NCBI GenBank assembly: GCA_020348985.1
Contig: CP070761.1
Location: 3,065,494-3,129,493, forward strand
Reading direction: 5' to 3'
DNA: 64,000 nucleotides
Origin: Candidatus Thorarchaeota archaeon
Lineage (GTDB): Archaea; Asgardarchaeota; Thorarchaeia; Thorarchaeales; Thorarchaeaceae
The translations under genes were made by a program, and so were the position numbers. This document shows positions 1 to 64,000 of the stretch, in pieces. Each line of letters starts with the position of its first letter. The first letter of the stretch is position 1. The notes beneath the pieces were generated by a model that saw only the letters and a program-made list of their open reading frames with translations, was not told the origin of the DNA and ran no database searches.

Positions 1-9496: not shown

Positions 9497-10765
9497 ATGG
9501 AATCATTGGAAAAGGCTGGTCTAGCGGTCAACTACAACAAAGTTGAGAGTACTAGACCCAAGAGCCTGCCTGATAGAGTCTTCATCTGGGATGAAACGCT
9601 TCGTGATGGAGAACAGACTCCTGGCGTAGCGTTGACAACAGATGAGAAGATCGAGATTGCTAAGATGCTTGACGAAGTTGGCTCTGCTGTCGTCACTGTT
9701 GGTTTTCCCGCAGTCAGCGAAGACGAGAAACGATCTGTCGCTGCAATTGCAGCTGAGGGCCTGCAGAAAGCAGTAATTGCGGCTCCGGCTCGTGCAGTCA
9801 TCTCGGATATTGAAAGCTGCATCGATGCTGGCGTCAAGGAAGTGCCAGTCTTCATTGCAACCTCTGATTTTCGTCTCAAGTATCAGCTTAGGATGACCCG
9901 AGACCAGATGCTTGAAAGGCTTCAGGAGTGCGTGGAATTCGGGAAGGAACACGGACTTCGAATTCACTACATTGCAGAAGACTCAACAAGGAGTGACATG
10001 GACTTCTTGTGTAGAGCCTACAGGTCAGCAATTGACGCTGGAGCAGACACGATTTGTGTAGCAGACACTGTTGGCTTTGCCAGACCCGAAGTTATGAGGC
10101 ACATAATGCGTGAGATCAAGTCAAACCTTTGGAAGAAGAGCAAATACAAGGTACCCATTGCAGTACACTGCCACGATGACTTTGGATTGGCAAACGCGAA
10201 CACTTTGGTCGCAGTTGAGGAAGGCGTCACCTATCCACATGTTTGCGTAAACGGATATGGAGAGCGTGCAGGGAATGCTGCTTTTGAAGAAGTGGTTATG
10301 TCGCTCGATCAGCTGTACGGAGTGGATACCGGAATAGATACTGAAAGAATATTCAGATTGTCTACACTTGTAGAGAAGCACTTTGTCGTACCGCTTCCAC
10401 TTCACAAGGCAATATCGGGTGACAATGCTTTCACTCATTCAAGTGGGATTCATTCACACGGTCAGTTGACCCATTCAATGACCTACGAGCCAATCAGTCC
10501 AGGGATTGTGGGTCGTAGGAGAGAATTCCATCTAGGCAAGTTCGTTGGTAGACACTTCGTGGAATACATGTTGAAGATGGGGGGTGTTAAGGCCACGACA
10601 GAGCAGGCAAAGGCAATAGCCGAACAAGTCAAGAAATCGCATGAAGAGCAGAAGAAAAGCCAGTCTCGGGATTCCTTTGATCAGATAAAGAAAGACTTGC
10701 GATCGCTAAGGACAGGTGTCTCTGAGAGGGAATTCTGGGCCATAGTATTCGACATTGTGACCTGA
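9497..10765 (+). CDS. LeuA-family Claisen-condensing synthase (homocitrate/isopropylmalate/citramalate synthase) without the allosteric C-terminal domain
   Basis: DETLRDGEQTPG, HCHDDFGLA, NGYGERAGNA, HSSGIHSHG; 422 aa. Confidence 0.92.
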   Translation: MESLEKAGLAVNYNKVESTRPKSLPDRVFIWDETLRDGEQTPGVALTTDEKIEIAKMLDEVGSAVVTVGFPAVSEDEKRSVAAIAAEGLQKAVIAAPARAVISDIESCIDAGVKEVPVFIATSDFRLKYQLRMTRDQMLERLQECVEFGKEHGLRIHYIAEDSTRSDMDFLCRAYRSAIDAGADTICVADTVGFARPEVMRHIMREIKSNLWKKSKYKVPIAVHCHDDFGLANANTLVAVEEGVTYPHVCVNGYGERAGNAAFEEVVMSLDQLYGVDTGIDTERIFRLSTLVEKHFVVPLPLHKAISGDNAFTHSSGIHSHGQLTHSMTYEPISPGIVGRRREFHLGKFVGRHFVEYMLKMGGVKATTEQAKAIAEQVKKSHEEQKKSQSRDSFDQIKKDLRSLRTGVSEREFWAIVFDIVT

Positions 10766-10784
10766 TAGACTGGTCTGGTAGCCT

Positions 10785-11564
10785 TCAGCTCGTGACTAGC
10801 TTTCCTGCGAGTCTCCGTCTAAGGAGAACCCCGATGTCCATTGCCACAACTCCACCAAGGAATGCGATACCAAATGCTCCGAGGACAATGATGTCAGTCA
10901 ACCATTGATTGAACAGGAACCAGTATACTAGCTCCACAATCAAGAAGACAGTTGCTGCCGCGAGAGAGACGTGGATCCCTTCCCTGAACACGCTCGTGTA
11001 CTTATTGGCCGATTTGGTGATATCATCAAGTCTGTCCTGATATTCAGTGAGTTCGACTGAGACGAAGCGTCCAACTGCCAGTTGCTCGGTCGTGAAGGCT
11101 TCGAATCCATCAATATTGATGTGCTTCTCATCACCAAAGATGAAGGTTCCACGAACGTATCTGAGAGCTGCTCCTCCGCTGAGAAGCGCAAGAACTGCTA
11201 TCACAATGAAGAATACGAAGATTTGCCAGAAGGCAAAACCAGCAACAATCACCGCTATGACTACAATCAAGCACAGAAGGTCAGATATTGCTCCTGCCGA
11301 TTCAGCGCCGCCTTGGAACAGCAAACCAAGTCTACGCAAAGCATTCACACTGACCCATGTCTGGTAGATGTGAGCTTCCTCTGGACTGACAAGATGCTTC
11401 TCTAGCGATGGCTGAACGTCCTGCATCCTGCCACCATAGACGACAATCTTGGCAGTTTCTATGGGCTCGTCACTAACAGAGCTCGTTGTTGGTTCTGCTT
11501 CAGAAGTAGTGTCTGTGGCATCTTCCATATTTCCATCCTCCCAATTCGATGGATAACCAGCCAT
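10785..11564 (-). CDS. Hypothetical membrane protein (4 TM)
   Basis: Two pairs of hydrophobic helices around a soluble segment. Confidence 0.7.
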   Translation of the reverse strand: MAGYPSNWEDGNMEDATDTTSEAEPTTSSVSDEPIETAKIVVYGGRMQDVQPSLEKHLVSPEEAHIYQTWVSVNALRRLGLLFQGGAESAGAISDLLCLIVVIAVIVAGFAFWQIFVFFIVIAVLALLSGGAALRYVRGTFIFGDEKHINIDGFEAFTTEQLAVGRFVSVELTEYQDRLDDITKSANKYTSVFREGIHVSLAAATVFLIVELVYWFLFNQWLTDIIVLGAFGIAFLGGVVAMDIGVLLRRRLAGKLVTS

Positions 11565-11648
11565 TTGTTATAACACTTGTCGTGGCTCGAGGCACTGATA
11601 GACAAACGACCGAACCGCTTTTGTCTGGTGAAGCTCTCACATTCCGCT

Positions 11649-12371
11649 ATGAAAGACCTCTTCGGTCAGATCATGAGAGATGCTTACGAGGGCAGAGATT
11701 CAACTCACATTCTTGAGCGAGACGACGGATATTCTCACGATTCTTCGGGTGCACAGTACGTGGCTTCATTCGATGAGTGGAATCCCCATGAGAAGCTCGC
11801 CATAGCACGAGCTAAAGGCAGGGTTTTGGACGTCGGATGCGGAGCTGGTCGTGTTGCTCTGTATTTGATAGAGCTAGGCCATGAGGTGATAGGCATCGAC
11901 GTATCTCCTGGAGCTCTTGAGGTCTGCAAGGAGAGGGGCTTTGGCAGTGTACATCTAATGTCTGCCGAAACTATTGACTTTCCTGACGAAACTTTTGATA
12001 CAGTGGTGCTCTACGGCAATAACTTCGGCTTTTTGGGGTTTCCAAATCGTGTCATAGACATGCTGAAACAACTCCATCGTGTAGCAAAGCGAGACGGGAT
12101 TGTCTTAGCTGCAACACGAAATCCATTGATGACAGAGAAACCAGAGCATCTCGCACTCCATGCCAGGAATCGTGCTCAAGGAAGACCGCCAGGTCTCATT
12201 AGAATCAGAATGAAGTATGAGGGCCAGATTGGTGATTGGTTTGATCTATTGTCTGTCACAGAAGAAGAAATGGCTGAACTTGGTGGGAAAGCTGGATGGA
12301 AGCTCAGCGAGATAATAAGAAGCGACACGGAGCAGCCAGAGCTGTACGTGGGCCTTCTGATAAAGGAATGA
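11649..12371 (+). CDS. Class I SAM-dependent methyltransferase
   Basis: ERDDG, VLDVGCGAG, GIDVS, FDTVVLYGNNFG; ATG 11649 chosen within ORF 11577..12371. Confidence 0.9.
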   Translation: MKDLFGQIMRDAYEGRDSTHILERDDGYSHDSSGAQYVASFDEWNPHEKLAIARAKGRVLDVGCGAGRVALYLIELGHEVIGIDVSPGALEVCKERGFGSVHLMSAETIDFPDETFDTVVLYGNNFGFLGFPNRVIDMLKQLHRVAKRDGIVLAATRNPLMTEKPEHLALHARNRAQGRPPGLIRIRMKYEGQIGDWFDLLSVTEEEMAELGGKAGWKLSEIIRSDTEQPELYVGLLIKE

Positions 12372-12377
12372 ATCAAG

Positions 12378-12911
12378 ATGACAGTATATGCATTTGGAGA
12401 GTACACACCTGAGATTGCTGAGACGGCGTATATCCATCCTCAAGCCTCGGTAATTGGGGACGTGAAGATCGGTGAGAGAGTCTTTGTGGCCCCGATGGCA
12501 TCAATCAGAGGAGACAGAGGTAGAATAGAGATTGGGGACGAATCAAACATCCAAGATGGCGCCGTGATACACTCCGAGAGTGGTATCGTGACTTGGATAG
12601 GTCGACGTGTCAACATAGGCCACAATGCTTCTATTCACTCTGAGCGGATTGAAGATTTTGGAGCGGTTGGAATGGGCGCCGTTCTGATGGTTGGTTCTGT
12701 TGTGGCAGAAGGAGCCCTCATTGCGAATTCTGCGCTCCTGCACCCTAAGACAAGGACTGAACCGTACAGCATCTATGCGGGCGTACCAGCCAAGCTGATG
12801 CGGAAATACGGCAAGGACGATTCTGCGCGCGCCGTCATAGACGAATACCTTGACCACTATGTTGAGTTCGCCTTAAGCTACGCCAAGAAACTGAGAAGAA
12901 TATCTGACTAG
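12378..12911 (+). CDS. Gamma carbonic anhydrase / PaaY-like hexapeptide-repeat protein
   Basis: IGDVKIG, IRGD, SNIQDGAVIH, IGHNASIH, AGVPAK. Confidence 0.92.
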   Translation: MTVYAFGEYTPEIAETAYIHPQASVIGDVKIGERVFVAPMASIRGDRGRIEIGDESNIQDGAVIHSESGIVTWIGRRVNIGHNASIHSERIEDFGAVGMGAVLMVGSVVAEGALIANSALLHPKTRTEPYSIYAGVPAKLMRKYGKDDSARAVIDEYLDHYVEFALSYAKKLRRISD

Positions 12912-12988
12912 GATACTCTTTGAAGATCAGACAACGGTTTGCGCCTCTACCCAAGAGGTTATCTAGGTCAAAGTAACTATAGTTAATT

Positions 12989-13273
12989 GTGAGCAAGATG
13001 ATGGAACAAGCGTTCGTAGGAAAGGTCATTTCTACACAGATTGGCACGTTCGGTAACAAGAAGTTCAAGTATGGATATATTACAGTCGACGTTTCTGGGA
13101 AGGCGATCAAAGTCAAGATTGACCGCGAGACTATATGCGAAACAATTCAACCCGGAGACCTAGTTATAGTTGAAGCTGAAGCTCTGGGTGAGACCGCGAT
13201 TCTTGTAGCGAAATCAATTCGCATCCAACATCCTGCTGAGGATAGAAAACCCGTCGTCGAAGCTTCCAGTTAG
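12989..13273 (+). CDS. Small hypothetical OB-fold-like protein
   Basis: GKVIS, KYGYITVDV, IQPGDLVIVE, VAKSI beta-strand pattern. Confidence 0.6.
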   Translation: MSKMMEQAFVGKVISTQIGTFGNKKFKYGYITVDVSGKAIKVKIDRETICETIQPGDLVIVEAEALGETAILVAKSIRIQHPAEDRKPVVEASS

Positions 13274-13400
13274 CTCAACGATTTCCCTGGTTCAAGCAAG
13301 AATCGAGGCTAGCAATCCCAATCAGAGTCGACAGTAAGACACATTATGTCATTTCCAACCGTACGTCTCCTACGAAACTACTAGCTCGGAGTGTAGGCGA

Positions 13401-13781
13401 ATGGCTGAGAAGAAGCTACGCTATCATTGTACAGCATGTGGAACCCCCAACGATCTAGACCTGGAAATCCCGATTGCACCCGAACTCAAGCAGTTTGAGA
13501 TAAACTGCTCAAATTGCCAAGATTTGACTCATGTGCTCATGACAAGATGTCCGAAATGCCAGAATTCTACACAATATCTTCACAGCGACTTGGATTTCAC
13601 ACAAGAGATTCTCACGCTTTCTGGAACCTATGTGGATTTGATAAAGGGGATCAAGAGCAGCCTGTCTGAATACGTAAAGGAGTTCAAAGTGCCAGTACCG
13701 AAAAGATGGACGGTTCAGCTGACTTGCTCGTGCGGAGAAGAATATCCCGCATATATTCCACTCCCAAGCGCAGAGGACTAG
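13401..13781 (+). CDS. Hypothetical multi-Cys zinc-binding protein
   Basis: CTAC, CSNC, CPKC, CSC. Confidence 0.7.
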   Translation: MAEKKLRYHCTACGTPNDLDLEIPIAPELKQFEINCSNCQDLTHVLMTRCPKCQNSTQYLHSDLDFTQEILTLSGTYVDLIKGIKSSLSEYVKEFKVPVPKRWTVQLTCSCGEEYPAYIPLPSAED

Positions 13782-13797
13782 GAAGATTTGGGAAGAC

Positions 13798-14592
13798 ATG
13801 AAGGCTAGAATCGGGGACAGAATCAAAGCGAAGGTGGCATCTAGACTAATGACCAAAATGTCTCGCGATGAAAGAATCGTCAGAGTACTCTTGGGTGCCA
13901 AACGAGAGGACATACCTGAACGTCTTCTCCTTGTTTCAACGAGTTTCATTTTGGACAGAGCCAAGTCTCTAATCTCGAAGACAAAGGTAGTTGGAAGAGT
14001 CACAACCGGAGAATTCGGCCACAGTAGAATCGGAATTGTCGATATTGGAATGGGTACTCCATCGGCAGCAATGATGATGGAGGCTGTCGTGAGAACTGAT
14101 GCGGAGGTTTTACTCAGGGCTGACTTTTGTGGAGGTCTCGAAGAGGACCATTCAGTAGGGGACGCGTTCATAGCCGAAAAGGCAATCGTCGGAGACGGAT
14201 CGGGCGCTACCTACTTCGGTGCAGAGGCCGTGGTTGGGGCTCACGAAGGCTTGACTGAATACATCAAGGATATCCTAGGAGAGATGAAATTGACTCAACA
14301 TGCGGGGACTATTTGGACAACTGATATTCTGATGAAACAGACAAAGGAATTGCTTTCAGAATGGGTCCAGAAAGGTGCTTCTGCTGTGGACATGGAAAGC
14401 ACGGCAATTCTTGGAATTGCAGAAGTTGAAGGTGTACCGGCGGCATCCCTCAACTGCATTTCAGATCTGCCATTGCATGGTCGGGGTCCATTTGACTCGG
14501 ATACAGTTGATCCAAACCTGCTTACTGGAACAGATCGAATCATCCAGGCAGGCCTCAAGTCTTTGATTTCGTGGGATTCTAGCTCAGCGTAA
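13798..14592 (+). CDS. Nucleoside phosphorylase (PNP/UDP/AMP-nucleosidase superfamily)
   Basis: IGMGTPSAA, CGGL, VGDG, GTIWTTD, AVDMES, ISD. Confidence 0.85.
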   Translation: MKARIGDRIKAKVASRLMTKMSRDERIVRVLLGAKREDIPERLLLVSTSFILDRAKSLISKTKVVGRVTTGEFGHSRIGIVDIGMGTPSAAMMMEAVVRTDAEVLLRADFCGGLEEDHSVGDAFIAEKAIVGDGSGATYFGAEAVVGAHEGLTEYIKDILGEMKLTQHAGTIWTTDILMKQTKELLSEWVQKGASAVDMESTAILGIAEVEGVPAASLNCISDLPLHGRGPFDSDTVDPNLLTGTDRIIQAGLKSLISWDSSSA

Positions 14593-15016
14593 TCTCGTAT
14601 TCTAGATGCACCGGACATTTCACGGAGTTGCCGATAAGGCAGTATTTGTGTGCCCTCTCAGCCGCTTTTTTCATTCGCTTCTTATCGGTCTCGGTTGACA
14701 CTCTGATTCGTGCAAACATGCTGATCTGGTCAAATTCCCATCCAAACTCGCCTCTTGCTAGTGTTCCGTTGGCAGTAACGCGAAAGTCGATGAACTCGGC
14801 ATGAAACCGTTTTGCCACTCCTGGAAGAGTCACCCCATAGCATGATACAACTGATGCGAGAAAGAGATCTTCTGGAGAAATCATACCCTCTGGGCTTTCG
14901 TCCCAGAAATCGGGAGGAGTGGCAATCTCCAGCTTCTCTTTTCCTTCGATCTCTATTGTGACTATCTTGTCCTTTACCCATTTGCTTTCGAGTTCGTAGC
15001 GATGTTCCTTAGTCAT
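14579..15016 (-). CDS. OsmC-family protein
   Basis: SPEDLFLASVVSC and AHKYCLIGNS (two Cys). Confidence 0.9.
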   Translation of the reverse strand: MTKEHRYELESKWVKDKIVTIEIEGKEKLEIATPPDFWDESPEGMISPEDLFLASVVSCYGVTLPGVAKRFHAEFIDFRVTANGTLARGEFGWEFDQISMFARIRVSTETDKKRMKKAAERAHKYCLIGNSVKCPVHLEYEITLS

Positions 15017-15302
15017 AGTGTGGGCCTCGGTGTTTTTCGCGCTCTGAGTTGGATGAAAACGAAGGTTGAATCTTCCGCAAGGGGAAATTGGGAAGGCAGA
15101 TGCGCGCCTTTACGCTGCAGATTCATGAATTGAGATGGTGACCCTTATTAGGAAGTGTAAGCATTCTCAAAGCGGTGGTCAGGTGGCTAGCAGGGCTTCT
15201 ATATTCTGTAACATGCCCTCATAACTCCCCCCCTCCTACCAGTTGCCCTGGTGGTACTGACCACCAACTTCTGAGGGATCTACGATCTGCTGTAGGGTGA
15301 AT

Positions 15303-16205
15303 CTAATCCTTTGATTTTGACTTCAGTTGTCTTAGAGCCTCTTTGATGTCTTCTTCGTCTATCTGAGCCTCTTCAACTTCAACTGCCTCAACAGTGTCAG
15401 CGAGACCGCTTGCAGCAGCAGGGCTGTGTCGAACTGCTCTTTTTGTGACACCTTTTCCTCTCAGTTTCGAAGCAATCTCCGCAAGTTTTCCAGGTGAAAC
15501 CTCTACATCATCCGGCAGGTCTTCCATGCTCGCGCCGAGTTCCTCGAGAATCGACTGTTGAATTCCAATCTTGTCAATCTCCTCCATTGCGATTCCGGTG
15601 ATTAGACCCACCAGCAAATCCGCCTTCTCCAGGGGGAAGAAGTTTCCTTTCGAGTTCTCAGCGATCTTCTTGTAGGCATCGATTGCGCTCTTGTATCTAT
15701 TGATTTGCGGAGTGCAGCCGACTGTGTGGATTACTACCCCGATGTCAAAAGCTCTCTGAGACTCTTCTTCCCAATTGTGGCCGTCAGGACATCCATCAGG
15801 AAAGTTGTCTCCCGAAGGTTCCACGCCGTGTGGAGGCGCGTCGCCAATTAGGATGACAACCTTGGCCGACTCGTTCAAGAACTCCATTCTGTTTGCAACG
15901 TGCAATGCATCGCAGACCGCTTCTGGACCATCGCCTCCACCATGTGCTACCATCTCCTTCACGTAACCTTCTATACTCGAGGTGTCAGGTGAGAGCTCGT
16001 ACTTCTTTGTCACAAAGCTCTCATCTTCAGGAGGATGATCACGGTAGGAAACGAGACCGACTCTGAGCCTGTGAACGAGCTCCTCTTTCTTGATTGTGCG
16101 GATTATCTCCAGTATCTTGACCTTGACAGCATTGATGTAAGGGCCCATGCTGCCAGTATTGTCGACCACAAAAACGATGTCCAGTTGTCCCAGCTTTTCA
16201 GACAT
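15303..16205 (-). CDS. von Willebrand factor A domain protein
   Basis: DIVFVVDNTGSM (MIDAS), VSYRDH, GGGDGPEA, LIGDAPPHG. Confidence 0.9.
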   Translation of the reverse strand: MSEKLGQLDIVFVVDNTGSMGPYINAVKVKILEIIRTIKKEELVHRLRVGLVSYRDHPPEDESFVTKKYELSPDTSSIEGYVKEMVAHGGGDGPEAVCDALHVANRMEFLNESAKVVILIGDAPPHGVEPSGDNFPDGCPDGHNWEEESQRAFDIGVVIHTVGCTPQINRYKSAIDAYKKIAENSKGNFFPLEKADLLVGLITGIAMEEIDKIGIQQSILEELGASMEDLPDDVEVSPGKLAEIASKLRGKGVTKRAVRHSPAAASGLADTVEAVEVEEAQIDEEDIKEALRQLKSKSKD

Positions 16206-16281
16206 TGCAATCGTTAGAAGGCTGACTTTTGGGGCATATTAGTTTAAGCTATTCAGACTGTATGCTCGTGCATACCGCAAG

Positions 16282-17016
16282 CTAGCCTTGGTTCCTTATC
16301 AGATACTGGATGTTTCCATCAATTATGTCAGGTCTTGAAATTGATCCGTGACCCGGGAGTACCCATTCTATGTCTAGCTCTTTCAGTCGCTCTAAGTTCT
16401 TGATCCAAGTCGTGACGCTGACGGAATCTAGGCGAATGTATGGATCCATTCCCTCCAAGATTGCATCACCTGCGAATAGCACCTTGGATCTTGGGTGATA
16501 AACTGCAATATCTCCTGGAGTATGTCCTGGAATGGACAGGATCTGGAGTTCGTCTCCAAGATTGAGAGTAGTGTCTTCGGTGAGTGTCCGCTCTGGTCTA
16601 GTCAGTATCGCATCTCCGAGAACATCAATTGGGTCGTACTTCTCTTTGACTCTAATGGCGATGTCGTTCTTTGAGAGATCGCGTTCGGCGTGTAGGATAT
16701 TCGCAGTGTGTTCATGGGCAATCACAGTCGCTCCGTGTTTCTTGATCTCATTCATTCCAAAACAGTGATCTGTATCCTTGTGGGTGAGGATGAGAAACAA
16801 GTCCTCTGTACCCCTCATCTTGTCCCCAGCGAAGTTCCAGAGAAACTCTCCCGAGAATGCCGACATTCCGGAGTCAATGAAGATGATTGACTCTTTTGTT
16901 TGGATGATACCTGCATTGACTCCGATATCCGCAAAGAAGTGAACTAGTCTATTTACTGCAAATACGCCGTCTGCAATCTCTTTTGTTTGAGGGTTCCCCA
17001 CACCTGGATGAGCCAT
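16282..17016 (-). CDS. MBL-fold metallo-hydrolase (glyoxalase II/cyclase-like)
   Basis: NAGII, IDSG, THKDTDH, GHTPGD, AGDA, PGHG; start chosen at ATG 17016. Confidence 0.88.
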   Translation of the reverse strand: MAHPGVGNPQTKEIADGVFAVNRLVHFFADIGVNAGIIQTKESIIFIDSGMSAFSGEFLWNFAGDKMRGTEDLFLILTHKDTDHCFGMNEIKKHGATVIAHEHTANILHAERDLSKNDIAIRVKEKYDPIDVLGDAILTRPERTLTEDTTLNLGDELQILSIPGHTPGDIAVYHPRSKVLFAGDAILEGMDPYIRLDSVSVTTWIKNLERLKELDIEWVLPGHGSISRPDIIDGNIQYLIRNQG

Positions 17017-17184
17017 GTCTTCTGGACCTGTTTTTTCACATCTTAAGTTATCTCTCTGCGCGAGAAGCCCGCAGTGACCAGCTTCTGGTTGATTGGAGGG
17101 TTGTTGGCAAATACAGGCAGAAATAAAGCACCAACAAGCTGAGACTACCAAATCAACCAGACGTGGCCAGAGGAGTCGGAGAGT

Positions 17185-18231
17185 GTGGAAACTAGGCAAT
17201 GGATAGCCACTGTTCTTTGTTGTTTCTTGATAATGGTCTCATGGAAGCCAGCTGAATGTGCACAGCAAGACTCAACTGATAGACCGAAAATCGTCTTTGA
17301 CTATTCTCATGGTCAGCCGGAAAGAGACCGCGACATTCATGAGCCAGTTGACAACAACCTTGCCGGCAATTTAACAGCTCTTGGTTATGAAGTAGTCTTC
17401 GCGTGGGGAGGGTTGAACTCGAGCGTTCTCTCTGATGCGGCGGGCATGATGTTTGCGTACATCTGGGGAGACAGCAACGGCTACACTGACAACGAGATTG
17501 ATGCCATTGTTAACTGGTACAATGAAGGTCATCGATTCGTCTGGGTTGGGGGCAACGGCGACTATGACGAATTCATATGTAGGATGTGGGCGAATTCGAC
17601 TCGTATTCTGGAGTCCATTGGGTCTCACATCTACCTTGAACCGACAGAATGTAACGATCCAATACTCAATTGTGGGGCTGACTACCGAATGATTGCGAAT
17701 GTGACCAGTACGGACCCATTCATAGCTGATTGCGTTCGGAATGTTGAGACTGCTTACTTCCATGGTCCTACGATTGTGTACGGGAGTGACAGCACGAATA
17801 GCAGCCATCTGGAAGGCCCTGTTCCCTTGGAGAACAACTCTATTCCAAATGTGTATCCTCTGGTGTTCTACAGTCCATCAGCACGGATAATCGACATGAC
17901 AAGATCAATGATGCCAGTAGTCCATGAAGATGGTCAAGAGGGTTCGTTTGTCGCTGCTGCAATAGAAATAGCAGCAGGAGTGACTGGAACGAATGTCTTG
18001 GTGGTATCTGGGGCCAGTCCATATGGGGATCGGTCGATGTGCTCTGAGAGTTACTACGGAGTCTCTCATGATGGATACCTCTTTGTGAGACAGACTGTTG
18101 ATTTTGGAATGCAGTTGGCCCTGACTGAAGTGCAGAACTATACGGTCCACATTATCATCATTGGCGGGGCGATTGTCACAATAGTGGTTCTCATCTACAT
18201 TATCAGGAGAAGCGATATTCTGTCCGGATGA
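17185..18231 (+). CDS. Exported, C-terminally anchored protein with DUF4350/GIFT-like (class I GATase-like) domain
   Basis: Signal peptide; KIVFDYSHGQ, YTDNEIDAIVNWYNEG, LVVSG; C-terminal TM followed by RR. Confidence 0.7.
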   Translation: METRQWIATVLCCFLIMVSWKPAECAQQDSTDRPKIVFDYSHGQPERDRDIHEPVDNNLAGNLTALGYEVVFAWGGLNSSVLSDAAGMMFAYIWGDSNGYTDNEIDAIVNWYNEGHRFVWVGGNGDYDEFICRMWANSTRILESIGSHIYLEPTECNDPILNCGADYRMIANVTSTDPFIADCVRNVETAYFHGPTIVYGSDSTNSSHLEGPVPLENNSIPNVYPLVFYSPSARIIDMTRSMMPVVHEDGQEGSFVAAAIEIAAGVTGTNVLVVSGASPYGDRSMCSESYYGVSHDGYLFVRQTVDFGMQLALTEVQNYTVHIIIIGGAIVTIVVLIYIIRRSDILSG

Positions 18232-18325
18232 ACAGATTCCACAGACTTCGAGTCATTGTTAGGCTAGACTTTTTAGAGGGACTAAGGAATTTCCACGAGC
18301 CGCTTACGGACCATGAAATGGAGAT

Positions 18326-19021
18326 TTGTTGATGGAAGTATTCAGCCAGCCTTCAGACAGAGACCTGGCATTGATTCACGCATTGTTTGCAGTCATAGCG
18401 GCTGTAACTCTACTTGCACCAATACCTATGGTAATGGGCGATCGCATTCTTGCCCTTGTTATTGTCTATAGCATTCTCATCCTCTATGGAGCAATTCAGA
18501 GAGGCTACCGAGAATGGATCGACATATGGCTCTTTTCGATTATTCTTAGCATGCTAATGATAATGCCAGATTGGTTCCTTGTCGCGCAGCTCAATGTACT
18601 CACATTTCCTGTTGATGGCACCCCCATGATTGGACCTATTCCTCTGTATATGGGCGGTTTGTGGGCAATACCGTTCTTCATCATAATATACCTCGGAAAT
18701 CGAATTGAAGAGTGGGTCGGAGGGATTCTAGTCAATGTTATTGTGGCTCTCATTGCATTGATCATTTTCGGCATTGCCGAAGCCACACTCTGGGCACTAC
18801 CATCTTGGCAGGCTCAGAACGTCTTCATGATTGGTCATGTCGCCGTCTACATTCTGTTCCCCGAAATGATATTGGGTTTGGCGGTCTTCGTCACCTATGC
18901 TCAGGTAAGAGAGCGACAGATTTGGAGAAAGATACACTGGGCCTTTCTGACAATGCTCGTCTATATGGGCAGCATTTCGTTCTTCTACTTCTTGATAGAA
19001 AGAATCATCCTCCAGGCTTAG
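18326..19021 (+). CDS. Multi-pass membrane protein (DUF6989-like)
   Basis: PDWFLV..L.VL.FP, PLYMGGLWAIP, W.AQNV, YILFPE. Confidence 0.7.
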   Translation: MLMEVFSQPSDRDLALIHALFAVIAAVTLLAPIPMVMGDRILALVIVYSILILYGAIQRGYREWIDIWLFSIILSMLMIMPDWFLVAQLNVLTFPVDGTPMIGPIPLYMGGLWAIPFFIIIYLGNRIEEWVGGILVNVIVALIALIIFGIAEATLWALPSWQAQNVFMIGHVAVYILFPEMILGLAVFVTYAQVRERQIWRKIHWAFLTMLVYMGSISFFYFLIERIILQA

Positions 19022-19129
19022 GCCATTGTGTCAATCCACGGCTTGCTGTCAACTTACAATCATGGCTGTGATACCTCACCAGCAATTCAAAAAAGGGGGA
19101 TTATCATATGCTGAGAGGGGAAGGGAAAG

Positions 19130-19921
19130 ATGGACTACCCTAAGGGACTTCTTCTGCCGGACATCGAAAAGGCAGTTTCTGTCATTACTGATTTCATCAA
19201 GGAGTACTTCGAATCTGCTGGAGCAGAGAAGGCCGTTATTGGCCTAAGTGGAGGAGTAGATTCGGCCCTTGCAGCTTGGCTCACATGTCGAGCAATCGAT
19301 TCCAAATCAGTTCTTGGTATCATGATACCTGTTGATGCATCAGCAGATGTTGAAAATATTGCAGACGCTCAGAACATGGCAGACGGACTTAGAGTCGGAT
19401 ACGAGATATTCGAGCTGAAGAACGTGATTCAGGCCTTCGAACCACTTGGTCTTGAAGGAATCTGCCTCGGGAATCTAACTGCGAGAATGAGAATGGCAAC
19501 GTTATACGGAAGGGCCAATCAAATCGGCGGATTGGTCATCGGCACTGGTAACAAGAGCGAGATTATGACTGGATACTTCACAAAACACGGAGATGGAGCA
19601 GTTGACCTTCTCCCTTTAGGAGACATGTACAAGACCAATGTCTATCAATTGGCCGCCCATGCCGGAATCCCAAGCAAGATAATCGGAAAAGCCCCATCTG
19701 CTGGATTGCTGCCTGGGCAGACAGATGAGGGCGAGTTGGGCATTATGTATCAGGAATTGGATTCGATTCTGTTTCTTCTCTATGAGAAAAAAATGAAGAA
19801 GGATCAGATTGTCAAGAGCGGCTACTCAGCGGATTCAGTGGACAGGGTCCAAAGACTTGTGAGTGCATCACAACACAAGAGAGACCCCACTCCAAAACCG
19901 TCCACTTGGAAGAAGCAGTGA
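19130..19921 (+). CDS. nadE: NH3-dependent NAD+ synthetase
   Basis: GLSGGVDS, GNLTARMRM, GTGNKSE, GYFTKHGDG, APSAGL..GQTDE, QHKR. Confidence 0.96.
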   Translation: MDYPKGLLLPDIEKAVSVITDFIKEYFESAGAEKAVIGLSGGVDSALAAWLTCRAIDSKSVLGIMIPVDASADVENIADAQNMADGLRVGYEIFELKNVIQAFEPLGLEGICLGNLTARMRMATLYGRANQIGGLVIGTGNKSEIMTGYFTKHGDGAVDLLPLGDMYKTNVYQLAAHAGIPSKIIGKAPSAGLLPGQTDEGELGIMYQELDSILFLLYEKKMKKDQIVKSGYSADSVDRVQRLVSASQHKRDPTPKPSTWKKQ

Positions 19922-19986
19922 AGGAAACGGTCCACCAAAGCAAACACTAATCATACCCCGAACCCACCAGGCATTGGGTTCACATT

Positions 19987-21855
19987 TTGAGGACGGTTAT
20001 TCCGATTCTGCTGATTCTTGTGTTGTCACTAGTGCCTTCGGCCAATTTCGCAAACCCTCCACAACCCAACCATGAAAGTTCATTGACTTCAGCTTCGACA
20101 GTCTATGCGACCGATCTTGCTGAAGAAATCTACAATCTAGTCTGTGAAGACTCTTTCAAGCAGTTCATAATCAAGGTATCCGAGAACGGTACGAGAGAAT
20201 ACGAGACAGCAGAGAATGTCTACGCGAAGTTTTGGATCATGAGTCAACTCGAGAATGTCTCAGATGGTGCCATTGAAGTCACAGAATTTGGAGAACACGA
20301 CTCGGTCTTGGGACGCCTTCCGGGCACTCTTGGGTCAGACGGCCCTGTTGTTATGGTGGGCGGTCACTATGACACGGTAGATGCACCTGGTGCAAACGAT
20401 GACGGCACTGGCATCGCAGCTGCACTGGAGTTGGCCCGGATCTTATCGAACTACACATGGCCACTTGACATATACTTTTGCTTCTGGAATGCTGAGGAAA
20501 TTGGACTTCACGGCTCTTGGGAGACTGCAGAGATGTTCGCGGAAGAGGAGAGGGACATTCTTGTCTACTTCAATATTGACATGCTTCTCGTTCAGGATCC
20601 AAGTGCTCCCACTGACGAGAGAATCTGGATGGTATACGACAACCATCCTGGAGCTCTGTTTCAGGATTCACAGTATTGGGCGGAGTTGACGCGAGTTATG
20701 AACAACAACTTTGACCAGCCTATAATCCTGCCACTCCCGGGTACTGAATTCCAGTTCTATGGACAGTCAGACCACTATCCATTCCATGCCACAGGCTACA
20801 GGAGTTCACTTTTCGCCTTTGAGAGCGGAATTAGTATAGATAGTGCGTTCCACTCACACAACGATACATGGGACAACCCTCTTTACAACTACACCATAGC
20901 AACAAGCACGGTCTCAAGTATTGGAGCGAGTATAGCGTACACTTTGAGCAGAACGATGGGTCAGCAGACAGTCTCAAAGTACAATTTCAATCTGATCCCT
21001 GGATCCACCAAGGAACTGTACATTGAGATTTCCATTGATACCGAACTAACTGTAGAGGGGAGTTGGTCAGGAGCAGACGGTCTCGAGTTCGCGCTGAGAA
21101 GGCCGTCCGGAGTAGCTCTTACCTATAACTCGACGTCTCTTTCTGAGGGGGTGAACGAAACGGTCCTCACGGGTAACACCTCAAATCTGGGACTTCATGT
21201 TCTCGAGATTGAGAACACAGGATCAGGCAACGTTGGTATCGAAGTCACGCTGTCACATGATACTGACATAGAAGGAAACGGCGTTCCAGACTGCTCCGAA
21301 CCATGGTATAACGATTTCAATGTCGATTCGGATCTTGATGGGATTTCTGACGGACATGAAGAGCTAATGGGGGATGATCGGTACGGGGACAATCCAGATA
21401 TTGATGGAGATGGGCTGTCCAACTTAGACGAAATCAATGTCTACGGAACAGATCATCTAAGCAGTGACACCGACACTGATGGCATGCCCGATGGTTGGGA
21501 GGTGGTGAACGGACTGGATCCATTGTCAGCTGGCGACCGGTTCGCAGATCCTGATGAAGATGGACTGTCGAACTTAGATGAGTTCTGGGTCGGAACTGAT
21601 CCTCACAACAACGATTCCGATTCTGACACTATGCCTGACGGATGGGAAATTGAAAATGACCTTGATCCTACCGTAGATGATTCGTTTCTCGACTCTGATG
21701 GAGATGGGCTCCTCAATAGTCTTGAGTATGCCTACGGTCTGAATCCAATGGTGGCTGATTGGATTGATCCGATTATTCCAATCTCACTTGGAGGAGCATC
21801 GGTTGTCTTCATAGTTCTCGTTGTCATCTATGTTAGGAGAAAAGGAACTGCGTAG
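19987..21855 (+). CDS. Membrane-anchored M28 metallopeptidase with Ca-binding TSP3-like repeats
   Basis: Signal peptide; GHYD, GANDDGTG, NAEEIG, NIDM, SDHYPF, FHSHND; DxDxDG(M/L)xDxxE repeats; C-terminal TM. Confidence 0.9.
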   Translation: MRTVIPILLILVLSLVPSANFANPPQPNHESSLTSASTVYATDLAEEIYNLVCEDSFKQFIIKVSENGTREYETAENVYAKFWIMSQLENVSDGAIEVTEFGEHDSVLGRLPGTLGSDGPVVMVGGHYDTVDAPGANDDGTGIAAALELARILSNYTWPLDIYFCFWNAEEIGLHGSWETAEMFAEEERDILVYFNIDMLLVQDPSAPTDERIWMVYDNHPGALFQDSQYWAELTRVMNNNFDQPIILPLPGTEFQFYGQSDHYPFHATGYRSSLFAFESGISIDSAFHSHNDTWDNPLYNYTIATSTVSSIGASIAYTLSRTMGQQTVSKYNFNLIPGSTKELYIEISIDTELTVEGSWSGADGLEFALRRPSGVALTYNSTSLSEGVNETVLTGNTSNLGLHVLEIENTGSGNVGIEVTLSHDTDIEGNGVPDCSEPWYNDFNVDSDLDGISDGHEELMGDDRYGDNPDIDGDGLSNLDEINVYGTDHLSSDTDTDGMPDGWEVVNGLDPLSAGDRFADPDEDGLSNLDEFWVGTDPHNNDSDSDTMPDGWEIENDLDPTVDDSFLDSDGDGLLNSLEYAYGLNPMVADWIDPIIPISLGGASVVFIVLVVIYVRRKGTA

Positions 21856-21860
21856 CGTAT

Positions 21861-22138
21861 TTATCTGATTCTCAGCCGCGGTGGTCACGAGTCCGGGATT
21901 CTTTCAGTGACTCCGCTGGCCTCAAGATCTAGCTTGACAGTTGTGTAATATCAGCTCACAGATCCCTCGAAGTGGCTTCCAATCCTACGATTGATTTCTT
22001 GGCGTAGCTGCGTGAACTCCATCTCGTTTGTTCCTACAGAATTTCGAGTATTGCAGAATTGATTACGTCACATTTGCCCTTCTCGATGATTGCCCCTGCT
22101 TGCATCGTCAAGTGCTTTGTCAGCATCTTGTCAGAAAA
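21861..22138 (-). pseudogene. Degraded small winged-helix-type protein gene (DUF6958-like)
   Basis: Minus strand reads DKMLTKH...KCDVINSAILEIL*, then after a frameshift EMEFTQLRQEINRRIGSHFEGSVS*YYTTVKLDLEASGVTERIPDS*PPRLRIR*; internal TGA codons at 21951-21953 and 21885-21887. Confidence 0.7.
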
Positions 22139-22317
22139 TCGAATGCTCTCCGTGAGACTCCTATCACCTTGTTGCTGCCGAAGCAGAATTATTCTTTGCC
22201 TAGAGGCAGGAGGTGGGATTGCGTCAATGTAACTATGTTTTTCAGTGGTTCGTATGAAACGTTATCCTGTTCTGACATGTATTGCGATTCGTCTTTGAAG
22301 AAAGGAGCCGTCCAGAT

Positions 22318-24207
22318 ATGAAGACCAAGGTTGTGCTTCTGGCTTTGCTGATAACACTGGCAATGCCTCTATTGACGACTCGATTCGCTGAGATTGACAA
22401 GCAAAGCAACTTCACACTGTTCTCCGAGGTTCACCTCTCAAGCACCTCTTACTCAAATGACATCGTGAGGACAATATACAACAGCGTTTCTGAGACATCA
22501 TACAGAGGGTTGGTCAGGGAGTTTGCGGAGATTGGCCCGAAACCCTTTGGCAGTCAAGCAAATGAGAATACCATCAACTGGATTATCTCAAAACTCGATG
22601 ATCTATCAAGTGGCAAGATTGAATCAGAGATAGTAGGATCATATCGATCCGTGCTCGGGAGGCTTCCAGGAGACCTAGGCGAACAAGGTCCTTGCATGAT
22701 TGTTGGGGGACATTTGGATACAGTAGAAGTTGCCCCGGGAGCAAATGATGATGGATCTGGTGTAGCAACCGCACTGGAATTGGCTCGAGTATTCTCACAG
22801 CACTCGTGGCCATTGGACATCTACTTCGGTTTCTGGAATGCAGAAGAAGATGGTCTTCTTGGTTCCTATCAGGTTGCCGATGAGGTCACAGAGCGTGATC
22901 TCGATGTGCTGGTTGTCTTCAACCTAGATATGATACTGAATACGGATGATTCGATCGGCAGCGATCAGAGAGTGTACATGGGCTACAATGATGATGCACC
23001 CAGATTCCACGATTCACAGTTTTGGGCGGAACTCTCTCGTGTCATGAATAGCAATTATGGAGACCCAGTTGTTCGCCCAACGCAGTCCAGTGATATTTCC
23101 CACTGGGCATTCAGCGACCACTATGCATTCCTCATGAGGGGTTTTGACAATGTTGTGTACGCGAGTCAAGCAAAGTCTGACGATTCTTACTGGCATACTC
23201 CGCAAGACGATTGGGACAATAGCGCGTATGACTACGAGACTGCCACTGGGGTTGTCGCCAGTATGGGTGCAGCGATGGCTTACGCGACCAATCTTGCACT
23301 TGGTCAAAGAACCATTGAGAAGCAGTCATTCTCTATTGATGCTGGAACCACCGGAACTTATTTTGTAGAAATGAGCTACGTGTCGAACATCACTGTGAGC
23401 TTTGATTCCAGCCTCGCAGATGACATAGGATTGACCGCAAACGGACCTGGCAGCAGTTCACTAACGATAGAGCTGCTGAATGACTATTCGGCTCCAGATA
23501 CTGTCACGTTCAACGTAACAACCGAATACCTTGGACTTCACAGTTTACATTTCGAGAATCTCTTAGGTGAGACAATTTCGTTTGATGTCTTCGTTGATTA
23601 CGACACAGACATTAGAGGTGATGGTGTGGCTGACAGCACTGAGTTTTGGTACAACCCCCATCAACTCGATAGTGACAATGATGGAATCTCAGATGCGGAT
23701 GAGCTCTCAATGGGAACAGACCCATACAGCAACGATACTGATCTAGATGGGCTCCATGATTACCTTGAGCTTCACACTTACGACACAAGCCCGTTAAACA
23801 ATGATACAGATTTCGATTCAATGCCTGATGGCTATGAAATCCAGTTCAATCTGAATCCGAATCGTGATGACGCCGATGAAGACGCCGACCGGGATGGACT
23901 AACGAATGTTGAGGAATACTTGCTGGGAACTCACCCGAGGTCCGACGATACCGAAAAAGACGGTATGAGTGATGGATGGGAAGTTGAGCACGGTCTCAAT
24001 CCTTTCGTGAATGATGCAGCGCTCGACTTGGATGGCGATGGTATGTTGAATCTACAGGAGTTTCTGAGTCGTAGAGATCCGAATGCTGATGACTTCGTTC
24101 GGACCGTACAAGACCCAGATGCTGTCGAGTGGGTAGTGCTATCAGCTTTGGCAGTCTCGCCGTTATGTCTCATTCTTGTCCTGATACGACGATTGCGGTC
24201 TCGCTAG
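22318..24207 (+). CDS. Membrane-anchored M28 metallopeptidase with TSP3-like repeats (paralogue of 19987..21855)
   Basis: GHLD, GANDDGSG, NAEEDG, NLDM, SDHYAF, WHTPQD; same domain order as the first copy. Confidence 0.9.
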   Translation: MKTKVVLLALLITLAMPLLTTRFAEIDKQSNFTLFSEVHLSSTSYSNDIVRTIYNSVSETSYRGLVREFAEIGPKPFGSQANENTINWIISKLDDLSSGKIESEIVGSYRSVLGRLPGDLGEQGPCMIVGGHLDTVEVAPGANDDGSGVATALELARVFSQHSWPLDIYFGFWNAEEDGLLGSYQVADEVTERDLDVLVVFNLDMILNTDDSIGSDQRVYMGYNDDAPRFHDSQFWAELSRVMNSNYGDPVVRPTQSSDISHWAFSDHYAFLMRGFDNVVYASQAKSDDSYWHTPQDDWDNSAYDYETATGVVASMGAAMAYATNLALGQRTIEKQSFSIDAGTTGTYFVEMSYVSNITVSFDSSLADDIGLTANGPGSSSLTIELLNDYSAPDTVTFNVTTEYLGLHSLHFENLLGETISFDVFVDYDTDIRGDGVADSTEFWYNPHQLDSDNDGISDADELSMGTDPYSNDTDLDGLHDYLELHTYDTSPLNNDTDFDSMPDGYEIQFNLNPNRDDADEDADRDGLTNVEEYLLGTHPRSDDTEKDGMSDGWEVEHGLNPFVNDAALDLDGDGMLNLQEFLSRRDPNADDFVRTVQDPDAVEWVVLSALAVSPLCLILVLIRRLRSR

Positions 24208-24287
24208 CCAACTTGAGACAATGCACTATGCTCATATTGTGGTCTTCCTTCCAACCTCGCTTGGTTGTACCTAGGAAGTGTTTTAGA

Positions 24288-24668
24288 ATGCGAAAGATCG
24301 AAGTCAGAAGTGCATTAGGGGCCAAGAGTAAGGCCCACTACTCGGCTGCTGTTGTGCACGAGAACCTCGTCTATGTGTCAGGTCAGCTTCCGGTTGACAT
24401 GGATACAGGAAGTCTGCCGGAAGGGAAAATCGATGAACAGACCAGACAGGCTCTTTCGAATTTATCAAGGATTCTGGAAGCATCAGGTAGCTCCTTGGAT
24501 AAGGTACTGAGGACAACTGCCTATATCTCGGACGTATCTCACTGGGGTGACGTAGACAAAGTGTATGCGGAAGTCTTCAATCAACACAAGCCTGCAAGAA
24601 CGGTTGTTCCAGTAAGCAATCTCCACTATGGGGCACTAATCGAGATAGATGCAGTAGCGTACATCTAG
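24288..24668 (+). CDS. RidA/YjgF-family imine deaminase
   Basis: HYS, YVSGQLP, PARTVV, LIEIDAVA. Confidence 0.92.
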   Translation: MRKIEVRSALGAKSKAHYSAAVVHENLVYVSGQLPVDMDTGSLPEGKIDEQTRQALSNLSRILEASGSSLDKVLRTTAYISDVSHWGDVDKVYAEVFNQHKPARTVVPVSNLHYGALIEIDAVAYI

Positions 24669-24809
24669 ATGGTCTAGATTGCCCAAGTGCAAATTCGCGA
24701 AACTCCGTGTTCAAGAAAGGGACCTTCTGACTGAGGATTCCGGAAGAAAGCTAAAGGTCGACTTGGCGAAGAATGATAATCACTCACTCAGTCGCCACCT
24801 TGAATCACA

Positions 24810-26084
24810 ATGAGATGTTCCACGAGATTGCATGGACTACTTCGGAGCATTAGGCCGATCCTTGTTCTCCTACTCTTTATCTTTCCCGCGCTCCTTATCA
24901 TGCAGGATATCGATGTAGAAGCTCATATTGAGCGAACGCAGAACGGCTCTGAATCCTCGCCCAGCAGCATTGCAAGAGACTATTGGCCTACGAATGGCTG
25001 GCGAAACTCGACACCCGAAGAACGAGGAATGGACTCTTCTAAACTGGAAGAAATGCTTGGCCGAATAGAGCAGGAGGATTGGAGCGTCAGCTTCATCATC
25101 GTGATAAAAGACGGGTATCTGGTGTTTGAGCACTTCTTCCATCGGCTATATCGGCCCCTTGGTAAAATTGACTTGTTCTCTTCAACCAGAAGCGTGACAG
25201 CTGCCGTATTTGGCATCGCGGTGGAACAGGGATACATCAATAATCTGAGTCAATCGGTTCTTGATTTCTTTCCTGACAGAACAATCGATAACATGAACTC
25301 GTGGAAGGAGAGCATTACGCTTGAGAATCTCCTTACAATGACGTCTGGTTTTGGGTGGGACGAATGGACAACAGTGTACGGCAGTTCTGACAACTCGTAT
25401 ACACAAATGAGAATCTCACGAGATTGGACACAATACATTCTCGATCTTCCGATGGATACCGAGCCTGGAACAGCATGGAACTTCTGTGGCGGCGACTCGC
25501 AATTGCTAACGGCAATTATCGAAAATGTGACGGACAGCAGGGCTTCAGACTTTGCTGAAGAACACCTATTTACACCGATGAATATTACAGACTTCAGATG
25601 GTTGACTGGTGCAGGGGGTGTCACAAACGGAGCTGGCGGATTGCAGATGACCCCTCATGACATGGCAAAGTATGGCTTCCTTTACCTGAACAACGGTACA
25701 TGGGACGGAAACCAGATCATTCCCGAAGAATGGGTTCAAAGATCGCTCGAGCCTCAAGTCGAAATCACAGAGGAAGGAAGCTATGGAGTTGACAGTCACT
25801 ATGGGTATCACTGGTGGATGCATGATTCAAGCGGAGTCTGCTTTACACATCGACTAATCGCCGGGAGAAACATCTTCATTGATCCAGAACATGACATCGT
25901 TGTAGTCATGGCGTGCTCAACGCCTCAGGATTACTATCCTCAAGAAGACCTCCTCTATGAGTACATCCTCGGTTCATTGATCGAGGGAGTGCCGCTAACC
26001 CTGCCTCTTGAGTTGCTTATAGTGGTTGGAGGCGTGGCCGCTGTTGTGGTTGTGCTCTTCGGAGTCCGAGTTAAAAGAGGTTAG
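24810..26084 (+). CDS. Exported beta-lactamase/serine-hydrolase-fold protein with degenerate active site
   Basis: YWPTNGW, ITLENLLTMTSG, EPG, MTPHDMAKYG.LYLNNG.W, YGYHWW; SxxK reads SSTR; C-terminal TM. Confidence 0.88.
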   Translation: MRCSTRLHGLLRSIRPILVLLLFIFPALLIMQDIDVEAHIERTQNGSESSPSSIARDYWPTNGWRNSTPEERGMDSSKLEEMLGRIEQEDWSVSFIIVIKDGYLVFEHFFHRLYRPLGKIDLFSSTRSVTAAVFGIAVEQGYINNLSQSVLDFFPDRTIDNMNSWKESITLENLLTMTSGFGWDEWTTVYGSSDNSYTQMRISRDWTQYILDLPMDTEPGTAWNFCGGDSQLLTAIIENVTDSRASDFAEEHLFTPMNITDFRWLTGAGGVTNGAGGLQMTPHDMAKYGFLYLNNGTWDGNQIIPEEWVQRSLEPQVEITEEGSYGVDSHYGYHWWMHDSSGVCFTHRLIAGRNIFIDPEHDIVVVMACSTPQDYYPQEDLLYEYILGSLIEGVPLTLPLELLIVVGGVAAVVVVLFGVRVKRG

Positions 26085-26132
26085 TTTCGAGTAGATTTGC
26101 ATGAATTGCAAACTGTCCTAGCGAGAGAGCTC

Positions 26133-26768
26133 TCAAAGCTTTACAGCAACCGTACAGCCCGTTCCGATTGGCAGAATCGTGCTTTGAACAGGCATCTTTA
26201 GGAGCATCTCATTGAAGTCGTGTATCTTGGAAAGAGAATCGGACCATTTCTCTTTCGGACTTCTCACTGGGAACAAAGTGTTGTCCACAAGGAAGAGTCC
26301 TCCCTTCCTTAGAACACGGATGCAGTCGTCAAGCATTACAGGGTAGAGTGGTTTCGCAGAATCCTGAAAAACAATATCAAAGGTTTCGTCTTCAAAGTCC
26401 TTGATTGTCTCTGATGCATCACCGACTATGATATCGATAACATCTGAGACGCCTTCTCTACTGAAAATGTTCTTCGTTATTTCGGCCCAAGATGAATCAA
26501 TCTCGAGTGTCGTGATTCTCCCTCCGTAAGTCCTTGCTGCAAGGGCCATTGAAGTCGTGGAGAAACCAATACTTGTTCCAATCTCGAGAATTCTCTTGGG
26601 TCGTACAAGATGTATCAATGTCTTAAACAGGCGAGCGGCCTCATCTGTAATGGGAGATCCAAAGTCATTCCGACTCACTCTTGCAACATAATCGAGCCTC
26701 TTCGGGTCATCTTGTTCTTCGTAGATTCTCTCAATGTACTCCATCGCTTTCTTGTACTCGACTGACAT
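26133..26768 (-). CDS. O-methyltransferase (CCoAOMT/YrrM-like)
   Basis: ILEIGTSIGFS, GDA, FDIVFQDSAK, LRKGG...DN. Confidence 0.9.
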   Translation of the reverse strand: MSVEYKKAMEYIERIYEEQDDPKRLDYVARVSRNDFGSPITDEAARLFKTLIHLVRPKRILEIGTSIGFSTTSMALAARTYGGRITTLEIDSSWAEITKNIFSREGVSDVIDIIVGDASETIKDFEDETFDIVFQDSAKPLYPVMLDDCIRVLRKGGLFLVDNTLFPVRSPKEKWSDSLSKIHDFNEMLLKMPVQSTILPIGTGCTVAVKL

Positions 26769-26903
26769 TCTCAGTTCACCCAGCCTTGGATGGGAGACAA
26801 TTCAGACTATGTCCTCAGTTTCGTAGGAAATAACAAAGGTCTTTGGGTGCCTCAACGTCAAGTGAATACCCCAAAGGGGACCTTTGGCGTATGAAGTGAC
26901 TTG

Positions 26904-27695
26904 CTACTCTCCACCTGCCGCGGCGATTGGCGAAAGATGAATCAAAAGCTGTCCCGATAGGTAGGTGATTCCGACTGCAAAGCTGTCAAGGAAATCAGAG
27001 CTGGCGAAAGTTCTCACACCTATTACCCAATCTGAGAAGAAGAAGAGCAAGAATCCCGCTACAATCGCTATCTTGAACAGAATCTGAAAGTCGTCGAACC
27101 ATTTTGTGATCGCAAAGGCGATAACAGTTGCAAACAGCAGCCCATAACAGATTACAGCTATGCTCATTTCAATTTGTGTCGGATTGAAGACTGTGAAGTA
27201 GAACAAACCAGTCACTGCAATGAAACACATGATTAGGATGACAAGGTTCACTAGTAGCAGACGTGGCTGATCAGGTGCTTCAGTAGGCGACTCAGATCTA
27301 GGTCTCAGAAGAAGAGGAGATCTTGTCCTGAGCGCTAGTATGTAGAACAAATGCCCAATGGTGAAGAAGATTATGCCGTTGATGAGTGTGTCTGAAGTTA
27401 TGTAGAAGAGGCCGGCCATTAGGAAGTCACCAACCGAGCTGAAGACCATAGCAGAAAAAAGGAACAGAACATAGAGGAACCACTTGGCGTCTCCTTTGAG
27501 ATAGTTGTATAGGAGGTTTAGAAACGCTATTCCCACAAGGGCAAGAGATGCTGTAAGAAACGCCACCTGATCATTAGCGCCTCTTGTGATGTAGGTCCAT
27601 GTGTAGATGCCAGTTATCCCCAGCATCAGAAGAATAGCAATAAGACGGGCATATCCGATTATCCGGGCTATCGAGCTCTCTGACAACCTAATCAC
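26904..27695 (-). CDS. YhhN/TMEM86-like lysoplasmalogenase-family membrane protein
   Basis: FSSVGDFLM, FFTIGHLFYI, LLFFFSD, TYLSGQLLI. Confidence 0.8.
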   Translation of the reverse strand: MIRLSESSIARIIGYARLIAILLMLGITGIYTWTYITRGANDQVAFLTASLALVGIAFLNLLYNYLKGDAKWFLYVLFLFSAMVFSSVGDFLMAGLFYITSDTLINGIIFFTIGHLFYILALRTRSPLLLRPRSESPTEAPDQPRLLLVNLVILIMCFIAVTGLFYFTVFNPTQIEMSIAVICYGLLFATVIAFAITKWFDDFQILFKIAIVAGFLLFFFSDWVIGVRTFASSDFLDSFAVGITYLSGQLLIHLSPIAAAGGE

Positions 27696-27818
27696 TCCTT
27701 TCGGGTATAGGCATGTTCAGGAGTGTCACGCCTATCTAAATCTCTTGGCGCTAGAATGATTCACAAAGAGGAAAGAGGAGTTGACGGCATTTCAACCATC
27801 AACCCCAGCAAGACAGTC

Positions 27819-28478
27819 CTACTTCATCGATTTGACCCAATCGTATACAGGTGCACAAAGCTCCTTCATTCGCTCCTTCTCTGGGTTCATTGGACTTGGT
27901 TCCCAACCGTCATCAGGCTCAAACCACCAGTCAGTCACTGTACCCCGGCGGTCCTCTTTTGGTGCCCAAACTACCTTGACAGGCATTCCAAATTCAGCAT
28001 TCCAAGGATCAATGCCTCGCAGTTCATTTGCAATAGCTGTCTTGCAGCCATCAACGACGACATAAGCTAACACGAACGGGAGTCTCTTGAGAGACGACTT
28101 CCCACTCCATCCAGCTATAGTAAAGGTATGAACAATTCCTTCTCCCTTGAGCTTGATCCACTCCGACTTTGCCAGATTGCATTCCACATCCCAGCAGTTC
28201 ACTCGGGGCGGGAAGAACTTGTCACCACAGTTCGGACACTGAGTTGCCCAGAATTCGCCATCAAGAAAGCCTTTGCCCATCTTGGATATTTCAGCTAGTT
28301 TCCAATAGTAAAGTTGGTCGTAGTGAAGATAGACTTTGAATTGCTCCTCGTCAGCATCCCAATCATACCCAGCGAAGTGAAATCCGATTTCTTTGACATC
28401 CCCGCGGAAATCGTCTTTGTGGCTGTCTGAGAACTTGACCTCATCGGGTATCCTATGCATTCGCTTGTCATCACCCAT
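27819..28478 (-). CDS. DUF35 Zn-ribbon/OB-fold protein with N-terminal extension
   Basis: CPNCGDKFFPPRVNCWDVEC, G.VHTFT, PFVLAYVVVDG, GMPVKVVW. Confidence 0.9.
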   Translation of the reverse strand: MGDDKRMHRIPDEVKFSDSHKDDFRGDVKEIGFHFAGYDWDADEEQFKVYLHYDQLYYWKLAEISKMGKGFLDGEFWATQCPNCGDKFFPPRVNCWDVECNLAKSEWIKLKGEGIVHTFTIAGWSGKSSLKRLPFVLAYVVVDGCKTAIANELRGIDPWNAEFGMPVKVVWAPKEDRRGTVTDWWFEPDDGWEPSPMNPEKERMKELCAPVYDWVKSMK

Positions 28479-28481
28479 TCT

Positions 28482-29756
28482 CTATGGCCTCCTCAAAATG
28501 AAGTTCGAAATACTAGTCCCAGTTCCTGCATGACTGTTGACTAGACCGGTCTGCGCGTCCGGCACATAGGTTCGTGCACTCAGATGTTTCTTTGGAGTCA
28601 TATCAGTTAGGTGGTAGTAGGTTTCGATTGCAGACATGAGCCCTGTCGCACCTACTGGATGTCCGTAGCCCATAAGACCCCCACCAGGATTGGCAGGCAA
28701 ATCTCCACCGCCATCACTTTCTAGGAAAGTTCTCTTTTCACGAATGAACTCCTTGATGTTGTCCTTGTCACACCAGTGGAGAGCTTTGTATATCTGAGTC
28801 TCGGAGCTACTGAATGCATCGTGAATTTCTGCGACGTCTATCTCCTTCACTGCTCTTTTGTACTCGATACCAGCCATGTCATATGCATCCTCGCCAGATT
28901 TCCTACACGCAGCAAACTCGGTCATGTCTGGATATCCTTCGCCGTAGAGCTTTGTCCATCCAGGGAAGTGCAATCTGTCTCCAGCTCTGATGGTGCAGCT
29001 GCTTAATCCTGCTCCGTCTATGACCACGTACCTACCATCTGCATGCTTCTTGGCCCACTCTTCAGAGGTGACCAATGTGAAAGCACCACCACGGCTCATG
29101 AGGCAGCAATCGTATCTCTTCAGAGGATAGCTTATCAACCGGCTGTTCATAATGTCATCCACAGTCAGAGGCCGACCGTACTTCTTGTATTCGCCTCTAT
29201 ACCACTGAGTCTTTGCGTTGTTCGCGGCGTTGTTCCTATTCTTCAGGGCAGCTAGAGCAAAATCCTCCTCTGTGAGGTCATGCTCCTTCATGAATTTGTA
29301 AGCCATCGCTGCGTAGTATATGGGGTATATCCCACCAGCGAGTGCCTCGTATCGAGTGTCAGATGCCAGGGCGATAAACTCGGATCCTTGTGACTGTGTC
29401 ACATTATCCATTGTTTCCCAACCTGCGACACCTACCACATCGAAGAGACCGGACTTCACTGCAAGAAACGCACCATAAAGAGCGGAACCCCCAGTATTCC
29501 CTCCGTTCTCAATTCGCACATGTGGAAGACCAACAAGCCCCAGATGGTCGTGAACAATCCATTCTGGAGTGAGTTGCTTCCCAAAGTGCACTGAGAAGTG
29601 ACTATAAACCATGAACTGAAGGTCACGAAGATGAAAATCAGGAATGTCGCCCTGTGTTTCCACAACGCAATTGGCGATCATCGCTTCAGGTGTGATATGC
29701 ATGGGATAGTCAAAGGGTGTGGCAGCACCGCCCGCTATACACACTCTTCTCGTCAT
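28482..29756 (-). CDS. Thiolase-fold protein lacking the N-terminal catalytic Cys
   Basis: RIENGGNTGG at the EAACASG position; GWETM, DCCLMSRGG, EIHDAFS, NPGGGL..GHPVGATG. Confidence 0.88.
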   Translation of the reverse strand: MTRRVCIAGGAATPFDYPMHITPEAMIANCVVETQGDIPDFHLRDLQFMVYSHFSVHFGKQLTPEWIVHDHLGLVGLPHVRIENGGNTGGSALYGAFLAVKSGLFDVVGVAGWETMDNVTQSQGSEFIALASDTRYEALAGGIYPIYYAAMAYKFMKEHDLTEEDFALAALKNRNNAANNAKTQWYRGEYKKYGRPLTVDDIMNSRLISYPLKRYDCCLMSRGGAFTLVTSEEWAKKHADGRYVVIDGAGLSSCTIRAGDRLHFPGWTKLYGEGYPDMTEFAACRKSGEDAYDMAGIEYKRAVKEIDVAEIHDAFSSSETQIYKALHWCDKDNIKEFIREKRTFLESDGGGDLPANPGGGLMGYGHPVGATGLMSAIETYYHLTDMTPKKHLSARTYVPDAQTGLVNSHAGTGTSISNFILRRP

Positions 29757-29847
29757 AATAGATCTCTCTAATCAAGTGGTTTACTCTGACGAGGGGGCCC
29801 CTCTTGACGCTACTTATGTTCTTCGGGTGACAGTTGATTCAGTCTGT

Positions 29848-30519
29848 TCAATTCCTTCTGATTAACAATTCTCGCCGGAGCAAAACCAATACAACTGCCA
29901 ATGACCCAATCAAACTACTCATGTGCAAGACGATGCTTAGGTTTGGATGCGGTCTACGGGAGATCTCCTGGTAGAATGCATCCGTATCCCTTTGGAATAC
30001 GACCATCATGACTTCGTAAGAAAGGACGTTTAGCATTCCATCAGTCTTGGAGTATTCAACATCTCCCCTGTTAAGATGACCTAGGGCATGTGAACTCTCC
30101 CAGGAAAAGCCCCAGAATTCAGGCGTATCATTCACCCCTTCCGTCCTGATCCTAGTGAAGACCTCAGTGATAAGAGTCCAGTTACCGACTGGAAGAATCC
30201 AACTGGGCAAGAGATTAGAAATCAGCATTCCATGAAAGGACGGGTCAAACTCTGTACCATTCTTCCAGAAGTACTGAATCTCCAGCGACAAAATCTCGGT
30301 ATCCCATGATTGGTCTGCAAGATTCTCTAGATCGGAGACTATGACGTAGAACTCCTCCTCCAAAACTGTGGTCCCATCTGCCTCCATTGAGATTGTGTAG
30401 TCAGCCCGAGAACCCACGCTAACTCCCCACTTGAGTCCATGAGTGTCGGCTTCCACTGGAAACACGAATATGGAACACAGTATGAGCACCAAAAATACCG
30501 ATTTCGAATTCATGTCCAC
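29848..30519 (-). CDS. Exported hypothetical protein with C-terminal TM
   Basis: Signal peptide; GLKWGV, LPVGNWTL, YSKTDGML; hydrophobic C-terminus followed by RR. Confidence 0.7.
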   Translation of the reverse strand: MDMNSKSVFLVLILCSIFVFPVEADTHGLKWGVSVGSRADYTISMEADGTTVLEEEFYVIVSDLENLADQSWDTEILSLEIQYFWKNGTEFDPSFHGMLISNLLPSWILPVGNWTLITEVFTRIRTEGVNDTPEFWGFSWESSHALGHLNRGDVEYSKTDGMLNVLSYEVMMVVFQRDTDAFYQEISRRPHPNLSIVLHMSSLIGSLAVVLVLLRRELLIRRN

Positions 30520-30682
30520 CCGCTCTAGTTCCTCTTAGCAAACCTCCTTCTCTGAACAGAGACAAAGAGCTAACATGTAGATAACACTTTTGTCGTTTTT
30601 CGACGGACAAACGCTTTGGTAAGAAGATGATGCTTCAACACAACCCTCCCAGCTTAAATCGAAGTGGTCTCTACAATGTTAG

Positions 30683-31294
30683 GTGGCGAAAGTTGTGATT
30701 GCTGAGTTGAATATCGTTCTGTTACTAGCCTTTGTTTTGATAATGTCGTACTTCTATGTGAAGAGTGTAGGACCGGCCGCTCTTGAACAGGAGATCGGTG
30801 AAGTGGCTTACAAGAAATGTGAGCAATATAGGGTGATTGCAAGCATTCCGTTCTATCTTATAGTACTCAATTACTTAGTCTACTTCCTTTATCCACTCTC
30901 AATTCCTCTACCGAGGCACTTCCCGTGGGACTATAATCTGACAGCAACAGCAGCGACCGCGATTCTGATTCCCAGTCTCTACCTAATGCTCCGTGGTGTC
31001 AAAGATGCAGGGAGGGAAACAATATCGCCACGGAAGGAGCATTCTCTCTACGGCGGTATATATGAAACAATCAGACACCCCCAGGCCCTAGGAGAAGTCT
31101 GGCTCTATCTTGTCATTGCGCTCTTTCTCAACTCCCCATTCCTCACACTGTTCTCCTTGATCTTCTTCCCGTTGTTCTATTACTTCTCACTCAAAGAAGA
31201 AGACGATCTCGTTATTCGATATGGCCAAACCTATGTTGACTACAAAGAGAAAACGGGGATGTTCCTACCAAAGCGAAAAACAGAAACTGACTAG
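30683..31294 (+). CDS. ICMT/Ste14/PEMT-family integral membrane methyltransferase
   Basis: GGIYETIRHPQ, EEDDL..RYG..Y.DY. Confidence 0.85.
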   Translation: MAKVVIAELNIVLLLAFVLIMSYFYVKSVGPAALEQEIGEVAYKKCEQYRVIASIPFYLIVLNYLVYFLYPLSIPLPRHFPWDYNLTATAATAILIPSLYLMLRGVKDAGRETISPRKEHSLYGGIYETIRHPQALGEVWLYLVIALFLNSPFLTLFSLIFFPLFYYFSLKEEDDLVIRYGQTYVDYKEKTGMFLPKRKTETD

Positions 31295-31355
31295 CGAAGA
31301 GGAACCGCTATTCTTAAGTTGCACCGACTCTTCGTCAGATGTTTGGTGATGTGTT

Positions 31356-31709
31356 ATGGTCTATTGCGAACATTGTGGTGCACAGAGCGATGACAGCATG
31401 AACTACTGTGGCAACTGTGGGGCTGAGCTCCGTAAGCCACCCCCACCTGCGGCAGTCTCACCGCCGTCTACACCCGACAGGCAACGCCGACTCCAAAGGA
31501 GACCTGAGAATGAGTGTTTTGGAGTTCCAGGAGGAGGTGTGATCTGCTGGTCACTAGTCGGCATCGTAATGATCACATCCGCTATTGGGTGGATGATCGG
31601 GATGGATTTCACGTCATTTTGGAACAACTATTTCGGCGCAATAATCGTTGCTACTATTGGATTCATGATAATCGCAGGCTCCATTATCGACTATCGACGC
31701 CGTCACTGA
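31356..31709 (+). CDS. Zinc-ribbon protein with two C-terminal TM helices
   Basis: YCEHCG...YCGNCG, Pro-rich linker, 2 TM. Confidence 0.8.
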   Translation: MVYCEHCGAQSDDSMNYCGNCGAELRKPPPPAAVSPPSTPDRQRRLQRRPENECFGVPGGGVICWSLVGIVMITSAIGWMIGMDFTSFWNNYFGAIIVATIGFMIIAGSIIDYRRRH

Positions 31710-31764
31710 AGATTTGTGACTGAAGCATAATCCCCGAATCCTAACCGAGTTGATATCATAGAAT

Positions 31765-33189
31765 CTAGAAGTATCCTCGGAGCAATGCAAGGACACCTTG
31801 GCGTGCCATGTATCTGTAGGCCTTTCTCTTTATCATGTTACTCGAGAAAACGCCCATGATTCGTCTCTTCATAGACCCATAGAAGCTTCGATAGCAACTG
31901 TAGAGCTCCTCTTGCACTTCATCACAGGTAAGATACTCGGTGGGCATTATCGCGTGTATCATATCGTAGTGAGCCCAGTTGGTGTCCTCAATCCAGTTGT
32001 TTTGAACGGCTTCTTCGTAGAGCTCTGTACCTGGAAAAGGAGTGAGTGTCATGAAAATGGCTATGTCAGGGTCAATATCGTTCACCCACGCGCGAAGTCC
32101 GTTTAGCGATTCGTGTGATTCGTGACGCGCACCGATGATTAGCGTGGCTTGCGCGAAGATGTCATTCTCTCTTAGTAGTTGCATGGCCTTTTTCGATACG
32201 GAAGGCTCTATTCTCTTATTGAACGATTTTAGAGTCTCCGGATTGTGGCTCTCTACACCTGCGAGAATCCACATATTGCCTGACTCCCTCATTTTTGAAA
32301 GAAGAGCTTGGTTCCTCACGATGTCATCGCATCGAGCTTGCATGAACCACATAATGTCCTCGGCAATGCCCCGGCCGATAATTTCATCGCACAGCTCGTG
32401 TGTTCGAGACCCAAGTCCGAAGTTGTCATCGGTAAGCCAGAAGAACTTCGTTCCGTACCTATTGTGGCAGAACTCAAACTCGTCGGCGATGCGCTTTGGT
32501 GACTTGGACCTCCATGTTCCCTTCCAGAAACTGGCCTGAGAGCAGAACCTACATTTGTGTGGGCATCCTCTTGAGCCCTCTATCAGCGCAAATGGTGTGT
32601 TTGCACCAGCCATCATCGTAAAGTGATACTTCTTCATGTGTTCTTCCACGAAATCATAGCCAGGAAATGGCAATTGGTCTAGATTATGAAGCGGTGCGCG
32701 ATCGGCAGTAGCCACAATGCTTCCATAGTTTCTATAGGTGATTCCGAGGACATCTGAAAGATTCATCCTTCCTTCTAAAGCCCTAATCACTTCGGTGAGC
32801 GTAACCTCTCCCTCACCCCTAACAACAATGTCAATCTCTGGATATGCTTCAAGGGCTTCCCTTGCGAGCGCCGTATAGTGTTGACCTCCAACAATTGTAA
32901 TGATCTCAGGATCCACGCTCTTCGCGGTCCAAACAGTACGCAGGCCAGCATACGCATTGCAGGTTGCCAGTGCACTTGGTGCCACAACATCGGGACGAAA
33001 TGAGTCAATCCGTTTCTCTATTCCATACCATCCAATACTCTCAGATTGGCAATCCAGAACTTCTATCTCCAGCTCCTGGTCTTGCGAATAGAGATAGGCT
33101 GCCAGATTGAGTATTCCAAGAGGAGGAGGGAGATACTCACCCATCACAAACCAGAATTCCTTTGGTGGTTCGACAAACAGGATTCTCAT
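31765..33189 (-). CDS. B12-binding radical SAM protein
   Basis: PPLGILNLAA, VGGQH, RGEGE, SRGCPHKCRFC, DDNF, TPFPGT. Confidence 0.93.
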   Translation of the reverse strand: MRILFVEPPKEFWFVMGEYLPPPLGILNLAAYLYSQDQELEIEVLDCQSESIGWYGIEKRIDSFRPDVVAPSALATCNAYAGLRTVWTAKSVDPEIITIVGGQHYTALAREALEAYPEIDIVVRGEGEVTLTEVIRALEGRMNLSDVLGITYRNYGSIVATADRAPLHNLDQLPFPGYDFVEEHMKKYHFTMMAGANTPFALIEGSRGCPHKCRFCSQASFWKGTWRSKSPKRIADEFEFCHNRYGTKFFWLTDDNFGLGSRTHELCDEIIGRGIAEDIMWFMQARCDDIVRNQALLSKMRESGNMWILAGVESHNPETLKSFNKRIEPSVSKKAMQLLRENDIFAQATLIIGARHESHESLNGLRAWVNDIDPDIAIFMTLTPFPGTELYEEAVQNNWIEDTNWAHYDMIHAIMPTEYLTCDEVQEELYSCYRSFYGSMKRRIMGVFSSNMIKRKAYRYMARQGVLALLRGYF

Positions 33190-33243
33190 TCCACACCCTC
33201 AGCTGCAAAAGAGAGCGATTTGTGGGCGAAGCAAATCGTAGGG

Positions 33244-33257
33244 AGGCGTTAACGCCT
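33244..33257. promoter_or_regulatory. Perfect 14-bp palindrome upstream of the radical SAM gene (candidate operator)
   Basis: aggcgttaacgcct, about 55 bp before ATG 33189. Confidence 0.35.
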
Positions 33258-33694
33258 ACTTAACAACTTCGACAAGATGAGGGCTTAAGGATAGATCTGG
33301 ATGTCCGAAATGTTATTGGATTCTGCATAGGCTCGAGCATCGTCTTCATATTGACACACTTGGGTCACACCAAACTAGGGAAGTAGCATGGCACCTTCTT
33401 GTTCTATCTCAATCATGGGTCGTGCAATCTTCGGATGATTTCTACGCATAGCCTTTCTTCATCCGATATTTCCATGGCTTCTTCTCAGTTGCACTTTCTT
33501 TGAGATTTTCACAGACAGATTTCAACGTTAGATGTGTGGTTTTGTACTCGCACTAAACCGAAAACATGGTTTGTGTAACACACCGAGTTCGTTAGATTTA
33601 TATGCAAGAGAAACTATCATCTCTCAGTCAAGGCTCAATGTCTTGATGTCAAACGTGGTTGTTTAGGGCCAGGGGCCCAATCTGAATTCGACTC

Positions 33695-33720
33695 GGCACC
33701 ATATCTACAGATATAGTGCC
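33695..33720. promoter_or_regulatory. 26-bp inverted repeat upstream of the GNAT-like gene (candidate operator or hairpin)
   Basis: ggcacCatatct-ac-agatatAgtgcc (11/12 pairs), followed by SD-like aggtga. Confidence 0.35.
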
Positions 33721-33737
33721 AACCAGGTGATGTGATA

Positions 33738-34679
33738 ATGAAAGTGGTATATCGGAACTACGAGCCAGATCAGGGACTTGATGAGATACAAGCCGAAATC
33801 TATACTTCTATGTCAGGACTACCCGCCAGAGCGGATCAAATCAGAGGCCGTAATACAAGCAGAGCTCCGGAAATGACTCGCTATGCATTTACGGAAGATG
33901 GTAAACCTCTGGCATTCATTACCGCCCGGGACTCAACATCAGACACAGGAAGGACCTACATTGGGTATCCTTGGGCTTTTCCGGAGTGTCCCGAGGAAGT
34001 GCGGGAGAAACTCTTCAGCGAGCACATGAAATTCCTGAAGGAGAGAGAGGAAACCAAGGAAATCGGAGTAACGGTAGTTAGTACCTGCAAGATTGCAGAG
34101 CAACAGCTCACCTACTTGCAGGGCAAGGGTTTCACAGAAGAAGACCGCTTTTACTACTTCGACAAGGATTTGGACGTTAGAGAGGTAAGTAAGTGGAAAC
34201 TCTCCAAGAATGCGGCATCTTATGAAAGCCGATTGGCCAATCAGAAGGATATTGATACTCTTATCGAGTTGAGTATGTCAGACCCGTATTTGAAGAATGC
34301 ATTTCCAAGTGAAGAGGCGTCAAGGATCTACTTCGAAGAGAGAGTTCTCAAAGAGGGGCATGCAATGCTAATCTTCAATGGCGACAAGCCAGTTGCGGCA
34401 GGTGCCTTGTTGCGAATGCAGCCGAATGGTTTGTTCCTCAGGGGCGACGAAGAGAGAATCGTAATGAGGTTCACGGCCAACAATCCAGAATACTCTGATG
34501 CATGGAATAGGCTTGTGTACGAGCTGGCCAAGGAGGCCAAGGCTGCAGGATGGTCTGAAGTGCCGCTTAGAGTCAGTTTCTACTTCCGCACTAGAGATCC
34601 TAACGCGGCCCGAATGTCAGGTTTGCAAGAGGAAATCGTCGAGTTCGAGAAAATCTTAGTCTATCAAGGGCAGAAGTGA
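33738..34679 (+). CDS. Hypothetical protein, probable tandem GNAT-fold
   Basis: YRNYEP..., KGF.E, RLANQKDIDTL pattern suggests two GNAT-like halves. Confidence 0.6.
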   Translation: MKVVYRNYEPDQGLDEIQAEIYTSMSGLPARADQIRGRNTSRAPEMTRYAFTEDGKPLAFITARDSTSDTGRTYIGYPWAFPECPEEVREKLFSEHMKFLKEREETKEIGVTVVSTCKIAEQQLTYLQGKGFTEEDRFYYFDKDLDVREVSKWKLSKNAASYESRLANQKDIDTLIELSMSDPYLKNAFPSEEASRIYFEERVLKEGHAMLIFNGDKPVAAGALLRMQPNGLFLRGDEERIVMRFTANNPEYSDAWNRLVYELAKEAKAAGWSEVPLRVSFYFRTRDPNAARMSGLQEEIVEFEKILVYQGQK

Positions 34680-34710
34680 ACTCATAGTCTTCCAGGAGGT
34701 GCTTCAAATC

Positions 34711-35337
34711 ATGGCAAAGCCGGCGGAGAAGAGTGTGATTGGGATAGTGGGAAGCCCACGTGTACGTGGTAATACGGATCTTCTCGTTGAAGAGATTCTG
34801 GCAGGGGCGGCAGAAGCTGGAGCAGAAACGGAAAAGATCATTCTGATTGACCATTCCATTGCCGCATGCAAGGCATGCAATGCCTGCAGAACGACTGGGA
34901 GCTGTGCTCATGATGATGACATGAGCTCAATATTGGATCGAATGGACAAGAGCAACGTATGGGTTCTGGGAACTCCGATCTATTGGTGGGGACCAACAGC
35001 CCAATTCAAGACATTTATTGATCGATGGTACGGCGCAAAACACCCGCGATTCCAGGAGAAACGTGTTATCCTCGCGATACCTTTGGGTGGGGGGCATGAG
35101 CGTTACGCCCGACACGTAGTTGGAATGCTGCAGGACACAATGAACTATCTTGGGATGGAACATCACGGGACTATACTTGCACCGGGTATGAACAATAAGG
35201 GTGAGGTCCAAGAACATGTTAAGCTGATGGCCGAGGCACGTCGTCTTGGTCGTTCAGCATTTGATTCTGACGAGGTAGGTCTCCCAACTACAGAGCTGAC
35301 TGCAGATTCAGGTCTGTCAGCAAACGACGTTCACTAG
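34711..35337 (+). CDS. Flavodoxin-family iron-sulfur flavoprotein (NADPH-dependent FMN reductase-like)
   Basis: GSPRVRGNT, CKACNAC...C, GTPIYW, KTFIDR. Confidence 0.92.
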   Translation: MAKPAEKSVIGIVGSPRVRGNTDLLVEEILAGAAEAGAETEKIILIDHSIAACKACNACRTTGSCAHDDDMSSILDRMDKSNVWVLGTPIYWWGPTAQFKTFIDRWYGAKHPRFQEKRVILAIPLGGGHERYARHVVGMLQDTMNYLGMEHHGTILAPGMNNKGEVQEHVKLMAEARRLGRSAFDSDEVGLPTTELTADSGLSANDVH

Positions 35338-35572
35338 AGTCATTTTGGATTGATACTAGAAAGGTTTCCAGTCTTCGTGTTGGACCAGCTATCAGTTCTA
35401 TTCAATCCCTGTAGCTGCCTTCTCTATATTTCCCATCTAATGAACCGTTCACTCTAAAAAGGGAATCAAGAAAGAGAACTTGATTCAAGAGCCATGCGCT
35501 GACAATATATATCATCTACAGGTCCTCAGGATTCTGAGCGCCCGGACTTTGAGTCAAGATGGAGGGCCCACC

Positions 35573-37183
35573 ATGCAGGGAGAGAGAGACCCCTCACATG
35601 AACGTAAAGTGTTCCGCCTCTTGGCAGAGGCTGCGCTTAGGCCAAGCTGCACGCGGGATGTGTGCCATCAAGTCTTGGATGGAATGGTAACATCAATGGA
35701 ATTTGATTTTGGGACACTACGGTTCTACGACGAGAACACTGAAGTCCTCAATTTGCAGGCAGTAGTTGGTCTTGAAATGGACTCTGTGTCCAAAACCGTC
35801 CGACTTGATGACAAGGATCATTTGGGGGCCAGGGTATCCAGAACAAAAATCCCAATCTTCGCTTCTGACGTGAGCAAGATGCCCGAACTCGACGCGAGGA
35901 GAGACATCCTCGATTCATTGGAGGTGAGGTCTCTAATCTTCTGGCCGATTGTGGGGAGCCTAGGCGATTTGCTGGGAGTTCTCAATATCGCATCTAGATC
36001 TCCGAAGAATCTATCGGATCAAGATCGAGGATACTTTGAAACAGTCGCACGGATGTTCGCTGCAGTTCTTGAGAGGCATCGAGCAATTGAAGCGCTACAA
36101 AGCAGCGAGGAGAGTTATCGCTTACTTGCTGAAGCGTCGAAGGACGTCATTTGGACAGTTGACATGAATCTGCAATTCACGTATCTTAGTCCATCAATCA
36201 CGCACCTTGTAGGGTATACGCCTGAAGAAGCATTGGCCACACCAATGACAGAATTGATGACGCCGAAATCGCTAAAGCACATTCAGGATGCAATGACAGA
36301 AGCTATTGAGTTGGAGTCCCGCTTTGGCAAAGATGGGTATGATTCGCCACCTTTGGAAGTCCAGATGTTGAAGAAAGATGGTTCAACAGTCTGGGTTGAG
36401 ATATCAAGGACATTCCTTCGAGATGAGAATGATCGCCCTATCGGTGTTCTCGGCGTCGCAAGGGACGTTACGAGAAGGAAATTCGTCGAGATGGAATTGA
36501 AAAGAGAGAAGGGCAGAGCAGAGTTTTACAACGACCTTCTAGCACACGATCTAGCGAATATCCAACAAGGAATAATGGCAAGTCTCGAGCTTCTATTTGA
36601 GGAGGCAATGCCAAAGCACTTGGAACGCTTCGTGTCAAGCGCCCTTTCATTAACCAAACGGGGAGTCAAGTTGACGTCGAACGTGAAGAAGCTGGCCATG
36701 TTGTCTAGAGAGGAGGCTCAGCTACACAAACTCAATTTTGGAGCCCAAGTCTCGGCAGCAGCTGACATGGTATTGGAGTCGTTTCCCGAGAAGAGAGTGG
36801 ATATTCGATTCCACTCTGCTTCTGACAACCTTTACGTAATGGCTGACGAGTTCCTAGTCGATGTCTTCTACAACCTACTTCACAATTCCGTTAGGCTTGA
36901 CAATGGATCACCTGTAGTTGTCGAAATACGAGCCAGCAACCCAGATGAGCGCGGCCTGATTACTATTGAAGTCGAAGACAGAGGACCTGGGATTCGAGAT
37001 GCACTCAAAGAATCTGTCTTTGCTCGTATAGGCGAGGAGGAGAGGAGAGGGAGAGGACTAGGTCTGACTCTAGTGAAGCAGATTATCGAGCGGTACAAAG
37101 GAATGATTGCAATAGAAGACAGGGTCAAAGATGATTACACCCAAGGCACAAGATTCGTTATCTCCTTGCCTAGCGCTCCTTGA
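35573..37183 (+). CDS. Cytoplasmic GAF-PAS sensor histidine kinase
   Basis: GAF; PAS/PAC (YLSPS...GYTPEE, KDGS.VWVE, RDVT); H-box LAHDLAN; N-box NLLHNS; VEDRGPGI; GLGLTLV. Confidence 0.92.
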   Translation: MQGERDPSHERKVFRLLAEAALRPSCTRDVCHQVLDGMVTSMEFDFGTLRFYDENTEVLNLQAVVGLEMDSVSKTVRLDDKDHLGARVSRTKIPIFASDVSKMPELDARRDILDSLEVRSLIFWPIVGSLGDLLGVLNIASRSPKNLSDQDRGYFETVARMFAAVLERHRAIEALQSSEESYRLLAEASKDVIWTVDMNLQFTYLSPSITHLVGYTPEEALATPMTELMTPKSLKHIQDAMTEAIELESRFGKDGYDSPPLEVQMLKKDGSTVWVEISRTFLRDENDRPIGVLGVARDVTRRKFVEMELKREKGRAEFYNDLLAHDLANIQQGIMASLELLFEEAMPKHLERFVSSALSLTKRGVKLTSNVKKLAMLSREEAQLHKLNFGAQVSAAADMVLESFPEKRVDIRFHSASDNLYVMADEFLVDVFYNLLHNSVRLDNGSPVVVEIRASNPDERGLITIEVEDRGPGIRDALKESVFARIGEEERRGRGLGLTLVKQIIERYKGMIAIEDRVKDDYTQGTRFVISLPSAP

Positions 37184-37242
37184 TCTATATAGCAATCAGT
37201 CTTCAGTACATTGGCGCCCACTGTTTTATATCATAAATGTAT

Positions 37243-37272
37243 CCGGCTTCGCGCCGGGAACCACGAAGCCGG
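37243..37272. terminator. GC-rich hairpin between convergent genes
   Basis: ccggcttcg...cgaagccgg 9-bp stem. Confidence 0.35.
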
Positions 37273-37421
37273 TAGTGAGGAAGAGAAAGTGATTTGCTAT
37301 CTTAAGTAGAGTCGTGAACTGAATTCGATCTCTTCTTCACAAATCAGTTCACCGCAAATGATTATCAGCAAGATATTAGTATAAAACAGCATTTCAACGC
37401 AAGAAGTTGCGTTGACCGAAG

Positions 37422-38573
37422 CTAGCCTTCAATCACGATTAATGGAACGAGCATTTCGTCTTCACTGGCTCCGCCGTGATGACCGACCAATCCAGGCATC
37501 TCGGATCCAGGGAAGAGACTGACCATGGCATAGTTCTCTTTGTATACCATGGCGTAGTCCCCAATTCGATTGTGAAGCCTAGGGTTTGGTTCATAGAGGC
37601 CAAACCAGTTTTCACGAACCAGTTCGTCACTTCTAAACAAATGGCAGGCATCGGATAGATTCTTGGAGACATATCTCTCGAAGTCATCTACTTTGAAGGG
37701 TCTTACATAGCAGAAAGATGTCCTTGTATCGCCGCAAATTGGGTGAGAGAGGCACTCCTCCAACTTTGGGTGTCCTTTGGTTGATAGGAAATTGTCCTTC
37801 TCCACGTCCACGAATCCATGATCACTCGTGATGACTAACGTAACGTTATGCTCGCCGAGCTTCTCCACGAATTCCCTCAACGCGTTGTCGAAAATGCCCA
37901 GGATTTCCTTAGCTTCATCGCTTTTGTTCCCGACAATATGGGAAACTTCGTCAAATGAAGGCCAGTAAGCATAGACGTATTTCCTGTTGTCACTTGAGCC
38001 TAGCACAGCCTCGATGCAAGTGAAGAGCCCCTCCATCTCAGAGTAGCCAACCCGTCCTCCATCTCCTGCCATGAATCTCGAAAACTCAGAATCTATTATA
38101 TTGGCTGTACTGATAATCGAGTATTCTCTTCTGGCAGAGTGAGTCAAAGGTCTCACATTAAGTACGTTGGAAATGTCTGTGCCAAGTGGATCATAGTTGA
38201 TAACGCTGCTGAACGGCATTATCCTTGACACAATGCCATACTCCCTTAGATACATCCACCAGCCAGTAACGGCATGCTGCTGAGGTGCCAGACCAGTCAT
38301 GTACGTCGTCACGGCCGACGAAGTGGAAGGAGGGAACACGGATGTGATTGATCCTTTGAGATTCTCCTTGAGAAATGTCCTAGACCCATTCTCAACGAGG
38401 TGCTTGTAACCAAGCCCATCCAGAATCAAGAGGACAATGGAGTCTGAATCATTGAGATTGGCCAGCGAGTCATGTTCCATCTCAACATAGGGGCTTTCTA
38501 CACCTGACGCTCTTAGAATTGAGCTCATCAGGTTAACGATGCTCCCACCGTTGAAATCAGGCTTGACGAGCAT
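37422..38573 (-). CDS. Alkaline phosphatase superfamily nucleotide pyrophosphatase/phosphodiesterase
   Basis: ILDGLG, SVFPPST, DEVSH, TSDHG, GHHGG..EDEMLVP. Confidence 0.9.
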   Translation of the reverse strand: MLVKPDFNGGSIVNLMSSILRASGVESPYVEMEHDSLANLNDSDSIVLLILDGLGYKHLVENGSRTFLKENLKGSITSVFPPSTSSAVTTYMTGLAPQQHAVTGWWMYLREYGIVSRIMPFSSVINYDPLGTDISNVLNVRPLTHSARREYSIISTANIIDSEFSRFMAGDGGRVGYSEMEGLFTCIEAVLGSSDNRKYVYAYWPSFDEVSHIVGNKSDEAKEILGIFDNALREFVEKLGEHNVTLVITSDHGFVDVEKDNFLSTKGHPKLEECLSHPICGDTRTSFCYVRPFKVDDFERYVSKNLSDACHLFRSDELVRENWFGLYEPNPRLHNRIGDYAMVYKENYAMVSLFPGSEMPGLVGHHGGASEDEMLVPLIVIEG

Positions 38574-38683
38574 GTGCTCTGATTGGGAACCATGCTTATA
38601 GTAGATTCCTATTTTGTGCCACGAGAATCGTATTGTTTATATGCAGTCACGTGATATGTAATACGTAACAGTATTACAAACCG

Positions 38684-39076
38684 GTGAACGAACTGACTAC
38701 ACTTCAATCAATCCAACTCGTTTGTCCAAACTGCAGCACTCAGCTTTCGATTGTATATCCTGCGTCAATATGCACTTGGCTCAATCCCGATATGGTTCGT
38801 CAATTGCTGACTCGTGAGGGCTTCTCTCAGCAATGCGAGGGATGTGGCAGTGCCATCCATCTGCAAGGACATATTCTTGTCAATGCTCCATCTGGCATGT
38901 TCTGGATGGACCTTGGACTGGACATGGAATCCAGGAGGAGAATCCTCTTTCAGAATCGTGTGATCGATGATAAGGGAAACGTCGTTCAATCGGGTCCTGA
39001 TGACAGGAACAGTGTGGCTGACAATGGGCAAGATACGCATGTACGTGATAGATCAGAACCTGACTACTACGTATAA
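38684..39076 (+). CDS. CpXC-like zinc-binding protein
   Basis: CPNC...SI...NPD...CEGCG. Confidence 0.65.
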   Translation: MNELTTLQSIQLVCPNCSTQLSIVYPASICTWLNPDMVRQLLTREGFSQQCEGCGSAIHLQGHILVNAPSGMFWMDLGLDMESRRRILFQNRVIDDKGNVVQSGPDDRNSVADNGQDTHVRDRSEPDYYV

Positions 39077-39106
39077 AGGCAATAACGTCGAGCGGACATC
39101 TCTGGC

Positions 39107-40978
39107 CTAGTCGTCTTCTCCGTAAATCATCTCATAGACGTCGATTGGGTCCTTATCTTCAACTTCTGGCCACAGTATGTGTTTCACCCTCCTAATCAGT
39201 CTGAAGAGGTTCTCGCTTTTCCAGAGGTAGAAGACCAACACGATGCCTAGAATCCAGAAGTAAACGAATCGATAACACAAAAGAATCACCCAAGAAGCCA
39301 GAAGACCAAGCAAGTGCCGCTTCTTGAATCTGAATTCTGCCCTGTCCGAGTAGGACAAATCCTTGTGGTCGAACAACAGCGCCAAAAAAGGTGATAGTGC
39401 AAGAAGATAGAATTTGTAGGATCCTCGCGGATAGAATAGCTGGATGCAAAGCACCGCGACAAGGCCCCAGACAAGCATGTGAGAGAAGAGAGTTCTGATG
39501 TTGCTTGGTGGATCATCCACTTTCGTAAGGGAGAATGTGCCATACACGAAAATGGCGCATGCAATTAGAAATACGTAGTTGATTAGGAGTACCGCGACGA
39601 AGTCAGTGAGCCATGTGGGGGCTCCAAGCCAAAGGAAGAACGTGTTGGCATGAACGGGCATCCAAAGATCAGGAATGAAGACGGTCAATCTATCAAGCGT
39701 ACCTGTGTTCCATAGAATCATTCTGCCAAGATAGGTAGAAGCATCAACCAAAAGAAATGGAATTGATACTAGACCAGCTACGAGACAGAAGATACCCGTA
39801 TGCGTCAGTGTGCTAATCAGTTTCTTCCTCACTCCAGAAACAGAATTCTGCTTAATCAGGTATACCGCAAGAAGAGGGAAGAAGACGACAGCAAACTGCT
39901 TGTACAGTGTGGCAATTGCGAGCGCTGCAATGGCATAGGGCCCCTTATTCCTCAATGCGAAGTAGTATGCGCCTACAATAAAGAAGACAAATGGAGTCGG
40001 ATTCAACCACATGAAGCTCCCGTACAATAGCGTGAACGGATTCAACAGATAGAGCATCATGGCGAAGATAGCACGTCTTTCATCTTCCGTGAGAATCACT
40101 GCAATTTTGTGGACGAAGATTGCCGTTCCTACATTGAACGAGAACAGGATAAAGCCGGGCAACCATGAAGGGACGTTTCCAAGAAGGCCAACGGTATAGA
40201 TCCAGAGCGGCGGGTAGATGTATACGGCCATTTCCACGGAATAGGGATATACTCCTTCCCACAGGCGAGGAACCCAAGACAAGTAGAAGAACTGATAGTC
40301 GTTGTAGAATTCGACATGGACAATCTCTAGGAAGATTGGAGGCAGACCAAGACTGTATGTAGAAAGCGTGAATGTACGCACAAAGAATAGAATGAGATTG
40401 AGTGCGACTCCCCCGACAAAGTATCGCTTCCATCCAGTAAGTGTCACGATTGCGCCAGCAAGAATAGTGAATGCGCCCGAAAACGCAATTGTTAGGGACA
40501 CGTAAAAGCTGCTCGGGAACATTGTGTAGTAATAGGTCCAGACTGATTGATTGGTGTTTGAGTTGCTGATAATCAAATGTAGTTCCACTCTGCCATCAGT
40601 TGATAGCTCAAGTGTTCCCCTTGGTTGATCAACCACTTCAAGGAGTGCCTCAATCTGATCCAGCGGAGTACCACTCTGGTACGCGCCATAGCCTAGTCTA
40701 TCAACTATGATTGCGGTGCAATTTGATTGGTCAGATTGGTCAAGGCCCATAACCTCTATCCCGAACGAGTAATCAGAAGGCCCAAATTCGAGGGCAATAG
40801 ATTCCACAACATCGCTACCTCCCTCGACATTGATTGCGAAGCCACCCCGGGAAGTTCCCGGAATGGAGAAGTGCCAAACCAGCCCTACAGCGAGAAGAAC
40901 GAATCCCACCAAATAGATCCCTTTGAGAAAGACTGTCCGTTCTGGAGGTTTCATGGTTGGCCATGGTGGGCCGCTCAA
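39107..40978 (-). CDS. GT-C-fold glycosyltransferase (GT87/PIG-M-like) with N-terminal extracytoplasmic beta domain
   Basis: YNDY, YIYPPL, LYLLNPF, ATLYKQF; more than 10 TM segments. Confidence 0.75.
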   Translation of the reverse strand: MSGPPWPTMKPPERTVFLKGIYLVGFVLLAVGLVWHFSIPGTSRGGFAINVEGGSDVVESIALEFGPSDYSFGIEVMGLDQSDQSNCTAIIVDRLGYGAYQSGTPLDQIEALLEVVDQPRGTLELSTDGRVELHLIISNSNTNQSVWTYYYTMFPSSFYVSLTIAFSGAFTILAGAIVTLTGWKRYFVGGVALNLILFFVRTFTLSTYSLGLPPIFLEIVHVEFYNDYQFFYLSWVPRLWEGVYPYSVEMAVYIYPPLWIYTVGLLGNVPSWLPGFILFSFNVGTAIFVHKIAVILTEDERRAIFAMMLYLLNPFTLLYGSFMWLNPTPFVFFIVGAYYFALRNKGPYAIAALAIATLYKQFAVVFFPLLAVYLIKQNSVSGVRKKLISTLTHTGIFCLVAGLVSIPFLLVDASTYLGRMILWNTGTLDRLTVFIPDLWMPVHANTFFLWLGAPTWLTDFVAVLLINYVFLIACAIFVYGTFSLTKVDDPPSNIRTLFSHMLVWGLVAVLCIQLFYPRGSYKFYLLALSPFLALLFDHKDLSYSDRAEFRFKKRHLLGLLASWVILLCYRFVYFWILGIVLVFYLWKSENLFRLIRRVKHILWPEVEDKDPIDVYEMIYGEDD

Positions 40979-41047
40979 CCCCCAATATTACGCTTCGGGT
41001 ACAATTTCTCAACTATTGCGCAAAAAGGCCGAATATAAGTGAGCGAA

Positions 41048-41623
41048 TCAAGACTTGGTTCCTTTCGGCAGGATTCCATACCTTTCGACGAATTCCGACT
41101 TCAGAATGTCCATTACCACAACATCATGACGCTCACCGTTTCGGTAGGCCATCTCACGAATCTTCCCCTGATTCTTGAATCCAATCTTCTCGTAGAACCT
41201 TATGGCACGCTCATTGAACGAAGCAACCCAGAGGTAGACACTATGCATGTCAAGAACTGAATATGCAAAATCAAGCAAGACGATTAAGGCATCCGATCCA
41301 AATCCTTCCCCCCAAACCGAAGGGTCAAGAATTCCTAGGATACCTATCTCACCGCTTCGACTCATCCAACTGATATTGGCAAGATTCACAAGACCAACGA
41401 GCTTGCCAGTCTCCTTCGATTCGATTCCGAAAGTGAATCCGCTCCGTTTGGTGTATGACTCGTTGGCGCTCTGAATGTAAGCCTTCATGTCTTCAAGGCT
41501 CGTTGGCAGCGGTGTTGGTAAATACTGTCGCAGGTTGTAGTTGTTCCAATGACGTAGGATGGTTTCTGCATCTTCCACGTCTAAGCGTCTCAAGCGCGTG
41601 AGCTTTCCTTCGTACATACCCAT
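41048..41623 (-). CDS. GNAT N-acetyltransferase (RimJ/RimL-like)
   Basis: WGEGFGSDA, FNERAIRFYEKIGF..G..RE. Confidence 0.92.
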   Translation of the reverse strand: MGMYEGKLTRLRRLDVEDAETILRHWNNYNLRQYLPTPLPTSLEDMKAYIQSANESYTKRSGFTFGIESKETGKLVGLVNLANISWMSRSGEIGILGILDPSVWGEGFGSDALIVLLDFAYSVLDMHSVYLWVASFNERAIRFYEKIGFKNQGKIREMAYRNGERHDVVVMDILKSEFVERYGILPKGTKS

Positions 41624-41718
41624 CAGTTAACGATTGTGCATCCGGTATAAAACGGGTCGGGAAGCGGCAGAATGAATCTGAATCAAATCCTGAACCTAGT
41701 CCTTGACTGTCTCAGTCA

Positions 41719-42696
41719 CTATTCGGCCATTTCCTCCTCTGCCTTCAGCGATATCGTCGCTAGGAAGAATCTGAGGCTTACTGCTAGCATGCCCAAGCCA
41801 AAAGCAGCCCCGAAGATTGTGGGAAATATCATGTCGAAGTAGACGAGCCCTAAGTAGACCAGTAGTAGGCCAATGCCGCCACCTACACCCAGGTGCAATA
41901 GTCCAGCCATAAGTGTCATAGCTCGATAGGCAAGTTTGCGTGGGAATTTGAGGCGGATTATCCTTCCGGAGGCACCATCAATGAGAGCATCGTAAGAACG
42001 GAGCGAGTAGCTATACTTGATATGCCAAACGGGGATGTGAACCAAGAAGACAGCCGGGACTTCTAGTTTCGCGTCAATATCGTATATCCGATCTACCTCT
42101 TTCATTGCTTCCTCTCTGAGAAGACCTCTCATCGATTCTTTTGCTGACTCTATCGCTACTGAGCGTTCCACTACTGTATGTTCTAGGCGACCCCCCATAT
42201 TCTTGACAACATCCTTGCTGAAGAATTCCTTACGTTTCGTGGGGATTACATATTGCATCAAAGGGCGTGGCACATTAGCAGCAGCCGGAACGAAGATGTC
42301 CTTCTCCATTTCCAGATGCCCTTTCTCTGAAACATCCGTCCAACCGAGCTCAGAAGCCGTGTCTCCTTCACCAAAATTGGGTTTCTTCTGGAACCCTGAA
42401 TAGTCTGCGATTGCCTCAACCTCAACAACCCAGAATGGCCAGTATACGAGTCTGCTGCTCTCTATTTCCGCCTTGGTCTCAAGCGCCTTTGGTACACCCA
42501 GCTGCTTGAGGGCCCAGCTCAACATCTTGTCCTTTGTCTCTTTGATACTAAACTGGAGCCTCATAACGTAGCTCTCTTTCAGGATCTCTCCAGTTCGAAC
42601 TTGCACAGTTGTTCCACAATATGGACAGACGGCAGTACTGCTGTTCTCTGGAACTTCGAACGGACCATCACAGTTTGGACATCGTAGATCAGTCAT
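41719..42696 (-). CDS. Zinc-ribbon protein with C-terminal TM pair
   Basis: CPNCDG...CPYCG, LVYWPFW, HIPVW..KY, IDGASG, 2 TM. Confidence 0.8.
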   Translation of the reverse strand: MTDLRCPNCDGPFEVPENSSTAVCPYCGTTVQVRTGEILKESYVMRLQFSIKETKDKMLSWALKQLGVPKALETKAEIESSRLVYWPFWVVEVEAIADYSGFQKKPNFGEGDTASELGWTDVSEKGHLEMEKDIFVPAAANVPRPLMQYVIPTKRKEFFSKDVVKNMGGRLEHTVVERSVAIESAKESMRGLLREEAMKEVDRIYDIDAKLEVPAVFLVHIPVWHIKYSYSLRSYDALIDGASGRIIRLKFPRKLAYRAMTLMAGLLHLGVGGGIGLLLVYLGLVYFDMIFPTIFGAAFGLGMLAVSLRFFLATISLKAEEEMAE

Positions 42697-43757
42697 CGTC
42701 TTCGCCTCCCCAGGCTACTGACAGAATCAGTGAAATCAAAAGCATCCTCGCGTTCTTTTCCACTGGCTGTCAGCGTGACTTCATATCTGAGCACATGACC
42801 CAAGAAGATCAAGCCGGCCACCCAGAGGAACGCTCCGCCCCCGAACAGAAGAACGGGGACCAGAAGCGCTTCGGAATCGGTGCTGCTTTGAAGGATTATT
42901 GCAGTCGCGTATGGCAGTGCTTGGAAGAGAAGAGCAGATGCGATGAACATGACTATGCTTGTCAACCATCTCTTCATTCTGTAGAGTTTCGTGACGGGTA
43001 GCTCACCAAGGATCACTTCCCCCGTCGCCCCTGAGACAGCCACGCGGAATGTCCCTCTCATGTAGTTATAACGGACCAACCAGTAAGGTGCATGCGTGTA
43101 TGAACGGTCAGTGACGTCCATGTTAATCCGGTAGTCGAAGAGTCGGTCGAGTTCTTCTTGGAGATGCACCCTATCCTCCTCAGACTTCCTATAGAGCGCT
43201 CTCGGGTTGGCGTCTTCCTCTCCGATCTCTGCATTTAGCACAGGGGCTTCAGTACTGCTTATGTCGAAGTCTTCGGTTGCGAGGCCCTGGAAGGTCTCTA
43301 TATATTCCTCAACGCCGAAAGTTGCAGCGTGCCTACGTGCTATAACCCAAATCTCAGCTTCTTCATTCTCACTACGTTCAATCTTCTTCCATACTGTGCG
43401 GTTTCCTCGCTTCTCTTTCTTTCCGCCAAGATGATATGTCTGGCAATTGCCGCGGACTCTGAAGAATGGAATCCATCGGAGGTCGGGAGTTTCGATTTCG
43501 ACCTGGTCCATGATGCCTCGCCCAACTGACTTCCCAGCGGCGAAGGAAAGCCACATCTTGACAACATCTACTACTTCATCTGGTGACAGCTTGTTGGGCA
43601 ACAAGAGATGCCTACCGATTTCGTCGCCGCCTACCGTGAAGGTGAATCCACAGTATGGGCACGTGGCTATGACATCATCGGCTCCCAAAGGGTACGGAGC
43701 ATTACACTTCTCGCAACGATACTGTTCTATGTCCTTCGTTTCACCATCAATGGCCAA
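42693..43757 (-). CDS. Zinc-ribbon protein with C-terminal TM pair (paralogue of downstream gene)
   Basis: CEKCNA...CPYCG, LRWIPFF, HAPYW..RY, VSGATG, 2 TM; ATGA overlap with the next gene. Confidence 0.8.
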   Translation of the reverse strand: MAIDGETKDIEQYRCEKCNAPYPLGADDVIATCPYCGFTFTVGGDEIGRHLLLPNKLSPDEVVDVVKMWLSFAAGKSVGRGIMDQVEIETPDLRWIPFFRVRGNCQTYHLGGKKEKRGNRTVWKKIERSENEEAEIWVIARRHAATFGVEEYIETFQGLATEDFDISSTEAPVLNAEIGEEDANPRALYRKSEEDRVHLQEELDRLFDYRINMDVTDRSYTHAPYWLVRYNYMRGTFRVAVSGATGEVILGELPVTKLYRMKRWLTSIVMFIASALLFQALPYATAIILQSSTDSEALLVPVLLFGGGAFLWVAGLIFLGHVLRYEVTLTASGKEREDAFDFTDSVSSLGRRRR

Positions 43758-43866
43758 AGTTGAAGCAACTCCAATCTCACGCGTTTATCACAGTAATCTG
43801 ACTGACTTATCAATCTCACTCATGTCCAATAGTGTAAGTCCAAGCCGATGGTGTGCTGCTCGGTTC

Positions 43867-46800
43867 TTAGCCAGCTGACGAAACAAAATCCTCGGCAAGA
43901 ATCTTGTCAAGTGTCTTAACGATGCGGTCGGCGTCGATCTTGGAGAAGACCAGAGAGGGTTTGATTATCAGAACATTGTGGTGGATTCCGTCAGAACCGA
44001 TCATAATCTGATTGTCCTTCATGCGCTCAGCAATGTACCTCGCCTCTTCGGCAGCGGGCTTCAATGAATCACGATCTCCTACTAGCTCAACGCCGATGAA
44101 AAGCCCAGAACCTCTGACATCACCAATGATGCTGTGCCTATCGCCCAATTGACTCAATTGCTCGATAAGATAACTTCCTGTGGAGTGAGCATTTTCCTGC
44201 AGTGCTTCTTCTTCGAGGACATCTAGAACAGTAAGTCCCACAGCACACGACACAGTATTGCCTCCTGTGGTGCTGAACCATTCCATACCCGCTCCAAGCG
44301 ATTCTGCTATCTCACGTGTAGTTATGACTGCACCAATGGGATGTCCATTGCCTATTGGTTTGCCAAGAGTGACTATGTCTGGAACGACACCCTGTGTCTC
44401 AAAACCCCAGAAGTGAGTTCCAACTCGTCCGAAACCAACTTGGACTTCATCCACAATGCAGATACCGCCTGCTTCTCGAACATGTCGAAACGCGCTCTTC
44501 AGGTACTGTTCTGGAAAAACAATCTGTCCTCCACAAGACATGATTGACTCACAAAGGAAGGCCGCAGGCTTCCTCCCACTTGCAGCCAGTTCATCGACTA
44601 TCTCCTTCAAATCTGTCGCGTACTTCTTTCCGGCTTCCGAGTCTGATCTTCGATAAGGTCCCCTGAATGTGTCTGGAATCCGCACCTTATGGACATGTGG
44701 TGGCATGCCTTTCCCACCAGGGCCCTCGGACTTGTACGGACTCAGACCAACCAAAGCTTCCGTGTTGCCATGATAGGCCCCTTCGATGACAATCATGTCC
44801 TCATTGCCCGTGTAGGCTCTGGCTAGTCTAAGTGCCAGCTCGTTTGCCTCGCTTCCGCTGTTCACGAAAAAGCAGATACTCAGTGGCATTGGGAACTTGG
44901 TACACAGCTTCTCAGCATACTCGACGAGTGCCTCATGTATGTAGCGTGTGTTGGTGTTTAGGACTGCCGCTTGCCTCTGCAATGCTTCGACGACTTTGGG
45001 GTGGCTGTGGCCAACAATCGGCACATTGTTTCTAGCGTCGAGGTATGCTCTGCCGTCCTTGTCGTAGAGATACTGCATGTATCCCTCTACAATCTCAATC
45101 GGCTCCTCGTACATAAGGCTGAGAGAACTACTCAGCCTCTGACTCCTGATATCCAAGATTTCGTCGCGGCCTAGCCTTTCAACTCGCACGGGCTTATCGG
45201 GGAGTCCAAGAATGACGTTGGGGTCCGGCGAAATGCTCTTCCAAAGCTGTCTCCGGTTTGGACTTGCGGCTCCGAAAAAGTCACCTTCTCTCCCAATCAT
45301 GTCAACAATGACCTGAAAGTGAAGATGTGATGGCCAGCCACCATTGGTCGGGTATTCGCCCACTTCTCCTATCTTGTCCCCTTTCCTGATCGAACTTCCT
45401 TTGACTAGGTTATCAATCGAGTCCAGAGAGAGATGAGCGTACAGAGTGTAGAACTTCAGATCAGAATTCTCGATGCTATGCTCAACAACAATCGTGGGAC
45501 CGTTGTCAAGTGGAGAGTCATTGTTTCTGAAACTGTGAATCGTTCCATCAAGCGGAGCAAATAGCGGTGTTCCGGATTCAAGAAACAGGTCAATAGCCAA
45601 GTGCACTGTCCTTGATTCGGGGCCATCGATTCCCATCAAAGAGTACTGATCTCCGGCATAGATGAGCCGGGCCTCGTCATATCGTCCGACACCATATTCC
45701 GCCAGTTCGTCTCTCAGCCGAGCCTCAATCATTCTGCTCCACTTCTCAATTTCCATCAGGTCGCCTAGGGTGCCAAATTCAGTGGAGCCTGCAGACAGGT
45801 CAAAGACCACATGAGGTGTCGAAGAAAGGTCAAAGTCAACGATAGACCCAATCTTCTTGCGGTTCTTCTTCAACCACTCAGTTACCTCGCTACTTTTCTG
45901 GCATGGAACGAGGTCACAAGCATCACGGAAGGTGTATGTAACAAGCCGCGGGTTTACTACTCTGAGCTTCTCGAGAGCCTCCCACGCCATCTCCTCACTT
46001 ATTCTGAGGTATTCGTTTTGGGGCTCCAACTTGCTTTGGTAGGCCGCAATGGCCACTGTCATTGTCAACCTTGTACAAATCATGTAGAAGAGAAGGTCGA
46101 TTTCATGTTCTTCTAAAGGAAACACTGAATGATAGCCCTTGACTACTTCCGCTGCAGCAGCGATTGGATCTGCATGACCAAGAACTGCGTAGGCAATCGC
46201 TATGGCCAGCTCGAAAACAGTGTGACTGAATACAAGGTCGCCGAAGTCGACTACACCAAACCGGGATCGATTGCCAGGTACAGCCCAATCAACTATGACA
46301 TTGTAATCATTGAAGTCATTGTGAACAACGCTCTTTCTCAAAGTCGATAGAGCCGGCTTGACTCTGTTTTCGTATTCACTAAGGAAGTGTTTGACGATTC
46401 CTTGCTGAACGGGGTCCCCTATATCCCCAACGTGTTTTGGGATTACTTGGTCCGCGTTCTTCATGTCCCAATATAAGTCCCTGTGAGCTGCAGGGTGTTT
46501 GAAATCTTGAAGCGCCTTCGTCACTGAACCTATGAATTCACCAAACTCACGGAGCAATTTCGTCGAATGAGGATTGACCTTTGCATACACTTTCCCAGGA
46601 ACATAACGAAGCAGTCTCACCATGTAGTGGTTTCCCTGTGGATCGTCGACAATCTCAATGTACCTGCCTTCCTTGCTTTTCGTGGGTGTTGGGCATAGCA
46701 TCAATCCTGTTTTGGCAACAATGTGGAGCATTGCGGAGTTTTGTGATTCGATTATGTCGCGTTCATCTGAAAGTGCTGAGAACTTCAGGACAAACTCCTC

Positions 46801-46953
46801 ACCCGAGTCTGTCCTTACGTAGTAGTTGCGGTCTCGCTCGCTTGGCAGTTCTCTCAAGTCGCCAACTGCAGAGAAAATGTCTTCTGCCACTTTGGCTGCT
46901 TCCTGTTTGTCGAACCGTGGGCGAAAGGCGTCTTTTGTTGACATGTGAGTCAT
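43867..46953 (-). CDS. Fusion of APH/hydroxylysine-kinase-like domain, M23-like domain and class III PLP aminotransferase/phospho-lyase
   Basis: [19 protein letters not shown]; HLAID, HLH; [29 protein letters not shown]. Confidence 0.92.
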
Positions 46954-47092
46954 CCCTCACGACTTATGAAAACAGGCACCAAGCGCTGATATCGTTTCTC
47001 CTCGGTCGGCTATCAATCACACCAGCTGACACTGATTGGCCAAAAGACTTCTATCTTGGGATTATAGTTCAGAATGCAGAGGAGAATGACAC

Positions 47093-47515
47093 ATGCCGTT
47101 TTTTGAGAGCACTGAGCAGTTCAAGGAAGTCTTCGACAGGTTCTGGGAACTCGCCATGGAGGAGACAGAGGTCATCGAAAAGCTAGGGAAATCCCAAATC
47201 GTTGTCAGATTCGACATCGAACAACCAGAAGTCCACTTAACCATCAACTTCCGAGACCCTGGTCCGGACGGTGAGATCGGGACATTGTCCTACAACGCAG
47301 ACGTTGAGCCGGAAATCACCGTCTGGTCAACTTCGGAAACCACCAACAAGTTCTGGCAGGGTAAGCTTAACGCAACTGTGGCCATGGCAAAGGGCCAGGT
47401 CAAAATGCAGGGATCTATTGCCAAGGCACTTGGATTGCTGTCCAAGATTAAGCCGCTCTATAAGTTCTGGCCCGAAGTCCTTAAGGAGAAAGGCTTGGAC
47501 AGCATGGTCTTGTGA
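47093..47515 (+). CDS. SCP2 sterol/lipid-binding domain protein
   Basis: PEIT, FWQGKLNATVAMAKGQVKMQGS. Confidence 0.88.
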   Translation: MPFFESTEQFKEVFDRFWELAMEETEVIEKLGKSQIVVRFDIEQPEVHLTINFRDPGPDGEIGTLSYNADVEPEITVWSTSETTNKFWQGKLNATVAMAKGQVKMQGSIAKALGLLSKIKPLYKFWPEVLKEKGLDSMVL

Positions 47516-47630
47516 CCAGCGTGACCAGGATCGTGCAACGACGGAGGTTCAGAAAGCAAAGTATATTAGCCTAGAATTGGGCCTTTAGCTTGTAAGACAA
47601 TATTAACCATTGTTAAACAGGTGAGATATC

Positions 47631-47849
47631 ATGGCTGAAGCAATCACAAAGACAATGACGATTGGAGAAGTCGTCGCGAAATGGCCCGAGACTGCAGCAG
47701 TGTTCCTCGAATGGGGTCTTCACTGCTACGGATGTGCAGTCGCCAGATACGAGAACATTGAGCAGGGTGCAACTGCCCATGGCATCCCGGCTGATGATCT
47801 GGTAAAGGCGTTGAACGAGGTTGTTGCCAAGACCTCAGCGACCGCATAA
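47631..47849 (+). CDS. DUF1858 (hybrid-cluster-associated redox disulfide) protein
   Basis: ITKTMTIGEVV..WPE, GLHCYGC, AHGI...LVKALN. Confidence 0.9.
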   Translation: MAEAITKTMTIGEVVAKWPETAAVFLEWGLHCYGCAVARYENIEQGATAHGIPADDLVKALNEVVAKTSATA

Positions 47850-47865
47850 GCCCAGAATGAGAAGC

Positions 47866-48705
47866 TCAGGTACGGCCGTATAGGCGGCCTGATTCTTCTT
47901 CCGTCATCTCGAAACTGTGAGTCTCATCCGGAAAGACGCCAGCTCTTACTTCTTCTGAGTATGCCTTCACTGCCTCAGAGATCACTGATCGAATGTCTGC
48001 ATACTTCTTCAAGAACTTCGGCTTGAAATCCTCGAAGAGACCCAGCATATCCCAGAGAACAAGGACCTGACCGTCGCAATATGGACCTGCGCCTATTCCG
48101 ATAGTAGGAATTCCTACTGACTCAGTGATCAGTTTGGCAGTCTCTGTTGGCACGAGCTCGATGACCATTGAGAAGGCTCCAGCCTCTTCGATTCTCTTCG
48201 CTTGCTCAACAAGGACCTCGGCACCATCTGCCGTCCGTCCTTGAACTCTATATCCGCCTAGTTCGTAGATTGACTGTGGGGTCAGTCCGATGTGGCCCAT
48301 AACAGGTATGCCAGCATCCACTACAGCAGCGATTTTGTCAACAACATCTCCGCCGCCCTCAATTTTCACAGCCTCAGCCCCTCCCTCTTGGAGCATCCTA
48401 CCGCAGTTCTCTAGAGCTTGGGTCTCGCTCACCTTGTAGGACATGAAGGGCATGTCACCAACAATCAGACTGTTGGGGCGAGCACGAGAGACCGCCTTGC
48501 AGTGATGAATCACATCATCTAGTGTAACAGGAATTGTACTCTCGTAGCCCAGTAGTGTATTTCCGACCGAATCGCCCACAAGGATGAGGTCTACGCCGCA
48601 GTCGCTTAGAATTCTGGCAGTAGGAGCGTCATATGCTGTTAGCATCACGATCTTCTTGCCCTTCTTCTTTTTTCCCCGGATTCTATAAGTAGTGACTCTG
48701 GCCAT
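47866..48705 (-). CDS. panB: 3-methyl-2-oxobutanoate hydroxymethyltransferase
   Basis: MLTAYD, LVGDS, GDMPF, AVKIEGG, GHIGLTPQ, IGIGAG, DGQVLV. Confidence 0.97.
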   Translation of the reverse strand: MARVTTYRIRGKKKKGKKIVMLTAYDAPTARILSDCGVDLILVGDSVGNTLLGYESTIPVTLDDVIHHCKAVSRARPNSLIVGDMPFMSYKVSETQALENCGRMLQEGGAEAVKIEGGGDVVDKIAAVVDAGIPVMGHIGLTPQSIYELGGYRVQGRTADGAEVLVEQAKRIEEAGAFSMVIELVPTETAKLITESVGIPTIGIGAGPYCDGQVLVLWDMLGLFEDFKPKFLKKYADIRSVISEAVKAYSEEVRAGVFPDETHSFEMTEEESGRLYGRT

Positions 48706-48874
48706 TATCGTTTCACTTCCCAGGTCCATGTCGGACCATCATATATAGAGTTCCCATCAGACAATGGTATGTCTGGGTATGGTATATATTTCCCATAGGA
48801 ATCAAGGCATTGAGATGCGTGTAAGCCTAGGTTTAGATGCGTTAGTTTTACCGGCATTTTGGGAGTGTGTCTTG

Positions 48875-49696
48875 GTGAAACCGAAAGTCGCAGTTGTGGA
48901 TGCGGATTCCTTCGGTGAAGCAGTAGACCTGATAGGCGGTTTAAGCGATCTGAACAATCAGGATAGAGATGTCATCGTGAAGGTCGGAATCTACAATGTT
49001 ACTACAGGAATCTGTTCAACAGTGAAGACTGTCAACTCAATTGTAGAATCTTTTGACGAGGTGCCAGCCATTCGCATAGCAGAGTCTGACAGTGGTGCAG
49101 GTCCGGGACTAGAGCGGTTGAAGTTATGGAATGAATGCTTCAACAGCAGGGTCACTCCATTCAATCTGTCAGATGATGAAACCAGGGAAGTCAGAGTTGC
49201 CGGGGAGACTGTTCCTTTTTCCAGTACTCTGCTCGGGCCAAAGACATTCATCAGCACACACGTACCAAGAAGGTATGAAGAGGCTGGACTCGAGGATCTC
49301 ATGAACCTTGGATCTATAATCAAAAACCTCCTGGGTCTTGTTCTCGACACGAAGAAGCACAGATTTCACGAAGAGCTTCCAAATGCTCTGCTAGATATGT
49401 ATGAAGCTTCAGGAGGCATAGACCTCGCAGTACTAGACGGAACCAAGGTCTACTTGGGCAAGAAGAAGGAGCGAGCCATTGCATCTCCAAATGTGTTAGT
49501 TGTGGGAAGGGATGCATTTGCTGTAGAAGCAGTAGGAATGCACCTTGTGGGGTTTGACCCTCTCGAAAACCCCGTACTTCTAGAAGCCAGAAGAAGAGGC
49601 TTGGGTGAAATCGATGTTGAGAATGTCGACATTATTGGTGACATCGAGACCCCACGAAGTCTGGTTCTTGAGGCCTTCAAAGACCTGTCTTCCTGA
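48875..49696 (+). CDS. DUF362-like protein
   Basis: VIVK, IAESD, IKNLLG, DLAVLDG, DAFAVEA...GFDP, GLGE; start chosen at GTG 48875. Confidence 0.78.
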   Translation: MKPKVAVVDADSFGEAVDLIGGLSDLNNQDRDVIVKVGIYNVTTGICSTVKTVNSIVESFDEVPAIRIAESDSGAGPGLERLKLWNECFNSRVTPFNLSDDETREVRVAGETVPFSSTLLGPKTFISTHVPRRYEEAGLEDLMNLGSIIKNLLGLVLDTKKHRFHEELPNALLDMYEASGGIDLAVLDGTKVYLGKKKERAIASPNVLVVGRDAFAVEAVGMHLVGFDPLENPVLLEARRRGLGEIDVENVDIIGDIETPRSLVLEAFKDLSS

Positions 49697-49705
49697 AGTA
49701 AATTA

Positions 49706-51706
49706 TCAGGTGACAGATTCCTTTCTTACAACATATACGTCAGACCTAGGAACATACGCACCTTTCAGGTATCGTCTGAGAAGAGACAACGTCGCGTTTC
49801 TTCGAAGCCCTCGTTCTCGTGCAAAGGAAGTCACTCGGATCACTCGTTCTTCTTGTGCGTAATCGCGCAGGCCTTCAACCCATATCCCGTCTACAATCAC
49901 GCCAGCTTCTTCGACCACGAACTCGTTGTCTCCGACATGTGGTTGAATCACACCAAGAACTTCTTCAGGAACTAGGGCGAGTCCCCTTGCCGTCGCATCG
50001 AAATCGAAGACACCTTTCTTCGTAAGCGTCTGCTTCATTAGTTGAACCATGACTCGAGGTGCAACAAGCTTCCCTCTCGCAGACTTCAACGCATCAAGAT
50101 GCATTCGGTCAACAAGTCGTTCCAGATCTGCAACGTCCAGACCTCGTTCTTCAGCTATCTGCGGTGGGTCAAGAACCCCTTTCTTGGCGAAGATGGCACG
50201 CATTTCCTGCTCAATCTTCTGCGCTGGTATTAGCGCGCCTTCGCCATCAATGAAAGCGTCTACTTGAACCTGCGACAGAATGGCTTCTGCAACGCGAACT
50301 TCAATTTCGAACTCCTTTGCTAGAGTCCCCGGATCAACTAGCTCACCCTTGGCGACTTGGCTTTCAATTCGCTTCCTTATCCAAGTTAATGAGAGATGAT
50401 CCCCTGAAGGAGTAGCCACTGTCTTTAGGCCGAAACGTTCAAGCAGCATACGAAGTTGTATGCCAGCAAGACTCCAAGTCTCCTCAACCTCGTTTGCTCT
50501 GATGAATCCTGATTCCTTTATCGAGTCAAGGAGCCATCTCCTGAACTCTTGTAGTGATATGTATCTGCCATCAGACCCCTTCCTCAGTCCTGGAATCTGA
50601 CCGATCAGCTGCTTGATTAGTGTTGCACTGACGCCGAGAGCTTTTGCAGTCTCGTCTGCTATGACCATCCCACTCAGTGCAAGGTCTTCTTTGATCCTGT
50701 CAGTTAGATATGTCAGCAGCACAACAGAGCCATAATCTGTTCGGACAAACTGATGCCCCGCTTTTCGGATATGGCGGAGAATCTCTGATTCGCCAACGTG
50801 CAGCCGTTCTGTCTCCTTGTCGAGCTCCAGAATTCCTTCCGCCATTATCTTCTCTATTATGTCCCCCTCAAGAAGATGTGCAGGCACCAAACGGCCATCA
50901 GTTGTCTCAATCATCTTCCAACCAAATCGACGAATCGAATTGTGAATATCTCGGGAATCTAGGTCCAGTCGAGTCGCAAGTGACTCAGGCGCGAGAAACC
51001 CTTCCTGCTCAATTCCCTTCTCAAGAGCCCTCTGCAACCAATTGTAAGAAACAAGTTGACCTAGTCTTGTCTCGACTAGGTTCCAGCCCCAAGTCATAAC
51101 GAGGCGAACCAATTCATCTCTCTTTACCCTTATCCTTTGTGACTCCGAAGTAACATCAATCCGTCCATGTAGTTCAAGGAATTCTTTGAGACGATCCTTT
51201 AGTTCAGGAACAAGAATGAAATCTCCGTCTTCGGTTCTTACAACATCAAGCCCCTCGCTCCTGCAGACAGCTTCGACAATCTCTACAATCTCGGATTCGG
51301 TTAAATCCCATCTACTTGATTCACCAGAAACATGAACTGAGCCACTTTCCATTAGTTGAGAACGAAGACGATCTGTGAGCAATGGCGCTGAAATCACAGT
51401 GCTACCAGAGTAGCTCAGAATTGCATTCCTGCTTGCTTTGATAACGCTCTTCATAGCTGACATATCGAGGCCTTTCTTGTGCAGTGTCCTTGAAAGTACC
51501 TCAATTGATATAGAAGGTTGGATTACGAGAATTCTGTCGAGATGTTCGATCTGCAGCCTCCTAACTCTGGAAGTCCAAGCATAGAGACCGGCTCCGATGC
51601 CCCCTAGAATCAGGAGTGCAGTCAGCATTCCCCAGAAGGGGTCCGCTAGGAACTCGAATTGAAGTAGCGCACTCTTTACTGCGCTACTAGAGAGTGATTC
51701 GTTCAC
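49706..51706 (-). CDS. N-terminally membrane-anchored protein of 11 tandem winged-helix repeats (DDRGK1/UFL1-like)
   Basis: TM at aa ~24-44 followed by RVRR; ~55-aa repeats, each three helices plus a T/S-x-D-G-type beta-hairpin. Confidence 0.7.
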   Translation of the reverse strand: MNESLSSSAVKSALLQFEFLADPFWGMLTALLILGGIGAGLYAWTSRVRRLQIEHLDRILVIQPSISIEVLSRTLHKKGLDMSAMKSVIKASRNAILSYSGSTVISAPLLTDRLRSQLMESGSVHVSGESSRWDLTESEIVEIVEAVCRSEGLDVVRTEDGDFILVPELKDRLKEFLELHGRIDVTSESQRIRVKRDELVRLVMTWGWNLVETRLGQLVSYNWLQRALEKGIEQEGFLAPESLATRLDLDSRDIHNSIRRFGWKMIETTDGRLVPAHLLEGDIIEKIMAEGILELDKETERLHVGESEILRHIRKAGHQFVRTDYGSVVLLTYLTDRIKEDLALSGMVIADETAKALGVSATLIKQLIGQIPGLRKGSDGRYISLQEFRRWLLDSIKESGFIRANEVEETWSLAGIQLRMLLERFGLKTVATPSGDHLSLTWIRKRIESQVAKGELVDPGTLAKEFEIEVRVAEAILSQVQVDAFIDGEGALIPAQKIEQEMRAIFAKKGVLDPPQIAEERGLDVADLERLVDRMHLDALKSARGKLVAPRVMVQLMKQTLTKKGVFDFDATARGLALVPEEVLGVIQPHVGDNEFVVEEAGVIVDGIWVEGLRDYAQEERVIRVTSFARERGLRRNATLSLLRRYLKGAYVPRSDVYVVRKESVT

Positions 51707-54626
51707 TTCTCAGCCTCTTCTTGTAGATCTCCATCCCAACTATTGCAGGCAATGAAAGCACGATACATACAATCCAATCGAACAACGTCAAAGGTATGAA
51801 GTAGAAGTGAAGGCCATACGTTGACAGGATTTCTGGGACCAGTGGGTGATACATAAGGAGGAAGTGAGCCAGATATATCAGACCCAAGAAGGGTACAAAT
51901 CTACCGGTGCCAGGTTCACGCAGACTGGATGTTATTGGCATGTTGATTCTTCTGATGATCAGCACAAGAGTGCTCTCGACAAGAAGAATCACTGTCAAAA
52001 GCATCACTGCAGCCTTTGCTTCATAGACCGTTCTTCCTGCCTCAAATGGCTCTACTACTGGATAGAATCCTTCGAGATTCTCAGGATAGATGCCGACAAT
52101 TCCGAACCAGCCAGTATAGGTTAGGAGGTAAGCCATACCGGCTCCAAGTGCCATTAGAATGACGTTTATGGCCATGAAACGAGCCATCTGCTTAGTGATT
52201 ATTTCTTCACTATCGCGGGGTTTCTCTTTCATTGCCCCAGGTGATGTTTTGTCGAAGACAAGTGCCAATCCAGGGAACGAGTGCGTTGTGACTACTAAAT
52301 AGAGTGCTTGCCAAGTTGTTAGAAGATTGATGACTTCGGGAAGAATGAACATGGCCCCGAAGAATATGATGCTCTCGAATAGGTTGATGGCTACGTAGAA
52401 GTAGATCATCATTCGAATCTTGGTGAAAAGACCACGACCCTGGTGGACTCCGGTCACAATAGACGCAAAACTGTCATCAGTAATGACGAGGTCCGCGGCC
52501 TCTTTGGCAACATCGGTACCTGTTATTCCCATCGCGATTCCAGCATCACTCATCGCCAAGGCAAGCGCGTCATTAACCCCGTCCCCGGTCATTGCAACTA
52601 CTTTCTTCTGATTCTGATATCTTTCGACGATGACCTGTTTGTGTGCGGGATTAACTCTTGCGAACACGTTGACCTTCGCAAACTCGTGCTCTGTTAGCGT
52701 CTCTATCTGGCCTCCTTCGACTACTAGCGAACCGGGTTCGTGGATTCCAAGATTCTCAGCGATTGTCTTCGCAGTGGCTGAAGAGTCGCCAGTGATCATC
52801 ACGACATTGATTCCTGCACTGTGACAGGCACTCACTGCTTCTTTGACTCCTTCGCGTGGAGGATCGACAATGCATACAAAGCCCAAGTAGATTAGATCCT
52901 TCTCCACCTTGTCCCTTATGTTCGCCCCAGATGGTATCTCATCTAGGCGTTGATAGGCAAAAGAGATGACGCGGTACCCTCGTGCAGCAAATCCGTTTAC
53001 CTGTGCTTGAATTCGTTTGGCGTCGTTTTCGTCCATTGCGGAAGGTCTCCTGCCTCCATTCATCAAAGCACAGCGGGGCAAGAGGACTTCAGTTGCACCC
53101 TTGGTAAACACCACAAGTTTCTTACCGTCTTTGCATACCTTTGACATTCGTTTGAGTTCGGATTCGAATGGAAACTCCTTCTCGATCTTGTACTTCTCTC
53201 GAAGCTCCTCTTCATTTACACCACTCTTCCTAAATAGGGTAAGAAGAGCGGCATCTGTTGGATCACCAATCGGAATCCAATTCACGCCTTGATCCGGGAT
53301 CTCTCTTCGCTCAATCTCCGAATCGTTGTTGATGCCCCCATTGGCTATTATGCGATGAAGTCCCTTCCATCCAAGAACATCGGTCACTTTGACTGCTTCG
53401 CTTGGTTTGAAGAGATCCAAGGAAGAGTCGTCTGGAAGACGAAGAATCTCCCCTATGGGCTCGTACCCTTCACCTGTAACATGATAGAGGTTCTCAGTAT
53501 CCCAGATGAACTTCACCATCATCTGATTCTTGGTCATCGTCCCAGTCTTGTCTGATGCAATGACGCTGACCCGACCCAGGCTCTCGACTGCTGATAGATC
53601 ACGAATAATGACTCCTTTCCTTGCCATTGCTAGGACACCAGTTAGAAGCACAATAGTCGTTAGCAAGGGTATGTTGATTGGCATGATAGTCATTGCTTTC
53701 GTTATACCTATGCTCAGAGTCTCAGCAATTATATTGATTCCGAGATCTATCGGATTGCCAAAGAGAAACGGAACACCGAAGACCGGCCACAAGACAGAGA
53801 GAATCATTAGGAATACTGCTGCTGTGGCGAGATACTTTGCAAGAAGATTCACCTTCTTCCGCAACGGGATGTCGCCCGTGTTCAGTTGCTCCAGTTCTCC
53901 CTGAATCTTTCCAATCTCCGTGCGTCCACCCGTCTCCGTGGTGACGAAAGTCGCTGTGCCTGTTGCAACATACGTTCCAAAGAATACGATGTTAAACATG
54001 TCTGTGAGTGGAATATCCCGTTTGAGTACAGGATCACTCTCCTTGTTTACTGGTATGCTTTCACCGGTCAATGATGCCTCGTTGGTAGTCAGATTTGTAC
54101 ATGTGATAATTCTACCATCTGCTGGTATTCTGTCCCCTTGTTCTAGTTTGACTATATCTCCAGGGACTATTTCGTCAGGAGGTATGGCCGCCTCGCTTCC
54201 GTTGCGAATAACACGTGCCTCACCCGCAGAGAGTTTCTCCAGGGCCTCAAGCTTCTTCTGTGCCCTATATTGCTGAAAGATTGCCACAAGAGCATTGATG
54301 AGCACAACACCCAACCAAATAGTTGCTTGTGCTAGCTCATTGTTGGCAGTTGGAAACATGTATGCGAGTCCGACCAATGCAAAAGAGCTGACCAGGTATA
54401 TCGTAATGAGCCAATTCATTATAGGTGCCAAATACACCTGCCAGAATGTACCCTTGATCTTTGGAATTGTGTTTGGCCCGTATTTGCTGGTTCGAGAGGA
54501 GACATCACTGCTAGATAGGCCGTTCTCGGCGCTAGCTGAGAAGACCTGAAGGACCTCTTCAATAGACATGGCTTGATACTGACTCTCAGCAGATTCTGAT
54601 TCAGTGATGGCGTCGCTTTCAGACAA
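51687..54626 (-). CDS. P-type ATPase, P2A-like scaffold with non-canonical ion-binding site
   Basis: LTGES, SDKTGT, FESELKRMS, KGATE, DPPR, MITGD, FARVNP, MTGDGVNDA; M4 reads PINIP. Confidence 0.93.
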   Translation of the reverse strand: MSESDAITESESAESQYQAMSIEEVLQVFSASAENGLSSSDVSSRTSKYGPNTIPKIKGTFWQVYLAPIMNWLITIYLVSSFALVGLAYMFPTANNELAQATIWLGVVLINALVAIFQQYRAQKKLEALEKLSAGEARVIRNGSEAAIPPDEIVPGDIVKLEQGDRIPADGRIITCTNLTTNEASLTGESIPVNKESDPVLKRDIPLTDMFNIVFFGTYVATGTATFVTTETGGRTEIGKIQGELEQLNTGDIPLRKKVNLLAKYLATAAVFLMILSVLWPVFGVPFLFGNPIDLGINIIAETLSIGITKAMTIMPINIPLLTTIVLLTGVLAMARKGVIIRDLSAVESLGRVSVIASDKTGTMTKNQMMVKFIWDTENLYHVTGEGYEPIGEILRLPDDSSLDLFKPSEAVKVTDVLGWKGLHRIIANGGINNDSEIERREIPDQGVNWIPIGDPTDAALLTLFRKSGVNEEELREKYKIEKEFPFESELKRMSKVCKDGKKLVVFTKGATEVLLPRCALMNGGRRPSAMDENDAKRIQAQVNGFAARGYRVISFAYQRLDEIPSGANIRDKVEKDLIYLGFVCIVDPPREGVKEAVSACHSAGINVVMITGDSSATAKTIAENLGIHEPGSLVVEGGQIETLTEHEFAKVNVFARVNPAHKQVIVERYQNQKKVVAMTGDGVNDALALAMSDAGIAMGITGTDVAKEAADLVITDDSFASIVTGVHQGRGLFTKIRMMIYFYVAINLFESIIFFGAMFILPEVINLLTTWQALYLVVTTHSFPGLALVFDKTSPGAMKEKPRDSEEIITKQMARFMAINVILMALGAGMAYLLTYTGWFGIVGIYPENLEGFYPVVEPFEAGRTVYEAKAAVMLLTVILLVESTLVLIIRRINMPITSSLREPGTGRFVPFLGLIYLAHFLLMYHPLVPEILSTYGLHFYFIPLTLFDWIVCIVLSLPAIVGMEIYKKRLRSERITL

Positions 54627-54856
54627 GATCCTTCCCTCGTCTTCTAGTGGTCTGCTTCAGTCTCCTCACAGATAAATGGTCTCGTTACAAACCCATCTGA
54701 TAGAGAGTACGTTCGAATTGCCCTGCGGGCCTTTTGAAAGTTTTCAGCACAAAGGAGGTGGACCGAAAGGTCTCAAATGCATCGGTCGATAGGTTCATCT
54801 TAGTCAAAAATGAGAGCTTATTGCCGCGCGCGGTACAACACAATCTGGTGCAGACA

Positions 54857-56818
54857 ATGTCGTACTACTGGGAATATCAGCCGACACAAAGCAAGCCCCC
54901 GTCGTCTAGCATCAGAATCATCGGCGTCATTGTGATTCTGATGTTGATAGTCGCCACAGGTCTGGTCATGCTAATCCCTGATTTTCGCGGGGGTGCTCAA
55001 CCTGGCGAAGAAGTACGAGTTGCTGTTGTAGATTCAGGTGTCAACTCAGACTTTGCCCTTATAGGACGAATCGTGGCTGAAAGGAGCTTTGTGTCAAGGG
55101 AGAATGGGTATGACTTCAATGAACCATCTCCGACTGACAGTGATCCCGAGGACGTCTCTCATGGAACTGTTGTGGCAACCACGATAGTGCAGAACAGTAA
55201 CAACGCCATGATTGTGAACGCAAAGGTCCTGGATTCATCAGGTTTTGCTACAACTCTTGGAATAATCGCTGCCATCGAGTGGGCAGTCGAACAGAATTGC
55301 AGTGTCATCAACTTGAGCCTTGGAGGAGCCCCCACCTATGGAGACCCTCTTGAGGACAGTGTGGAATGGGCGTTCTCAAAAGGTGTTGTAGTTGTGGCTG
55401 CAGCTGGCAATGACGGTCAAAACGGAGTGTCTGGAACATCAATTCATTCTCCCAGCGTCCATCAGCACGCACTGAGTGTCGGCGGGTTAGATGAGCAAGG
55501 GGCTCCGGCATACTATACGAGTATGGGCCCAACTCGATCCCGAAGCTTGAAACCAGACATTAGCGCCCAAGGATTCACTCAGACAACAACGGCAATCTAC
55601 TACGGCACAAGTTTCGCGTCCCCGAAGGTCGCCGCCGCCGCAGTTGAGCTGATTGTCTTCTGTAAACAGAACGAGATTATGTACTCTCCAGGTTCTATAA
55701 TGACAGCACTGCTTGCAGGTGCTACGCCCCTTCCATATTCATCCTATCTCGTTGGAGCTGGGAGACTTGACCTCCAAGCCTCCAAGTTGATCATGCTACA
55801 AAACTCAGTTGATGGAGGGCTGCCCCAGATCACTTTTGCACTCCCGGGAACGCTTCCATTTGATTTTGAGAGACTTTTCTATGGAGACTCTTACCAATTC
55901 AACATCCATTTGCTGACGTCAGGGTTCACAGAGTACGATATTGAGGTGACGAGCGCGACTCCCGAGATTTTCGAAATCCAGGCAAGTGTTACTCTGAATC
56001 AAAGCGACTTCGTTCCTTTGACCCTCAACATCCCCGCCGATGGTTTGTCCATTGTACAGGGACAGATTGATTTCGTGTCCCAAGATTATGGGAACTCAAG
56101 TGTCGAGTTTGAAGCTCAGATACACCACTCAAATGCCAGGGTTGCATTCGACATAAGCCATACCGGGTGGTCAATCGACTCATCCTATGGTCAATTCAGA
56201 GCGTTCTATGAGCTCCTTGTCGAGAACGATATATCGGTTAACGAGATTCGTGAAGGCACTGACATCACATCAGGCTTCCTTGACGAGTTTGATGCCGTCT
56301 TCATTCTGGACCCATGTGCTTGGAATCTAGATGAATCAAACCCTGCAAACGTTTCTGAGTTCTCGATTCCGTTTAGTCCTGAAGAAACTCAAGCTTACAA
56401 GGATTACTTTGAAAATGGCGGAGGCATTCTTGTCGCCGGTCTTTCGAACAACACGCTTGATATCCGATCCCTCAATACGTTCCTCAATTGGACCGGATTC
56501 GAGTTCGGTTTCAGTAGCATTTCTAATCAGGGAGACACAGTGGAAGTGACCAATATTACCGCACATGCGGTGACAGTCGGAGTAGATAGCTTCGACTTTT
56601 CTGGCGCACCAATAACCGAGTTAGGCAATGGTACAGCGCTCGCTTTCTACAATGGTAGACCAGTACTTGGAAGTCTTGAAGGAAGTCAGGGCGGCAGGAT
56701 GATTGCAACAGGCACGAACTTCTTCCTCGACAATTGGGGATTGAATGGCATGTACGATTCAGACGACAATGACAATCTTACCGTCAGGATTGCCCTCTGG
56801 TTGTCTGGACTGCTCTAG
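54857..56818 (+). CDS. S8 subtilase with N-terminal anchor and Site-1-protease-like C-terminal domains
   Basis: VVDSG, HGT, AAGND, GTSFASP; RVAFDISH GIFT-like domain; start chosen at ATG 54857 within ORF 54734..56818. Confidence 0.88.
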   Translation: MSYYWEYQPTQSKPPSSSIRIIGVIVILMLIVATGLVMLIPDFRGGAQPGEEVRVAVVDSGVNSDFALIGRIVAERSFVSRENGYDFNEPSPTDSDPEDVSHGTVVATTIVQNSNNAMIVNAKVLDSSGFATTLGIIAAIEWAVEQNCSVINLSLGGAPTYGDPLEDSVEWAFSKGVVVVAAAGNDGQNGVSGTSIHSPSVHQHALSVGGLDEQGAPAYYTSMGPTRSRSLKPDISAQGFTQTTTAIYYGTSFASPKVAAAAVELIVFCKQNEIMYSPGSIMTALLAGATPLPYSSYLVGAGRLDLQASKLIMLQNSVDGGLPQITFALPGTLPFDFERLFYGDSYQFNIHLLTSGFTEYDIEVTSATPEIFEIQASVTLNQSDFVPLTLNIPADGLSIVQGQIDFVSQDYGNSSVEFEAQIHHSNARVAFDISHTGWSIDSSYGQFRAFYELLVENDISVNEIREGTDITSGFLDEFDAVFILDPCAWNLDESNPANVSEFSIPFSPEETQAYKDYFENGGGILVAGLSNNTLDIRSLNTFLNWTGFEFGFSSISNQGDTVEVTNITAHAVTVGVDSFDFSGAPITELGNGTALAFYNGRPVLGSLEGSQGGRMIATGTNFFLDNWGLNGMYDSDDNDNLTVRIALWLSGLL

Positions 56819-56926
56819 ATGGCCAGAAATGAGCTCTTCCACAAATTGAGCACGAAGTGTATCTGGAAGCACCTAGGTTGCGTGTTCTCGGACCTTTAAA
56901 AGGGAAGAGTGGTATGTCTTCTTACC

Positions 56927-57007
56927 AAAAAATACCGAGTCGAATTCGGATGTGCTGATGACTTGAGCTTATACTCGGGTCATCGGCTACCCGAAACTCC
57001 TTTTTTT
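56927..57007 (+). other. Long RNA hairpin ending in a U7 tract (terminator, attenuator or small RNA candidate)
   Basis: 14-bp stem 56954-56967/56974-56987 with three G-U pairs, extended by ttcgg/ccgaa, gagt/actc and A6/T7. Confidence 0.5.
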
Positions 57008-57152
57008 CCGATTGCTGACGTTTGAGGTTATCTTGTATAGCGAGTATTCAGATTGTCTTCCTCACAGCACATAGTACAGCTGTGCACCATCAGTACACTT
57101 AACAAAGGGAATGAAGGCCAACCACGACACGCAACGCAAAGAGGCCCCCAAC

Positions 57153-58373
57153 ATGAGCAAAGTGACCAACGCATCATATGCAGTTCTGATTGCTTGTGTC
57201 CTTGCTCACTTCATGAACCACGTTTACCACGGGATCCTATCTCCCTTTCTTCCAGTCATCACCGACGAACTCAGCCTGAGCTACACCGAAGCAGGTATTG
57301 TTACAAGCGCTGCAATTGTCACGATGACAATGGCGCACCTAGGAGTGGGATATCTGAGCGACAAAGGTTGGGGAGATATTTTCATTCCCGCGAGCATACT
57401 CCTCAGTGCAGCAATTGTCCTATTCGCAAGCTTAGCAACAACATTCCTGTTTCTGGTGATGTGCATGGCTCTTCTTGGTATGGGAGCCTCTGGTTACCAT
57501 CCGAGTGCTTTCCCGGCGCTTACCGTGAAATTCCCAAGAAGGTCACGCGCAAAAGCTACTGGGATGCAAGCTGCGGGTGGTCTAGTCGGCATGGCGTTGA
57601 TCCCTTTATTGGGAGTAGTCCTGCTTGACATTCTGGGCGGTTGGAGAGAGTCAATGTTCGCCTTGGGCGCGGCCGGAATCTTTGTCTTTGTTCCTACTGC
57701 ACTCCTAATGAGATACGCACGGAAAGAAGATGGATTTGTGGAGGCTACGGTTCCTATTCGAGAAGGACCAGAGGGATGGACTAGAGACTTCAAGCTTGCT
57801 CTTGGTGTGATGGGTCTCAGAGGAATACCATTCCGATGTACAACTCTTCTGATGCCCCTTTATCTTGTTGCCAGCTACGGTTACGAGCCACTGTGGGCAG
57901 GGTCTTTGACGACGCTGATGCTTGTTGCTGGCCTTGTCGGTCAGGCGGTTTCCGCACCCCTTTCTGATAGAACTGGACGAAGGGTTCCATACATAGTTAT
58001 CTCGACTGCGGTGGTAGCCCCCTCCCTGTTGTTGCTGAACTTCGCTCTCGATCCTGTCTTTCTTATTCTGGTCTTGATAACCATTGGTTTCTTCTTCTTC
58101 TTTGGAGTACCTGCAACAACAGCCTATCTTACAGAGGTCACTCCAGCTGAATCCAAGGGTCTCGCATTCGGCATATTGTTCTCTTTCGGCGCCATACCAG
58201 GAGCCCTCTCTCCCGCAATCTTTGGCATTATCGGGGATTCATTCGGTCTGCCAGCGTCCATTCTATTCCTAGTGCTTATGGCGTTCTTCGCTTCGTTGAT
58301 TGCAACCCTAATGAAAGACAACGAGGACTATGAACCCAAAATCCCTGTCGCTGCCACATTGATTAGCGAGTGA
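57153..58373 (+). CDS. MFS transporter (Fsr-like)
   Basis: AHFMNH, GYLSDK.G, YHPSA, LSDRTGRR; about 12 TM. Confidence 0.92.
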   Translation: MSKVTNASYAVLIACVLAHFMNHVYHGILSPFLPVITDELSLSYTEAGIVTSAAIVTMTMAHLGVGYLSDKGWGDIFIPASILLSAAIVLFASLATTFLFLVMCMALLGMGASGYHPSAFPALTVKFPRRSRAKATGMQAAGGLVGMALIPLLGVVLLDILGGWRESMFALGAAGIFVFVPTALLMRYARKEDGFVEATVPIREGPEGWTRDFKLALGVMGLRGIPFRCTTLLMPLYLVASYGYEPLWAGSLTTLMLVAGLVGQAVSAPLSDRTGRRVPYIVISTAVVAPSLLLLNFALDPVFLILVLITIGFFFFFGVPATTAYLTEVTPAESKGLAFGILFSFGAIPGALSPAIFGIIGDSFGLPASILFLVLMAFFASLIATLMKDNEDYEPKIPVAATLISE

Positions 58374-59233
58374 CCCGAGTGAGAGTGATGATCGACTATC
58401 ATGTTCATCCCAACTATTCCCTGGACGCAGAGGGCAGCCTTGAGGAGTACTGTGAAGTTGCGACAAGGAAGGGCTTACGGGAGATAGCATTCACTACACA
58501 CTTGGACAGTGATCCTGCTACTGACGACTGCTTTGTAATCGTCGAGGGAAGAAGAATCGATGTACAATCAGGTTACTGGCTTGAGCACTACGAGGCCTCC
58601 GTAGCTGAGGTAGCTGATGAATATCGGGAACGAGGAATTGAGGTTCGTCTTGGGGTGGAGGTAGACATATACCCAGGTGTTGCCGAGAACCTTCCAGAAG
58701 CTTTCCACAGGACTGAGTTTGACATCATCATTGGCTCTGTTCACCTTATCGATCACAGAGCAATCTCTGCCGAAGAGGGAGCGAACGCCGTGTTCTCGAA
58801 GTACGCAGTTGAGGAGCTGGGCCACAATTACTTCTCAATAATGACAGATGTGATTGAGAGTTCGTTCATCAATGTACTTGGACACATCGACCTTTACAGA
58901 CGCTATGGAGAGACCCACTATGGAGAAGCTATACACTCTCTCTGGAAGCCACATATGAAACTCTTGACGGAGAAGATGAAGAGATTCAACGTTGCCTTTG
59001 AGATCAACACTTCTCCGTGGAGGAAGGGTCAGTCGGAGACCATGCCATCACGCCCAATCTTGGAAGCGCTAATTGAGAGAGGCATTACTCAATTGACTCT
59101 GGGTTCTGACGCACATAGACCTGAAGATGTGGGAGCGGGGGTAGATCGCTGTCTGAAGCTAGTTCAGGAAATGGGGTTCCCCTCACCCGTTGGTTTCAAG
59201 AAAGGTGTGCCGTACACAATCTCGGTCTTGTAG
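58370..59233 (+). CDS. PHP-family histidinol-phosphatase-like protein
   Basis: DYHVH, FTTH, GVEVD, IGSVH, GHID, EINTS, GSDAH. Confidence 0.9.
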   Translation: MTRVRVMIDYHVHPNYSLDAEGSLEEYCEVATRKGLREIAFTTHLDSDPATDDCFVIVEGRRIDVQSGYWLEHYEASVAEVADEYRERGIEVRLGVEVDIYPGVAENLPEAFHRTEFDIIIGSVHLIDHRAISAEEGANAVFSKYAVEELGHNYFSIMTDVIESSFINVLGHIDLYRRYGETHYGEAIHSLWKPHMKLLTEKMKRFNVAFEINTSPWRKGQSETMPSRPILEALIERGITQLTLGSDAHRPEDVGAGVDRCLKLVQEMGFPSPVGFKKGVPYTISVL

Positions 59234-59280
59234 GTGCGCTCAAGCGACACAGAATTAAGAAAGTAGCACAAGGCACAAAC

Positions 59281-59712
59281 GTGGTGAGCTCTGTGGAGAA
59301 CAAGACACCATTTCTGCTCTGCCTAATAGGAGGTATCCTTCTTTTCCAGGCGGGATGGACAGGAAGCCTTGGGATCTTAAGCTATCTCGCCCTAATTCAA
59401 ACAATTCCTGAGCTAGCGGATTTCGTCTGGATCATCAATGCTCTTTTGTACATCCTTGCGATTATGGCAGCAATCGGTGGAGTAGGGGTCATCGCGGGTG
59501 GGTATGTCTTGACTCGTGGAAGGGTTACAACTGGCAAGCTCGTGATTGGAGTGGCTCTTGGCATTTCTATCGTGGGCCTAGTGATACAGCTAGCGCAGTG
59601 GCTCTGGCTCTATGGGGCTACATCGGTCGTCGACTTCTTCGGGCTCACGGCTGAAGCGACTGGATGTATTGGAATCGTCTTAACCTTAGTTGGCCGTTCT
59701 CGTGCATCCTAA
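59281..59712 (+). CDS. Hypothetical 4-TM membrane protein
   Basis: Four hydrophobic Gly-rich helices. Confidence 0.7.
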   Translation: MVSSVENKTPFLLCLIGGILLFQAGWTGSLGILSYLALIQTIPELADFVWIINALLYILAIMAAIGGVGVIAGGYVLTRGRVTTGKLVIGVALGISIVGLVIQLAQWLWLYGATSVVDFFGLTAEATGCIGIVLTLVGRSRAS

Positions 59713-59733
59713 TATTATAGAGAGAAGATCAGG

Positions 59734-60387
59734 ATGACAGAAGACAATCAAGAAGTGATCAAGAGAGCGGTAACGCTCATTCAGGATGGTATGTGTAAAG
59801 AAGCCATCAGTGTGCTAGAAGCCCATCTTGAACACTACCCGGAGTCTCTGGAAGGGTGGTACAACCTAGGGATTGCACTCGGTGATTGTGAACGAGAAGA
59901 AGAGGCGGTCAAAGCGTATGATGAAGCTCTCGCCATAGACAATGAGATCTTCGAGATTTGGTTTAATAAAGGAACTGTGTTGTACGAGCTTGCTGACTTC
60001 AAGAGTGCGAAAGATTGCTATGCGAAGGCACTGGAGATTAGTCCAGATGACGCTGAGGTTTGGAACAATCTTGGCAATTGTCACTCACGACTTGGGGATG
60101 GAAGGGCTGCAATCGAAGCCTACACGAGGGCTGTTGCCTTGAAGCCAGATTATGCCGAAGCATTCTACAACAAGGCAAATGCCCACTTTATTGAAGGTGA
60201 AGATGAGAAAGCTGTTGCCTTTGCAGAAGTGGCTCTTCAACTTGACCCAGCTCTCAAGAAGCTTGTAGACCAATGGATACATGTTGCCTTATCACGACTG
60301 GAATCCGCCAGACTTGAGGCAGAGTATAGACGAAGGCCCAAAGAGGAACAGCGCATCATTCCACCTGAAGAAGAGTCAAAGGAATGA
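59734..60387 (+). CDS. TPR-repeat protein
   Basis: WYNLG, WFNKG, WNNLG, FYNKA at 34-aa spacing. Confidence 0.93.
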   Translation: MTEDNQEVIKRAVTLIQDGMCKEAISVLEAHLEHYPESLEGWYNLGIALGDCEREEEAVKAYDEALAIDNEIFEIWFNKGTVLYELADFKSAKDCYAKALEISPDDAEVWNNLGNCHSRLGDGRAAIEAYTRAVALKPDYAEAFYNKANAHFIEGEDEKAVAFAEVALQLDPALKKLVDQWIHVALSRLESARLEAEYRRRPKEEQRIIPPEEESKE

Positions 60388-60434
60388 GCGATTCATCAAA
60401 CCTAAAAGGATGATTCCCAGAGCCCCCCAAGTGA

Positions 60435-60983
60435 TTGAGTATGAGCCTAGAGAGTAGTGCCAGACGTAGTCCAGTGAAGAGTGCGCTCACTGTAGCATTC
60501 TTGATTCTCCTTGGCGGAATAAGTTACGCGTTTCTTCAAGTCCAAGGATTCTTGCCGATTATTCCAGATCCTACTGTTATTCTTGGGTTCTCATTTCTGA
60601 CGTTTGTAATCATAATCTGTTGCGGCACGAACATTCTCACAGGGACATACATCCAAAGAATGACAGGATACAGCGAAGAAGAGGCAGAGTACAAGGAAGG
60701 GAAACACCTCTTTGACTTGGAGGAGTGGGAAGCAGCACTTGAGGTATTCAAGAAGATTCTGCACCCCGAAATGGACCATAGGAGAGCTCTGTTCTATGGA
60801 GCTCAGTGCTACTCAAAACTAGGCGAATGGGAAGGAATGAAAGAGTACTGCAAGCGATATCTTGAGCTGGTACCAAAAGATGCTGAGGTCTGGGAGATGC
60901 TATCTGAAGCCCATAAGCGTCTGTTCGAGTACTCTGAAGCAGAAGAGGCTATGCAGAGAGCTCTAGAGCTAGCTCCAAAGTGA
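60435..60983 (+). CDS. Membrane-anchored TPR protein
   Basis: Two N-terminal TM helices, then about 3 TPRs ending ALELAPK. Confidence 0.85.
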   Translation: MSMSLESSARRSPVKSALTVAFLILLGGISYAFLQVQGFLPIIPDPTVILGFSFLTFVIIICCGTNILTGTYIQRMTGYSEEEAEYKEGKHLFDLEEWEAALEVFKKILHPEMDHRRALFYGAQCYSKLGEWEGMKEYCKRYLELVPKDAEVWEMLSEAHKRLFEYSEAEEAMQRALELAPK

Positions 60984-61015
60984 TTGATTGGCCTATAGAA
61001 TGGATGTCACTCGCT

Positions 61016-61918
61016 CTATACAATCTTGTTCCGAAGAGTCCCAATATTCTCTATGTAGACCTCGACCTCATCGCCAGATGAGAGGTACTCAGGAGGGTCT
61101 CTCACAAACCCAACCCCTGAAGGTGTTCCCGTCGCTATCACATCTCCTGGCTCGAGTGTAAACGACTCCGAAAGATATGATACAAGCTTTGGTACACCGA
61201 CCAAGAGATTCGATGTGGTGGAGTCCTGTTTGATTTCACCATTGACTTTTGTGTGCATCTTGAGGCCAGAAGCGTCTCCAAGCTGATCGGTTGTGACAAT
61301 GCAAGGACCCATTGGACATAACCCGTCCAGTGATTTACCTCGGACCCACTGACCATCTCGACGCTGTACATCTCTCGCGCTTAGGTCATTCACGACCGTG
61401 TACCCAGCAACATAGTCCAAGGCACTCTCCTCTGTCACGTTCCTGCATATACGCCCAATGATTACGCCCAGCTCAACTTCCCAGTCAAGTCGGCTGGTGA
61501 CTTTGGGATAAGGAATGGGCTCATCCGGACCCACAATGCTGGACGAAAACTTGGCAAAGACAACAGGGTATTCCGGAACTTCCTGACCTGTTTCTTCTAT
61601 ATGGTCAGTGTAATTCAGGCCTATGGCAACGATCTTTCCAGGTCTTCGTATAGGGGCCTCAATCTTCACATCCTCAAACGAAGATATCATGGGGCGTTCA
61701 ATGTCTGGTGTCCTAGAGAATCGGTCTAGAATCTGACGCGCCACTTCAATACCTGGTTCCCAATATAAGAGTCGCATCATTGTGTTTGGAAAGGGCTGGC
61801 CATCGATCTGATACTTCCGTCCGAAACGTGAGGCTGCTTCAGGGATGTTGAGGATTCCACCATCTGTCTCAATGCCTATCGATGTCATGCCTAGGCTTGA
61901 GAACGTTACAAGCCGCAT
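61016..61918 (-). CDS. Fumarylacetoacetate hydrolase family protein
   Basis: IGLNYTDH, DWEVEL, NDLSARD, WVRGKS, GDVIATGTP. Confidence 0.95.
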   Translation of the reverse strand: MRLVTFSSLGMTSIGIETDGGILNIPEAASRFGRKYQIDGQPFPNTMMRLLYWEPGIEVARQILDRFSRTPDIERPMISSFEDVKIEAPIRRPGKIVAIGLNYTDHIEETGQEVPEYPVVFAKFSSSIVGPDEPIPYPKVTSRLDWEVELGVIIGRICRNVTEESALDYVAGYTVVNDLSARDVQRRDGQWVRGKSLDGLCPMGPCIVTTDQLGDASGLKMHTKVNGEIKQDSTTSNLLVGVPKLVSYLSESFTLEPGDVIATGTPSGVGFVRDPPEYLSSGDEVEVYIENIGTLRNKIV

Positions 61919-61982
61919 GTCGATTGAAAGCCAAACGCTTCATTTATCCGTAGCGGTGAGATGTCGGTGATGGGTGCATTAG

Positions 61983-62312
61983 GTGCCGGAAGAACCGACT
62001 CTCGACGACTTGCCAGATCAGGTCTACGTTGCACTGGGAAGGAGAGGCATGGAAGGGATACCGCTCAAGGAATGCACCTATGCCTGTGACAGCGATGAGC
62101 TCGAACTTATCGAGGTGAAGAAAGACCCCCCATCGATATCAGGTAGATCCCTAGAAGTCGTGATTGAAGACTGGCTCCTCAAATGCGCAAAGTGTAAGAA
62201 GGATTTCACAATTCGTCAGAGAGTGAGGTATGTAGACGGAGAGAGAGTCGACACAATGGTTAGCATTCTTGATGATCGCGGCAATGACTTGGGCTGGATA
62301 GGAAGCTATTAG
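61983..62312 (+). CDS. Small hypothetical Zn-binding protein
   Basis: CTYAC and CAKC; lies at the head of the leuB/leuC-like cluster. Confidence 0.7.
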   Translation: MPEEPTLDDLPDQVYVALGRRGMEGIPLKECTYACDSDELELIEVKKDPPSISGRSLEVVIEDWLLKCAKCKKDFTIRQRVRYVDGERVDTMVSILDDRGNDLGWIGSY

Positions 62313-62316
62313 GTGG

Positions 62317-63483
62317 TTGGATTTGCCTAAGAAGTACAAGTTGGGAATTCTGCCTGGAGATGGCATCGGCAAAGAGGTAGTTCCTGCTGCCGTGAGAGTC
62401 GTTCAAGCAGCGTGCGAAGGCGTTGGCGGCTTTGATATCGAATTGAGAGGGTTTGACTGCGGCGGTGAATATTACCTAGCAAATGGTGAAGAGTGGTCCG
62501 AAGAAGCTGAAGAGTATGTCTGGAACGAAGCGGACGCTGTGTTGCTTGGAGCGATTGGAGCGTTGGACTCCAAAGGAGAGTCCGTGAAACTACCCGATGG
62601 CAATCTCGCCGGGTATAATGTGGTGATAGGCCTAAGACTCAGGCTAGACCTTTACGCGAATGTTCGGCCTGTTAAGCTCTACGAGGGCGTTCCCACGCCG
62701 CTCGCAGACAAAGGTCCGGATGATATTGACATGGTCATAATCCGAGAAAACACTGAGGGGTTGTACACTCCTGCAAGAGGAGCATTGTCGAGGGGCGGTC
62801 TCAAGGACTTGGCTGTCGACATGAGAGTAATAACCAAGAAAGGATCAGAGAGGGTTTCGAGATTCGCCTTTCAGGTAGCAGAGGAAAGGAATGGTGCTCC
62901 CTCAGATGGTGTGAAGAGAGTCACCTGCGTGGACAAGAGCAATCTACTTGCTGGATGCCAGCTCTTTAGAGAGAGCTTCAATCGGATTGGTGAGGAATAT
63001 CCAAAGATCGAGAAGGATTATGCATTCGTTGATGCATGGACACAGTGGTGTCTCAAGAAACCTGAGTTCTACGATGTTGTTGTGACACCCAACGAGTTTG
63101 GCGACATCATAACAGACCTTGGCGGAGCGGTTCAGGGAGGACTAGGTGTTGCTCCAGCAGGCAACATAGGGCAGAAGTACGGAGTGTTCGAACCAGTGCA
63201 TGGCTCTGCTCCGAAGCATGCTGGAAAAGGCGCTGCTAATCCTATTGCTGCCACTTTAGCCGGTTCGATGCTTTTGGAGTGGCTTGGGAAGAAACACAAT
63301 GACAACAAAGTCCTGAAGGCAGGCGGACTTGTCAAAGAAGCAGTCGCTTCGGTGCTAAGGGATGGAGAGCCGCGAACATACGATCTGTGTTTGGGGCAGT
63401 GGTTAGGAATTACACCATCGTCAACAGACAAAGTCGGAGACGCGATTGCAGAGAGAGCACGTTCTCTTGCTAGTGAGGGTTGA
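62317..63483 (+). CDS. Isocitrate/isopropylmalate/homoisocitrate dehydrogenase family
   Basis: PGDGIG.EV, YANVRP, RENTEGLY, VDKSN, NEFGDIITD, FEPVHGSAP. Confidence 0.93.
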   Translation: MDLPKKYKLGILPGDGIGKEVVPAAVRVVQAACEGVGGFDIELRGFDCGGEYYLANGEEWSEEAEEYVWNEADAVLLGAIGALDSKGESVKLPDGNLAGYNVVIGLRLRLDLYANVRPVKLYEGVPTPLADKGPDDIDMVIIRENTEGLYTPARGALSRGGLKDLAVDMRVITKKGSERVSRFAFQVAEERNGAPSDGVKRVTCVDKSNLLAGCQLFRESFNRIGEEYPKIEKDYAFVDAWTQWCLKKPEFYDVVVTPNEFGDIITDLGGAVQGGLGVAPAGNIGQKYGVFEPVHGSAPKHAGKGAANPIAATLAGSMLLEWLGKKHNDNKVLKAGGLVKEAVASVLRDGEPRTYDLCLGQWLGITPSSTDKVGDAIAERARSLASEG

Positions 63484-63488
63484 CAGCC

Positions 63489-64000
63489 ATGGGTGCCACA
63501 TTAGCAGAGAAGATTCTTGCCACACATACGACCGACGGAAAGGCAACAGCAGGAGAGATAGTTGAGGCAAACGTAGACTTCGTCATGGTACATGAGGTAC
63601 TTGGATCAAGGATAATGCCAATCCTTGATGAAATGGGTGTTGACAAAGTATGGGACCCCAAACGAATTCTCGTCGTTAATGACCATTGGGCCCCTGCTCC
63701 CAACATCCAGAGTGCTGAGATTCATCAAAGAAATCGAGATTTCGTTAGGAAACATGGGATTACACACTTCTGTGATGTCAACTGTGGCATTTGCCATCAG
63801 GTCATGGCAGATTGGGGTCTCGCCAGGCCGGGAGAGCTCATCGTTGGTTGTGATTCACACACGTGCAGTTATGGCGCATTCAATGCATTCTCGACTGGTC
63901 TTGCTGCAACTGATACTGCAATCATCCTGGCCACGGGTAGCAATTGGTTTAGGGTTCCTGAGTCAAGAAGATTTGAGATCTCAGGTGAGCTGCCTGACTT
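63489..64000 (+). CDS. 3-isopropylmalate dehydratase / homoaconitase large subunit (LeuC/AksD family), 3'-truncated
   Basis: Not in the ORF track because the stop lies outside the window. Reads MGATLAEKILA...MVHE...VNDH...GICHQV...PGELIVGCDSHTCSYGA...WFRVPE. Confidence 0.93.
   Translation, partial: MGATLAEKILATHTTDGKATAGEIVEANVDFVMVHEVLGSRIMPILDEMGVDKVWDPKRILVVNDHWAPAPNIQSAEIHQRNRDFVRKHGITHFCDVNCGICHQVMADWGLARPGELIVGCDSHTCSYGAFNAFSTGLAATDTAIILATGSNWFRVPESRRFEISGELPD

Follow-up and report, generated by a model that had tools for sequence, protein, structure and literature searches.

A P-type ATPase with an altered transport site in a Thorarchaeota genome, a member of an apparently Asgard-specific clade

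A complete P-type ATPase gene

The window, a 64,000-nucleotide stretch of a Candidatus Thorarchaeota genome, carries at window:51687-54626 on the minus strand a stop-free ORF of 979 aa whose translation corresponds to a complete P-type ATPase gene. The start codon is a TTG at position 54626, which is backed by the conserved MSxxDAI N-terminus of the orthologues. Motif coordinates were re-derived and then checked by translation, with the following result:

51687..54626, minus strand: whole gene, P-type ATPase of the 'P-x-N / M6-His' clade described below, with TTG start (translation, Pfam, AF2)
54057..54068, minus strand: TGES, A-domain dephosphorylation motif, not the DGET of P4 pumps (translation)
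53538..53552, minus strand: DKTGT phosphorylation motif, D359 (translation)
53088..53102, minus strand: KGATE (translation)
52854..52865, minus strand: DPPR (translation)
52785..52793, minus strand: TGD (translation)
52569..52586, minus strand: GDGVND hinge motif, and after it Leu688, specific to the clade and replacing the Pro of canonical pumps (translation, column comparison)

An earlier note on this DNA had described all catalytic motifs as intact, and the translated TGES, DKTGT, KGATE, DPPR, TGD and GDGVND agree with it. The protein matches the superfamily model TIGR01494 (HAD-IC) with 264 bits at a cut-off of 62.3, and phmmer E-values against P2A Ca2+-ATPases range from 1e-119 to 1e-100. 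It contains the Pfam domains E1-E2_ATPase, Cation_ATPase, Hydrolase, Cation_ATPase_N and Cation_ATPase_C. In a Foldseek comparison, the AF2 model (pLDDT 81.5) displayed the fold of full-length SERCA/SPCA1 (E 1e-58, TM up to 0.79). By Pfam and Foldseek, the pump has a SERCA-like ten-TM fold and a cation-ATPase domain at either end. The gene thus encodes an intact ATP-driven membrane pump, which would cycle through ordinary E1/E2 phosphoenzyme states.

The transport site

The membrane segments depart from this ordinary picture at the following positions, listed together with the site residues that are kept:

54414..54434, minus strand: M1 YLAPIMN, with clade-specific Y65 and P68 instead of the F and Q of canonical pumps (column comparison)
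54270..54275, minus strand: end of M2, 'QQ' (Q118 and Q119) instead of the 'QE' of canonical P2A pumps (column comparison)
53667..53681, minus strand: M4 PINIP, P316-P320, where the M4 helix is unwound; I317 at SERCA E309, N318 at G310 (HMMER alignment)
52374..52385, minus strand: M5 NLFE, N748..E751, matching the site I ligands N768/E771 of SERCA, which are thus retained (HMMER alignment)
52272..52310, minus strand: M6 QALYLVVTTHSFP; V778 for N796, T781 equivalent to T799, H782 for D800 (HMMER alignment)
52281-52283, minus strand: codon of His782 (translation)
51972..51986, minus strand: M8 LLVES, E884 equivalent to SERCA E908, site I (translation, orthologue conservation)

A HMMER alignment to Listeria LMCA1 and human SPCA1 placed PINIP opposite PEALS/PEGLP, AINLFE opposite AGNLGA and LYLVVTTHSFP opposite LLFINLVNDSLP. 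In what we take to be the corresponding SERCA numbering, E309 has become I317, G310 N318, N796 V778 and D800 H782, while N768, E771, T799 and E908 are represented by N748, E751, T781 and E884. The alignment confirms the mapping proposed in the earlier note (E309 to I, N796 to V and D800 to H, with N768/E771, T799 and E908 kept). The same note had also seen no DGET motif, M5 Lys or M6 Asp, and this is correct: TGES, M5 N..E and an M6 His are found instead. In the AF2 model, the M4 helix is broken at 315-318 and the M6 helix at 782-783, both at the same places as in P2A pumps.

From these replacements, Ca2+ site II is predicted to be erased, with a bulky hydrophobic side chain in place of the M4 Glu and a hydrophobic one in place of the M6 Asn. 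A site-I-like pocket consisting of E751, E884, H782, N748 and N318 appears to be kept and re-tuned, probably with single-site geometry. The conserved polar cluster of the pump is a classical cation-site set.

Conservation of the signature

For the present analysis, we defined a 'P-x-N / M6-His' clade, which is not a named family, by the pattern P-[hydrophobic]-N-[ILF]-[PV] in M4, N..E in M5, His at the D800 position of M6, Glu in M8, QQ at the end of M2, and monophyly. The window protein displays every one of these features. Among its close orthologues (n=121, 64-100% identity to the window protein), P316, I317, N318, H782, E751 and E884 are each present in 121/121, and the I/N/E/H/E signature was found in 36/36 genes from 14 families of the Asgard phylum. 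Cluster representatives of the clade were nearly as uniform: P316 and a hydrophobic residue at position 317 occur in 37/37 each and N318 in 34/37, and the M6 His (32/33) and E884 (31/33), both complete in the orthologues and family genes, vary little. E751 is invariant in all three sets (121/121, 36/36 and 34/34). Across the clade, the D800 position is His in 97%, as opposed to Asp in 92% of the canonical relatives; P68 is found in 91%, where canonical pumps have Q in 92%, and Q119 in 86%, where they have E in 95%. The N796 position is frequently Tyr or Phe among the cluster representatives, and one Asgard family has a PITIP/PISIP variant of M4. In the sole exception, P0141, N318, H782 and E884 are all lost at once and KGA is missing too; the joint loss would fit residues that act as one unit.

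Judged from these counts, the conservation of the signature is far beyond chance. The earlier note had left the conservation of PINIP and TTH among Asgard orthologues to be checked; the signature is fixed across the clade, and the canonical PEGL/N/D combination was not found in the 121 orthologues. Since the signature is invariant across the clade, private decay of this gene or a sequencing error was rejected as its origin. It is also very improbable, as a general explanation, that the protein has decayed or does not transport anything (as a pseudo-pump or a sensor) or is an artefact: three canonical ligands are indeed lost, but the catalytic motifs are all intact in an open frame, the replacement residues do not vary among the hundreds of genomes and the 14 families compared, and paralogues have been retained.

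Phylogeny and distribution

The clade was monophyletic in FastTree (support 100) and was still recovered by IQ-TREE after removal of the signature columns, with SH-aLRT values of 80 (whole clade) and 97 (core). When rooted on MgtA or on a P1B pump, the trees, which lacked eukaryotic P2A-D, P3A and ENA reference sequences, grouped it with the prokaryotic PEGLP pumps (PMR1/SERCA-like), its position being a basal polytomy. Canonical PEGLP pumps used only as named outgroups came from a genome scan with generic DKTGT and GDGxND patterns; among the matches listed, all 80 loci were of this kind. The trees thus point to a distinct, ancient clade that descended from prokaryotic P2A (PMR1/SERCA-like) Ca2+ pumps or is sister to them. 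The designation 'P2A-type' in the earlier note holds only in this sense of derivation or sisterhood. The clade does not constitute an ancestor-like link to the eukaryotic P4/P5 pumps.

About 290 of 400 genomes from the phylum of the window carry a gene of the clade, often in 2-5 copies, and a sample of ~1,100 genomes belonging to other archaeal phyla gave no comparable match. Within this sampling, the clade is apparently confined to Asgard archaea. Tandem and multiple paralogues all keep an identical ligand set. One member of the clade is labelled Korarchaeota. Full-text searching of the published literature did not bring up a description of the clade, which is likewise absent from the 2023 Palmgren review.

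The genome of the window also encodes two canonical PEGL pumps and one CPC (P1B) pump as separate genes. The presence of the two PEGL pumps suggests that the PINIP pump serves an extra function and is not the Ca pump of the cell. A recent duplication of these Ca pumps was considered as its source and rejected, because both PEGL paralogues branch elsewhere.

Comparison with subtype profiles

The statement in the earlier note that the pump fits no standard subtype was borne out by the NCBIfam equivalogs: neither the window protein nor eight diverse clade members reached any cut-off. The best equivalog for the window protein was the PMR1-type TIGR01522, with 457.5 bits against a cut-off of 798 (about 340 short); TIGR01116 (P2A) gave 422 against 703. 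On the P2A equivalogs, the eight clade members scored 418-521 bits and canonical controls 821 bits, which is above the cut-off. Overall, the clade misses the Ca-pump cut-offs by about 300 bits or more, whereas canonical Asgard pumps pass them. TIGR01523 (P2D ENA) gave a full-length match of 416.7 bits against 645, TIGR01647 (P3A) 314.8 against 615 and TIGR01525 (P1B) 241 against 346. Scores for TIGR01652 (P4; 104.5 bits, cut-off 431) and TIGR01657 (P5; 215.9 bits, cut-off 618) compare with 97-117 for ordinary PMR1-type pumps and 251-293 for canonical Ca pumps, respectively. Relatively higher scores than in canonical pumps were obtained for the clade with the IID, IIC and IIIA profiles, and the ratio of the IID to the IIA2 score is 0.91 in the clade and 0.70 in canonical pumps.

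Gene neighbourhood

The neighbourhood offers no hint of a function. The Thor-type family keeps the arrangement subtilase <-> ATPase -> panB in 11/12 loci, which amounts to no more than local synteny. In 31 loci representing 14 families, none of the neighbouring gene families was common to more than two families, and neither a metal-sensing regulator nor another conserved neighbour was found in any of the 14. A UFL1-like gene overlapping the stop codon of the ATPase was not accepted as a partner because it occupies that position in only 3/12 related loci. Similarly, a small molybdopterin-oxidoreductase gene adjoins the pump in two families, but it was rejected as a clue because it lies ~2.5 Mb away from the pump in the genome of the window. 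This genome has one CDF transporter and a sub-threshold VIT1-like match, which do not separate the substrate hypotheses. A search for CDC50, the partner protein of P4 flippases, was run without a positive control and yielded no match in this genome; it is uninformative, since control genomes gave no match either.

Possible substrates

The pump very probably transports a substrate other than Ca2+, in which case the database label 'Ca2+-transporting ATPase' is wrong. As the best explanation on the whole, we tentatively propose a single-site non-Ca2+ pump of an ancient Asgard clade that would export a divalent transition metal. One small cation per cycle would pass through the single pocket formed by E751, E884, H782, N748 and N318, and H782, at the central M6 position, would replace the Asp that bridges both Ca2+ sites. 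H+ would probably be counter-transported on the glutamates or the histidine. We would guess at an exported cargo of the Mn2+/Fe2+/Co2+/Zn2+ type because the ligands comprise one imidazole nitrogen and carboxylate/carboxamide oxygens, because two carboxylates would balance a 2+ charge, and because the known P-type pumps with a transmembrane His ligand (P1B-4, CopB) are transition-metal pumps. The PMR1-type lineage, whose profile is nearest to the pump, already handles Mn2+. Several observations speak against a metal: no metal-sensing regulator lies nearby, the genome is already equipped with a CDF transporter and a P1B pump, and all paralogues share one ligand set, whereas metal pumps of differing specificity usually differ in their ligands. 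Moreover, a His with neighbouring Glu residues can act as a proton carrier as well.

A close rival, possible though on balance doubtful, is a pump for monovalent cations, either an ENA-like exporter of Na+ (or K+) or an H+ pump. Na+ would be coordinated by the polar oxygens of N318, N748, E751, E884 and the Thr residues of M6. In the case of H+, H782 in partnership with E751/E884 would take up and release the proton, in analogy, with the charges swapped, to the Asp/Arg pair of P3A pumps. P3A pumps likewise have Ile at the E309 position (PIAMP, compared with PINIP), the relatively better IID, IIC and IIIA scores and the raised IID/IIA2 ratio point in the same direction, and so does the PITIP/PISIP variant. 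At the E109-equivalent position of the entry funnel, a Gln removes the charge, and the gene resembles that of a housekeeping ion pump in being near-universal and multi-copy, with identical ligands in all paralogues and no adjoining regulator. The ENA pumps also lack the E309 and D800 carboxylates and have a small polar residue at P+2, and given these shared losses an alkali cation fits about equally well as a metal (PMC10779151). However, the IID and IIIA cut-offs are not reached, and the membrane core has no conserved Arg/Lys as a built-in counter-charge, unlike that of P3A or H,K pumps. Na+ and K+ are not well coordinated by His, yet this residue is the most invariant of those specific to the clade, and Asgard archaea already have an A-type ATPase for H+/Na+. 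That the pump still transports Ca2+ (or Mg2+) through the site-I-like pocket with altered affinity, as in the default annotation, seems unlikely. The top profile and structure matches are Ca2+ pumps, the E771, E908 and N768 equivalents are kept, and JGI names the orthologues Ca2+-transporting ATPase; but the site II residues E309, N796 and D800 are all three replaced, two canonical PEGL pumps are at hand for Ca2+, and every Ca-pump cut-off that canonical Asgard pumps pass is missed by a wide margin (~300 bits or more).

The earlier note had suggested the pump as a possible intermediate towards non-metal or lipid cargo. Such a pump, an Asgard counterpart of P4/P5, would move a lipid head group, polyamine or other organic cation past an I317 gate and through a His/Glu/Asn pocket. 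A hydrophobic side chain where SERCA has E309, a feature shared with PISL of the P4 pumps, and the frequent Tyr/Phe at the N796 position would suit this idea, and P5B polyamine pumps also use pockets of acidic and aromatic residues. Nevertheless, we regard it as quite improbable: the pump has TGES and not DGET, M5 N..E and not Lys, and no PP(E/A)LP, its P4 and P5 scores do not exceed those of ordinary Ca pumps, its conserved residues are a cation-site set, and the clade branches with prokaryotic P2A pumps. That CDC50 was not found is a weak point, as its search had no positive control. Should the cargo, against this low expectation, be an organic cation, the clade would represent an independent, Asgard-specific invention of 'large-substrate' P-type transport on the P2 scaffold.

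Implications

It is the residues of the transport site that define the subtypes of P-type ATPases, and we know of no characterised subtype that has only a site-I-like pocket or a His at the central M6 position. Identification of the substrate would extend the P2 scaffold by a new specificity class and inform the ion and metal homeostasis of anaerobic sediment Asgard archaea. The clade occurs, frequently in several copies, in most sampled lineages of these closest prokaryotic relatives of eukaryotes. Once the substrate is identified, transport inventories that have been used to argue for Asgard Ca2+ signalling (e.g. PMC7997004) would also be corrected.

Comparison with known P-type ATPases

Among known systems, the P2A Ca2+-ATPases (LMCA1, 6zhf/6zhh/9euq; SPCA1, 8iwp/7yag; SERCA1/2) are the branch closest to the clade in the trees. 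They have the same domain order and 10-TM fold and share with the pump TGES, DKTGT, KGA, DPPR, TGD and GDGVND as well as the M5 N..E and M8 E of SERCA site I. They differ in the M4 Glu of PEGL(P) and the M6 Asn/Asp, which are absent from the pump and replaced by PINIP, V778 and H782. In the pump, the exchanges amount to E309 to Ile, G310 to Asn, N796 to Val and D800 to His, accompanied by Q to P in M1, QE to QQ in M2 and GDGVNDAP to GDGVNDAL. To our knowledge, all single-site Ca2+ pumps characterised in work on SERCA, PMCA, SPCA and LMCA1 retain site II (E309, N796, D800). They keep site II and lose site I; the clade shows the reverse and is their mirror image, a point that the earlier note had overlooked.

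A precedent for the loss of both E309 and D800 exists in the fungal ENA Na+ pumps, with IP(A/S)SL in M4, ENIAQ in M5 and TSGLP in M6 (PMC10779151). As in the clade, neutral residues have replaced both carboxylates in these fungal and bryophyte Na+/K+-ATPases (P2D), M4 Pro+2 is a small polar residue, and the M5 Asn and the M8 acid are kept (PMC10779151). The ENA pumps, however, have Ser and not His at the D800 position and IP(A/S)SL/ENIAQ in place of PINIP/INLFE, and they are eukaryotic, whereas the clade is archaeal. The P3A pumps (AHA2, Pma1) resemble the pump in the P-I-x-x-P shape of M4 with Ile at the E309 position (PIAMP), in a conserved M2 Asn and in a single protonatable residue at the D800 position. 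They need an M6 Asp (D684 in AHA2) and an M5 Arg, and at these positions the pump has His and Glu. The P4 flippases are alike only in the hydrophobic Ile after the M4 Pro (PISL, compared with PINI) and differ in DGET and the M5 Lys, where the pump has TGES and N..E; the P5 ATPases have PP(E/A)LP in M4 instead of MPINIP. A transmembrane His, together with Glu, serves as a metal ligand in the P1B-4 'HEGT' and CopB 'CPH' pumps. With 8 TM and a CPx/SPC motif in M4, their architecture is unlike that of the pump, and they provide a functional analogy only.

The PINIP pump gene and its membrane site

The PINIP pump is encoded by an uninterrupted ORF of 979 codons (window:51687-54626, minus strand). 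Its TTG start is credible, since orthologues share the N-terminal MSxxDAI... stretch upstream of the first internal Met. Pfam returned the complete domain set of a cation P-type ATPase (Cation_ATPase_N, E1-E2_ATPase, Cation_ATPase, Hydrolase, Cation_ATPase_C), and every motif named in an earlier note was located in the translation.

Motifs of the PINIP pump, coordinates re-derived and translated
54057-54068, minus strand, TGES
53667-53681, minus strand, PINIP (M4)
53538-53552, minus strand, DKTGT
53088-53102, minus strand, KGATE
52854-52865, minus strand, DPPR
52785-52793, minus strand, TGD
52569-52586, minus strand, GDGVND
52374-52385, minus strand, NLFE (M5)
52272-52310, minus strand, QALYLVVTTHSFP (M6)
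51972-51986, minus strand, LLVES (M8)

In HMMER alignments to solved Ca2+ pumps, M4 'amtimpinipll' pairs with 'avaaipealssi' of LMCA1 and 'avaaipeglpiv' of SPCA1, M5 'fyvainlfe' with 'ylfagnlga', and M6 'qalylvvtthsfpgla' with 'qllfinlvndslpaia'. Established SERCA residue numbers were applied to these alignments. On this numbering E309, G310, N796 and D800 are replaced by I317, N318, V778 and H782, and N768, E771, T799 and E908 are kept as N748, E751, T781 and E884; the alignments to LMCA1 and SPCA1 confirm the residue mapping proposed earlier. In an AlphaFold2 model built from a 31-sequence clade alignment (mean pLDDT 81.5), M4 is unwound over residues 315-318 and M6 breaks at 782-783, just where the helices of SERCA unwind around its ion sites. 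SERCA, SPCA1 and LMCA1 are full-length fold matches to this model (Foldseek, E about 1e-58, TM up to 0.79).

Conservation and distribution of the signature

A word-index search found 120 relatives with 64–89% identity, the named ones labelled Thorarchaeota or Promethearchaeota. MPINIPLL, N748, E751, H782 and E884 were each present in 121/121 sequences, query included. An exhaustive search of 50%-identity representatives added about 37 clusters (33–63% identity) that share this pattern. Their M4 reads P-[I/V/F/W/L]-N-[I/L/F]-[P/V], M5 has N..E, M6 a His and M8 a Glu, and M2 ends with 'QQ'. Once scores dropped under about 500 bits, the matches changed abruptly to the PEGLP, N..D and 'QE' of canonical pumps. 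Among the cluster representatives P316 was invariant (37/37), position 317 was hydrophobic throughout, and N318, E751, H782 and E884 occurred in 34/37, 34/34, 32/33 and 31/33, respectively. The sole member without the His, P0141, also lacks N318, E884 and the KGA motif, a joint loss that fits these three residues acting as one unit. A scan of clade-specific positions added Y65 and P68 in M1 (canonical Q at the latter), Q119 (canonical E) and L688 directly after GDGVNDA (canonical P). Decay as the origin of the signature is ruled out by its fixation across the whole clade. The catalytic engine is intact and the membrane site conserved and re-patterned; the PINIP/His feature is real.

Within the window's phylum, 362 of 400 genomes have some P2-like match at E<=1e-100, and about 293 (counted from the table) have their best match at E<=1e-180, where all matches inspected carried the signature; families without such a match include some with 95–100% complete genomes. 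The His, E751 and E884 were present in 36/36 genes extracted from 14 families, one of which has PITIP/PISIP instead of PINIP. Members are labelled Thor-, Loki-, Hel-, Odinarchaeota or 'Promethearchaeota', with one MAG labelled Korarchaeota. Outside this phylum, the sample comprised about 1,100 genomes, drawn from the phyla of Halobacterium, Methanobacterium and a Woesearchaeota MAG; scoring the two best candidates per genome gave no match at E<=1e-165.

Four P-type ATPases are encoded in the window's genome (3.16 Mb, one contig). One is a P1B pump of the CPC type and two are canonical and P2A-like (PEGLV, PEGLP); the fourth, the PINIP pump, is therefore additional to the presumptive Ca2+ pumps. 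Two families have tandem pairs of clade pumps, which share about 40–46% identity with the window protein and carry the complete P-x-N / His / Glu / Glu signature in both copies:

L139:6989-13782, tandem pair
L140:6961-12895, tandem pair
L141:6998-12972, tandem pair
L160:6970-12866, tandem pair
L158:1187-7495, tandem pair

In a third family, three or more copies per genome are confirmed, with up to five matches at E<=1e-150, as in genome G135, where three dispersed copies carry the signature and five matches reach this threshold. In one Loki-type locus a gene for a VTT-domain (DedA/TMEM41/VMP1-like) membrane protein (L139:10057-10863, minus strand) lies between the tandem pumps. Several canonical PEGLP-type relatives (P0163, P0166, P0179, P0180, P0184 and others) are 1400–1700 aa long, with an N-terminal extension of about 500–780 aa and the ATPase as C-terminal half only.

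Phylogeny and subtype profiles

The signature-bearing sequences formed one clade with support 100 in a FastTree tree of 94 sequences (30 clade members, 50 canonical representatives, 10 named canonical pumps, the genome's three other P-type ATPases and E. coli MgtA). With the M2-end, M4, M5, M6 and M8 signature columns dropped, IQ-TREE recovered it from 48 sequences (SH-aLRT 80 for all 20 members, 97 for a core of 17). The genome's two PEGL paralogues branch far from the PINIP pump in both trees. The closest outsiders are prokaryotic PEGLP pumps; in these trees, which include no eukaryotic P2A-D, P3, P4 or P5 references, the clade may lie within P2A or be the sister of prokaryotic P2A.

The top NCBIfam profile of the PINIP pump was PMR1-type, at 457 bits against a cut-off of 798.

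Other NCBIfam scores of the PINIP pump (bits)
SERCA-type 422; ENA-type 417; PMCA-type 394; Na,K-type 368
MgtA-type 317; H+-type 315; P5 216; P4 104

It stayed below every subtype cut-off tested, as did eight diverse clade members (418–521 bits), whereas one canonical Asgard pump and one bacterial PMR1-type pump passed at 821 bits. This bears out the earlier suggestion that the pump fits no standard subtype. The proposed link to lipid flippases found no support, since the same canonical controls score 97–117 bits with the P4 profile and 251–293 with P5, so that the PINIP pump shows no drift towards either. The clade represents a P2-derived subtype, set apart by its unique site.

Genomic context

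Two genes flank the pump:

window:54734-56818, plus strand, subtilase (Peptidase_S8), 694 aa, divergent from the pump, 108 bp away
window:49706-51706, minus strand, UFL1-like ORF, 666 aa, GTG start overlapping the ATPase stop codon by 20 nt

In 11/12 loci of the Thor-type family a divergent subtilase, the ATPase and panB follow one another in this order, but the subtilase-pump pairing is not conserved in other Asgard families. The second ORF weakly matches the winged-helix region of eukaryotic E3 UFM1-protein ligase 1 (UFL1; Pfam PF09743, E 1.7e-7; PDB 8b9x, E 2e-4) and lies between ATPase and panB in only 3/12 Thor-type loci, plus the window. More distant families have unrelated neighbours (Lon protease, M29 peptidase, GNAT, RFC, PMT-like glycosyltransferase, VTT-domain protein), and an all-against-all comparison within 5 kb of the pump found no neighbour family common to more than two of 14 families. 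The pump is a stand-alone gene whose neighbourhood gives no clue to its substrate.

In two Asgard families a small molybdopterin-binding oxidoreductase-domain gene (PF00174, about 190 aa) lies 0–1.6 kb from the pump, on different sides; its homologue in the window's genome is about 2.5 Mb away:

L134:6325-6897, PF00174 gene
L135:11369-11941, PF00174 gene
L137:6229-6813, PF00174 gene
L138:5320-5916, PF00174 gene

The window also encodes an unusual 1028-aa fusion of phosphotransferase (APH-type kinase), Peptidase_M23 and class-III aminotransferase (window:43867-46953, minus strand), conserved in related genomes (52% identity in L123).

Possible substrates

An Asgard transportome paper grouped the Asgard P2 pumps together as 'putative Ca2+ ATPase' (PMC7997004). 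Full-text searches, which reached few subscription journals, found no description of the clade; among the texts were this paper and a review from 2023 on the subfamilies of P-type ATPases (PMC10654040). The database label 'Ca2+ pump' is probably wrong for the PINIP pump.

A monovalent cation is the main and close rival to the transition metal considered below, which is only slightly likelier. ENA pumps also lack the same two carboxylates (IPASL, TSGLP; PMC10779151), and the PIxxP motif, combined with a protonatable residue in place of D800, resembles P3A H+ pumps. The ligands are moreover identical in all paralogues, and there is no linked metal regulator. Both cargoes are likelier than the remaining readings: Ca2+ or Mg2+ at an altered site is unlikely, organic or lipid cargo more so, and a dead pump very improbable.

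SERCA site II consists of E309 and N796 with D800, and site I of N768, E771, T799, D800 and E908. In the PINIP pump, hydrophobic residues (I317, V778) stand in for the two site-II-only ligands, the equivalents of the site-I ligands E771, E908 and N768 are retained, and the bridging Asp has become an invariant His, with a new polar N318 beside the M4 break. With site II erased, site I kept and a His at the bridge, the simplest reading is a single-site pump with a site-I-like pocket for an ion other than Ca2+. The leading, still tentative candidate for this ion is a divalent transition metal, because N1O4-5 ligands (His, two Glu, Asn) are typical of Mn2+, Fe2+, Co2+ and Zn2+ sites, two carboxylates would balance the 2+ charge, and the nearest relatives, PMR1-type pumps, already accept Mn2+. 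Among P-type pumps, P1B-4 and CopB are, to our knowledge, the ones that use a transmembrane His as a ligand, and both move transition metals, which argues in the same direction. The known single-site Ca2+ pumps PMCA, SPCA and LMCA1 are the opposite of the clade: they retain site II, whereas the PINIP pump keeps the site-I ligands.
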